64,000 nucleotides of DNA from Dimorphilus gyrociliatus. Taxonomy: Eukaryota; Animalia; Annelida. The position numbers and the translations under genes are program-made. Positions 1 through 64,000 of this stretch are shown here, piece by piece; position 1 is the stretch's first letter, and the number at the start of each line of letters is the position of its first letter. The DNA is taken from positions 4,604,408 to 4,668,407 of the forward strand of contig CAJFCJ010000006.1 of assembly GCA_904063045.1 (NCBI GenBank). Direction: 5' to 3'. The notes beneath the pieces are model-generated. The model did no database searches. It was given only the letters and a program-made list of their open reading frames with translations, and had not been told where the DNA came from.

Positions 1-51
1 ATTTGTTCTTTCTATTTATGTAATGATATGTTGGTTGAGTAAAGTTCTTAG

Positions 52-2415
52 TTAGTTAAGTTCGTATAAACAAATATAAGCATCCGATAAAATTCTAAGA
101 ACGTGTTTTGGCAGTAAATTATCGTTTATGGACTCCTCAATCTCTTTTCCTGGTTTATTCAACCATTTCCCAACGTCTTGGAATTTCTTTACCCACGGAA
201 TATTGAATCCGAAGCGGTCTCTTAAACATGATACTCTGTCGGCCATACTATCTTGAAATAACCATGGATCGTCAACATTTTTTCCACATCGAACAAAACT
301 GACATAATGACTTGTACTTATACAGATTACACTCTTCAAGTTCATATAAATGGGAGAGCTCAAGCTTCCTTCAACATTTTTGTCAAGACAATTACTTTTA
401 TGGTCAGTCCTTTCCCTGTGTGAGTGAACCTTCTTATTACATTCATCACAGTATGTAATCCGATCATAAAGATTATCTGCAAATAATATAGATTTTAAGC
501 AATCCTTGCACTTCACCTTAGCAGCAGAATCACATATAGCACACTTATGCTCATAATTAATTAATAATGGAGTAATATTGATTTTTAAGTCTGGAATAAC
601 ATATTTTTTTGATTTTTCAAGACCGCTTCTTGGCATTTGTACAAGAAGTCCTTTCGGCGGTGTTTTTAGACTAATATCATTTTTCAAAAATGTTATTCCG
701 AGAAGTTCACTCAGTTGAGGTGGATCATTTGCATTCTCTGTTTCTGTAATATTAAAAATGTTCATTTTTTCCATTGTATTTATCACTAGTAGAGGTTCTA
801 TTTTCACATAGGAAAATAGAAAATTTATAAATTCTTCAGGATCCTGTTCTTCTTTTAACAAGCCTGGTAATTTACCATTGGACATATTATTTAATTCCTC
901 TCTCAGTTGATAAACATAGTCGGCTCTTACCCATCCATACTTTCTTACTGTTGCAATTATTGCTTTTAGTTGTAATTGAATGGGATTCGAAGTTTGTTCA
1001 CAAAGGATAGGTTTGAACACGTCGCTGAAAACAAATAGAGAAAATAATGCTGAATCCAAATAACAAGAGTTGCAATATCCTTGTATTCCTCGATATTTTC
1101 CAACAACAGTCCTGTCGATCTCTTCTAGAGGTATAGTAGGCACATATTCATCTGTGACAAGAGGAGAATCAAGTTTTCCAAAAGGGTATTTTTGGCACCA
1201 TTCGAGACTTTCATTATCAAAAGTTCTCCTATCTTCAAATAATCCACCTTCGTTATAAAAAAAAGCTTTATTAGGAGGGCAAGTAAAAATTTTTTTGCCT
1301 AGAAACTCTCCACTTGAGCAACCAGGAAACGTATCTTCAACTTCTATACCTACTGCTTTTTTAGATGATGAAGTCAATTTACCCTTCCAGCGAATAACTC
1401 CGAAGATAGGTTTAGTTTTGAGCTTTATTTTTACCCTCGATCCAACATCAAATTTCGGGAACTTCTCCACTAATGGATCATAGTTAGGATTGTTATATAA
1501 ATCTGGCTTAGGATTATTTGGTTTTTTCTCTGATTCATTTTTGTTTGAAATAGATTTATCAATATTTAATTGACTTTCAGAAGTTGGATAATTTACTGGT
1601 TCTTCACTGCAAGGTGCAAGACCGATGAGGGGTACGAAGGAAGCATGATTTTCTTTAGCAGTAAATAACTTTTCGTTCTTGTATGCCCCAGTACCACTAC
1701 CAACTGGTCTATCAAATTCAACCCCAACCATCCATGCTTTACTTGGTTCTTTTTTCAGTTTCCCAAACCATTTTACCGTTCCATATTCGTTGCCTGTATC
1801 GCTTGGCCACATCACTCTAGTCCCAATATTTAGAGCTTCTTTAAATTCAGGTACCTTTGCTTCAATACTGATTTGATCAGCAGTTACAAATAGACCTAAT
1901 TGTTCTGTACAAGTAAAATAGCCGACACCATTTGTATCCCCTTCCCCATAAAAGTCAAGTGAAAGTTCAACACCAAACCATACACCAAGTTTATTTTTCA
2001 AATTACCTCGATATCTTATCTTTCCAATAAGCTTTTTAAATGAATATTTTGTTGTAATAGTAACAATATCACCTTCACACAACTTCATGATATCTTGCAA
2101 ATTCTTGATATTATGAGTAAGTTTTCTTCTTCCTTCTCTAGAGCACGGAAGGAGAATTTGACATTGGGAATCTGTGACCAATTGTAAGCAGTTACTAACA
2201 ATTGAGAAATAAATTGGTGAATTAATGTCTTCTAATCTTGTAACGACAATACTATCAGTTTGGTCATTGTTTAAGACAAATATTTCTCCTTCTTCTAGAA
2301 AACGTAGTTCAATATTCAGCTTTTCATCATTCAAGACTTCAAAATCACCTTTAGATTTATCTAAAGTTGAAGTCAAAACGAAATAGCTTGTTCTCCTTGC
2401 AGAGTGTTTTTTCAT
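52..2415 (-). CDS. CYLD: CYLD-like ubiquitin carboxyl-terminal hydrolase, single exon, 787 aa
   Basis: Three CAP-Gly-like repeats (GVWFGVEL..G...G, WMVGVEFDRPVGSGTG, VGIEVEDTFPGCSSG). USP Cys box GIQGYCNSCYLDSALF, inserted B-box (CAIC...CKDC...YCDEC..KVH) and His box ICISTSHYVSFV. ORF is uninterrupted. Confidence 0.95.
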   Translation of the reverse strand: MKKHSARRTSYFVLTSTLDKSKGDFEVLNDEKLNIELRFLEEGEIFVLNNDQTDSIVVTRLEDINSPIYFSIVSNCLQLVTDSQCQILLPCSREGRRKLTHNIKNLQDIMKLCEGDIVTITTKYSFKKLIGKIRYRGNLKNKLGVWFGVELSLDFYGEGDTNGVGYFTCTEQLGLFVTADQISIEAKVPEFKEALNIGTRVMWPSDTGNEYGTVKWFGKLKKEPSKAWMVGVEFDRPVGSGTGAYKNEKLFTAKENHASFVPLIGLAPCSEEPVNYPTSESQLNIDKSISNKNESEKKPNNPKPDLYNNPNYDPLVEKFPKFDVGSRVKIKLKTKPIFGVIRWKGKLTSSSKKAVGIEVEDTFPGCSSGEFLGKKIFTCPPNKAFFYNEGGLFEDRRTFDNESLEWCQKYPFGKLDSPLVTDEYVPTIPLEEIDRTVVGKYRGIQGYCNSCYLDSALFSLFVFSDVFKPILCEQTSNPIQLQLKAIIATVRKYGWVRADYVYQLREELNNMSNGKLPGLLKEEQDPEEFINFLFSYVKIEPLLVINTMEKMNIFNITETENANDPPQLSELLGITFLKNDISLKTPPKGLLVQMPRSGLEKSKKYVIPDLKINITPLLINYEHKCAICDSAAKVKCKDCLKSILFADNLYDRITYCDECNKKVHSHRERTDHKSNCLDKNVEGSLSSPIYMNLKSVICISTSHYVSFVRCGKNVDDPWLFQDSMADRVSCLRDRFGFNIPWVKKFQDVGKWLNKPGKEIEESINDNLLPKHVLRILSDAYICLYELN

Positions 2416-2712
2416 ATTTTGGATTGGTAAGTGTGATAGATTAGTTCGTACGATGAGTGATGCTCAAATGATTTTCATTTCAACTTACAGCCGCAATTTT
2501 GTCTCAATATCGTTCGTGTGTGTTCTGTCTAAAATAATAATAGTTAAACATTTAATATTACCACTAGTAATATATTTAATTATACTGACAAAAATACGAA
2601 ATTTCGAAAGTATATTGTTTAATGGAGTCTCAAATTTATATAGGAAACTCCAACCACAAGCAGCTAAAAGGCAAAACATTATAAAAACTGGTAGAGATTT
2701 TATAATCATAAC

Positions 2713-5084
2713 ATGGCTTCTGAAAACATTGTTCGGCAAAGGAAAAAAAAAGAATTTAAAGACGAACAGGATGATAAAGCTGACGAATTGAAAGATAATG
2801 CATTACACAATGATAATATTAAAAAAACTGAAGGCCACTTAGCAGGCGGTTATTGGCTAACAAGAATACTACTTCTGCGATTTCTAGCTTTTATCCAATG
2901 TATGTTTTTATATAGTGACGCCAAAGATTATCATTAATATATTAACCATTTTACTAAAGTTACGGCATTCCTTGTTGCTCTTAATCAGAACCGTGCCTTA
3001 TTGGGTAAGAATGGTTTGCTACCCGCCGATTCTTATTTGAAGCGCATAAAAGAACATAGTAAATCAACACAAACTAATCACTGGTCTCATGCAGTCACTC
3101 TTTTATGGTTAGTTGATTACGAAACTGATATAGATTACTGGCTGGATTTATTTGCCTACGCTGGATTAGCGCTATCAAGCTTTGTCTTTATAATTGGTGG
3201 AGCTAACGTGTTCATAATGCTAACAATCTGGATTCTATATCATTCCATAGTAAACATAGGTCAGAGATGGTATAGCTTCGGGTGGGAATCTCAGCTGTTA
3301 GAGACAACTTTTCTAGCCACTTGGCTATGTCCTATATGGTCGCTTAATCCTTTTCCAAAGAAAACGCCAACATCCTTTATTGTAATCTTAGGATTTCGAT
3401 GGTTAATATTTAGGATAATGATTGGCGCCGGTCTAATAAAAATAAGAGGGGATCAATGTTGGAGAGATCTGACATGCATGAATTATCATTATCAAGTAAA
3501 TTATTATATCGTAATTAATTATTGGCAAGTTTATTAATTAATCGTTGTATTCGATTTCATCATTAGACTCAACCAGTTCCAAATCCAATTGCTTATTACA
3601 TGCATCAAGAGCCGGAAATCATGCACAAGGCTGAAACAATGGTTAATCACTTCGTCGAACTAGTTGTACCGTTTATGTTATTTCTCAACAGACGTTTAGT
3701 AATAGTTGGTGGCTTTTTCCAAATTCTATTTCAACTATTAATTATCATCAGTGGGAATTTAAGCTTTCTCAATTGGCTTACAATAATCCCTTCCCTAGCT
3801 TGTTTCGATGACACATCAATCTCATGGATGTTTACAACTTCGTCTAAAAATAAGGCAAAGGAACTAGAAATTAAAAGGAGAGTTGATAAACAACAGTCTT
3901 GGTGTGAGTTTCTATTTTCTTTTAAACAAGTTAATTACATTTAGCTGTGATTATATTTTTAACAGTTTCTATTGTAAGAAAACTCTTTAATTTTAGCGTA
4001 GGTGGCTTAATATTATTTTTAAGCATACCTATTGTAAGTAATTTAATATCTGAAAATCAAATTATGAACACAAGTTTCGATCCCTTGCAAATTGTAAATA
4101 CGTATGGAGCTTTCGGCAGGTTTTTATCTGTTTAAGAGATAATACGATTATTAAATTGAATGATTATCTGTCGATTTTACCAGTAGAGAAACAATGAAAA
4201 ATAGAATTTTTCATAAAAGTATTCGTTACTTCCTTAAAATAAAGACAATGCTTAACAGATAAATCAACAATTACAGTCAGAACCGTATGGAATCTCTGTT
4301 TTGGTGGTTTGATTGCTTATTTAAGTTTGCCCGTAGTTAAAAATTTGCTATCGTCTAGACAAGCTATGAATACATCGTTTGATTCGTTAAGATTAGTTAA
4401 TACCTATGGTGCATTCGGCAGGTAATCATACTTATATTTATACAATTGCTCTCGAGTTATTTCTCTTTCCCCTAGTATAACAAAGGAAAGGACGGAAGTT
4501 GTTTTCGAAGGAACCTATGACGATCCTACTTTACCTAATGCCAAGTGGTTAGAGTATGAGTTCAATTGTAAGCCAGGAGACGTGAAAAGGAAACCTTGTC
4601 TGATATCACCGTATCATTACAGGTTTGCTCAAATGATACAAGTCTTATTGACTGTACTATAAATTATTGACATAAAACACACTGACTTAATCTTAGACTT
4701 GACTGGCTCATGTGGTTTGCCGCTTTTCAAAATTATCAGTATAACAATTGGTTAGTACACCTGGCGGGAAAATTTTTGGTAAATGATGAACTTACTATGT
4801 CTTTAATTGCTCATAATCCTTTCGATAAGAAACCACCTCCAAAGTTTGTATACTTAGGTTAAAAAGAACATCATATAATTAATTAGCATCATTAATAACA
4901 TAAAAAAAGGTTCGTACGTGCTCTACACTATCGATACACTTTTACCCCAATTGGTAGTGAAGATTATAAATTAGGGAAGTGGTGGAATAGAAAGAGAATT
5001 GGAGAATATTTGCCAATAATTAACCTGGATTCTATTCGCCCCTACTTAAGGAGTCAAGGATGGCATATTCCTAAACAACATTAA
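2713..5084 (+). CDS. LMF1: Lipase maturation factor 1. Exons 2713-2899, 2960-3495, 3567-3903, [3966-4119 OR 4277-4421], 4476-4622, 4697-4843, 4910-5084
   Basis: Motifs AFLVALNQNRALLGKNGLLP, WYSFGWESQLLET, GAGLIKIRGDQCWRDLTCMNYHYQTQPVPNP, NTYGAFGSITKERTEV, EYEFNCKPGD..R.PCLISPYHYRLDWLMWFAAFQ. GT-AG introns are phase-compatible. Confidence 0.95.
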
Positions 5085-7728
5085 AATGCTATCAATTATA
5101 TATCTCAATGTAAAAGCTTCGGTGTTCGTCTTTTTATGTCATTCTTTTTTGTTTCTTTCTCCCACTCAGATTCTCGTTTGCTAAACTTAAAAACAATCTA
5201 TTCTTTGTACAAGTGTAATTAACTTAAATATGAATTAAATCCATAGTTTTGGTTAATTAATATTTCAATATGAATACAAAAGAAAAACTTAAAAATAGCA
5301 ACTTGTTTCATAGTTGTTTAAAAATAGTTTAATAGTTCAGTTGGTAGCTATTGGTCTTCGATTCATAATCAATGACTACTTAAGAACGATCCATCTTTTT
5401 TTAGATAATGTATAAAAAAAATAAAATACACTTTGTATAGATAAAAAAAATCTATTGATCATAGTTAATTGCTTTTAAAAAACTCTCCTTTCTAAACGTT
5501 ACATTCTAGTTACAAATTTTATGATAGCATGGCAGAAAGAAGAAAAATATATGTGGCAAGAAGAGAATAAGGAGTGCAAACATTGACGTAAATATTCCTT
5601 ACTTACCAGACTTACTTCATCTGTTGAATGTGAATAATGATTCCAAAGAAAAGAACCCCTTAAGAATGTTTTGTAGATTTATAACCGTCTACGTATTTCA
5701 AACTAATTTTTTAGTTTTGGCAGGAATTATAAAAACTATAGATATAAAATAGGAAAAGGGTAAAATTAAGGTCAGATTTAATAAAATATTTATAATGATT
5801 CTCTCTCTTAAAAGCCAAAAGTAATTATTTTATTTTTAAATCACAATGATTAAAATAAATTTAAGTAGAGATTTTCATTTAATACAATTAATCAAAGACT
5901 GGGCAAACAAATCAATAATATAAAAAAAAGGAATGAAAAGAGAAAGAGAGAAAGAGAAATATAGTTCTAAAATTGGAATTGTATTGAATATAACTAACAT
6001 TAACCGAATACAAAAAAATTGTCTTCCTTTATTCTTAACGTTTTCAACTTTTTTTTATCTTCTATTTTATCATCTTTCAAAGTTGTCTAATTAAATCATT
6101 TGAATAGCATTAAATCATTATACCAAGTAACGGAACAATTCAATTATCTTATTTATTTTCCTATATTCTTTTCATTCTTTTCTGTGCCATTGAAATAGGG
6201 CAGGGAGGGAGGGGGTTGTGGCGTTTGTTTTTTTTTGTTTTACTTACTTCAGCACTTTGTTCACTATTTAACAGTTAATAATATAGTTATGACTAATCTC
6301 TCTACTCGTAATAGACTCTAATAAGTTTAGAGGCTTGTCCAAAATTAATTTTCTTATTTATTTTTATATTTAATACCAAGAATACTAAAAGATAATATTT
6401 AAATCCTTAAAATGTAATTTTAACCGAAACATTTCAAAGGGAAATTTATGAATTATTTTTAATATTAGTTTAGGCACTTTACCCATTTTAAAAGTAATAT
6501 TTATAAAAGATAAATCAATTGTTCTTATCGAAATACTGAGAATAGTCTTTTTGAAAAAGCATTAAAATTATTCAGTTCAACCAATATTAGTATATTGATT
6601 CTTTTTTATTTAGATATGCATAAATAATTTGAATTAATATTAATATTCAAATTATTCAATGATTATATATCGTGTTTAACCGGCTTGTACATGAATGTGC
6701 GTGCTTTTATGTTCGTGTGTGTATGTGTATATATGTGCGTGCGAAAGTGTGGGTGTGCGTAGATGGTGTTTCTATCTGTATATAGTATTTTAATATTTAT
6801 TATATGCTTACTATCAAATTGTAGTATAAAATATTCAGCAAATATTAACTTTAAAGAAGATTATATACGAGATTTTGTTTAGTGGGAATGGAAAGCAACG
6901 AAAACGTATACAATGATAAAGTAAATGGAGTAATGTCTATACTCTATCTATCTCTTAAATGTCTAAGTATTAACTGCGGATTAAACAAGACTACTAAATG
7001 ATATGTTCATGGGTAATAAAATTTCAAGACCCTTCAAATTTAAAAGCTCAGCAAAGTAGATCTTAAGCCCACAATGAAGTTTTTAATGATAGTTGATTGA
7101 TGAAAGTGATACGAAGATACCCTGCTCACACAGACTTAACTATTGTATCAGTAGTTTTCCCTTTTGCAGTTGAAACGAAATCCAGTTCGTTTAGTTTTTT
7201 TGTTGTTGTTTTTTTTTAATTATTTTTAATTTCTTACTCGAAAAAACTATTTATTATTTGTTAACAAATAGCGAATCTTTTTATTTTATTTTTTAATACA
7301 ACCTATAACCTATTAAGATCTCGTGATTATGATGAGAAATCAGTATAAAATTGGAGCGCCTACCATGGACACCGTAAAAATTAGAATAACTTGCATACAA
7401 ACTTGTTGATTGTCATACTCCTGATTGTTGGAGTTTTTATACATTTGAAACTTTATTATATCTTGGTAAGACAGATTAATTATATATAAATATGATATAT
7501 TTCTTGAATTGCAAGACATTACATAGTACGTTAATTTTCAGGGAAGTTGAGCGATAATCAGAAATACAATCGACTAATTTAATTGTAAAGCTGATAAGTA
7601 ATCAATGCATTCTTAAGAGTCATCATACATTTAAATATATATGAATACATGTCGATAATACTTTGATTGGTCACCGTTAGTCTGACGGACCTATTCACAA
7701 TAACTTTACCTTCAGCCATTTGGAAACA

Positions 7729-10402
7729 ATGGTTGACAGAGCGAATGTCATTTCGATAAGCAATGAAGCAAGACCATCCCAACAAGAAGAAGCTTCAGCG
7801 CAAGAGCGCAGTGATCAAGATACATCTACCTACTTCGATGAAAGAATAACAATTCCTGATGCTGATAGTGTGAGTTGCACCCTTGTAATTATTCTTGGAA
7901 AACAGTTAGAGTAGTTGCTTATTTTCAGACAAAATTTAGTTTTCGTAAATTATGGGCATTTACTGGTCCAGGCTTCCTCATGAGTATTGCTTACTTGGAT
8001 CCAGGAAATATTGAATCAGATTTACAGGCAGGAGCAGCAGCCAAATTTAAGGTATTGTTAAAATATGAAGCCAATGGACTAGACCTAATTATAAGATATG
8101 CAGCTTATTTGGGTTCTACTAATGGCGCACGTACTAGGACTCTTAATGCAGAGACTAGCAGCCAGATTGGGGGTCGTGAGCGGAATGCATCTGGCGGAAG
8201 TTTCTTATTGTCACTATCCAAAAGTTCCACGACTTATTCTATGGTTAATGGTTGAAATAGCCATTATAGGTTCTGACATGCAAGAAGTGATTGGAACTGC
8301 AATTGCCTTCTATCTGCTATCAAATGGTAAAATACCGCTATATGGCGGTGTCCTAATTACAATAGCAGATACATTTACATTCCTCTTCCTTGATAAATAT
8401 GGTCTGAGAAAACTGGAAGGATTTTTCGGTGCACTCATAACTGTTATGGCTGTTACTTTTGGTTATCAGTACATAGTAGCCAAACCAGATCAAGGAGAAC
8501 TATTAAAAGGAATGTTCTTTCCGTATTGTCGTAATTGTGATAGTAATGCACTAAAGCAAGCTGTTGGAATAATTGGTGCTGTGATTATGCCTCATAATAT
8601 TTATTTACATTCGGCACTTGTAAAAGTAAGTTTATTATTGATGAAGACTATGTAGCTCATCCTTTATACTGCAGTCTCGAGAAGTTGACAGGAGTAAAAA
8701 GGTTCAAGTATCGGAAGCAAACAGATACTTGTTTTTAGAATCCGGAATTGCTCTATTCGTTTCCTTTCTTATCAATCTCTTTGTTACCGCAGTTTTTGCA
8801 GAAGGTTTCTACGGTAAAAATAGTACTGAAATCGTAAGTTAATACATCAAAATTATTCAATTTTTTTTTTAGTTTTGATCTAATAATAGAAATTTTTTTT
8901 TATAGTTTGAAAGCTGTATAAAGCAAGGAAATCCGCATGCAAGCGTTTTTAATGTAGGTTAAATTCTATATAAAAAACAATTATCCCGACATATGTACAA
9001 ATATTTTTTTTTTAATAATTTATGAACAATTTTTTTTTTCATTCTCTACTGGAAGACAACGAGCAATGAAGTTGATATTTATAGAGGGGTAAAAGAAAGA
9101 TTTTACATATATAGTTTATATTAAAATATATTGTATATTGCCTTTTTTTTTTTTGTTTTGTGTAATAAATTCAGTAATATAACACTGATTTAAGGGTGTA
9201 TTTCTGGGTTGTCGATATGGACAGGCTGCTATGTATATTTGGGCGATAGGAATCTTAGCAGCAGGTCAAAGGTACAAAATTGTTTGTTTATACCTAATTG
9301 CGCAACAGTCTTATGTTACCATTTCTATTTTAGTTCTACAATGACCGGAACATATGCTGGACAATTTGTTATGGAGGTATTTACATTTAAGCCTGTTGTT
9401 TACGATAATTTTTCACATGTTTTTTTCAATTGCCTCTGTTGAAATTTATTTAGGGCTTCCTTAATTTGAAATGGGCTCGTTGGAAGAGAGTTTTATTAAC
9501 TCGATCTATTGCCATTGTTCCCACCATTTTATTGGCGGCCTTTGAGGGTTAGTAATAAATTACTGTCATTATAAATAATTTATAATATAAATAAATAATT
9601 CTTCAAAAAAATACCTAGGTATTACTCAATTAACAAGCTTGAACGATTCAATGAATGTTTTAATGTCTTTACAATTACCATTTGCTTTGTTACCAATTTT
9701 AACATTTACCTCGTCGAAATCTGTGATGAGTTCCTTTAAGAACAGCTGGTTAGTATCTTTTTATTGGTTTTTTTCTCTTATTCAATGTTTTTATACGATA
9801 AGTCAATCATTCCAGGTTATCAAAAATCTTGACTATTGTACTAACAATTACTGTCATGGCTATTAACTTGTACTTTGCAATTGATAGTATAAAATCCATA
9901 AGAGTTCATCACTGGGCGTTGTATACTCTTATAGGAATTTTGATATTTTTATATTGTGGATTTATCTTTTATCTGGTAAGAAAAAAATGACACACTGATA
10001 TATATATATATATAAGATCTGATTAATAATGCTTTTATGTATTGAAAAGGCCTGGTTTTGTATAGTAGCGTTGGGAGCTCAACAATTTGATAAATTAAAG
10101 GTAGAGTCGCTATTACTTGCGAATTAAAAAAAATATCAAAAATCTTGTATTTCTTTTGAAAACAGTGCTGTCCAAATGCATTAGGAAATTCATACAAGCT
10201 ATTTGAGGGATCAGAACTACTTGATAGAGAAGACTCTGAGCTTGAGCCGTCTACACCACCTCTGGTATATCCTCCATCGCCACAGTCAATATCCTCAAAC
10301 GATTCGGCTGCATCTACAGATGCAATGATAAGAACGAATAAAAGGGCTTATGGTACACGTCCTCCTTCTGAAAAGTATCTTCATACGTCTGAAATCAAAT
10401 AA
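7729..10402 (+). CDS. SLC11A2: NRAMP/SLC11 divalent metal transporter (DMT1/malvolio-like). 13 coding exons: 7729-7869, 7929-8051, 8104-8625, 8675-8833, 8906-8953, 9056-9088, 9195-9271, 9334-9376, 9454-9547, 9619-9748, 9816-9975, 10050-10100, 10166-10402
   Basis: [33 protein letters not shown] (DPGN metal site), [16 protein letters not shown] (MPH), [22 protein letters not shown] transport motif, [19 protein letters not shown]. Orthology to SLC11A1 versus A2 cannot be resolved by eye. Confidence 0.95.
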
Positions 10403-11821
10403 TTTATTAATATAGAAATGTGCAAAATTACGAATAAATTTTCAAATAAAATTGTTGCGAACGAATTTCCCGCCAAAACACAATGACGTAGGCCGGTATT
10501 CCTTACACACTGGTTCCCTATGCCAGATATGAATAAATTCAAAATGGCGATGAAAATTGCGGTAGAAAAGGCCAGCTCGAACCGCTGGAAGAAAAATTGC
10601 TGGAATTCGCCTTCCTAGCGAAAGGTCGCCGCAACTTTCGGTTAACAATTAATAAAGTACACTTGTCTGAACCAAGAAATTTCGGTATGTGTTAAAAATT
10701 CTTATTCTTAAGCAAATAATTTTGTATCTTATGCTTACAAACCGTTAACCGCCTAGCTCACAGATGTTTTTTTTTTTTTTTTGTTTACAGCAGCTTGATT
10801 TTTGTTAACCGTATTATTATAATAGGAAATGAAGGTCTGACATTTTAGATAATGCAGGGTACTAATTTGGGTCTAGTTTAAGAAAAATGATGGGGTTTCA
10901 CGAAAAATTTAGTGACGTTCGAATTCGCATATGTTTCAAATATCGCTGCGTATCTCGTCTCCAATTAATGTCCTAACTCCTTTAACATGTTTATTAATTT
11001 GTTGAAGGAAAGAAAATCTCACACAATCGTTATCGTTCTATAGTATTTAGTCTGTAATAGCATTTTGTTATATTTACACAGGAACCAAATTTTAAGAATC
11101 TTCTATTAAAAGATTAAAAAGAAACACGTAATTCATTATATTTTAATTGAACAGATTCACAATTAAGAAGAATGATAAGAATGAGTATTTTTGAATTCAG
11201 CAAATACATAAATAGATATCTATATACATTTTACATAAAAAAGAACATATATTTATATAGAGATGTATAGGTACATATATTAAAAACATTGAGTATAGCA
11301 CATAAATAAACAACAAGTATAATTATGGAATATATAATTTATATATATATATATAAATATGCATTTTTTTTTACATTCAAACTGATGTACATAGCGAAAG
11401 TGTTAAAGTGATTTGAAGCGAATTCTAAACTATAAAATACTCTAAACTAGCGTAGTTTTAAACGATGGAACAAAGTCAATAATAAAACATTTTTGCAATA
11501 TAGTAAAAATGATTATAATATTAAAAAAAAAAATGCAGTACACACTACTCCTTCTATCCTACTCTATTGCCAACAGTTTCTTACGCAACGACAAAAATCA
11601 CCCTCGTTAGTTAATGAATTAGTGAACAATATTAGGATTGTTAGAAAATCTATTTGATCAGGTGTGTTAAGAAAAGTCATGACGTAACTCATTGCGGAAC
11701 ATATGCCTCCGTTGGTTTAGGCGAAATTAAGAGAATCAGCTGTTGGAAACTATAAAACTATCGTCATTTAATTTTTACTTAAAATTTACTATGATATTTA
11801 ATTTTTACTCAGGCGAACAGC

Positions 11822-14800
11822 ATGAGTGCAAAAAGCGATGGTGTTAGCAGTAGTGTCACAGAAGTAGAGTCAACGGCCACAAACGGGTTTCTAGACGTTC
11901 CAATGACCAATGGAATTTCAACACCTGAATCGGCACCCTCATCCGTCTCAACTACCGGTCCAGATTCCGGAAGTCCGACAACGACCAGGGACGAAGATCA
12001 GCAACAACAACATGTAGTTCATGTGCATATCAACCCGGGGGAAACGTTCACCGTTCAAGTCGGGGACCAATTTCAACATATACCAGGTTATTTTTAGCGT
12101 TTATTTATTTATTTGGGCGTGGGTGGCTAGACGGCGTTTCCGGTGCAGCGTTACCACGGTTACGTTTTGTCCCGAGCATGACGTCAGGCTTTTTGTTTCG
12201 TTTCGAGACTGATTACTAGAACACCAGCCGGCTAGTCGCACTACAGCTGTTGATACTAAAATCGTGAATTTATCACGCGCGTATCCTTCCCTCTTGTTTA
12301 TTATTAATATGTCCTCCATCTATTTCTTTCCCAGAGTCTGTGTCTCTTCTCTCATTTTACTGTTTCCTTATTTCTCTTCCTCTCCCACCTTTCCTCGTAC
12401 TCATTATACATTTCCCCTCTCGTTCTTTCCCTATCTGTCTCTTTCCACATAATTCTATCAATACCTAATCTAAATATATTACTGCCTATGCGTAGTATTT
12501 CCAAGCGTTTCTCCAGCCACCCACCCACTGAAGGACTGAAGGTGGCGTTAGCAGTCCTTTCCGGAAAAGAGAATGCAGTTGTGTTTATAGTGAACTAAGT
12601 GAGGTCTATAAGCTGCTTTTTAGGGTATTGAATAGTAACAGTAAAGTAATAATTCGTATCTTAGTTATCGTAATTGTTTTTGCTGAATTTCCTGACGTAG
12701 CCTTTTTCCACGGCGACGATTATTGACTGACTACTCTATATACGTATTTGCTAGACACGTGGGCGGGGACTTGTGTTGTTATTTTATAGGCCTATACCCT
12801 TCCAAGTCAACGTAATAGAACCAACTAGAAAATATTTATAATTTTCTTTATCTTAACATCATACCAACAATAGCAATATTTACTCGTTTCCTTTCAACTT
12901 TGTACTTTTCCTTCTATTCGTCTAATCGACTACAGAGCGCGCGATTGTTGCTACTATTACTAGAGAAAAATCGTGCGCAGTTACTAACTACAGGCGGACG
13001 TCACGATTTGTATGTTTCTGTTTCTAGTAGAGAAATACCTTGTTTCGTGTGACTGTTTGTATTTAAGTCAGTGTTGTTGAGGGGACAACAAGATAGTGAA
13101 GGTGAAATTAATAGACCTGGTATAAGTGAAAAAGCCAAGCGAAGGGGGCGGTGGTCAGCTCTGTATAGCGTATAGGCCTAGGCAATTGTAATAGGCCGTA
13201 GCTGATTGGCAGACGGGGTTTTGACGTCATCGACGAACGTGTCGCCCCGACGGCATCGATCAACTGTGCGAGTCTGAGACGGCGGCAGTGGAATACAGTA
13301 GCTCTACCTCCTTTGCTCGTATGTGTAGAAATGTGACGGATTCTGAAATGGGCGAAGAAGATTCGACAAAGAGTGGTTCGTCAGTGTTGGAATTGTCATC
13401 ATCATCGTGTGTGACGAATTCCTCTCGCGAAACCAGCCCTCCTCCCCTCACGAATTCAGAGGAGGATAACAATAATAACAATGATGACTCAGTGGATACC
13501 AAATCAAAATGGAATGTTAACAAATTACCACCAGAATTCTATCCTCGAAGTGTCCTTCAGGCACCTCAACATCAACTGCCACCATTCGTTCCTGGCGCTC
13601 AATTAATGCCCGTTCCCCAGCACATACCCCTGGTCGGTCCATACCCCTTTGATTTTGATCAGGATTCAGAGGAAGCCAGTGTTGACAGCGGACGGAATAG
13701 TCTCGAAACCTTTGAACCCGTTTGGAACAACGGTAAAAAAAATAAAAACAAAAGCATTATAAAAGAATACGAAAAGAATATCAGGCTGATCATACGCGTT
13801 GTTTACTATTTTTTTGCGAAATCCTGATTTGTCGGTGTAAATATTCTTCACTTGACCCGACCTTGAACTTAATGGCGCTACCAAACTATGTAGGCCGAGA
13901 AGGTTCACACGCCCCGCCGCTTACGCAATTGTTGGTTCTAATTAGGCGTAAAATATTTCAGCAAAAGGATTGGTTACATTATTTGCTACTGTGTATCGCA
14001 ATATATATGCATATATATATAGTGCATATAATATATAGATATATATGTGTGTGTAGGTAAAAACTTCAGAGGTTATTGTACATTTTATAGTATATCCACT
14101 GTAATATGTAGGATCCTCTTTAAGACCTTAGTCTATATTTAAATATAAATATACTTACTATATATTATATATTATATATATATATATATAGGTTTTTACA
14201 TATATACGTGTCGCGCACGGAAAGGCTGGGTTATTTATTGTCGGTATTTATTTGATTTATGGGAAAGAATAGTTACGCAGACCTTCTATATAATTCAAGC
14301 GGCTAGAGAGCCTTACGATTCTTTTGTGTATTCAACGTTCTGTAAGCTGAAATTTTTTCTATTATTATTTGAATAGTTAACGATAGATTGGTTCGAAAAA
14401 GTTAGTGATAAAGAAAAAAGAGAGAAACAAGACTAGCTTTCTGTCGAATTGCACCGAAACCGACGGCCGTCTGTTGCTATAGCAACTGTTTTATTTCCAG
14501 GCCCGTTGGAGGCTGGCCAAATTTTCGGATTACAGTCGTAGTACGCTCGTAGGTCGGTGCCGGTGCGTACCAGTCGCGGTGATTACTAATTTTGTCAAAC
14601 TCGATACAAACACGTTTAACTAAAGGCGATACGAAGAGGAACGTGCGGCTGGCGAAAGCCACACCCAAACCAGAAATTTTCGTAGTCTATTCGTTACTTT
14701 CTGTGTGTGGTCTGCTTGAGTTGAGTGCATTAAGAGAGCGAAAGGATAGTTAAGAATCTCATCAGAAAGTCTTTACTCTAATTAAATAAAACAGGACCAG

Positions 14801-17800
14801 CAACAGTACGTATGGTTTCGAATAATGGACCTCCCATGCCGATGCCGATGCACGTTCCACCTGGGCATATGGTTCAGCAAATAGTTGATGAAAATGGAAT
14901 TTTGACGCACGTTATCCTATCTGCACAACCTCCTCCGCCCAATTCTGGAACCCCCGCTCCTCAACAGACGACGGTAGGCTACTACGTATGTATTTCGCTT
15001 CCTAATACCTCAATCGCTGAAACAAAGAATAGATAATATATGTATATATTTTATTTTACATTTTTTTCCATTCTTTTAAAATTTAATAAGTGCTAAAGGT
15101 AAAATTTCTTTATATTTCCACACTGAGCTGAAATTCTCTCAACATTTATCTCTTCTCTTCTCTTCTCTCTCCTTTTTTTTTATTATTTTTTATAAAGCTA
15201 TCTTTCCTCTTTTTATAATAATTTTAATTTCTTTTTATAATTTAATAATAATAATAATCATATTAATAATAATATCAATAGTAATAATAATTGTAATATA
15301 AATACGGTTGTTTTTTTTCCCGCCATATTTTTATATTTTTTTTTTTATTATTATTTTATTATTGGCCACTTAATTCATTTTGAAATTTTTATCGATTCAT
15401 CTAACAAATGTATTTCTTTTTTCATTTACAGAACGGTGGTGCAAGCGGAACAGTTTTACCTCATCTAGCTTTCACACCGACCGGGTTCGGTCAAGCTTCC
15501 GGCACAGCAGTACCTCAGCTGCATTATTTACATCCCTGCATACCTCAACAGAACCACAACAGTAAGTATACGCTGAAAAATAACATATTGACTACAACGT
15601 ATGAATTGTGCTAGGACAATTCTTTATTTTCCCTTTCTCTCTCCCAACAAACCGTTTAATCTATATGGCCAAATTTCAAAAGCTTTTTTTATTTGCCTCT
15701 ACTCTGTCGACTTTCAGTGTTCAGACGCGATAAGATATCCAATAGGTTATATTACGCTTTTCTCGTATAAATTCTGCTACCCGCTCCGTTAAAATTTTTT
15801 CGAAATATTGACACGTTATATTTCCTCATACCAGTAGATGGCGCACGGTTGTGTTTATTGACACGTCAGTTGCGTAAAGATATTTTTTTCTTAAATAAAA
15901 AACGGTTATCTTTCCTTTGATCGCAACAAATATCGTCGGATTACGATAAATAATTACCTTTGCTGTTTAATCCCGATCGACAAAAAATCTTTTTGAGGTG
16001 ATTTCATCTATTAATATAGATATTTTTTTGTCTGAGCGAAAATACCATAGTCGTTCAAGTTCAATGGACGCCTTTCTCTCACTACAGGCGTTTTCATATT
16101 TCTTTTTTATAATTATCTTTTTCTGGCGTCTTTTTTATGTAAGAGAATAGCGTTTGTAACATGTTTCACCTCGTATCTTTACTTATGATATTCGATTTCA
16201 ATAGATAACCATATGGACGAAAGAGGGGCGAAGATTCAGCAGAGGCTCAGAACTCGTCTCATCAATCGCAATTCGAATGATCAAAACCGCCAACAAAATC
16301 GCATTTCGAGTAATGCTAATCGGAGTACACGTAGCCACTTGAACGGTGACAGTCGCTCAGGTAAAACATCGAATGTCGCGACAGAAGTGACTAGTTCTAG
16401 TGACGAAGAGTTCGAAATAGGGGAACCTTTAATTGAGCCAGCCGTATCGAACATCACTGAGCACTGCGCTACAGTTACATTACAACTACCGTCTCCTAGG
16501 AACCCTGCTGATAATCCTGTCGAATACGAACTGCAGTTGCTCGAACCTGGACAAGACGGTAATAAATTCAAAGCCGTTTATAAAGGTGATGCGACGGAAA
16601 TAACATTACAAGATTTAAGACCTGGTTCTAAATACGTTGTTCGAATATGTGCAACAAAACCTGAACCATCCTCGGGAGTAAGACCTGCACCGTCAGACCA
16701 GGTCTCTTTTCATACTCTGCCGGATCATCCGGAAGCACCAGTTGCCTTAAAGATTCATACTCGTTTTAAAAGTGCGTTAGTTTTGAAATGGAGTACGCCC
16801 TCATTTGACAATGGAAGTAAAATTACAAATTATGTACTCCAACAACAACAACAGATAGGTTGTGACTGGATAGAAATCTACCGTGGTCAGCAGAAACAAT
16901 ATAAGGTGACTAAATTATCGCCAAATACGGAATATATATTCCGGGTGGCGGCCGTCAATTCGATGGGAATGGGACCATTTTCGGATACATTAAGTTGCGT
17001 CATGTCTGGCGCGGCACCGTCCGTACCTTCTCCTCCTCAATGTGTAGAATCGCGGGTAAATTGGATTAAATTACGTTGGGATGGTAGAGGGACAGGCGAA
17101 TTATATACTGTACAAATGGAAGATTCCGCTTCTGGTCACGGATTTTTGCCTGTCTATCACGGAGCCGATTCTCACTGCACCGTTCCAAATCTTAGAAGAA
17201 ATACATCATATAAATTTCGTTTAGCAGCCAGCAACGAAGACGGACAGAGCCGTTGGAGCGACGCCATTACAGCTTCAACAAGAGCTTCTACTCCCGGATC
17301 CCCCAAAGCACCTACAATGCGTTCACGGCCACAACCTCATCACGCTCGAATAGGTTGGGATGAGCCTTCTGATACAGGAGGAAGTGACATTACAGGCTAT
17401 AAAGTAGAATTGCACGATAGTCACATAAGTCAAATAACTTGCGTTTATGAAGGAACGTCCAGAGAATATGATATAGAAAATCTCCGACCAGGAGGAGCCT
17501 ACAGGGTTCGAATACTGGCCAAAAATGAAGCAGGTTGGAGCGAAGCAGGTGATTGGCTCCCTTTTCACACAACTTGTGTAGCTCCTAGTCGTTTGGTTGC
17601 GCCTTGGGTTTCTGGTAAGGCAAAAGCAACTAGCTTTCAAATAAAGTGGTCTCCGCCTGAGGATTTCGGTGGTTCATCGATCGTCCAATATGCTCTTCAA
17701 ATGTCGTCTATTGACGGTAGTACAAGGCAAGTGTATGAGGGAGTCGACTTAGAATGTACGGTAGCCGGTCTACAGCCAGGGAAAGGGTATGCCTTACACG

Positions 17801-18828
17801 TGAGGGCAACTAATGCAGCTGGTTTAACAAGTAATTGGTCTCCTGCATTGCAAGCGGTAAGTGGCCCTGGAGTGCCGGACGCTCCGTTCGATCTGCAGGC
17901 TGTTATCAAGTCTCCGTCGCACACGCATCTCACATGGCAAGAGCCGGCTAATAATGGTGCTTTCATAAACGAATATAAGTTGGAATGGAATTCGACAAAT
18001 ACAAGAAACGATTCCTCTGCTGTTTCTGCGTCTGCTGCTAATACTAGTACTACTTCAGGCATAACAGGTAGTACAACTGCATCGAGTGGTGAAGAAGAGA
18101 GTGAAAACTCAGAATGCTGTCGAACTGCAACTGTATCCGGTGGTCAACTGTTTCACGATCTGCGTTCCTTAACGCCGGCAACAAATTACGAATTCAAGGT
18201 TCAAGCGATTAATGTTGCAGGGGCTGGTATGTGGTCAAAAAGTTGCAGTTGGCGGACAACTCCATCTTCACCCGCCCCAGTGCAACATGTCAGAATAACC
18301 GCTGAGGCAACAAGTGTTCAGGTCGAATGGCGTAGACCTGCCTGCCATGGATCGCCTATAACGCATTATCAATTGGACGTTGGAGAGCGTCACTTAATTA
18401 CGGTTGCTGAAGGATCAACTACGTCTAGGACAGTTTCATATGTTATTGATAACCTTACTCCAGAAACTACTTATAGGCTTCGAGTTCAAGCAGTGAATGC
18501 TCTAGGCGAGGGAGCCTTCGCAACACCCGTTCGTTTCACAACACGCCCCCTTCCGCCCATTCCACCACGAATTGACTGCACAATGGTTACGCCAAATTCG
18601 TTACGTTTGAAGTGGGGAGAGAAGAATTCAGAACAGATAAAATACGCGCTCGAAATGCTACGAGATAGCGGCAGGTTAGTAATGCAACATTTGGTGTAAA
18701 ATTGCACGCCTATTCCTTCAATGTTGTTCGTCTAAACGTTGTTTTGTATCTCGCATGCAGTTCGACAAGAGGGCGCAGCGGTCAACAAGACCGAGAAAAA
18801 AGGTACGCGCATTGCGATTTCTTAATTG

Positions 18829-18860
<32 letters not shown>

Positions 18861-19790
18861 CATTATTTCTATTATTCTAATTTCTTTATCGATGTTTTTA
18901 TCATCATTTATTTATCTTATTCCAATGATAAGTAAATTATATAAGTCATTTTTTTTATTTAAATAGCTTCCACGTTATTTTTTATGGTACGGCCCAACAA
19001 CACAAGGTCAGTAGACTTAGTGAAATGACTGCTTATCACTTCCGAATTCGAGCATCAAATGAAGCTGGTGATGGTCCATACTCGGAAAGTTTTACGTTCC
19101 ATACAAGCAAAGCCCCTCCTCCCGCTGTAAAAGCACCACGTATTCTTCGTTTAACGAATGATACGGCAACTATCGAATGGACAGCAGTTAAACCGATGGG
19201 AAGGGATACTTTACATTATGTGGTACAGCTGGCAAACAGAGATTCGCCTTTACATGACGTGAGTAAAATATAAATATACATGTATGGTCTCTAGTACACT
19301 TTTATTTTTTTGATCTTTTTTTTGATTTTTACATTCAAAGTATTATAAACAAATACAAATGTAAATTCTATGTTTAGTAATCATTGAATTCGTTTTCATA
19401 CAGGTTCATAGAGGGCCAGATACACAATATGTTCTAACTCGATTAGCTGCCAAGGCAAACCACGAAGTTCGCGTGTGTTGCGTGAGAGTATCCGAAGACG
19501 GAAGTGAATTACAGGGAGCTTATAGTCCTCTAGTAGATTTTGTTCCTTCAACACCGGTTCGACAGTCACCAAATACCGATGATAGTCAACAGACTAAGAA
19601 TAGTAGTGGATCGTGGAGGCGACCAAGACTCTCTGAACAGCAATGGGCTTTCCTTCTGCTAGTTGCTTTTGGAGCCGTAGCAGTTTTAGTAGCTATTTGT
19701 TCTCAACAAATAATGTCCGTTTATAGTCCAACGGACCAGGCGTCCGAGTCCAAGATACCGGCGCCATCTAGGGCCCAACCGCCTCAGTAG
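11822..19790 (+). CDS. FNDC3: FNDC3 (fibronectin type III domain protein 3 / miles-to-go-like). Exons 11822-12086, 14795-14973 (or -14985), 15432-15561, 16205-18674, [18761-18802 optional], 18967-19258, 19404-19790
   Basis: N-terminal FNDC3 signature VHINPGETFTV...QHIPGPATVRMVSNNG..PM.VPPGH.VQQIVDENG, about 9 tandem FN3 repeats, and C-terminal membrane anchor EQQWAFLLLVAFGAVAVLVAI. Splice phases are consistent. Confidence 0.93.
13201..13229 (-). promoter_or_regulatory. CCAAT box (GCCAATCAGC on the - strand) plus full CRE TGACGTCA
   Basis: GCTGATTGGC at 13201-13210 and TGACGTCA at 13222-13229, about 90 nt upstream of the alternative ATG. Confidence 0.5.
13321..13732 (+). CDS. Candidate alternative first coding exon of FNDC3, inside intron 1
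   Basis: Open frame from ATG 13321 to donor AACG|GTAAAA (phase 1). This matches the phase-1 acceptor of exon 2 at 14795 and reads NG-PATVRM. CCAAT and CRE elements lie just upstream. Confidence 0.6.
15831..15844 (+). promoter_or_regulatory. CTCF-consensus site
   Basis: CCAGTAGATGGCGC matches the core consensus CCASYAGRKGGCRS at all 14 positions. Confidence 0.5.
18831..18860. repeat. (TAT)n microsatellite in a FNDC3 intron
   Basis: Read directly. Confidence 0.9.
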
Positions 19791-19829
19791 AAAATTTTCT
19801 CTTGCCTAGTCACGCCATTATCTATACTG

Positions 19830-19832
<3 letters not shown>

Positions 19833-19865
<33 letters not shown>

Positions 19866-19922
19866 GTATATATGTATATGTATATATGTATATGTATATA
19901 TGTATATGTATATATGTATATA
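19833..19922. repeat. (TA)n followed by a 14-bp compound unit (TATATG-TATATATG) x4 in the FNDC3 3' UTR region
   Basis: Read directly; four perfect 14-mer units at 19861-19916. Confidence 0.85.
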
Positions 19923-20350
19923 AGTGAGAAAAGAGATATGTTGACACGCGCATATATAACTGAAATCAGATTTCTGTGTACGTGTCAATTCTTTTCTCCC
20001 CTTCCGATGTTCTTAAAGTATTTGTTGTTCGTCTTGGCTCGAATTTTTCTCCTCCCCCCTACTTGCCATTATTCTGCTGATGTTTTTTGTTTTTTTTTTG
20101 TTTTTTTTGCGTATGTCATCGCGAACTTATATCAAATACACAAAAAAATAATTAATCATCGCGTAAATGTCTATACTTAATCATATATGACGCATGATGT
20201 ATACTATGTGTTCGATCGTTATTGTCAGTGACTTTTAAATATTTTTCTCTTCGTTATTTATTAATGGTTTTCAATTGTTTTCTCCTTTACAAAACGTTAT
20301 TTTAACGCATTAAAGAGTTGCGTATGTATAGGATATATATATATATGTAT

Positions 20351-20389
<39 letters not shown>

Positions 20390-23119
20390 GATACATGTAT
20401 ACATATCTATATGTATATTTATATTGATATATGTATGCATATATATGTATGTATATTCTGTATGAGTTGGTTAAAATACAATGTGATCAAATCGGTCTAC
20501 TTGATTAATTTGAAAGGAAAAAGATTTTATTTTTTATCTACTCTATTGTGTGCCTCTGCAAGCGCTTTAATATAAAATGGTACAATAAAAAGGTTGGAAT
20601 GAAACGGCTAAATTTCGCAACGAGTTGGTTTATGCGATAAAAGCTCAGTAATTTACCGCCAAATAGCAATGGATTATAATGAACTGACTGATTTAGTAAC
20701 GTCGATACCAATTTGACCGTTAAGGAACCGAACGTACTTCTATTCCACTCGATATCGAGCCGGAAGCGGTCGCTGATTAGAATATAGACATTCGATTTCA
20801 ATGTCGATGTCTTTCAAGATTAGTATCGTCTTATATTTATAGGGACTATTAAATATAAGCATAGCTTAGACCTCTGTATGCATAATAAAGAACCTATCCG
20901 GCTATATTATCCAAACCATATAAATAAATATATGCTGTATATATATATATATATATACTAATAATATATAATATATATTAATATATATATATATATATAT
21001 ATACAGTATATTTTGTATATATATATATATAGTTGTGCTCATTAAAAAGAATACAGTATGGTTAATATATCATGTTATTTATATAATCTCAACAAACCTG
21101 ATAAATTTAAGTATTTTGTTAAGCTATTGACTTTGTAAATTCTTCTTAAAAAGTTTAAGTGATCGTATTTCTCTCTTTTCGTTTTATTTACATTAACATA
21201 ATTAGAAATATTGAGTATATTTTTCAAGATTGTATTGGAAAAAGAAAATAAAACTTTATTAGGCCTAGCGGAATCAGCCTAGAAAAAAAACAGAAATGAG
21301 AAATTACAATTGGAAGTAAAAGGAAATGAAAGAAATTCTTTGGAAGAGAGAGAGAGAGAAAGAGTGAGAAAGAAAAAAAAACGTTTAAGAAATTCTTTTG
21401 GTGATTTGTGAAAATTTGATTGAAAGATGCTAAGTTCTTTTATTAATACGCATAAGAGAAAGGTAAGTTTGCTTAGCCATTTGATTTCGAGTCACGACGT
21501 CAGCTGGTATTGTTTACTTTGTTGACAAACATAGTTTCTAAATGTTTACCCAATAAGGAGCCAGCCAACTAAATGGTAAAAGCTTGTAAAAGGCGCAGAT
21601 CTGTAATAATAGAGTATAATACTAGAAAGTACACAACCCGAGTTTGTCAAGTCACGTAAAAATAGAGCTAGAGCATGCAAATAGAATTTCTAGTGACGCC
21701 CGAAAAGCCCCGAGGATCTAGTACGCGTTTTTTTTCGAACAAGATGAAGTGATTCGGAAATTGCCTTGATGCGTCAGCCTACATATTCGGTATTTAAATG
21801 CCTTTACCATTTTCTTACTTGTATATTATAAATACATATCTTAGCACGTTTCTAGAATAGTGCCCTAGGGCGGATGAGCAAGTGGTCGATCAAGGCGGTA
21901 TTGTATAGTTATTGTCGTTTCTACTATGGGATTTTATTAGATCGACCTTGTTATATGACGGATCGATTTTTTCCCTCTCTCGCCTCCACTCCTATCCTTC
22001 CTTCTCTCTCTCCAAAACGACCAAATTCTATTCATTTGGTCATGAAAAGCCAATTTTAGTTCTTTTTCTTCCAATGAAAACACAAGCGTGTGTAGTTTTC
22101 CATGGTCCTAGTCAGTCTTATCTCGCTACTACCGGATCTTTCAGCAATTATCTTTTGATGCTTTATCTGGCAACTGGCTGAAGTATAAGGCTTTCTTTCT
22201 GCCTTATAATTATTGCGGGAAGGCTATCGATCGACCGACCGTCACTTCCAACTGCGCCCGCAGTGAATCGATGAGGGTTTTTAGTTCTCCCTCCTCACCC
22301 CTTATCTAATCTATAGCCGTTCTTCATTTCATGCAGGCCCGAACAATACAAATCCGATATCTCATTCCTGCTCGGTTTATTTATTTTTCCAGTAGAAACT
22401 TGGTTGGTTCACAACCTCGAACAGATGTTTGCCACAAACAATCTTACACTGATTGCAGTTCTATAGCCGGAGGAAGAAGAACGTTAATTATCACGTAGGT
22501 AGAAATGGACCGTACGCAAGTGGAATACGACGGTGCGTAACGATTGCATAAATCACGGCCCATAAGCGACAGTAAACTAATAGAAAATTGATTAACTCGT
22601 AATTGATGACGATAATCGCCCGAGTTAGAACTCCGCGGCGCAATCGTATAGACTAGTAGATAAAAAAAAAGAAACTCAGTAATTTAGACGCCTTTAACGA
22701 CACCGACAGATAGAAAGCGATCGACCGCGACATTGATCCGACGTCTGGCGACCTCGGAGGATTTTTTTTGATGCGTCGAACGTAAACAAAAGGGGTTGGA
22801 CAAGGGCGACGGGATGATTAGTCTCTTCCTACAGAGTTTTCTTTTCCCATTTTTTCTTTATTCTTTTTTTCAGTTTCCTCAACTCTTTTCCTACGTGTTC
22901 TGTCTAGACGGAATAACTTTTTTCTTCTTTGCTATTTAATGAGTGAGATTGCCTGCGTTCTGGCCATACCCCAACGAATAAACAATCAAACACCTGTCAG
23001 TCTCGATTTTGCCAAGAGGGTAGAACCCTCCCTGTTTGCAATTGGCTTAGACCGTTAAGCGTTAACTCGAAGAAAAGGTCGGATATATTTTTTCTTTTCT
23101 TTTATCGATCGAAAAAAAC

Positions 23120-23147
23120 TGACGTCACTGATCGGCAGCCAATCAGC
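23120..23147 (+). promoter_or_regulatory. CRE plus CCAAT module
   Basis: TGACGTCA (23120-23127), 10-nt spacer, GCCAATCAGC (23138-23147). Confidence 0.45.
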
Positions 23148-25681
23148 GAAGCGTAGAAATTACGTCGCCGCTATCGGCGCTTTCATTTCTTCGCTAAAGT
23201 TAGAAGCGTAAAGTGTTATTGGATTTTACTCTGTCGAATAGTTTTTCATTACAACATTGTTTTTGTACAGCCGAATACGTTTTATATGCCTATATATACA
23301 TATACAAATTTATACATTTAATGTGTATACATTGCGTATATCCTGTATATATATACATATATTAAAACGTGTACATAACCAAGTCAGCATTCGGTAGGTA
23401 TAAAATGCCGCATCTGTTTGTAATTTGATATCTTATACCACTTAACTTTGGTCTGTGTACTGCGTGTACAAAAAAACTTGGTTTAGACCTGCCTTATTCT
23501 TTAAGCGTAATCAACGTAGCATGAATTATTCGTTCGGACGGTGGAACGAAAAAAATCAAACGAGTAACCGCATTGTTACGGTTCGAGCCGTCGCTACAAT
23601 TACGCCTCTCCATCACGCAACTGCAATATTTGCATTTTGCAGACTATTTCGTAATATATTATAGTAGGAAAAAAAATTAAGTAAGAAGTAAGTGTGTTAC
23701 ATTACTTTAATTTAAAATTATCGACGGATATATACAATATATATATATATATATATATATAGGTATATACTGTGTATTATATATCTATATATCTATATAT
23801 ATATTAGTATATATATTAATTTATATATGTATATATAGACATAGATAGATAGATATATAGATGCTGCTATACGCAGCGTATTCAACTCCTACATCAAACT
23901 AAACAATATACGGCTTTGATCGAAAAAATATAAAAAAAGATAGTGAAAGCTTTTGCCCTCAGTACGAAGAGTCTCTCTTCGTCTTTAATTCAAAAGTGAC
24001 GCTAATCATAATGAGGTTAAAAAGTGGAAAAAACCGTACTAATCTACTCTGCACCTGCTTAAAGTGAGAGCAATTTTAAAAAAAAAAAATCGACAAAAAA
24101 TATTTATGGGCAGGATAGAACGTGAAAAAACGTCGATTTTTTTTTTATTAGTTCATAACAGACGAACAACAACAAGAAATAAAATGAAAAAAAAAGACAA
24201 AACAAAAAAATAAGGAAACAAAAGTATGTCAATCGAGTTTCGGTCAAAAGTCGAGGCATCGAAAGTTTATGGCCGGATTGTTTATGGTCGAATCGTGCCT
24301 GAATAAAGGCTTTGGATTTAGCGAAAAGGATTTTGCAGAGGCACGTAGCCGTTGAAGCGATGAATTTGCAGTACAAATATTGCAGTCGGGTGTTTTTTTT
24401 TTCCAGAATTGCATTGATCTATTCTATATAACTAAGGGGTCGGTGGGGAGTAAACAGCGTCTTCGTTTGATGTACAAAATGCAAAGATGTCAAACCCGTG
24501 ACAAACTAATCGATCCTATGGGACGTCTAGATATGAACGAACATTGATTTTTCAAGACTCAGTTAGGGTTTTTTTAATCACCTTAATTGCGAGTTTCTTC
24601 CTCTCGATCCCGACATTAATTAAATAGACGTAAGGCAACTTGGTCGTTTTTCTAATGGACCGGAAGTGCTAGCTACACTTTTCCAAAGCATTCACATTGT
24701 CGCTCCCCATTTTTTTCTCCTCTATTTTTGCAGTCGTGCTGAGATAATTCGATAGCCTAGAATTACTATAATTTTCTATACGAAAGGATCCGCAGATGGT
24801 TAAAAATAAGTAATATAGAAGACGTCAATAAAATATATCGACAGCCGGTTGAACTGTTGCGAATTCTTCCCCTATTCATTTACTACCAATAGATTATATC
24901 GGAATCATTTTGTTGTTCAATAGTCTTTGTCGCCTAGCATATATTTGCACGCAAATGATAAGTAGCCATTCCATTTGCTTTCTCTAGCTTATCTCTCCGC
25001 GACGTCAATGCTTACCTGACATATCTACAAAACGCTGGTAATATTTATTTTAACGATTAAATTCAATATTGTTAGATCAATCCCTTCCGCGATATCCTAA
25101 CGAGACTAGACATAATTAAAGAATGTTGACTCTGTTTCGCCCGTTTGATCTGCATACAGTAGAATAAACAAATTTATAAACGTTCGGATCGAATGCTGAT
25201 TAAACATTTGTTATCGATACGCTGGCAGGTCGAACTTGGAATTTTCTTTTTTTTTATTTGAATATTATTTGCTCAAACTCGATCGAAGTCGTTTTGAAAG
25301 GAATAAAGAGAAAGAGAAATAAAGGGAAATGATCGTAATTACATATTAATAACTAAAAGGATAATAATAATAACAATAATAATAAAGTAACCTTTCTCTT
25401 TTTTCTCTTTCCTTTCTCTCCCTTCTTCCTTTCTCTCTCTCTCTTTCTTTACTCTTCCGCCACTTCGAATTATCTTTTATTACTTTTTCCTCCTCTTTTC
25501 TTTTTACATCCTTTTTAAAACCTATATATTTACAAGAAAGAAATCAACTAGAATGATTGATGGTATAAGATATTGAAAGATACGAGCCGACCGTAAACAT
25601 TTACAGTAGGCTCGACGAGTCCTAAAAAGGTCGAACGGATTCGGTCGGTTCCACTTCTAATTGCCTCTCTTATTTTTACAG

Positions 25682-27527
25682 ATGCTACTGCAATTTCTGC
25701 TTTGCTCGGCGGTCGTTTTGGCTGTCGGTGAGTACTTTCCATCTTTATTCGCCCTAGCCCCCTGCTCTCTCTCTCTCTCTCTCACTCGTTCTTGTTCTCT
25801 TTCTTTCTTCCCTAATTCTATCATTACCACCATTCCTTACAGTTACATATACTCTTTGATAAACGTGCGAAAGCACGCATAGCGTAATTATATTTTTATA
25901 CATTCACTCGCACCTAGGGAATTGTAAAGAGAGAGAAAAAAACAAGATATAAACGTTTAAACCTATAAAGAGAACAATGGTTGTTTTATAAGCCTTTGAA
26001 TTAAATGAATGTTATCATTTAAATAAGAGTCAGTACAGGTGTATATATATGTAAAAGGTAAGAAAAAATATAAATATAGTCGATTCCTGAGGCCTATGTA
26101 TACAGCATACCCCGTGTAATGAAATAAACGAAACGCGACGCAGGGATAATTTCCAGTAATTACGTTTTCATGCACTTCAAAGCGTATATTAAAAAAAGTC
26201 GGTCCGTCGACGTCGCAACGACGCCTAAACAAGCAAATGATAGTAAATTAACGGTGATTGATTACGTTAATGCGTTCGCTTTTAAAATATATGTAAATCT
26301 GCTCAGTCGAGATCGATAATGCACGCGACATTTTTTTCTCGGCAGTAAGCTAAATTGTCTTTAATCACGTGACTCCTTCTGCAAGATTTACGATCGTAAA
26401 TATATAGAACAAACGCTAAGGGGGAAAATATTTCCCTTTCGCGCCAATTGAACCGTTAACGAAGCGGACAAAAGGTTGTGAGATTATTTCAATGCTAATC
26501 CGTTGTTCGCTTATATCTCTGGTTTTTCTTTTCCCTTTATATAATTTTCTTTTCATGTAAGCTAATAACAATTCTCTTACTTACTCAGATCGAAAAGAAG
26601 ATTTGATACCGTGCTGGAATAACAAGGAATGTCTGATCAGTTTAGGTGAAGCCTGCTGGAAATTGTACGAAGGTTGTGGAAATGGTTTTTGCATGTGTCA
26701 ACCTGGAAAGTACGAGAGAGATAACGAAAATAGGTGCATACCTGTTGTAACAGGTAGAGCAGCGTGCGATAATAAAGTAAAATGTAAGAGCGGAACAAAT
26801 ATGATATGTAAAGATGGAAGATGCAAATGCCCTAATGGTTACACTATGACCGCCGACAATTTATATTGCAAAAGCAAAAACGAGAGGTTGGTGGGAGAAT
26901 TTTGCGCCTCAGGCGATAAGTGTATAAGTCGACGTTAGTTTTATATTACTTTATTCTACCATCATTTCTTAATCCTTACTCATTCTTTATAGGCCCCGAT
27001 AGCGAAGAATATATGGAGAGCAGTTCTATATGTATTCAAGGTGTTTGCCGATGTCATACTGGCATGAAACCAGATGGTGTAACTTGTACAACATGTTGGT
27101 GTTTTTTTGTTCCACTTTTATTTACATAATGATTGTTTTTTTTTTCGATACAAAAAAAAAATTTATAGGGGATATCAATGAAGAAGGTTGCTTGTATTCG
27201 ACAAACTGCCACGGGGGAGCCATCTGCGATAAAGGACGGTGCAGCTGTTCGAAAGGTTATTCTCCGTATGCTGAGAATACAAAATGCATTAGGGAGGGGA
27301 GTAAGAGAAGAATTCCTATAGAAGGAGAATGCAACGAGGCCGAAGAAGAGTCGTACTGCCAATACGATCTGAAATGTGTGAATTGTATGAACGATTTAAG
27401 ACATACCAGACGTCATACATGTGCCCGATATGCACATGACAGAGCTTTTCCAGCATCATCGGCATCCAGTAACGTTCTCTCTTCTCTTCTCGTTTGCGTT
27501 CTATATTTCATCGCCAGATGGCGTTAA
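25682..27527 (+). CDS. Secreted Cys-rich EB-module/EGF-like repeat protein, probably GPI-anchored. Exons 25682-25727, 26589-26933, 26993-27094, 27169-27527; possible upstream exon 21427-21462
   Basis: Signal peptide MLLQFLLCSAVVLAV, repeated C-x(4-5)-C...C-x-x-G-x-C-x-C-x-x-G-Y units, and a C-terminal ASSASS followed by a hydrophobic tail with almost no cytosolic part. All introns are phase 1. Confidence 0.85.
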
Positions 27528-28039
27528 GGGATGAAAGAAAGTGAATCCTTAAGTTTTTTTTCTTTCGTTAGTTTGTTTTCCTTTTTTTTTCTATCACAAT
27601 TCCCGCTTCATCTATTTAATTCTACCATTTACCCAAACCAAAAAACTCATATACTTATCAATTTCCCTATGTCTTTCCATCTCCACTTACTGTTATTCTG
27701 TAAAAGCTATCTCTTTCTCAACTCTTAAGAACTTCAAGGCAAGGTGCTAAAAAAAGAAGAGGCAAACTGTTTTATAATGGAAAAAAGCTATTTGGAAAGA
27801 AAAAAAGAAACTATTAGGATATTTGACTACAATCAACGACATCTCCTGCATTTGTATGATATTTATATGTTTGTTTTGTTTGTATGTTTACACATTTTTC
27901 AAAAACATAAACTGTGCCATCTGCTGAAAAAAATATTAATGCCATAAACGTTTGTAGTTTTATGGTACTTATAGTATTCGTATAGGCTAAATTGAAACAG
28001 GAAAATTCTCGAAATATTTAATAGAGAATTCTTAAGTCA

Positions 28040-28483
28040 NNNNNNNNNNNNNNNNNNNNNNNNNNNNNNNNNNNNNNNNNNNNNNNNNNNNNNNNNNNNN
28101 NNNNNNNNNNNNNNNNNNNNNNNNNNNNNNNNNNNNNNNNNNNNNNNNNNNNNNNNNNNNNNNNNNNNNNNNNNNNNNNNNNNNNNNNNNNNNNNNNNNN
28201 NNNNNNNNNNNNNNNNNNNNNNNNNNNNNNNNNNNNNNNNNNNNNNNNNNNNNNNNNNNNNNNNNNNNNNNNNNNNNNNNNNNNNNNNNNNNNNNNNNNN
28301 NNNNNNNNNNNNNNNNNNNNNNNNNNNNNNNNNNNNNNNNNNNNNNNNNNNNNNNNNNNNNNNNNNNNNNNNNNNNNNNNNNNNNNNNNNNNNNNNNNNN
28401 NNNNNNNNNNNNNNNNNNNNNNNNNNNNNNNNNNNNNNNNNNNNNNNNNNNNNNNNNNNNNNNNNNNNNNNNNNNNNNNNNNN
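28040..28483. other. Assembly gap (444 N)
   Basis: Run of N. Confidence 1.
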
Positions 28484-29541
28484 TTATGTACACTCTATTA
28501 ATATATATCTATATATATATATAGATATAGATATTAAGAGAGAAAAAGAGAGAAAGTAGTAGATATTTATCCATTTTTAATGATATATTTATAACTACTC
28601 ATATATAAGTGTAGGTATCAAGTTTATGATCTCGTAAAAGAGTTAATTGCATACTACTTATGTGAGTTATGATAATAGGAGGATATTAATACTCTATTGA
28701 TCATATTTTAGTAGGTACTCACCAATCGGAAGTTGAAGAAAAGTAAATAAAACGAGGAATAATATGTACAGATTATCGATTGAATTATAAAATAAAAAGA
28801 GAGAAAATACGAGTTGATATCTTTATCTAAACACTTAACAATGGCCCTTATTTGATAATAATTAATATAGATTTATACTATGAACACATTTCTTCAGGCA
28901 TTTAATATAATACATATACGTTATATAAACAGCGCATATATAAATAATGTACTATTATACACTTATGTATCGTGTGCATAAAATTTATGTGTATTTAAGG
29001 TTTATCAATAAACTATGATAGAATGGAAATTCTTCTCATTTTACATTCCTCTTTATTCTTTCTCTCTCTTACTCTTTCTCTTTCTCTTCGTCGTATTCCC
29101 TTTCTTTTCTATACCGTTTCTTAAAAATCTCTATAAATTATTCTCATTTGATTTATTACCGCTCATTTTTTTTATTAATAAATCGCCTATTAGTTTATGT
29201 ATCACATCTCTTCTTTCGAAACGTTTCTCGTATAATGTCAGTATAAGGCCAGAGATGGCGCCGTTTAATGCGTATCAATTATACGTTTGGTAAGACTTTC
29301 ATTAATTTTTAAATTGGACGAATAAAAGCAACAATAACGTCATAATGAATTAGTAATTAAATAAACAAGTCAAAAGTTTTTTCATTATCAATATTTAGAC
29401 GGGAATAGGACGAATAATAGAACAATTTTTATCTATTAATATCTTGTTTCCTTTCCATATTTATGGACAATATTTCTTTATTAATCTCTTAAAAACGAGA
29501 AGGAAAGTGGGGCGGTGGATATAAGGGGGAGGGGAGGGGAA

Positions 29542-29581
<40 letters not shown>

Positions 29582-31024
29582 AGGGAGAAGGGTTAAGGGT
29601 AATGGTCAGAACATAATATATTATAAATATTACAATATCAGTGTGCAAAGAATACATGCGAAGCGAGAAATAATTAGCACTATACTTACTACACGATCAA
29701 AGTTGCTTCAACCCTACTTCCGGTGGTAGTCACTCTTTGGTGACTCTCATCGATAGTGACAAGAGGCAGATTTATGCTTTTTTTTATATTCCATGCCCAT
29801 CTCTCCAACGAGAGTTATTCTACAGTCTTATCTTTCGATATATTCAAATACATATCCATATATACACGGTGTTTATATGTTATACGAGTATATTTGTAAA
29901 GACAGACTGTATAAATTATACAGTATATACTTGTATATATATATTTATTATACATGATTTAATATGTATGTAACAAGCAAGCACTGAAACAATAGTTTAC
30001 ACGTCTAAATAGTCAATAATTTCCTTATGCAAATAGATACCCTAGGAAAGAGTTAAAAGGAAAATGAGAGAGACAAATAAGAAAGTAAACTAGAGGACGA
30101 AGACGCAGAGACTAAGAAGCAAAAGGCAACTTTCAACTACCCCGGTAGATGGCCATACAATATTTTAAGAGGAATTGTAGAAACAATATCGTTTGATGTT
30201 AAAACAATTCGTTTAGAAATAAAAGCGAGTTGTAAAAATCTGATTAGCATCTATACAGGCGGGCATCGTAATCGGAGTAAGATAAATTTGCATAGTCGTT
30301 GGATTGACAAAAAGAGAGGAACGTTCTATATATCCAGTAGCATCCTTGACGGATTTTATTTTTTTTTTTAAAAAAAATAAAAAGAAAAACCATCTTGTCC
30401 TATCGTTTTCATCTGCCGTCGAGAGCAGGTTCTAATAAAAATTCTTTCACATTTTTCTCCCGTTTGTCTGATTTTGTCTCTTTTTCCATATTTCTCTCGA
30501 TAGCGCTATCTTTTTCCTTGCCACTTCTATTTTCTTATTTCTGTTTATTCTTCCTACCTTTAATTATAATTCTCTTTCATTCCAGGTGTATACAGCGTGT
30601 TCTGTATATATTAATATATATATATATATATATATACTGTATATATTCTTAAATAAATTTATATATCGTGTATAGTATATCTTAATAAACAATGTAAAAT
30701 CCCTTTCTTCTACTTCTATATCCCTCTCCTAACCATACTTTCTTCTTGGTGTCTTTTGTACTCTACCTAATTTATGATCTTCATTAATCCTGGTTTACAT
30801 TTAATTACATATTTACGACTGGCGCTGATCTAGAGGCGTCTCCAGTAACGAGATAACTAAAATTCATCCTCTTTAATTTGCATCGGCAATTTACAAAACC
30901 TTGTATACGTTACATACGTAAGGACGTATGTATACATTTACATTTACATATATAAACACTTATACCATTGCGAATAATCAGATTTCCCTCTCCCTCGCGT
31001 TTACAATAACGCCCAATAAGATCG

Positions 31025-31053
31025 GTCACGTGATTGTAAACCTATCACGTGAC
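31025..31053. promoter_or_regulatory. Inverted pair of E-boxes (GTCACGTGAT-N9-ATCACGTGAC) upstream of the nAChR ATG
   Basis: Perfect 10-bp inverted repeat, each arm containing TCACGTGA, ending 63 nt before ATG 31116. Confidence 0.55.
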
Positions 31054-31115
31054 GGACTGGAGAGAAAAACTCTACCGCATAACTTTTCACGGAAGAGCTC
31101 AAGCGTCGTCGCGGA

Positions 31116-34100
31116 ATGGAAAGACGATCAATGCGAACTTTGAAGAACGTCTTCCTTATCATTATTTTACTTGTAATATTGGATTTTCGAAGCAGTATGT
31201 ACCTTTACAATATACTATAGGCCTTTTTATGGATATAATGTATACATATTTAGCGTATTATTGTTCTTCAAGTTTTTTTATGCAGTATATTGTGAATCTT
31301 CAATAATAAGGTAGTAAAATGGAGTTTATAATTAGGCCGCGAGTAATACGAATACTGTCTATTATCTCATAAAATATAAAAAAAAAGTTTGATTTGTAGG
31401 TCTATGAGGGGAAAGGAAAATTGTGCAGCCTCGTCCTGTACGGCGTCGTGTTTTAGAAGGACGGGGTGTTGAATTGACGCCTAACGAAGTGGACAAAAGA
31501 GACGGGAAGCGGCCGTCTACTTTGCGGCGTCCCTTTCCGTTTTGTCCCACAACTTCATCTATTTGCAAATTTTTCCCTTATTCTCGTCATTCTAACACTT
31601 TTACACATTCACAAACTCGTTGTCTATTTCTCTTTTCTTGCCTTTTCGCTCCGGCATTCATTAACAGGTCTAGTACTTGTCTATAGACGCCCTCGGCGGC
31701 GTCTATAAGCGTCTACTTTTCTTCATCTTTCGCGTAATACCGGATAGGATGTGATTGATGGCCGATGGACGTTTTTATCCCTCACAGCCGCCGCTAATCC
31801 CAACGCAAAGCGTCTCTACAAGTCTCTGTTCAAGTTGAGTGGATATAACAAATTAATCCGACCAGTTTTGAACAACAGCGATAAATTAACTGTGAAATTA
31901 GGCTTACGCCTCTCTCAGCTTATCGATATTGTGAGTATTAAAACTTTTTTTATCCTTCAATTCACTACGATATTCTAAAAATAAAGTATAAAGATTTATC
32001 TCATACTTGATACCTCGAAGCATGATCCACAGATTTTAGTCATTTGGTTTATTATACTAATATTTTGGTCTTTATTTTTTCGCAATATATACAGAGAGTT
32101 CTCTCTCTCTCTCTCTCTCTGTCTATCTGTCTGTCTGTCTGCCTGTCTGTCTCTCTCTCTTTCTCTATCTCTATCTATCTCTTCTCTCTCGTTCTCTCTC
32201 TCTCTCTCTCGTTCCCTCTCTCTCTCTCTCTTCCTCCCTCTCTGTCTGTCTCTTTTTTTCATTTTCACCCTATCTCTCTCTGCCTTTCATTCTCTTTATT
32301 CTATCTATCTCCCTAAAATCTTCTTCCTATTTAGATGAATGCAATATATACTACATCATGTTAGTTCGTTGCACAACGAGGTAATTATAGTCTTTAGAAG
32401 ATGTTTCATCTTACTTGCGAAGGTCAGAAACGAGACTTCTTGTCTTAATTCCATAAATAATGAAATGAAATAAATTGTCAAGTTGGGGGTTGGCCGAGAT
32501 TCTTAAAAAATGAAAATTTGAGTTATTGTTTTCAATTGAGAATGAAAAATCGATGTATGGTACAAACTATGCTAATCGTCGCACGGTTCGCGCCTGTAAA
32601 GAAGATGGAGGCGAAAAATACCGTTCGTCCCCCGGGCTTGTAGAACTCATTTCGAGTTCGGAGCCGATTTGCGGCGGCCGACCCCCTCGAGCCGATTTGA
32701 TAGTTCCTATGACGACGTAATGCAATCGTTTAGACCGACGAGTGCCGAATCGTGTCGGGGCGTCTCCCTAAATCCTTTTCTTTCCTCCCCCCTCTACTAT
32801 TATATTTTTCTGCCTATCCCAATTTTCATCCTTTTCTCTCTCATTTTTCCTTTACTTCCCCTTCTAGTTATCTCTATAGCACGACAATTTTTTTTCCTTT
32901 TAGGCTCTACTCAATTTCCTTCAATTACTTATGCAAATTTAAATATTTTCGTATACAGGACGAGAAGAATCAAATCATGACTACGAACGTCTGGTTAACT
33001 CAGGTTAGCGATAAGCGCTCAAATATACCGCAAAGGATTACTTACATTCCTGCATAGACGCCTTAGGCTCTCTTTTTTTCTTTTCTTTACTAGATACGTA
33101 AAGGGGGGGGGGATAAAAAAAGAGGGATGAAAGAATACGATTTTGTGTATTTTTGGCGGAAAAAATCAATTGGAACTGTCCACGCCATTAACTGGTCCGC
33201 GTCGTAATCGATAGTCGCCTACGTATATACTTATTTCCTTCGAGCAAACAGTTGATCAATACGCGAAAGAGCCGCGTCTTTTATCAACCGATTTTCACAA
33301 ACATCTATATATATGTTGTATACAAAATATATAAATATACTATATTTATCGATATAGGAATGGTACGATCATAAACTGCAATGGAAGCCGGAAGCTTACG
33401 GTGGCGTTGATAGATTATACGTCCCTTCAGATGAAATCTGGCTGCCTGACATTGTTCTTTATAATAATGCCGATGGCAATTATGAGGTGACTTTAATGAC
33501 CAAAGCAACTTTATTTGCAAATGGTACTGTTCATTGGGAACCGCCTGCCATTTATAAATCGTCATGCCCTATTAACGTCGAGTTTTTTCCATTTGATGAG
33601 CAACTGTGCACCTTAAAATTTGGTAGTTGGACATACGACGGTTTGCAAGTTGATTTAGATCACTTATCCGTACCGGAACCAGTCGAAAGGATCGAAGAAG
33701 GAATTGATTTGCAGGATTTTTATAGGTCAGTCGAATGGGATATTCTTACTGTACCAGCAAAGAAAAATGAGAAAAAGTATCCATGCTGTGCTGAAATATA
33801 TCCGGATATAACTTTTAACATAACCATAAGGAGGAAGACGCTCTTTCACACAGTCAATCTAATCATCCCCTGCGTGGCCATTAGTTTTTTGACGGTACTC
33901 GTTTTTTACTTACCGTCAGATAGTGGGGAAAAAATAGCTTTGTGTATCTCTATCCTTCTCTCGTTAACCGTCTTTTTCCTCCTATTGGCCGAAATCATAC
34001 CTCCAACATCTCTTGTGGTACCACTTATAGGGAAATATCTCCTATTTACAATGATTCTCGTCACGCTATCGATTATAGTAACAGTAATCGTGCTCAACGT

Positions 34101-34692
34101 TCACTTCCGGTCGCCTTCCACGCACACGATGAGCCCTTGGGTGCGTAAGGTCTTTCTCAACATCTTACCGCGCCTCTTGATGATGGAAAGACCAAATATG
34201 GAAAGAGATAGACTCAGAGCTGCAGTTTACAGGACCTGCAACGGTTTCGAGACAATCGACTTTAGTCAGGAGATAGGAGGAGAATTTACTCCAGAAGTAC
34301 GACAAGCCATAGATGGAGTGAGATATATTGCCGAACATTTACAACGAGAAGACGAAGCGTCAAACGTTCGTTATTCCTTTACTCATCCCATTTATTGCTA
34401 TTATTATACCCTTTTCTTTACCCGGGGTTCCCCCCTCAACCTTCCCCTATTCTTTTAAGCCTAATTGAAAGCACAAAGGCGTATGTTATTGCAGATAAAA
34501 GAGGATTGGAAATACGTCGCTCTCGTGCTCGACCGCCTTTTCTTATGGATTTTTACAACCGCCTGCGTAGTTGGAACGTTTGGTATCATATTGCAAGCCC
34601 CGGCGCTGTACGACCGTAGTAGACCCCTAAAAGCAGCTGGTATCGAGGGAAAATCAACTGAATTCGATGAGATAATCAAGTCGACCGGTTAA
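31116..34692 (+). CDS. Nicotinic acetylcholine receptor alpha subunit (cation-type). Exons 31116-31194, 31788-31930, 32959-33003, 33358-34365, 34495-34692
   Basis: Signal peptide [26 protein letters not shown] with a phase-1 donor that joins exon 2 (NPNAKRLY...LIRPV). Also [29 protein letters not shown], Cys-loop [15 protein letters not shown], vicinal YPCC, M2 [18 protein letters not shown] and M4 [19 protein letters not shown]. Confidence 0.96.
32100..32260. repeat. Compound (CT)n/(CTGT)n/(CTAT)n microsatellite in nAChR intron 2
   Basis: Read directly; it explains the spurious RE-repeat ORFs. Confidence 0.85.
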
Positions 34693-34824
34693 GGACGGAG
34701 ATTGACATGAAACTTAAGTGCGTAAAGAAAACGAGTGGGAAAAAAAGGGGGAAGAGAGAGGGGAAAAAAATAGAGATAGCGCTTTAAACTTGCGTTTGTG
34801 CCGCCATCTCTAGCAGAACATATA

Positions 34825-34828
<4 letters not shown>

Positions 34829-34865
<37 letters not shown>
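34829..34865. repeat. (TA)n microsatellite
   Basis: Read directly. Confidence 0.9.
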
Positions 34866-34869
<4 letters not shown>

Positions 34870-36223
34870 TGTGCAATACTCAACTATACATATATATACA
34901 TACATATATATATATATATATGCATATAGTAGTATATACAAAAATTCGCTCACAAATTTTTTACACAAACTTCTTTCCTGCTAAAACACACCTATTCAAG
35001 TCAAAAATTTGAATTGTTTCGATTAAGGAAATCCATGGCACGTGCCATAAAAAGAGGGAGGGAGGGAGAAAAGATGGAAGAAAAAAGGTATATGGTAGAG
35101 TGATCCCATGTGTAAGAATGTTACTTAAACATTTGCTCTATTTCTCTTTGCAACAATTGTTCATGGATGACTTATCGTCTCACTTTGTTTATTTTTTATA
35201 TTTCTATTATACAAAAGAAAAGAATAAACAGATTTTATGCATTTATACAACGTTGGACAAAAGTAATCGGGACAGTATCAAATTTAGGCAGGCTTGTTGT
35301 TGTTGTTGTTGTTTTTTTTAGAATATTATTCATTTCCTACTTGTAAAAAAAATCATCGAAAGGATATAAAGCTTTTTGGAAATGAGACTAATATCTCTCA
35401 ACTACAGTTTTATATTGAGAACGTTTGCAGAATGCTGAAGAAAAGTGTTTATGACAGGCTATACTTTACTATTGTGGATAATCTGTGGAAGGGAATTCAA
35501 GAAGAGGCTGCTAGTATTGTATAGACGTTATAAAGGTATATATATATATACAAATGACACCTTATACTAATGCTTTATAATGTATATCGGGCGAACTAAA
35601 TGGTAATTATATAAATAGGATAAAAAGGAAGAAAAGACCAGACTGTTAAAACAGCGGAATTGCGTGATGGTCGACATAGAAATAAGCATAAATCATACGA
35701 TTATGTTATTAACTCGTCGTTCACGTCCGCACTTAAAATCAACTGAGAAGAAGGAAGTAAACGTTTAGGCCTGCGGGAAATCTGACCATCTGTCACGTTT
35801 CTTGATTTAAAAGAGTGTGAGAAAGGGCCGACGCCATAAATTACCGGTGCTTATTTATATTTTTGCAAGTATTTATATATATTTACAGACATACTGTATA
35901 GTATACAGTATACAATACGTAGGTATGCTGCGTTTACTGTCTGATACACTGTATCCAAGCTTTGTATTGTGTGCATTTCAAAGTGCTGTATATTAAGTTA
36001 ATGTATCATATGTATACTCTTTAGAAGATTGGGGTAGAGGCGTCTCTTTTTTCTCATCATTATTTTTCCTAACCCTTCTTTCACTCCCTTTATTCTCTCG
36101 GAGTTTTGCTTAATGAACCGGCAACCGTCATTCACCAAGTATATTATTCACGGATAAAGAAATACTTGAAACCTGACTGCGCAACAAGTGCGCCCCGTTC
36201 AAAAGCAAAATCGCCCCGCGACT

Positions 36224-36260
36224 GGGCGGAGATTTTTGTCCGGATAGAAATGGGCGGAGC
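36224..36260 (+). promoter_or_regulatory. Two GC boxes (GGGCGGAG) upstream of Olig
   Basis: GGGCGGAG at 36224 and 36252, 50-90 nt before ATG 36312. Confidence 0.5.
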
Positions 36261-36311
36261 TTAAGGTGTTGAACAGTTGAACACTTTTCATTCCATTCCT
36301 TTGTATCGACA

Positions 36312-36818
36312 ATGGAACATTTTGAAGAGCGTTTTTCTGATGAAGACGAAGTTTCAAGTAGTCAAAAGAGGCGTTCAAAGAGGAAAGACTCGGAAGGAAG
36401 AAGAGAAGAAGATGTTCAAAGGCTTCGCCTGAAGATTAATTCTAGAGAGAGAAAACGTATGCATGATTTAAACTCGGCACTCGATGGTCTTCGAGAAGTT
36501 ATGCCATATGCTCATGGACCCAGCGTACGAAAATTATCAAAGATCGCAACTTTACTTTTAGCCAAAAACTATATATTAATGCTATCTAACAGCCTCGAAG
36601 AAATGAAAAAGCTTCTAAACGATGCATATGGTAGCAGAACGCATGTGCCTCGTTCTCTGCCACCTTTGACGCTGGTACCTGCTGCCTTGGAACCTGGGCA
36701 ATCCTTTCAAACGCCACCCGTCATTCCACCGGTCTCTCAGCCTCAATCCACTGGTCAGCCCCTTGCTGCGACAGCGCCGTTAATACCCTTATCTACTTGG
36801 CCGTTCCCGCTGAAATAA
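36312..36818 (+). CDS. Olig: Olig-family bHLH transcription factor, single exon
   Basis: [54 protein letters not shown]. The [18 protein letters not shown] variant is Olig-type rather than bHLHe22/Beta3-type. Confidence 0.93.
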
Positions 36819-38642
36819 GTTTGTGGAATGTTATCTAAGAATATAGAAAATAAAAAGTACCGGTTTATCCGTATTTCGTACATGCTTGTTTATTGTTAGA
36901 GGAAATATCAAAATATATTTAATACGTTATTCTTACAGAGAAATCTCTTTAGGCTATTTATTCATTGTTTACAATATGTTGTATAATAGTACAAAAAAGA
37001 TGGAGGATGAAATGTAACCATCTGTCGTTCTCGTCTATTTCGACGCTCAGCGGGATTGTCGAAATTCGTTTAGTTTTTCCGGGTGAAGGCGATGGCACGC
37101 ATTCGGCAATCTTTTTCCGCCTCGTCGCCCAACAGGACGAAAGAAAGGAGTCAATCGGGGCTGAGACGCTCACCTGCCGCCGTCCCCGCATTGGGTCAGG
37201 GGTTAAAAATCGAAAGGTGGCAATTTCTTAGCCGTCTCTCGCCGAACACAGTAATTAAATAGGCTCGAAAAAAATCCCTAATCTGGAATCTCCCAACAAA
37301 GCGCCATCTGTTAGTTTAAATAATTACAACCTATTTTTTCTTTTTGTATATTCGGTAAGCGTTTATTGATGGACACTTAGAAATCAGAGTGAATAAGCCG
37401 CTACTTAATAATATTATATCTTTTGGTGAAAAATAAGGCCATCTCCTGTATGAATGCCTTTGTTGACATTGATTAAAAGTAGCTTAGCGTTAGAAAAAGT
37501 GTCATAAGCAAAGAGGTAAATCACTCGTCCTATCTAGGCACACGCCAGTAGAATATTGGACGGTCGTAAACCCTTTTTAGTAACGCTCCAGTCAAGCCAC
37601 GGATGGTAATTGATTGCTTGGACGTTACATAAATGCAGTCGTCCTTCAATAACAAAAAAGAACGCTTCTCGAACCTTTCCACCCATTTCCTATATATTTT
37701 CCGCCACCTTGATCTCACTTACACTGCCAGTGGCCTGATCAGCAATACAATAAAATTGTCCTTGTAACTGACACGTAGTGGTCTTTCAGGATCTTGAGAT
37801 AGAATAAAAGAGTCAACCTTCCTTCCTGCATAGTCGGAAAACACACGACCTTCATTTCCCCTTTAGGAGCCCTGCCAATTGTTATTATTTTACGGTCTAT
37901 GACGAATAATCTACTAAGTAAAACGTAACCGTTATCTAGATGAATTATTGTTATTGTTTTTCTAGGGGGATAATTTTTAGGTCTTCGCAAATTGCTATTT
38001 GTCTCCTTTTCCAGTCAATTATAGCGAAAATTCTCTTCCCCTCTCCGCCTCTTCCCAACAGACAGACAGACAGACAGACATTACAAGGATTTGAATCAAT
38101 CCAGTTCGTCTTATCTTCCATTACCCATTCGAAATCTTGGAAAAGGTCAAAGTGGAGATGAGCTCTATCTTCTTTCCATATTCTTCAATATTCTTATATT
38201 TCAATATTCTAATAACTTAAATATAATATACTTTCCATAATGTTTAAAAATTAAAATCAATATTTGTCTGCAGTATATAACATGTAAACTTAGTCTATCA
38301 ACTTGGCTGTATCTATAATCCATTGACTCCTTGACTCTTTCATATTTCTGAAATCAGTGGGATGGAAATAAAATGGGAAACCAGGTGTGCGCATTCCATA
38401 ATAGTATTCTTGTAAAAGATTGTAAATTCTCTCCATCCAGGTCATTTGACGTTCGATAAGCTCTTGTAAAATTTCTATTACTTTGATAGCCTTTTAAAAA
38501 TAACTCTGTATTATTTTACACTAAGGAAAGGAATGATTAAAAATAGAAAAAAAATGAAAAACAATATAAAGATGGAGGTTGACTATATTTATTTTGTATA
38601 TTTGCTATAATTTAATATATTAGTACATAGATAGTATATACA

Positions 38643-38643
<1 letters not shown>

Positions 38644-38684
<41 letters not shown>
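38644..38684. repeat. (TA)n microsatellite
   Basis: Read directly. Confidence 0.9.
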
Positions 38685-38687
<3 letters not shown>

Positions 38688-38774
38688 TTGTATGAATAAG
38701 GATCGTAAACTAGGTCTATCATAAAGAAAAAAAATTAAAAATAGACTTTTGATAAACGCATTATAATACAGTAA

Positions 38775-38805
<31 letters not shown>

Positions 38806-40707
38806 AGCGGTCTTATTTGTTTTTTGTAGTATTCTTACTCTTTTTTTTCTGTTTTCGTGTTTTTATAGTCTCTGGAATGTATATAAGACGTGCATAATTA
38901 AATATCATGCATATCTAATTGATATTTTCTCCTGTACTAAAACTATTAATAGATTAATAGATAAGTAATAAAATACTTGTAAAAAAGAAATGGTCCTCTT
39001 GATAAACTCATATATAAATATAATCTGTTCAGTATGTATATGTATTTATATATATACACGTAGGCCTAATTAAAATATTGAAATCTTTAAGTGAGAGATA
39101 TTAGTACCAGTATTGATTTCCTATTGAGATAGTGACTTAAAAATGTGTCTATCTTGTGACATTATAGAAAAGAAACTTAAGAAGGTAGAATTAAATTTCG
39201 CGTTCATAATTGAAGCCTTTTGAAAAGGAAAAGAAAGAAAAGCTTTACCTTGTATAGCTAGCCATCGATAACGTTTATATTGCTGTAACATTCTTTTTTC
39301 AAATGTTATTCTACTGAAAATCTTAACTTTACTTCCAATTTACTCTTTTCAACTTCCTCCTTCCGACATTCTAATAATATATCCAATTTATATACTTGTT
39401 TATAGCAACAATCTATATAGTCTCTCTCTTTCTATTAAGCAATTACAAGAAATAGTATAGTCTAAGAGTTAAGTCAATTAATAAAAATTATATATGGCGA
39501 TATTTTATAATAATTTACCTAGAAACTTTAACTATTTATCCAAATATTGAATATTCAGCCGTATCGGAGAAATTATCGATCACGTGACATTTGTGGGCAT
39601 AAGGTACCTTGGGACAGTCTAGACTACGAGAAACGCAACAGGTGGAGCATAAAGAAACCGTCGATCGTTTGCGCTGTTTGCAGTCTAAAACGCTAGGTAA
39701 GTTTTTTTTTGTTTGATTTATACGTTTTGGTGAATTTATTTCGTTACGTCTTAAAGTAATTATATTAGGGAAAGACAAAGAAAGAAATGGAGAGAGAGAG
39801 AGATAGGGAGAATGAGAGAGAATCGATGTATAGTTAGGCAATGTCGATTGATTAGAAATTATAAATGTTTTTCTTCAACTTTCCCTTTCGCCTCTAGTCA
39901 TTAAGAATGAAGGATAATTAATAACCTCTCAATAACTCTCTCAGGCACAAAGGGTAAGAGTTTTTTCAACGGTATTCACCGTTAGCATTCCTTATACGAC
40001 AAAGTGTTGATGGACTATAATATGACCGTTGCATACTTAATTTACAATTGAAATATGGAAACCATTCGCTAAAGTTATCATTTTCGGTAAAAGATACGCT
40101 AAGATTGTTAAATTTTTTGCGTGATGTTTTGTTTCTTCTGTATACGGCGTACATAAACACAAATGTAGCCATAACATATTTAATATCATAGACTTCCAAG
40201 AAAAATTTAAGTAATATTAATAAAACAAATATAACTTTTACAACCTATTAATATAGAAAGAACAATAGTTAAAAGGAGGATATTCAAAGGTCAAAAATAT
40301 TGTCAAGTTTTATCCGCACGCAAGTAAAAATTGGCCTAATATAGGCTTAATTGTAATAGAAAATTGCAAAAACTGATAAGACAGAGTAGACATACGAACA
40401 GTCTTTAAATAAAGTGTAAAACTTGTTTTACATGGAAACAAGACTTTCAAGTTTAATTTTTATTTAATATACAAGAATTAATGAGATCCTCCAACTGCAA
40501 TTTCTGCAACCACGCTATCTATTTGTCAGAAAAAACTTATGCATGCATGCTTTTAGCGTGTAAACATAGTTATAATAACAATATATTTTCATAGAATCTC
40601 ATTAAATCCATATTATACATACAAAACTGCCTTATTCAGCGTCGTCACGTTTTAATAGCAATTCAAGACCCTTTCCCAAGCCGGACAATCAATAGACGCC
40701 CTAACGC

Positions 40708-40717
40708 GCGCATGCGC
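40708..40717. promoter_or_regulatory. NRF1-type palindrome GCGCATGCGC upstream of the GPCR
   Basis: Exact palindrome about 165 nt before ATG 40881, next to an AGACGCC motif. Confidence 0.45.
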
Positions 40718-40880
40718 TAGAAAAAGAAATATAAACGGAGGGTTGGTGCGAAGTTTCACGAATTGATTAATATATACGGATAAGATAAGCTGAATGCGAT
40801 AACACGGAGCGAGTAAATTTGAGATTGAAAGCTACAAGTAGCGGCAGTAGACGAATTGCGGTTGGACCGCAAAGCGCAGT

Positions 40881-43186
40881 ATGCGAATTTTGCTGTTTAC
40901 TGTCTTTTTTGGATATGTACAGCCAATATGTAGAGATCCGTGGTTCAAGGATAAACCAGAGATTTTTGCCAGGAAAACGTGTGGTAAATGTTTTGATCAT
41001 CTCTTCTCGAGAAAGGGTATTCTTGACTTGAATGTAACCGGTCCGTATTACCTACAAAGACTCAATATTACCTATGAACCTGTAGCTGGAAAAGATTCTA
41101 TAGTCTGTAGGAAATTTTTGAATAAAGACGAATGCCGCAAATGGACGACATGTTGCGAAACAGCTCGCAAGTGTTGTCTGATGCAAATGAATGAAAGAAA
41201 ATTCAAAGAAAATGACTGTCCCGCTACATGGGACGGAATCGCATGCTGGCGGAGAACAAGCGGTGGAAGAACGGTTAGCCAAAAATGTCCAATGTATTTT
41301 GCTAACGAATGGACATTCTGGAGGAGTCCAAGGGCCAAGAAGACATGTTTTGATAACGGAACATGGTTAACTCATCCAACATACGGAAATGAGTGGACTG
41401 ACTTTAACGAGTGCCACGATACAAAGGTATATATTTATATATTGTATTTACACTCGGGAAAATCTAGTTTGTTTACAGTATGATATAAAGATAATGAAAA
41501 TAGGCCTTTATGTAGAATTTGCCGGGCAATCCATCAGCATATCGTCACTCTTATTGAGTATCTTTCTAATCTTCTTAATAAAGAATCTACGCCAATCTTT
41601 ATTGAATACCGAAGGAAATCGTTTACATATTAACCTTTTCTTCGCCATGCTCTTCTCCTCCATAGCGAGAACTGCAACGAATATTATGGTTTTTGACCGT
41701 TTTCAAAATATAAGAAAACCTGCCGATACTTTTATGGCGGCTCATCCAAACTGGTGCAGATTATTGCATGTCAGCGAACAGTATGGTTATAGTTGCGTCT
41801 ACGGAGCAATGCTCTGCGAAGGCGTCTATTTATATAAAAGAATTTCTAAAGTAATGCAGATTGTTCAAGCAGAATCGCTAATGAAATATATTCTCTTTAC
41901 GTGGAGTAAGTATCTTTTTAATAAAGTTAATAGGACGCTCTCGTAATTTTTCCGTATTATTACTTTCCTTATTCTTTTCAATCTCTTTTTCAATATGTAT
42001 TATCCTTCACGTCTATTTGTTTTTCCTCTCTACATTAAAACGTATATTTCTCGTTTTTTATTAATTCGAACGCCATCTACAGTTTGCCCCGTTCTTACTG
42101 TTGGAACTTATTCGATTGTTATGTTAGTTAAAGAAAAAGGTAACAGGTGTTGGACGGTGTCCTCTTCTCCATCTCTGCATAATTTTCAGTACATTCAACA
42201 CGTCCCCAATATGATCTTTCTCACGGTAAGCTGTTTACTTTCTTAATCAATTTTTATCCTTTCTCTTCCTCATTCTTGTTTGATAAATAGATTCATTTTA
42301 ATAGAAAAAAAACTATCAAATAAAGAAATAAAAATCGTATTTGATTTAATATTTCATTTTATTCCTTTTTACAGTTAAATACCTTCTTTTTAATCCGAAT
42401 CGAGTACATTCTCTGCACCAAACTACGATCAAACGTCAGTGATTCGAGAATTTACGCCCTAAGGTTCTTTTTTTTCATTTTTACCATTTCACTTATCCTA
42501 AGCAGGGAAAAAAAACTAACATAAAAGGGACAAATTATAAAAATAAGGAGAAGTAATTTTTTTTATTTTTGAGTACCGTTCAGAGAGACTTTTACTATTC
42601 TCTCTCTCATTTATCATTCTCTTTTTGTTTCGTACAATTGCATACAAATATATGCTTTTTGCTTATATATCTAACTGTATTTACTGTTTTTAATAGGCGA
42701 GCACTCAGAGCTACTTTCTTCCTCATTCCGGTTTTTGGAATACAATTCTTCTTCATTCTCTACACTCCAAAATTTTATCCTCCATATCAAGTGATTGCAA
42801 GCATTGTTCAGAGCAGTCAAGTACGTAAGATTGAACAAATAAAAGTATACAATGTATCTCTTTAAAATATTAGATAATATTAACAGAGCTTTATCTATTT
42901 TAACATTTTAATAATCCATATCTCTTTATTAGATGTTACAACTAAAGAAATAAGCTATATAGCAACATCTATACAGTACATAAACTATTGTATAATTTCA
43001 ATATCATATAAGTCTGTTTTAATAATAAAAATAATGCCGTACAATTAACTATATGGAAGATTATTTTTATTTGTTTATAATAATATTTGTAGCATCTGTC
43101 GGAATTGCCAATCCGACAAAAAACTATTTTTATAAAATTATAGAAAATTAAATATAATGCAAGAATTAAGTTAGGATATATTATTC

Positions 43187-43218
<32 letters not shown>

Positions 43219-43552
43219 GAGTGTGTGTGTTTAGAGAGAGAGAGAGAGAGTGAGTGAGTGAGTGAGTGAGAAAAAAAGAGTTAGTAAGTGAGATAATATA
43301 AAGTTTCAAGTACAAACACAAGTCTAATATTCTTACTAAAGAATTTACTAATGAAAAAAATAACATTCCTATCGAGATAATCTTTTTTATTAATGAATAA
43401 AAGTTTCTTTCATAATATTTAATTAAGGAGAAAGACAAAAAGAAAGCACATTAAAACTTTTACTTATTGGAATAATAGATGTAGTAAAATCAATAAATAA
43501 ACAACGCTTTATTGGTTATTAGATACGAATATTTTGTATAATATAGTATAAA

Positions 43553-43589
<37 letters not shown>

Positions 43590-43884
43590 TATATATATAT
43601 AGAAATTATTTGATTCACCTTAAACTGTAAAATGATTCTTTTTTTATAGGGTTTCTTGGTTGCTACTTTGTACTGCTTCACCACTAAAGAGGTTCGTTTT
43701 ATACTTACTCGTTTTCTATTCTTCTTCAGAAATCTCTCATTAAATTAAACTTGTTTATGTACTATATATATACAGTATATATATATATACAGTATGTTAT
43801 ATAATTTAATTATACACTTTAAATAATTTTAATTTTCTTTTTTCTCCTTTTGCTTTCTACTTCTACCCTCTTCCTTCCTTTCTC

Positions 43885-43933
<49 letters not shown>

Positions 43934-44698
43934 TATTACTCAAAACTCCCAATCAAAACAAACAAACAATTACTAAAAAGCATAAACCAGTTAAAAGATC
44001 AAACAAACAAATAAAAGTTATACTAAAATACAACGTTTTCCGTAAGTATTTGGCATGATGGAGACGTCTGTTCTTTATCTATCTATTCCTCGTTCTCTCT
44101 TTTTTTTCTTTCTTTCTTCTTTCAATGCTCTGCCTAACTATCTCTTTCTCTTTTACTTTTGTTCTATTACTCTATACCATTTTTTTCTTTTAATTGCATG
44201 GTAAATGTCTGAGTTATTGGTATGTTTTCTTTTTTGTTTCTTTTAAACATCATTCGGACAAGTGAAGAAATGTTCAAGAATAATGTTTCAAGTTCTTTTA
44301 GTTTGCTTTCATTTATAGAGTTACGGACTTAAAAGACCCTTTTTCATTAGGTGTGCGATGCTAGAAGAAGAGCGTTCGAAAATTGCCGGAAAGCGTCACG
44401 AGAGGCCCGAAAAGAGTCCCAAATGTCCATGACGAGGCTGTCTAGGTTATCAGTCGATTTTAATAGATCGAAGAAAGTTAAACCTAGTCTACCAGATTTA
44501 ATACGACATTATATGAATAGAAGGCAATCGAGGAGTTCCCAACAATCAACTTCCTCAACGACAACCGATATCGAATCGGAAACAGCGTCGCACAAATTAT
44601 CCGAACTGTCCGAACGATATCCCTTAAAACCGATCGTCGAAGCGGAAAACTCTTCCGGAGAGCGACATCTGACGGCTGAAAACGTCAAACTGAACTGA
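40881..44698 (+). CDS. Class B (secretin-family) GPCR, calcitonin/CGRP/DH31-receptor-like. Exons 40881-41426, 41479-41905, 42083-42225, 42375-42463, 42697-42820, 43650-43691, 44351-44698
   Basis: Hormone-receptor domain CPATWDGIACW...CP...KTCFDNGTW...WTDFNEC. TM motifs LHINLF, MLCEGVYL, RALRATFFLIPVFG and QGFLVATLYCFTTKEV. Confidence 0.92.
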
Positions 44699-45070
44699 CA
44701 AACACCGACTGTTTTTGTTGTTTTCTTCTTTCTCTTTGGCGTTTTATATACATGTCTCGCGTGTAAACATATGCTTGAAACGTGCGCGCATATAATATAA
44801 CATTAGCATATATACAGAAACGGGTGGGTTAGCCGAAATAATACGAGTATAGCGGGGGCGAAAGGCGAAAGAGAATGAGCAGAAGTACATGGGGGCAGGT
44901 GTGTGCCAGAAACGGACTTCCTATAAAAAAAATGAATAAAAACCTCTCTTCTCTTTAGCTTTCATATAACTTTTCATATCTTGTTTATTTAAATAAACAT
45001 ATTTATTAAATGTTTAAATTAACAACTTGGCAATTTTTCACACAATATATAAACTATATATCTAATACTA

Positions 45071-45101
<31 letters not shown>

Positions 45102-45566
45102 TTAGAATATATGCTGTAATCTACTGAGATATATACTTTATATATATATATATATTAAGATATACTATACATAAATATATGTATATACTGTATAACCTGT
45201 ATATATTATATACTTAAGCATATTTATATATACTATATAAAGCATACCGTTGATATACATATGTATATATATTTAGTATTAATGCATCTCTCTCTCACTC
45301 ACTGTCTCTCTCTCTCTCTCTCTCTCTCTCGCTCTTTTTCACTCTCTCTCGTCTACTTTCTTTTTTTAAAATAAAAGAAATTTTTCTCAGCTATATAGAT
45401 CTAGGCCTACCTTTTTAAAAAGCGTGGGTAAAGCGGCAGCTGTCACAGGCCTTTATGTACTGGAGAACTTTCATAAACGATTATTATTTGCGGTAGGTCG
45501 CTCGAAGTCGAGAATTGTGCTTCCAGAGCGCCGTCTGCCGGTAACGCGGAAGAGAAAAAAGCGGGG

Positions 45567-48238
45567 ATGGAATTGCGGCCACAGAAGGGAGCTATGCTTG
45601 CCGTTCTCGCCGCATTTTTTGCCCTCCATATCGGTAACGTAAGGATGAGTCAAAACGAGGTTAGACCAACTTAATATTTTTTTTCTTTACTAAGGCCTAT
45701 TCATATATCATTATGTTTCTATATTTGTATAGGACCTTACGCAATCATTCAACGATCCAATGTGGCCGAAAATGTGGTACTTGGTAAGGAAATGTGTTTT
45801 TACCACTAAACTTTCTTACTTTTTTCTACTTCTCTGTCTCTCTCTCTCTCTCTCTCACTTTCTCCATATTCTTCTTACTCCTCTGACTCTTCTTACACTT
45901 CTCTTTTACTCTCGCGCTGAATTCTTCTACCTCTTTCTCACTTTCATCCAATCACTCCTTTATCTATCAATCTATCTATCTATCTACCTATCACTCATTC
46001 CTCTTATTTTCCTCGGCAAATTTAATACCCTATTACTTTTCATTCATTGCGTTTTCTTTTCTTTTAGCGAAATGTTGCGCAATTAATTCTTTTATTTATA
46101 CTGTACACTTTATCTAATTATCTTATCTACGAAGCTCTGATTTACTGCAGCGACAACAAAGTGGCATGCGAATAGCCGAGGCTTGGCAAAGGCTCGGTGT
46201 TTCAGGAAAGAATACAACTATAGCTGTAGTTGATGATACATTAGATGTAACCAATAAAGAGTTAAAGAGGAGGATATTGAGAAATCATGACGTCACGGAT
46301 AACGTCACCAACAAACCGGAAGATGAAAGAAGGTGGACTCATGGTACAGATGTTATGTCAGTGGCGGCAGGGGAGGGTAATAATTCGTACTGTGGAGTGG
46401 GTGTTGCCTATGAAGCTTTTCTGATAGGTATTAACCCTCTTAGCGCGGAGAAAGTGGACGAAAAAATGTCAAGGGCTTTTCGAATTGCTGCTGCAGAGAG
46501 TGATATCGCCGTAGCAGCTTGGGGACCTGAGCCGCACGTGTATTCGGGACCCAAAGAATCGCTGAGAATAGCTTTAAAGCAAGCGGAAACCGCCAGGGAC
46601 GGTCGCGGTCTAATAATTGTGCATGCGGCCGGAAACGGTGGTTATAATGACGATTGCGCTTACGACGGTTACTCAACATCACCAATCATGCTTAGCGTCA
46701 CTTCTGTCTATAAGTCGCTTAAGAGACCTCTGTATAACGAAAAGTGTTCCTCAGCCTTGATTACTGCCTACACATCGAGTGTTTCGAGATACGATAATAA
46801 CTTGGATAGTTTAGTATGGACATCAGGATCGGGATCAAACGGTGGCTATTGCAAAAATGACTTTTCCGCTACATCAGCCTCAGCTGCTCTAATAACCGGC
46901 GTCTCCTCCCTATTAATAGACGCTAACCCAGCGTTAAGCTGGCGAGACGTTCAATATATTTTCGCGCTTACTGCCCGTGTCTTTGGAGAAATGGAGAGTG
47001 TTAGTTTTCAATTTAACTCTGCAGGATTGGCCTTTAATAAATTCTTTGGATTCGGTTTGGCCGATGCTTACGGGGCTGTAAGACTGGCTCTAAGTTGGCC
47101 AGGAGTGGGTCCGAGAAAAAACTGCTCAATTACTTCGTTGAACACCCATTCCAATTCAACATTCCGTGTCCGTATTTCCGCCATCAATTGCCTTGTTCGA
47201 TATGTCGAACATGTCACTCTTGCTCTTGATTTAAAGTCATCGAGTCGACAAAATCTAAGAGCGACAATAACTTCTCCATCAGGTATTACATCGTCCATTT
47301 TAAGCGGTATTGTCCCTGATACAAAGGTGAAAAACATCGATCTTAATTTTAGTTCCAAAGACAATGCTAACTGGCCTTTTATGACTGTTCACTTTTGGGG
47401 AGAAAAAGCGTTAGGTGATTGGATAATAAGAGTTGAACCGAAATCCTCTTTTTCTAACTTTGTATCAGCTACCTTATCAATTTACGGAACGGATGTTGAA
47501 GCGCCAATATATCTTCGTTCTTGTAGACTTGAAGATGACAGCGAAACTGAAGACATAACATTCAAGGACATGTTTGGCGTGTGGGTGTCCTTAACTGACA
47601 ATCGTCGATTGCAGATAAAAAGAAAAAAACTACCTCAAGCATGTCATCGATGTGTGTGTCCAACTGCAGAGTTCTTTGAAGATGGTAAACTTGATTCTTC
47701 GAAGTTAACTTTTGCGTCAGGATACGCTAGAGATTTATTTAACAAGTCATCTTTACATTTTTATCCAGTTATTTACAGTGATTTAACAATAATAGTTGAT
47801 ATTGATTATTCTGAAAAAAATATGATTATAGTCAATTTTTCCACCGGAAATAATACAAGAAAATTGAAGATGAGAAAAGAAAACCGAGTAAATTTACAGG
47901 AAACAACTAATGTCGATAAAACACAAACCGAATCAATACAAACCGAGTCGACGTTAACATCGACAGCGTCAACATCGTCAACACTGTCAAGAACAAGGCA
48001 GTCAGAGACAACTAAAAATATTGTTATCAGTTCATCCAAAGCACCGAAGACAATTTACGAACATTCTAACGAATTTCATTACTATCTCATTATTATCATA
48101 TTCTTATCACTCGTTATTGCCGCATTAGTAATTTCGTTGATTATCGTAACAGCTAAGGTGAAGAGGTTAGAAAAGAGAAAAAAAAGACAAGGGAATGATG
48201 TTCATTTACATCTATTCAAAAATGTTAACGTACTCTAA
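45567..48238 (+). CDS. Furin/kexin-like (S8B) type I membrane protease lacking a prodomain. Exons 45567-45659, 45733-45783, 46151-48238
   Basis: Signal peptide, FNDPMWPKMWYL, catalytic-site motifs VVDD / HGT / AAGNGG / ATSAS, P-domain (VEHV..., NWPFMTVHFWGEK..GDW), S/T-rich stalk, TM helix and a short basic tail. Confidence 0.9.
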
Positions 48239-51200
48239 AAAACTTTTATTATTGTTTTGATTGTTTTTTTTTCTGTCTTTCTTTCTTTCTTTCTTTTTTT
48301 ATCATTTTCTTTCAACTTCTTTTTTATTTATTAACATTTTTCTACATTTTTCTATAAAGTATATGCATTTATATATATATATATATATACAGTATAAATA
48401 TACAGTATATATATATACAGTATATATATTTATGAAGAGGAAGAAGAGGGGGAGATAGGAGGAGAAATATAAATAAATAGGAAATTCCTTCCAAACAAGA
48501 TATACACTTTTATGACTTGTTCATAATTCTTTCTTTATAATAAATGGTGTAGGCTACACAATAAAACTAGACTGAACTATAAAGCTGAATAAATAATGAC
48601 TTTATTTGTTCATGGTCAATTAGCTGTAGTGGTATTTTGGTAAGTAATTGCAAGAGATGTGCTAATAATTACAGTTTATATCGTCCTTCTAGAAATATTG
48701 GAATAATATTATATATGTATATATATATAAGCTTTTTTTAAATCATATACTGTTATACATATATATATAGCTGTTTTTTTTATACAAAATGTACTATATA
48801 TATGGTTGTTTTTATTGTTTTAATTTGATAAACTTTGATAAATTATAGACTAAATTCTATCTTTTACTCTACTTTTCTTTTTCTTTTTTTATTATTATTT
48901 TACAGTTTACAAGGTCTATCTCATAGGCTTACAAATGTATATACATTTCCATGTGTACCAGGTTACACTTTCGCATATTCAGTTCACGTATTTCTCAATA
49001 CGAAACCTGAATACATCTACTTTATGTGCTTTAAAGTAAATAAGCCGATTAATTGGAATTCATACTATAAAGATTCAATAAATAAAATAGATAAGTTAGA
49101 TATATACAGTCTATACACGTTAGTATGTGTGTATAACCCGTTAATAAATTTATTTTTCTATATCTTTATGTTATTTTTAATATAGTTCATTTGAAATTAT
49201 AGAAATATACAAGTTCAATTGTCATATAAATATAGAAATAAAAGTTGTTTTATACTCCTTTATTGATATATGATCAATTCATCTTTTTTTTGTTATTCTA
49301 GATCTTCTCTATTACATCTTTTATTTATTATTTAATTTTAAATTTAATATCATTCATTCATTCTTCTTCTTTTATTAGTAATACCATTATTATCAATAAT
49401 ATTATTATTATTCTTTCACCCATTCCCTCCCATCCTTCCTTCCATCTTCTTCTCTAACTCTATCTGTTTTTTTCATAACTTTACAATGAATCATATATAC
49501 TTTTTGTTACAATTGGTTTTTAATAAACAGCATTAGGCCTATGTAGCTTATCAGTGTTATTTCCCAAAACAAAAAACAAAGAAATAAAAAATTTTCTTGT
49601 TGAAAATAATTTTTCCGAATTTGTGTCTTGTGGCGCCATCTATAGGGTTAATTAAAAGAATACAAGCTGTAACACGAAGAAGCTGAATCAAAAAGATGGC
49701 GTGACTGGAAAAAGCCTTAGGAATTAGCCAAAAAAAACGTGCTTCTACAAAGTAACGCCGCTGAGCTAATCAAGGCGTCGAGCGTCGAAGCGAAAAACAA
49801 CACGCTCGACCGGCAAACTGACCGAACTAAAAACGGACGACGTCGGCTCTTTGAAGTCGGAACACCATAGCAACCAGTTGGCATCCAAACGTCCCAGTCT
49901 AATGTGTCTCTCAACTATGTAGATGTAAAAATTTCTTATACGGGTTTATATTATATATATATTTTCAATCATTTTCCATTTATATACGTTATATACATAT
50001 AGATATGTACAGTATGTTGGATATATAGTATCAGGCATATATAAAATATGTACCTATACTTTATATATAGCTTTTATAAAATATAAATATATCTGTATAT
50101 GCTGGATATCTAGAGGTTTTATATAATATGCTACGTTTCTATAACTTATATTAAAAGATAAAGAACGAAAGAAAGAGCTCCATTCTTGTGACAAGAAAAT
50201 CTTGGACATACGTTCTCTTCTATATAACGTATGCTTCTTGTTGTTAAGCATCTGTATACCATTACGTAGACACACATATAGTGTATAAGTAAAACTCGAA
50301 ACATGTCTGTTAAGTTACATATAGAATTTTCATAACGTACAGTATATATATATATATATATAAACATATAGAGGTGTACGTCAGTATACCCCGAGCGTCT
50401 CTCTCCATGAAACAATGCGAACCAGACACCTGTTCGCTCTCGCAGATCGCTGTTGAATAGGGTGGCATGACGCGGCATCCGGACGATTCGTCCATTTGCC
50501 AAATGACTGTTTGCTGCGTCTCTCGGCAGCCTAATTAGCGGCGGGACGCTTCGCCTTTTTTAATCTTTATATTACGCCTACAATCCGCATCGTCTAGGCC
50601 TCTATCGGCTTATGTCTGTCCGCCCATCTCAAAAGCGGTTGTCAGTCCCCAGACGGCCTATAAACACTAAATACGATATAATATACTAGCAAGATTGTAA
50701 GTTTCATATAAATATTAATAAAATGAGTCGAAAAATTTCTATATATATATATATATATATATGTTTATTTATATATACAATATGTACAGTATAGACAGTA
50801 TATATACATATACATTTCAGTATTTATTTAATAATGTTGTTAAATATATTTTAAAATTAACATCGTCACATATTCTTTTTTATTTACTATATACCTTCAA
50901 CATGAGACGTCCGCACTGTATAGTATATACGCAGTATGTATTTTGTACCTAGGCCTATTAAAGGGGCGTCTAACGATCGCGTACTGCAGGTATACGCTCG
51001 AATTGAAAGGCGTTTTCTGCACCGAACGAACGCAGGCGGTTTGCACCTAGCCGACGCCGACAATGCGCCGACTTTCGCGCTTTGCCATTCATGCATGCTA
51101 GAGGAGAGAAAAAAATTGCAAATTTCCAAAGCATCTAGTCGACCTATTACGGCGTTTTTCTGTACGTCGAGCGGGACGCGGCGCTCGGTAATGAGTAACT

Positions 51201-51818
51201 CGACACCTGCAATCATCTCTTACTCTCGTCCTGTTGCAGTCGCGACAGTTTGTTTTTGTTTTTTTCGCCCACGAAACACCAAAAGAAAAAAAAACTACGT
51301 ATTTTAGCAAATATAAAGAATATTTAACGCTTTTTGTTACAAATTTTACACGCATAGGTGAATAAATATTCATACAGTATACATTTCACAGTATATGAAC
51401 AGTTTATACCTATATACTCGAGTAAATATCTATATACCTACGCACCTAATTCAAATCTCTCTTAGCTCTGAAAATTCTTATTATTAATCTAAATAACATA
51501 AAGGTACTAATTATTGTCAGGTTGAGTATTATTTTAAGGCCCAAAAACAGCTCTCAGAACGGAGAACAAAGGAGAAAAGGAGAAATTTAAATATCTACAA
51601 AAAATTATAATAATAAATTAAATACTGTTCCTACTTAAAGATATATAAGTTGTAGAGTATATAGAGGAGAGAGGTATTGGCAAAAAAGGACTATATACAA
51701 CATATATTACGGTACGTCCGGAGCTCCATCTATAGCTGATTATACTAATGAGCTATCTTTCGCCGTGTCGGGGAGCCTATACACCGCATCGCGGCGTCCC
51801 GGCAGTTGAAACGCCGCC

Positions 51819-54800
51819 ATGAACGAATCGAAACGGCAGCAAATGTTCAACACTTTCCAATCTTGGGCATTACAAAATTATGGAGATTCTGGTAAAACTA
51901 AGACAGTTACTCTGGCTAAGTACGCAAGAATAGCAAAGATTCTCAGTGGAGAGGAAACAGCAACATCGGAGAATTCGAAATTTCGATTTTGGGTAAAAGC
52001 TAAAGGTTTCAAATTAGGCAGAGACGGTTCAACTCAGATTCTCTATATACCAAGTAAATCTACTGTAAGTACCGTTTGTCTTATCATTCTATCTATGCAC
52101 AATTCTATCCACCTAGTCCCTTCTCTCTCTGTCGCTCACTCTCTTTTCCCTTTTACCTACCTACCTTTACCTACCTGCCTATCTTTTATACTCTCTCCCC
52201 GTCCTTATTTCTCTCTCTCTCTCTCTTTCTCTCGTTAACCTCTTATTTTTCAATTTTACCTTCGCTCTTTTTCTCTGTTTTTCTCGTAATTCTCATTCTA
52301 GTTTATATATATATTCTCCTTCATTCACCTCACTTCTCCCTTATTTCACGCGCGGACGTCCGGAGGCGTTACACCTGAGCGTGGAGAGAGGCCTTGAAAG
52401 ACGCTGCATACATGCAGCGGATCAATTCATCGATGGGACAGCGCCGCAACGGTACCCGGAGCTCTCTCTCGCGCGCGGCAACAATCAGATTAGCCGAAGC
52501 GTTAATTAGCGTTTCGTGTAGGCCTAGACAAAGAGACGCCATTGGCGCGGACACGCCCTGCGCCATCAAATGCAAAAACGCCACACCCAAAACGTTGAGC
52601 GTGCCGGGCGCTTTGTCCGGCCTCGGGCGTAGCCGGCTCGTTAGTAGTCGACGCTCATCAAAAGTCGACGATCGTGCCGGGCGACGAGATACCGATTTCA
52701 CGGAGAGACGCTTCGAAGCAACTATCTGATGCACGCATGTACCTGCCTACCTACTGTCTTCTTGCTAAGTCGAAAGTCGTGTTAAAAAAGGTGCCGGAGG
52801 CTGTCTGCAGCCCACGACCCGTCGGCCGGCTAATAGACGGCGCGCTTCCGGTGCGTCGAGAGACGCCTTTTGTACGGCGAAATGCGGCGATGCGCCTTTG
52901 ACAGATATCCTGAATACCTGCGCTCTGTTGAACATCAAAGGGTGATGCCGATGGCTACTTGACCGTAGCTTCAGAGACGCCGCGCCTTTCTATTGTCGTG
53001 TATACACATAGTCGTTGAGACCTGCTAGCGTCTACGGTAGTCATAGCGACGCCCGGGTCGGAACACAGCTTCGTGGGACGCCCAACGCTTTGAAGACTCC
53101 GTAGTCACGCACTAGGCGTCGAGTTTCGAGCGGCCGTCGCTTGTTTGGCGTCAATTAGGCCTGCGACTACTTTGTTTGGTTTCGGCGCTTACGCGCACAG
53201 ATTTTTCTTTTCTTATACCTTTTTCTAGACGCCTGGACGGTCCGCACTCGTCCAAAATTCAATTAAGATTATATAGGAAGCCCTAGAGATGACGAGACGC
53301 GGCTTCCGGTCGATTTGCGACGGTCAGCCAGAGAAGAAGAGTGTATGCATAAATAACTTGGACAGGAAAATAGTGAACTACAGAGATGGGGAAAAGTGGT
53401 AAACAAAAAGAGAAAAGTAAAAGAGAAAATATTTTAAGCGAAAGAGAGACATCAAGAGAAATAAGTAGATAGATAGATAGATAGATAAAGAGGGAGAGGG
53501 AGAAGGAGAAGGAGCAAAAATAAAGATACACTGATATAGAACAGGATAGAGAATAAGAATAGGAAAGAAACACAGCCAGGGAGCAAAAAGGAGGGAAAGA
53601 GAAAAAAAGAAAAAAAAAGGAGGGAGACTCAGAGAGAGAGAGAGAGAGAGAGGGAAAAAAGAAACGCCGCGAGCGTCGAGCCACCGGTATCGGACGTTGA
53701 TCCGCACCGAACGAGACGCCCACCGGCAGCGTCTAAGCAGGTACTCGTTCGCCAATTACCGTCATCGATCCGCAGCGTCCAACACGTGAATGCTTTGATT
53801 CGGTTGGGGGAGACGCCCCACTCACCTTTAGCCCTTTCGGCCTTAAGCCCGTCCTCGGCGTAGGGAAAATAGCGCATTATTTTCCCACAGCAAAGCCGGT
53901 ACCGTCTAATATGACAGTAATGACGGCCAGTGTCTACGGTGTCCGTCGACCCGGTTGGTGCTAATTATTCGAATAAACAAATTAATTTTTCTTCGAACAT
54001 TCGTATCTTGGAATGAATAAGACTATGTTTTATAAGGTGAATTATGAAATATATAAACACACAGAGTATAGATTTAATAATAGACTAAATAATTATTCAT
54101 TTTATCAATGTATTTTTCTGATCTACGTAGAATGACCGACAGGAAGTAACAAGTTACAAAAGAGTAGCTATAGTTGAGGATTTCTTCGATATAATCTACA
54201 ATGTTCACGTTGAGATGGACGGTCGAGCTGGAAAACACGCCGGTCAAAAGAGAACTTATAGAGCGGTAGGTGACGCTTTTTCTTCATTTTTTAATTTCCA
54301 TTATTTTTTAGATGCAGTATACTGTACACTCAATATAACGGTCCGTAATATATCACATAAACTGTATATAAAAGATATAGGAAAACGAGTATATGTATTA
54401 AACTATAGATAATATTTTCGCATACGGTCTGAAAAATTTTGCAGTATAATATACATAATAGGTTTGTATATGGTTGAAGAGAAAATCTGGAAAAAATAGC
54501 ATTTAGATTCCCAAGCCAACTCAAAACCTTTGAACTAATACTTTTTTAAGGTTCAATATAAAATACATATATATATATATATCACTGTATATAAACAGTA
54601 AATATACAACACCTATAGATATACATAAATATATAAGAACCATATATTTATATATACCAATATAAACTAGGTGTTTATTATATTACAGGAACATCTTTTA
54701 ATACGTTACAGTTTTATTTTACACTCTCTAAATTTTTATTTGTGTACACATTGAAAATTTTTTTACTTATTTGTACATAGTGTCTATATTTTGTATGTGT

Positions 54801-55749
54801 TACACTAGGCCTATATATCCATCTTATATACTTTGCTTTGGAAAGGCTTAAAACTCGTTAATATCCCAATTTTTCAATCCCCTCCCAACAGATTGCCGAA
54901 ACTTACGCCTTTTTGCCTCGGGAGGCCGTCACTCGATTTTTGATGGCCTGCTCCGATTGTCAGAAGCGTATGCACGTCGTCGGCGGCGCGGAAAACGGCG
55001 GGAAGGAAAAAACGCCGTCTACCGTTCGTTCTGACGCCTACAGCAAATACCATAACGAACCCGTTCGACGTTTAACGGAAGAAAATCTTAACGAATTCGC
55101 CAAGGACGCTAAATTATCTCAAATCTCCGATCCAAACGTACCTTTTACATTGGCCTATCTTAATGATCAAAAGCAAAGAATGATGAGACAAGCCGTGTTT
55201 CCCGGCATGGTGCCCGCTTTAGGAACGAATAACACTGGAAATATTTACAAAACTGAAGAGGTACGTATCATTTTTCCTATTATTTTCATTCAACAAGAAA
55301 CCTGCAGGAAGATGACAAAAAAGAAAATAACTAATAATAATAATATGCTCAACCGCAAAATCTTGATCGCTTTGCGCCATTATCGAATATCTAAAATATA
55401 TATACATAAATAGGCCTACAGTTATAAGAGGTGAACGACGTAAGAAAAAAAAATTAATAGAGAGACTGAGCGCCATGCAGTAACATATTGCAGACATACG
55501 CAGGTATATGTATATATACGTTCTATTGCAGTCGGGGCGCGTGTAAATTTTGCAGTGGACCGCCGTATAGGTATCGATCCGTTCGTCGCAGGTAAACGAG
55601 TGTGGAAAATTTTCTGCTTACTTTTTTTTTTTCCAAACTATATTTGTTGGGCAGACTAAACAATTATTTTTTCTATGTTAACTTTATTTTTATTCTTATA
55701 ATTCCTTCGGCCTATAACTAGTCCTTAATCTATAAAGATTTTTTAACTC

Positions 55750-55786
<37 letters not shown>

Positions 55787-58202
55787 TCTCTTTTCTGGTT
55801 ATATTATATCTATGTCTTTATAGCTTTTAATTCATCTACATTTATTTTCATATGAAAAAGTATATGCGTACTTCTCTCCATATTTTTATTTATTTACCTA
55901 AATAATAATTACTACATGTATCAATATGAAAAGGGCTTGAAATATAAATATGTCTATGTATATATATATATATATATATATAGACACTGTATATACTTTA
56001 TATTGGATATATACAGTATATTTATATAAATATATTTATCAATCTATACTACTGTATATATATTACCAAGATATCTGAAGAGAAGTATTAACAATCTAAT
56101 AATCGCATGCATTTACTTTTTATATTCTGTATTATAAAGTATATACAATGTATGTACAGATATTACTCAAATTAATATATCTATATACATATATATGAAT
56201 GTATATGGAGTTACATATATAGTATATACAATATACATATAGTATATACATTTAACAAATATGAATATAGTTGGCTGTTTTTTATCGCTTGGCTTCTATC
56301 CGAAAAATCGTTTAAAATTTCTATTTTTTCCTTCTCTCTTCCAAAATGATTTGAAAGTTAGAAGCTTATTTACTAATAACCGTAATAAGCTTATGTATTT
56401 ATTGATATATAGTGTGTATTATAAAGCGGTCTGTTTTCTACCATGCAGGAAAGTATGTCTACCATTGAAAGTTGTGACGATAAAAGCCTTGTGAACTGTA
56501 ACAGTCCTCAGATCGATGATAAGATAAATACGGGACAGCAGAATACCGCATCGAATTCAGGTATAAAAGTGACTTTTTCTATTATTAATATCAACTCTCA
56601 TAACTTACTCGTTCATAAATTCAGATACGCCATCTGCCGAGAATAGTAGAACTCCAACGCCAGTTAAGTCGCCACCTACCAGCCAAAAGCCATGTAAGAG
56701 AAGAGCAAGCGATGAAATTAGCGTTGATGTTTGTATCATAATTAATCAATTTTACTTCAAAAGCAATCGAAGCGTCGTTTCTGGTTGCTTTTTTTCTGAA
56801 TCGGCCTTCATTCTACTTCCTTTCCTTAATAGAGCTCGTCAAAAGCGAGTGAAGCTACTCTTACGCTAGAAGAAGAAGAGGAGGAGGAAGAGGAAGACGA
56901 AAAACTATGCTCGTCGGGCATAGATACACAAAGGCTCAAAGCATTCAACGTAATTATTAATATTATAATATGTTGTATATACTACCTATCCTATAATATA
57001 TAGACTTTCTTAGCATAAACCTCTAGTTATATAGTTAATTGTGTGTTTTTTTTATGAAACCCGGTGCAGATGTTCGTTCGTTTGTTTGTCGATGAAAACC
57101 TTGATCGATCTGTACCAATATCGAAACAACCAAAGGAGAAAATCCAAGCCATTTTGGAAGCTTGCCAACGTCAATTTCCGGAATTTCAGGACCGTTCAAG
57201 AAAACGAATTAGAACTTATTTAAAATCCTGTAGACGACTTAAGCAGCCTAAAGATAGCCGTATGGATTTAGTAAGATTTTTCGTCTATAATTGAGCGCCA
57301 TCTATACTTTATAAGGTGTATCATAATAATGTTTTTCTACGTCCTCTTTCAGATGCGACCCGGTCATCATTTAGTTTCTCCGGAAGCAGAAAGCCTTTTG
57401 GCACAAGCATGCGAGAATGAAGCAAATAATGCAAAACGAATGAGAATGGGATTGGATCCGATTTCGACAGCGGTAGGTTCCCTTTCTCCCGCTTACCCAT
57501 CCATTCAATTTAATAGTCTCAAAGGACATAAAAAAGGCGCCAGATCAACCCTCCTTAACTTCACCTCCCCAGCGAATACTCATTACTTTTATAATTTAAT
57601 ATTAATTTAAAAATAACTTCTTTCAGCCTCCTGTCTCTCAATCCCTTCACACCTCGTTACCTACGGCGACAACGACCACAACTTTAGCAACAACTACAGC
57701 ATCAATTCAATCAATTACTCAAAATTCAACTCCATTTATTCAAGCCGACTTCTCGTCACCATTTTCAACGGCTTTTCCTAATAATTCATTCTTTCGACCG
57801 CCATTTAATGAGTTTTGTCCACCTTCGCAGAATTCACTACCCTTTCCAATTCAAAACGGTAAGAATTTTAACATTTTCTTTCAACTACTAAAACTTTTCA
57901 ATTAACTCAATTAATTAATTATTATTCAACACTTGACCATAAATAGACTATATAATTAACATCTAATTGACATAAAATGAAAGGGTACAAATAGAAAAGT
58001 AAGATAAATTGATAAATTATTCATAAACCACCTTTTCATTAAAGGACCAACTGATTTATCGTTGAAAAGAAACTCAAAACGCTCTCTTACATCTCCCGAA
58101 GTAACTACCATAAAGAGTCTGGTTGCGGGCTATAGAGAATCGGCAGCTTTTCTGGCAAGATCAGCCGACGAATTGGAGCAATTACTTTTCCATTCAAGCT
58201 AG
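51819..58202 (+). CDS. NOL4: Nucleolar protein 4 / NOL4-like. Exons 51819-52064, 54131-54265, 54892-55260, 56449-56560, 56625-56728, 56833-56949, 57070-57270, 57353-57472, 57627-57858, 58045-58202
   Basis: [19 protein letters not shown]...[32 protein letters not shown]...[74 protein letters not shown]-terminal [23 protein letters not shown]. Confidence 0.95.
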
Positions 58203-59327
58203 AAGAAGTAAAATGTCCAGTTTCATCGAAGAAAGAGTTATTTATTTATATATATATATTTATATATCTAGGATATACACACAAACACACAAAATTCAAC
58301 ATTATACAAGTACATTTTATGTAATTAGATTTATCGGAAAGTTACACTTATAAGCGATTTCCTTATACATAACATATCATAAAGAATTATGTATAGAAAA
58401 TTAAAGCAATTGTATATATTAATTATAAAAGCAGAACCAATTTTAAATATTTGAAACAATGATTCACATCAAACTTGTTGTTTTTGTTGTTGGGATTAGG
58501 GTGTTCTAGTGGTCCAAATCGTTATGTTGTATGAATTAAAATGAGTCAACATAAAATGACGTAATAAAAGCAATTCATTTATATCGATTTATTTATTTTC
58601 TTTTGTTGAAAAATACGTACATTTACGTACATACAATTTAACGTTCAAAGTGAAATGGAAACGCGTCATTAAAATCACCAGTGAGAGCAAAAATCCCGCT
58701 GCGACCGGCCATTCCATTTAGCCGCAAGGAAAAAATCGTTGCGCTCATTTTTCATTCGCCCGCTCGCTCCTTTGAATGTAAAAAACGTAAATCTCAACAT
58801 TTTCGTTATAGTCTATGCAGGTGTGACTTCGACCGTGGGGGTAAAAGAGAAAGAGAAAAAAAAACCACGCGATGGCGTTCTCTTTCCATCACTACTGGGA
58901 CTATCTATACACCATTGCTTATTGTCCCTTCAATTCCCACCCTACGAACAGATGGATAAGGAGCATAAGGGCGTGGCGATCGACGGTGCGAATTGATTCG
59001 AGAGAGAAAAATGACACTCTGATATAATTTATTTTTTTTTACGGAACTTTATTTTATTCCAATATATACGTGTATATAATATTCTTTTATAGCATTTAGA
59101 AGGTCGGATAATTACAGGCCTAACAGGTAGCACGCTGTGTTGGATGAATGAGTCGGCAAAATCGAACTATTATTCCACCCAACTTTTATAATATGAAACG
59201 AAAACCCCTTTTTTTCATCAACTCCTTTTTTTGTTCTGGTTCTAAGCTTTTCTTCCTCATTTCTTACTCTTTCGTCCTCAATAATTTTATAACTTTATTT
59301 ATTATTATTCTATTTCTTTGATAGCCT

Positions 59328-60925
59328 CTAATAGGAAAGAATTCCTAATTCTCTCGATCTAAAACGAAGAAGCGAATCTTGCATATCTGCTGAGTTGTTT
59401 ACGTAGGCTGTTCCATTCCAGGGATTCCACTGGTCAACTACTGAATTCGAGGGTTGCGGAGGGGGTGGAGGTGGATGATGATGATGATGTGGGGGAGGTG
59501 CCGAAAGATAAGGATTTGTCACTGTTGGCGGCGGTGGAGGTGGGGGAGCAGACGTCGGTGTAAAATAGTTAGAATATACTGATGGAGCGGGCCATTGGGA
59601 GCCGACCTGTTTCCTCCATCTTGCCCGGCGATTGCTGAACCATACTTGAACTCTTGCTTCGCTTAATCTAGTTCGTTGGGCTAGCTCCTCCCTGGTATAG
59701 ACGTCAGGATAGTGAGTCCTTTCAAACGCTGCCTCTAATTGTTCTAATTGACTAGTTGTAAAAGTTGTTCGTGATCTCCTTTGTTTTCGTTTAACAGTTA
59801 AACCAGGTTCCGATTCGACTGAAACCTCATCTTCGGCTGTAAAAAAATGTACTCATGTTTATAAAGAAAAAATACGAGAAAGGGGAGGGAGGGGGTGAAG
59901 TAGTAATAAAAAGTTAGAAAAAGGGTCGAACTTCATTAAACGACTGGTGTTGTTTTGCCGCTGGCTACGCACACTTAAAGGTTTCATTTCATTATAGAGA
60001 GAGTTGGCGGGCAATTCCGAATTGCAAACACCTGTGTATCTATTTTGTAGGGCGATAAGAACTAACATTCTCTTATCAAACTCGAATCCCCCAAGTCGTT
60101 CACTTCAAAGGAGGGACGCGGCTAGGATTTGTTTATAGACGCGCGCCTTGACAAACGAGCTAATTGCTATAAGTTATTCGCCTATTCACTTTCAAGAATA
60201 AGAGTGATAACATTGATTACGAGATCTCTTTTTCAGTTGATTGATAAACAGCTAATCGGTTTTTTTTTAAAACCTATTGATACTGACCTTTCGCATCGAT
60301 TATAGTTTCACGTTGAGTACGGAGAATATCGTCAATAGAATGACTAACTTTATCAGACGATTCTTGATTATGACGAAGAATTCTCGATACCGAAGAGACG
60401 CTTGGAACTGTGTTCTTATCGCAAACTCCATCTTTTATGAGTTTTTCACGTATTTCACAGCTGTAAAAATATCTTAATGAGTTTTTTTTATCCTATTTAA
60501 CTTTTACCGTTTTTATGAGTGAAATGATACACTTTTAACTTTCAAACTTGTATAAATTATTGTGATTGTAAATATCTTACTAATTCTCTCACTCTAAACG
60601 ATTTATTTAATTACCTAAACATTCCAGGATTATCCTTTTTATACCTTTGAATTGTCTGCTCCACAGCTGGTGTTGCTACACGAGGACGAGATCCTCCTAT
60701 TGCTCCGGGCCGAATTGAACCAGTGTCGTGGTATCTCTGTAAAATCTTACTAACACATCCATGGGACACACGCAATTGCCTTGATATGACGCATGGGCGA
60801 ACTCCTGCAGCAGCTAATTCGACAATCTTGAGTCGAATCGAATTCGGTAATGGACGTCCGTTGATAAAAACCCCTCCTAACTGGTTGACTCTTCCTTGAC
60901 CTGCCGTGTAATTCTTTTGTTCCAT
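59328..60925 (-). CDS. Pax3/7: Pax3/7 (paired domain, octapeptide, S50 homeodomain). Exons 60925-60615, 60460-60288, 59836-59328
   Basis: [19 protein letters not shown]...[21 protein letters not shown] (VRPC here), octapeptide HSIDDILR, homeodomain [12 protein letters not shown]...[40 protein letters not shown]. Confidence 0.96.
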
Positions 60926-61005
60926 AACGAACGGTGGTGTACGACAAACTAAACCGTTTCGCGTTCTAAACGCATAATTTATTTGAGAGCAAAGAGCCGA
61001 AGCTG

Positions 61006-61064
61006 ATTTGCATTCTTATCGCGATACGGTTTAGGTTGCTTTTGAATCGCTTTGATATGCAAAT
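61006..61064. promoter_or_regulatory. Two octamer (POU) sites in opposite orientation upstream of Pax3/7
   Basis: ATTTGCAT at 61006-61013 and ATGCAAAT at 61057-61064. Confidence 0.4.
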
Positions 61065-62891
61065 TTAGCTTATATACCTTCAATAGATGGATAAACCGAG
61101 GGTAGGATAACGGGTAAGGCTAGAGGTAAAATTCGTCTGAGTGCCTCATTTTGGGCTGAAGTTGGTGAAATTGAAGATCTTGTTGTTATGATATCTGCTT
61201 TCGATTCGGACGACATCCTTGCTGTCAAACTAAATGCACAATTCAGGCAAGATAGTCTTTTTCAGTTTTCTTAAAAGACCAATTATACAACGCCTGTTCA
61301 TTGGGTGAGGACTACAAAGAGGCGATAGCTAATTGGCCAATGAACGTCCAATCACTTACTGCCCTTCGCATGACATTTGAAATTTTGCGCTTTTATATGC
61401 CGATTTAGTGGCGTATTTTTCGCCTCCCCAGTATGATATTCCTAACCTATTGAACAGTCGAATCGCGTGAAATAGACTTTCGCTATGCGGTTCTACTTAG
61501 AATAGGCTGCCTTCATCTCCAGGTGTGTTCGAAGTCAAGGGAATTTTTCTACTGTTGTCATATATGATTAATTACTCTTCACCACATTCAAGGAACCTAT
61601 GTTGGCGGATCGTGTTCATCGTAATTGTTATTATATACTGAATTAAAAACTTTATATTTTATCTTTGAATAACGAATAGTTTATTCCCATTGAACAAGAA
61701 ATTATCCATTTCTTTTGGTGTATATATTCGTCGTTTAAATGTGTTTATTGTATTAAAAAAGTAATAAAGAGAGTATATAATTAAAAATTTACAAAAGTCG
61801 ACTAGTCTTACGTCACACGATCCGACAAGAAAAAAAAAGAAAAGGGAAATGTGACGACGCGAATCTGTCGCGCACGCGTGATCACGCCTTATCATTCATC
61901 TAATCTAACGAATAGGAAAGAATCACTTAATCGTAAAATTTCCCGCTTTTAGATAAGATCTTAGACCCCGAGACAGACTATTACCTCGATACGTTAGATA
62001 AATATTGATTCCATTATTATTAACGCGTTAAGTAATTTTCTATAAGAAAAGTTTCGAATTCCTGGGTTGTCAGGCGCCGTTTACCGTTTACAATCTCGTT
62101 AATTATGTAATTAGGCCGATAGACTAGTCGGAAGACGGCGACAACTATCCGACCACATGGGGCGTTTCTATTGCCGTCTCGCTTCATCATTTTGCAATTT
62201 TTCACCATAATTTTCTCACTAGAATAACTCGATGGAAATTGCTAACGTATTTTTTTTTCAAAGCAATCTTCATCATCTGACCGTAAAAAACGTTCTTTTC
62301 TCTCTTTATTCTTTCTTTTTGTTTATTCTCCCATAGCTGTTTTTTAATTAGGAGAAGCGAGCCGTGCATCACCACCATTTTCATGCTCTTTGCCTCTTCC
62401 GTAAACAATACATCAGAATTTAGTTATTCTTCTTATCATTTAAGTCCTGTGTTAGTAACTTGAATTTCATAAGAAAAAGAAAAAAAATACGTTCAATTGT
62501 TGTATAAGCAAAACGACTTGATTGTTGTGCCTTCACGCGCCTATGACCCGAATGAAAAACTACAGCAAGAAAGATTCTACGCCTGAACGATTGATGATGA
62601 TCTTTCATTGATCTAAGAGTTCTTTTAATAGATAACTTTCTTTAAGAAAAAATTCTAAATTACACTCTGCCCTACCATTTTAATCTCTTAGAGCTTTTTT
62701 TATTTTTCCGCTCCAAGTGTTATAAATTTAGTAAACTTCAATTATCTTTTTTGGCCCTATTATTGAATATTTACAGATTTAAACCGTTTTCAATACGAAT
62801 AGACTGACACGAACCTAATGTATCGCTATTAACTTCTATTTTTAACTTTACATTCCCCTAATTGGTTAATCAACTTTTACGAGCGTCGACG

Positions 62892-62897
62892 TATAAA
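62892..62897 (+). promoter_or_regulatory. TATA element at about -30 of the 5S gene
   Basis: TATAAA starts 30 nt upstream of the 5S start G. Confidence 0.55.
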
Positions 62898-62921
62898 TAG
62901 CCACAAATGTCTCTACCTATT

Positions 62922-63040
62922 GTATACGGCCATACGACGTTACAAGCACCGGTTCTCGTCCGATCACCGAAGTTAAATGACGTACGGCCCAGTCAGTACT
63001 TGGATGGGAGACCGCCTGGGAACACTGGGTGCCGTGTTCT
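62922..63040 (+). rRNA. 5S: 5S rRNA gene
   Basis: GTATACGGCCATAC...CACCGGTTCTCGTCCGATCACCGAAGTTAA...AGTACTTGGATGGGAGACCGCCTGGGAACACTGGGTGCCGTGTTC. Helices pair by eye: ATACGGC/GCCGTGT, CGACGTTA/TGACGT(A)CG, GCCCAGT/ACTGGGT. Confidence 0.95.
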
Positions 63041-63043
63041 TTT
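63040..63043 (+). terminator. Pol III oligo-T terminator of 5S
   Basis: TTTT directly after the 3' helix I strand. Confidence 0.75.
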
Positions 63044-64000
63044 GTTGTATATATTTTCATAGTTTTTTCTATACTTTTCAATACTATCCATCAATGTTAG
63101 TCAGTTTATTTTGTACTAAGATCGACTTTTATTGTTATATAATAACGTTTATACTTTATTGCGATACCGATAAGGTAAAGTTTGTTCGTTACCTCGTCTA
63201 GCGACATCTATGAAAGTGTTTACGAACTATTTTTTGTGTGAACGTATATACTACACCGCCACCTACAGTATATAATATTGAAATGGAATAATTACTCCTA
63301 CAGCAAGAAATGAATAAAAGTTATTAAGTTATTAAAATTTTTGATGAGATAAAATTAATGAGAATTAAGGTAAAAATATTATGCGAAAATCGTTCAATTT
63401 AACAATTAAAACAGTCAAGGTGATACAAAGAATTACATGTTGTCTTCATAGAGAAAATGATGCTGACGTCATAGTAATAGGACTTAATATTATAAACAGT
63501 TGTTTACCAAAGTTTTATTAACTACAAACGATATATAAGTTGATGTTTTTTTTGTAATCAAAAATAGAATTCATAGTAGAGTTTAGGCTATTTTTCAGCT
63601 AAATATAAAAAACCTGCTATTATTATCATACGAATTTAAAAGCTATTAATTATTTACGGTGTAACTTTAGTCATTGTATGCAATTTTAAGCTAAAGTTTA
63701 GTAATAAGACACGTGTGAAAAATATACTTATTATCAAAAAATAAAACACTATTTGATCTATTTTAGCAGACCTCAATATGTAAATGAGCTCGAAAGAGGC
63801 TAAAGCGCACCCTACGTATATGTAATCTACGAGATTACATTACAATGTCATCACTGCTCAAACCCAGGTTCAATCGTGCAACTCATTCGCCTTTTACTAA
63901 TCAGTTCCGTGGATCTGGGTTAAATTATGAGCTTAGTTTAATTTTTTTTCGCCCTAGTCTTACTGGGGCATCTTATAAAAAGCTAAAAAATTTTTATCTA

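Follow-up and report, generated by a model that had tools for sequence, protein, structure and literature searches.

The annelid Dimorphilus gyrociliatus carries, within the 64-kb window that we analysed (the whole stretch of 64,000 nucleotides), a gene whose product, a type-I membrane protein, descends from a proprotein convertase of the kexin/furin family, and in this window no trace of a prodomain could be found. The features of the gene are collected in Table 1. From its N-terminus, the product is made up of a signal peptide, ∼16 further residues, a catalytic domain, a P domain, an unassigned domain, a Ser/Thr-rich stalk and a membrane anchor. The reading that we prefer, tentatively and at somewhat less than an even chance, is that this is a real, conserved gene for a membrane-tethered, convertase-derived serine hydrolase, which would fold without a prodomain in cis and whose substrate pocket would no longer be of the paired-basic type.

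Table 1. Features of the convertase-like gene and of its product, in window coordinates
Feature	Positions	Strand	Details
Conserved promoter-proximal region and putative 5′ UTR	45390-45566	+	82.5% identity to the orthologous locus
Exon 1	45567-45659	+	Start codon and predicted signal peptide; 31 codons, C-terminal NVRMSQNE, then GT donor
Intron 1	45660-45732	+	73 nt, phase 0; GT..AG in both species
Exon 2	45733-45783	+	17 codons homologous to the convertase mature N-terminus (F-N-D-P..W-Y-L), then GTAAGG
Intron 2	45784-46150	+	367 nt, phase 0; GTAAGG..CAG
Exon 3	46151-48238	+	One long exon, opening after CAG
Peptidase_S8 catalytic domain	46151-47056	+	Pfam PF00082, E 1.5e-28; dN/dS 0.17
P (Homo-B) domain	47204-47500	+	Pfam PF01483, E 1.6e-12, residues 352-430; dN/dS 0.33
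Unassigned domain, residues 453-600	47507-47950	+	Four conserved Cys, probably beta-rich; dN/dS 0.11
Ser/Thr-rich stalk	47951-48082	+	From the translation; disordered in the model
Transmembrane helix (residues 645-668), 27-residue basic cytoplasmic tail and stop	48083-48238	+	

Kexin and furin chains matched the exon 3 protein with E values of 1e-54 to 1e-50 at 29–33% identity, in alignments extending through the P domain to residue ∼450, and the Foldseek comparison gave a target-normalised TM score of 0.8 to furin and Kex2 over the catalytic and P domains. As in the S8B convertases, the catalytic domain contains the triad and the oxyanion Asn and is followed immediately by the P domain. The preliminary description had called the protein furin-like, which overstates the likeness: it is a member of the kexin/furin family with a very long branch to itself, and most of its acidic S1/S2/S4 residues are replaced. 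A quick tree of 80 sequences by maximum likelihood gives the worm pair, that is, this protein and its orthologue in a related species, a very long stem of 3.55 changes per site; its weak placement beside a PC1-like sequence (SH-aLRT 90) is a long-branch placement and as such unreliable, and it does not assign the protein to any one of the six orthology groups ancestral to bilaterians. Among 1.8 billion proteins, no close relative besides the orthologue was found. The gene diverged very fast along this stem, and since then it has been held by purifying selection.

The domain at residues 453–600 gave no Pfam match. It is modelled by AlphaFold at low confidence, with three strands at 545–575, and the Atlas model has TM scores of 0.5–0.6 to small beta-barrel proteins; its dN/dS is the lowest anywhere in the gene. 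We considered whether this domain might be a relocated prodomain, and rejected the idea on the lack of a Pfam match, the beta-rich character and the small-beta-barrel likeness, which differs from the alpha/beta fold of a prodomain. The stalk that follows is probably mucin-like and O-glycosylated. For the membrane segment, hydrophobicity in 19-residue windows peaks at residues 646–666 with a score of 3.4, the AlphaFold model has a helix at 639–680, and 42 of 50 residues in the helix and tail region are identical in the orthologue.

A search for orthologues had been proposed at the outset, and one was found in the related species (locus L001/L002), 68% identical. It retains the ATG, exon 1 of 93 nt, intron 1 of 73 nt and exon 2 of 51 nt; the four splice sites and the stops upstream are likewise all in place. 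In D. gyrociliatus itself, everything first described, including the signal peptide followed by NVRMSQNE, lies at the coordinates given. Exon 3 has a dN/dS of 0.20 at a dS of 1.1, as expected of a working gene, and taken together these comparisons support a conserved gene under purifying selection. A decaying or unexpressed copy without function might be suggested by the great divergence of the sequence and by the databases searched, in which no transcript-derived protein was found (the whole-exon query returned the genomic ORF and the orthologue only, and a 200-residue N-terminal query against the protein collection returned nothing). Such a copy is, however, hard to reconcile with a 2,085-nt frame that is open in two species at this level of divergence with all its indels in-frame, or with the conservation of the splice sites and promoter region, and we consider it very improbable. 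Downstream, synteny with the relative is conserved and the DNA matches at 81–86%. An abnormally fast evolution of the gene, which this downstream match had suggested, was considered and discarded: a 200-bp identity profile revealed ultraconserved blocks between stretches of 57–70% identity, and the neutral level fits a dS of ∼1.1. Rfam gave no significant match for the conserved 5′ region, the intron or the downstream conserved blocks.

The kexin/furin-family prodomain, of ∼80 amino acids, is both an intramolecular chaperone and a transient inhibitor, or zymogen lock. To our knowledge, every metazoan convertase tested needs its prodomain for folding, so self-folding of the worm protein would be an exception. 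The preliminary description had held that there is neither a prodomain nor room for one, that an RxK/RR site is missing, and that exon 2 aligns with the mature N-terminus of furin, and all of these points were borne out. An N-terminal S8 pro-domain of the S8B type with its basic autocleavage site is lacking in the product, and the orthologue is structured alike. No prodomain-like sequence was found in the 64-kb window by tblastn with 30 convertases, or on either strand by a custom pro-region profile run against the six-frame translation; no RxK/RR, KR or RR precedes the catalytic domain. Exon 2, whose translation is DLTQSFNDPMWPKMWYL, was matched by ∼20 convertases at their own mature N-terminus (tblastn, best E 0.003), and a profile of 20 convertase pro-regions, searched in six frames over the whole window, matched exon 2 via the last 14 positions only (E 0.018). 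Judged from these alignments, the homology of exon 2 to the convertase mature N-terminus is more than chance. The codon and phase at which exon 2 ends are also those at the end of an exon in the PC1-like gene of the brittle star Amphiura, where the intron likewise follows WYL, and the Amphiura exon additionally encodes the end of the prodomain and an REKR site. The 5′ end of the worm gene has been restructured: intron 2 occupies an ancestral convertase intron position, and what survives as exon 2 is just the 3′ part of an ancestral exon that encoded the end of the prodomain and the cleavage site as well.

In the exon 1 peptide a basic n-region precedes the hydrophobic core, which spans 13 residues (8–20) and where 9-residue Kyte-Doolittle windows beginning at residues 8–12 score 2.3–2.7. 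On this hydropathy reading the predicted signal peptide, which is conserved in the orthologue, would give the product the entry into the secretory pathway that is characteristic of S8B convertases. The ATG is flanked by a purine at −3 and by G at +4, all introns of the gene are phase 0, and in-frame stops lie 30 codons 5′ of the ATG (in both species), 1 codon 5′ of exon 2 and 12 codons 5′ of exon 3. With a median intron of 66 bp in this genome, the length of intron 1 is typical, and both spliced leaders and operons are absent from this species (PMC7854359). The upstream neighbour on the same strand is a class-B GPCR gene (HRM and 7tm_2 domains), which ends ∼870 bp upstream; its tail ORF has its stop at 44698, followed by AATAAA signals at 44935 and 44992. 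A scan for bacterial promoters and terminators was disregarded as irrelevant, the gene being eukaryotic.

Conservation in this region is uneven. The 45400–45600 bin is 94% identical to the orthologue, compared with 57–70% for nearby unconstrained DNA. Exon 1 has 92.5% DNA identity and a dS of only 0.05, and six of its seven differences are non-synonymous; its conservation lies in the DNA rather than clearly in the protein. Intron 1 is only 69% identical, at equal length; exon 2 has a dN of 0.087 and a dS of 0.635; and intron 2, which is 437 nt long in the orthologue, is 44% identical in its 5′ part and 83% in its last 110 nt (46041–46150). The case for the exon junctions and the transcription start is entirely one of cross-species conservation, and the junctions are best regarded as predicted. 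It could be that the 5′ model is incomplete, with a fast-evolving and unrecognisable prodomain in a missed exon or alternative transcript, and with exon 1 a minor or alternative first exon. Of all the parts of a convertase the prodomain is the least conserved, and exon 1 is without clear protein-level constraint. A survey of leech convertases, which treated the prodomain as a defining domain, found that its prodomain-less models all proved incomplete. However, at a dS of ∼1.1 conservation takes in the ATG, the signal-peptide exon with its donor, the 73-nt intron and the acceptor, directly downstream of a strongly conserved, promoter-like block; every exon has in-frame stops upstream; the neighbouring gene leaves 870 bp; and the sensitive profile search was blank on both strands. 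An incomplete model is therefore improbable in our estimation.

The preliminary description was also correct in that the catalytic Asp, His, Ser and oxyanion Asn are retained. By alignment to kexin and furin these are Asp28 (46232–46234), His64 (46340–46342), Asn162 (46634–46636) and Ser242 (46874–46876), all of them invariant columns and identical in both species despite the 3.55-changes-per-site stem. The Cys pairs aligned to furin Cys211–Cys360 and Cys303–Cys333 are also retained, and at the positions aligned to the furin Ca1 ligands most residues are kept or conservatively changed; the Asp of the exon 2 motif aligns with furin Asp115, a Ca1 ligand. The substrate pocket has fared differently. 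We take furin D154, D191, E236, D258, D264 and D306 to be the acidic S1/S2/S4 residues that select Arg/Lys, and D258 to be a ligand of Ca2 as well as part of the S1 pocket. D306 is the only one of the six retained in both species. D154 is kept in the D. gyrociliatus gene and is Y in the orthologue, whilst in both species the D191 stretch is deleted or changed, E236 is M, D264 is S, and D258 is P/R, the WGPxDDGK loop having lost 2 residues. The RCAGE motif after the His is DVMSV in both. With these acids mostly replaced, cleavage of the furin type, after basic residues, is unlikely.

The same observations bear on whether the protein cleaves anything. The convertase fold could instead serve as a surface binding module, a pseudo-protease or receptor in which the catalytic residues persist for structure or binding. 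The pocket is heavily remodelled, with the loss of D258 and the loop deletion, and AlphaFold models residues 53–79, the catalytic His included, with a pLDDT of <50. The 21-residue surroundings of the catalytic residues are no more conserved between the orthologues than the rest of the domain, so the orthologue comparison adds no support for catalysis. The stalk, the anchor and an extra domain under strong constraint would suit a receptor or adhesion role, and PCSK9 is a precedent for a convertase fold acting without enzymatic action on its target. Pseudo-enzymes, however, usually lose at least one catalytic residue, whereas here all four, along with the core motifs, have survived the long stem, and there is no prodomain that could permanently occlude the site. 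We regard a pseudo-protease as unlikely, if by no means negligible.

Under the preferred reading of a tethered serine hydrolase, the protein would fold in the ER without a cis prodomain, aided by the P domain, the two disulfide pairs and the residues aligned to the first calcium site of furin. It would then arrive at the cell surface on its glycosylated stalk and act there without a zymogen stage. Its specificity would have moved away from paired basic sites because the acidic S1/S2/S4 residues have been replaced, and the loss of the prodomain and that of the pocket that would cleave it may have been one linked event. It is possible, though doubtful, that the gene exemplifies something wider, a kexin-fold metazoan protease that folds and works without a prodomain in cis or in trans and is one case of recurrent, undescribed prodomain-less and pocket-remodelled paralogues in invertebrates, of which the models from sea squirt, salmon louse, coral and clam would be further cases.

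A natural animal relative of the convertases that has no prodomain, is under selection in two species and has its catalytic residues intact is a concrete test protein. It raises the questions of whether the fold can mature without its chaperone, which changes compensate, and what role an exposed, tethered site with a non-basic pocket might have. If self-folding is true, the gene would be a natural experiment on the escape of a subtilase from dependence on an intramolecular chaperone; if the protein is inactive, a new surface receptor of convertase origin would be the result. In both cases, not every gene model ‘lacking a prodomain’ is to be dismissed as incomplete.

Among known systems, the S8B convertases (furin, PC1/3, PC2, PC5/6, PC7, PCSKX and yeast Kex2) are close to the worm protein. 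It shares with them the S8 and P domains, the triad together with the oxyanion Asn, two disulfide pairs, a mature N-terminus of the type F-x-D-P..W-Y-L, the intron after WYL and the signal peptide, and with furin and PC7 the type-I membrane anchor. In contrast to all of these, it has no prodomain and no RxK/RR autocleavage site, the pocket acids are mostly replaced and RCAGE is altered. It is only 29–37% identical to any member, and its C-terminal domain is different, with neither a furin-type Cys-rich region nor a sorting tail. PCSK9 is a convertase-fold protein that acts mainly by binding rather than cleaving, and in this it resembles what a pseudo-protease reading of the worm protein would require; it differs in having a prodomain, which is cleaved and stays bound, in lying on the proteinase-K branch and not on that of kexin, and in having no P domain. 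Arabidopsis SBT5.2(b) was considered as an analogue and set aside, all that it lacks being the signal peptide together with five residues of the prodomain.

A parallel in biogenesis is ASP of Aeromonas sobria (PDB 3hjr, and 3wqb with ORF2), a kexin-like subtilase that has a P-type domain and is likewise made without an N-terminal propeptide. ASP is propeptide-deficient, and its maturation requires ORF2, encoded by the gene next to its own (PMC5638518, citing Kobayashi et al. 2015). ASP shows that the fold can mature without a cis prodomain. It is, however, bacterial and only 18% identical to the worm protein, with a target-normalised TM score of 0.60–0.62, and it keeps the Lys/Arg specificity, whereas the worm pocket has lost most of its acidic residues. 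A further reading modelled on this pair is that the worm protein is an active enzyme that depends in the ER on a trans-acting chaperone or inhibitor, be it a distinct prodomain-like protein or the prodomain set free by a canonical convertase paralogue. The ASP/ORF2 precedent lies within the kexin-like subtilases, and the complex 3wqb was among our Foldseek structural matches; moreover, 12 convertases have been cloned in leech, so that canonical, prodomain-bearing convertases are to be expected in annelids. In ASP, though, the chaperone gene is adjacent, in an operon, whereas no prodomain-like ORF occurs in the 64-kb window of a species that has no operons (PMC7854359), and the pocket for a basic prodomain tail is gone. 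We give this reading little credence.

The remaining comparison is with predicted convertase-like models of further invertebrates in which no pro-domain was matched: Styela clava XP_039253183, Lepeophtheirus salmonis XP_040571124 / A0A0K2TIG1, Mya arenaria XP_052778571, Porites and coral contigs, and acanthocephalan models. Like the worm gene, these have S8 and P domains and no Pfam S8_pro-domain match, with only 23–59 residues before the equivalent of the exon 3 start (48 for worm exons 1 and 2). Several have a signal-peptide-like N-terminus, and the catalytic residues are kept whilst the pocket is partly altered. They are uncharacterised predictions, 5′ ends included, and no relatives of the worm gene, being scattered over the tree with none grouping with the worm pair; the coral model retains a peptide of ∼20 residues ending in RVKR. 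Given ASP/ORF2 and these short N-termini, the original judgement that self-folding, a propeptide in trans and a pseudo-protease receptor would each be unusual was too strong. The worm gene is an unusual, though not unprecedented, variant of the kexin/furin family.

The convertase-like gene, set in eukaryotic, AT-rich DNA, is most likely a lineage-restricted, neofunctionalised convertase paralogue whose prodomain was lost together with the pocket that would cleave it. Its introns are all phase 0, and an in-frame stop lies ahead of each exon. Short introns and a match in a marine metatranscriptome agree with Dimorphilus gyrociliatus, a miniature marine annelid, as the source. The signal-peptide exon, short first intron and convertase-like second exon proposed in the preliminary description could all be read in the sequence, and in tblastn ∼20 convertases matched exon 2 with exactly their mature N-terminus. 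Likewise, the reported absence of an RxK/RR site held, with neither a basic pair nor an RxxR N-terminal to the catalytic domain. The single uninterrupted exon 3 matches Pfam Peptidase_S8 (E 1.5e-28, residues 19–302) and the convertase P domain (E 1.6e-12). The top solved relatives are yeast Kex2 (E ∼5e-54) and furin (E ∼3e-51), aligned over residues 4–450, and the AlphaFold model (mean pLDDT 67.6) gives a target-normalised TM of ∼0.8 on both. The P domain is followed by 150 residues that form a domain with four conserved cysteines, for which our searches gave no family, and then by a Ser/Thr-rich stalk, a strong membrane helix and a 27-residue basic tail. The product would most likely sit at the cell surface, carried by a glycosylated stalk.

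Features of the gene and its surroundings
Feature	Position	Strand	Detail
Class-B (secretin-family) GPCR gene	40881–44698	+	HRM 40881–41483; 7tm_2 41389–41946; tail ORF stop 44698
Exon 1	45567–45659	+	ATG in good context; basic n-region, 13-residue hydrophobic core, NVRMSQNE; then GT
Intron 1		+	73 nt; phase 0
Exon 2	45733–45783	+	encodes DLTQSFNDPMWPKMWYL; GTAAGG directly after
Intron 2, conserved end	46041–46150		last ∼110 nt; palindromic TTGCGCAA core
Exon 3	46151–48238	+	695 codons; CAG directly before
AT-rich repeat	48356–48434		immediately 3' of the gene's stop codon
Conserved blocks	50400–50600, 51000–51200, 51600–52000, 52400–53400		94–99% identical to L001, the orthologue's locus in the relative
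Downstream gene, first exon	51819 onward		protein-level identity in both species

A prodomain was sought elsewhere in the window. Outside the gene, thirty convertases searched by tblastn gave only chance-level matches. A custom profile of the signal-peptide-to-mature-N-terminus regions of ∼20 convertases, run on all six frames with the AT-rich repeat left out, matched solely exon 2, through the last 14 profile positions only. The nearest upstream neighbour on the gene's own strand is the GPCR gene, which has AATAAA signals at 44935 and 44992, so that ∼500 bp of repeat-rich DNA remain ahead of the conserved promoter block; D. gyrociliatus is reported to have neither spliced leaders nor operons (PMC7854359). 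Comparative sequence evidence thus gives good support to the claim that the gene carries no prodomain. An incomplete 5' gene model is improbable beside these blank prodomain searches and the bounded upstream space. The protein collections searched contained no transcript-derived protein of this gene.

The search for orthologues proposed in the preliminary description yielded one with the same 5' structure. Its protein, P0002, is the sole close relative among 5.8 billion clustered proteins (66–68% identity) and is encoded on two Logan contigs (runs SRR23372228 and SRR23372229), with downstream genes syntenic to those of the window. The ATG position is identical, exon 1 (93 nt), intron 1 (73 nt) and exon 2 (51 nt) correspond, and all four splice sites are kept, as is the stop 30 codons ahead of the ATG. 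The substitutions in exon 2 (dN 0.087, dS 0.635) bear the mark of coding constraint. Exon 3 has a dN/dS of 0.20 (dS 1.1) and in-frame indels only; for the catalytic domain the ratio is 0.17 and for the unknown post-P domain 0.11. Beside these values a dead gene is very improbable. The 5' UTR and start of exon 1 (45400–45600) are 94% identical to the relative, against 57–70% in unconstrained DNA nearby, and are therefore under strong constraint, which fits a predicted promoter and first exon here. Exon 1 itself has 92.5% DNA identity and a dS of 0.05, against ∼1.1 in exon 3, and the amino acid is altered in six of seven differing codons; constraint across 45400–45659 seems to act on the nucleotides (regulatory or RNA) and not on the protein.

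Other conserved elements were also seen. The end of intron 2 is 83% conserved, against 44% in the rest of the intron, and could be a branch-point/splicing element, an intronic enhancer or an internal promoter; in the last case the product would begin at Met 46166, without a signal peptide. Between the downstream blocks identity falls to 57–80%, and the adjoining gene is close to saturated at its synonymous sites. The ∼1 kb, GC-rich (∼49%) block at 52400–53400 had no Rfam match and resembles ultraconserved sequence, either non-coding or UTR, surrounding the gene whose first exon runs from 51819 onward.

The catalytic Asp, His, Ser and oxyanion Asn were said to be retained, and indeed Asp28, His64, Asn162 and Ser242 (exon 3 numbering) are invariant across a 24-member family alignment and both worm sequences. 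Cysteines aligned to furin 211/360 and 303/333 are retained, and most positions aligned to furin's first calcium site, including an Asp in exon 2, are kept or conservatively changed. The alignment also shows both worm species differing at several near-invariant convertase residues. DDG becomes DDT in the window gene and DYT in the orthologue; in both species HGTRCAGE becomes HGT(D/N)VMSV, MLDG becomes PLSA, CNCDGY becomes CAYDGY and the furin E236 position is Met; WGPxDDGKTVDGP becomes WGP(EP/KR)H--(VY/KH)SGP, with D258, D259, D264 and two residues lost, and HTGTSASAP becomes F(SA/GG)(T/S)SASAA. In the published furin structures, D154, D191, E236, D258 and D264 form the walls of the S1, S2 and S4 pockets, where the basic residues are bound; D306 is the sole furin acidic pocket position surviving in both species. 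If the product is an enzyme, on these residues it is not a paired-basic-site convertase.

Because the 21-residue surroundings of the catalytic residues are no better conserved between the two orthologues than the domain average, and the AlphaFold model is unconfident around His64, predicted catalytic activity is plausible only. The best argument in its favour is that all four catalytic residues survive the stem branch of the worm pair, which in our tree, built by a rapid search and subject to a long-branch problem, measures 3.55 changes per site, with tips of 0.26 and 0.38; the long stem and short tips read as a burst of change, then stable constraint. A pseudo-protease or receptor, which would suit the unremarkable active-site surroundings, is rather unlikely given that survival, and we tentatively favour a tethered serine hydrolase of changed specificity, folding without a cis prodomain.

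No further member of this lineage emerged when 1.84 billion representatives were searched exhaustively with phmmer; P0002 scored 975 bits, and the remaining matches were ordinary or multi-domain convertases (27–38% identity). The giant predicted protein P0033 (3332 aa, on an 82-kb ENA contig) has nine kexin-like matched stretches in tandem, and P0034–P0037 have two each. The same search returned convertase-like proteins with Pfam S8 and P domains, no S8_pro-domain and an N-terminus too short for one, catalytic residues being retained in the examples checked: Styela clava 'furin-1-like', Lepeophtheirus salmonis 'endoprotease bli-4' (UniProt A0A0K2TIG1 is of equal length), coral contigs with a ∼20-residue peptide ending RVKR, and Mya arenaria and acanthocephalan proteins. 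Eight such models with very short N-termini (P0139, P0130, P0129, P0105, P0127, P0134, P0144, P0156) come from a sea squirt, salmon louse, coral, clams, acanthocephalan, nematode and one further eukaryote. These proteins are scattered over the tree and none groups with the worm pair, so they are either independent cases or wrongly built models. Invertebrate convertase paralogues may have lost the prodomain repeatedly, or those models may be truncated.

A brittle-star PC1-like gene suggests how the prodomain was lost. One of its exons shares its end with exon 2 in both codon and phase (..TGG TAC TTG | GT), so intron 2 is ancestral. That exon begins ∼15 codons earlier and also carries the last prodomain segment and an REKR cleavage site, so that exon 2 is what remains of the 3' end of an ancestral exon. 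The exon for the signal peptide would now be spliced to a new acceptor just beyond the old cleavage site, and such 5' restructuring would have removed the prodomain together with loss of the pocket that would cleave it. The brittle-star equivalent of the intronless exon 3 is spread over seven or more exons, which agrees with the intron loss described for the D. gyrociliatus genome (PMC7854359).

A survey covering the kexin-like convertases of metazoans, in which cDNA confirmed 12 leech genes, counts the prodomain among the defining domains and mentions no group without one; our other literature searches likewise turned up none. The structure search also returned the kexin-like Aeromonas sobria protease ASP, which PMC5638518 reports to be propeptide-deficient and dependent on the product of the adjacent gene, ORF2, as external chaperone and temporary inhibitor. 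ASP resembles the worm gene in being kexin-like without a propeptide, its chaperone being encoded next door; for the worm product, similar dependence on a trans chaperone is doubtful, the window searches having shown nothing prodomain-like outside the gene. By descent and fold (S8, P domain, Kex2 and furin matches) the worm gene belongs in the kexin/furin family, but it lacks two of the traits that define that family, the prodomain and the basic-residue pocket; 'furin-like protease', as it was first described, therefore stands for its ancestry and not for its likely action.
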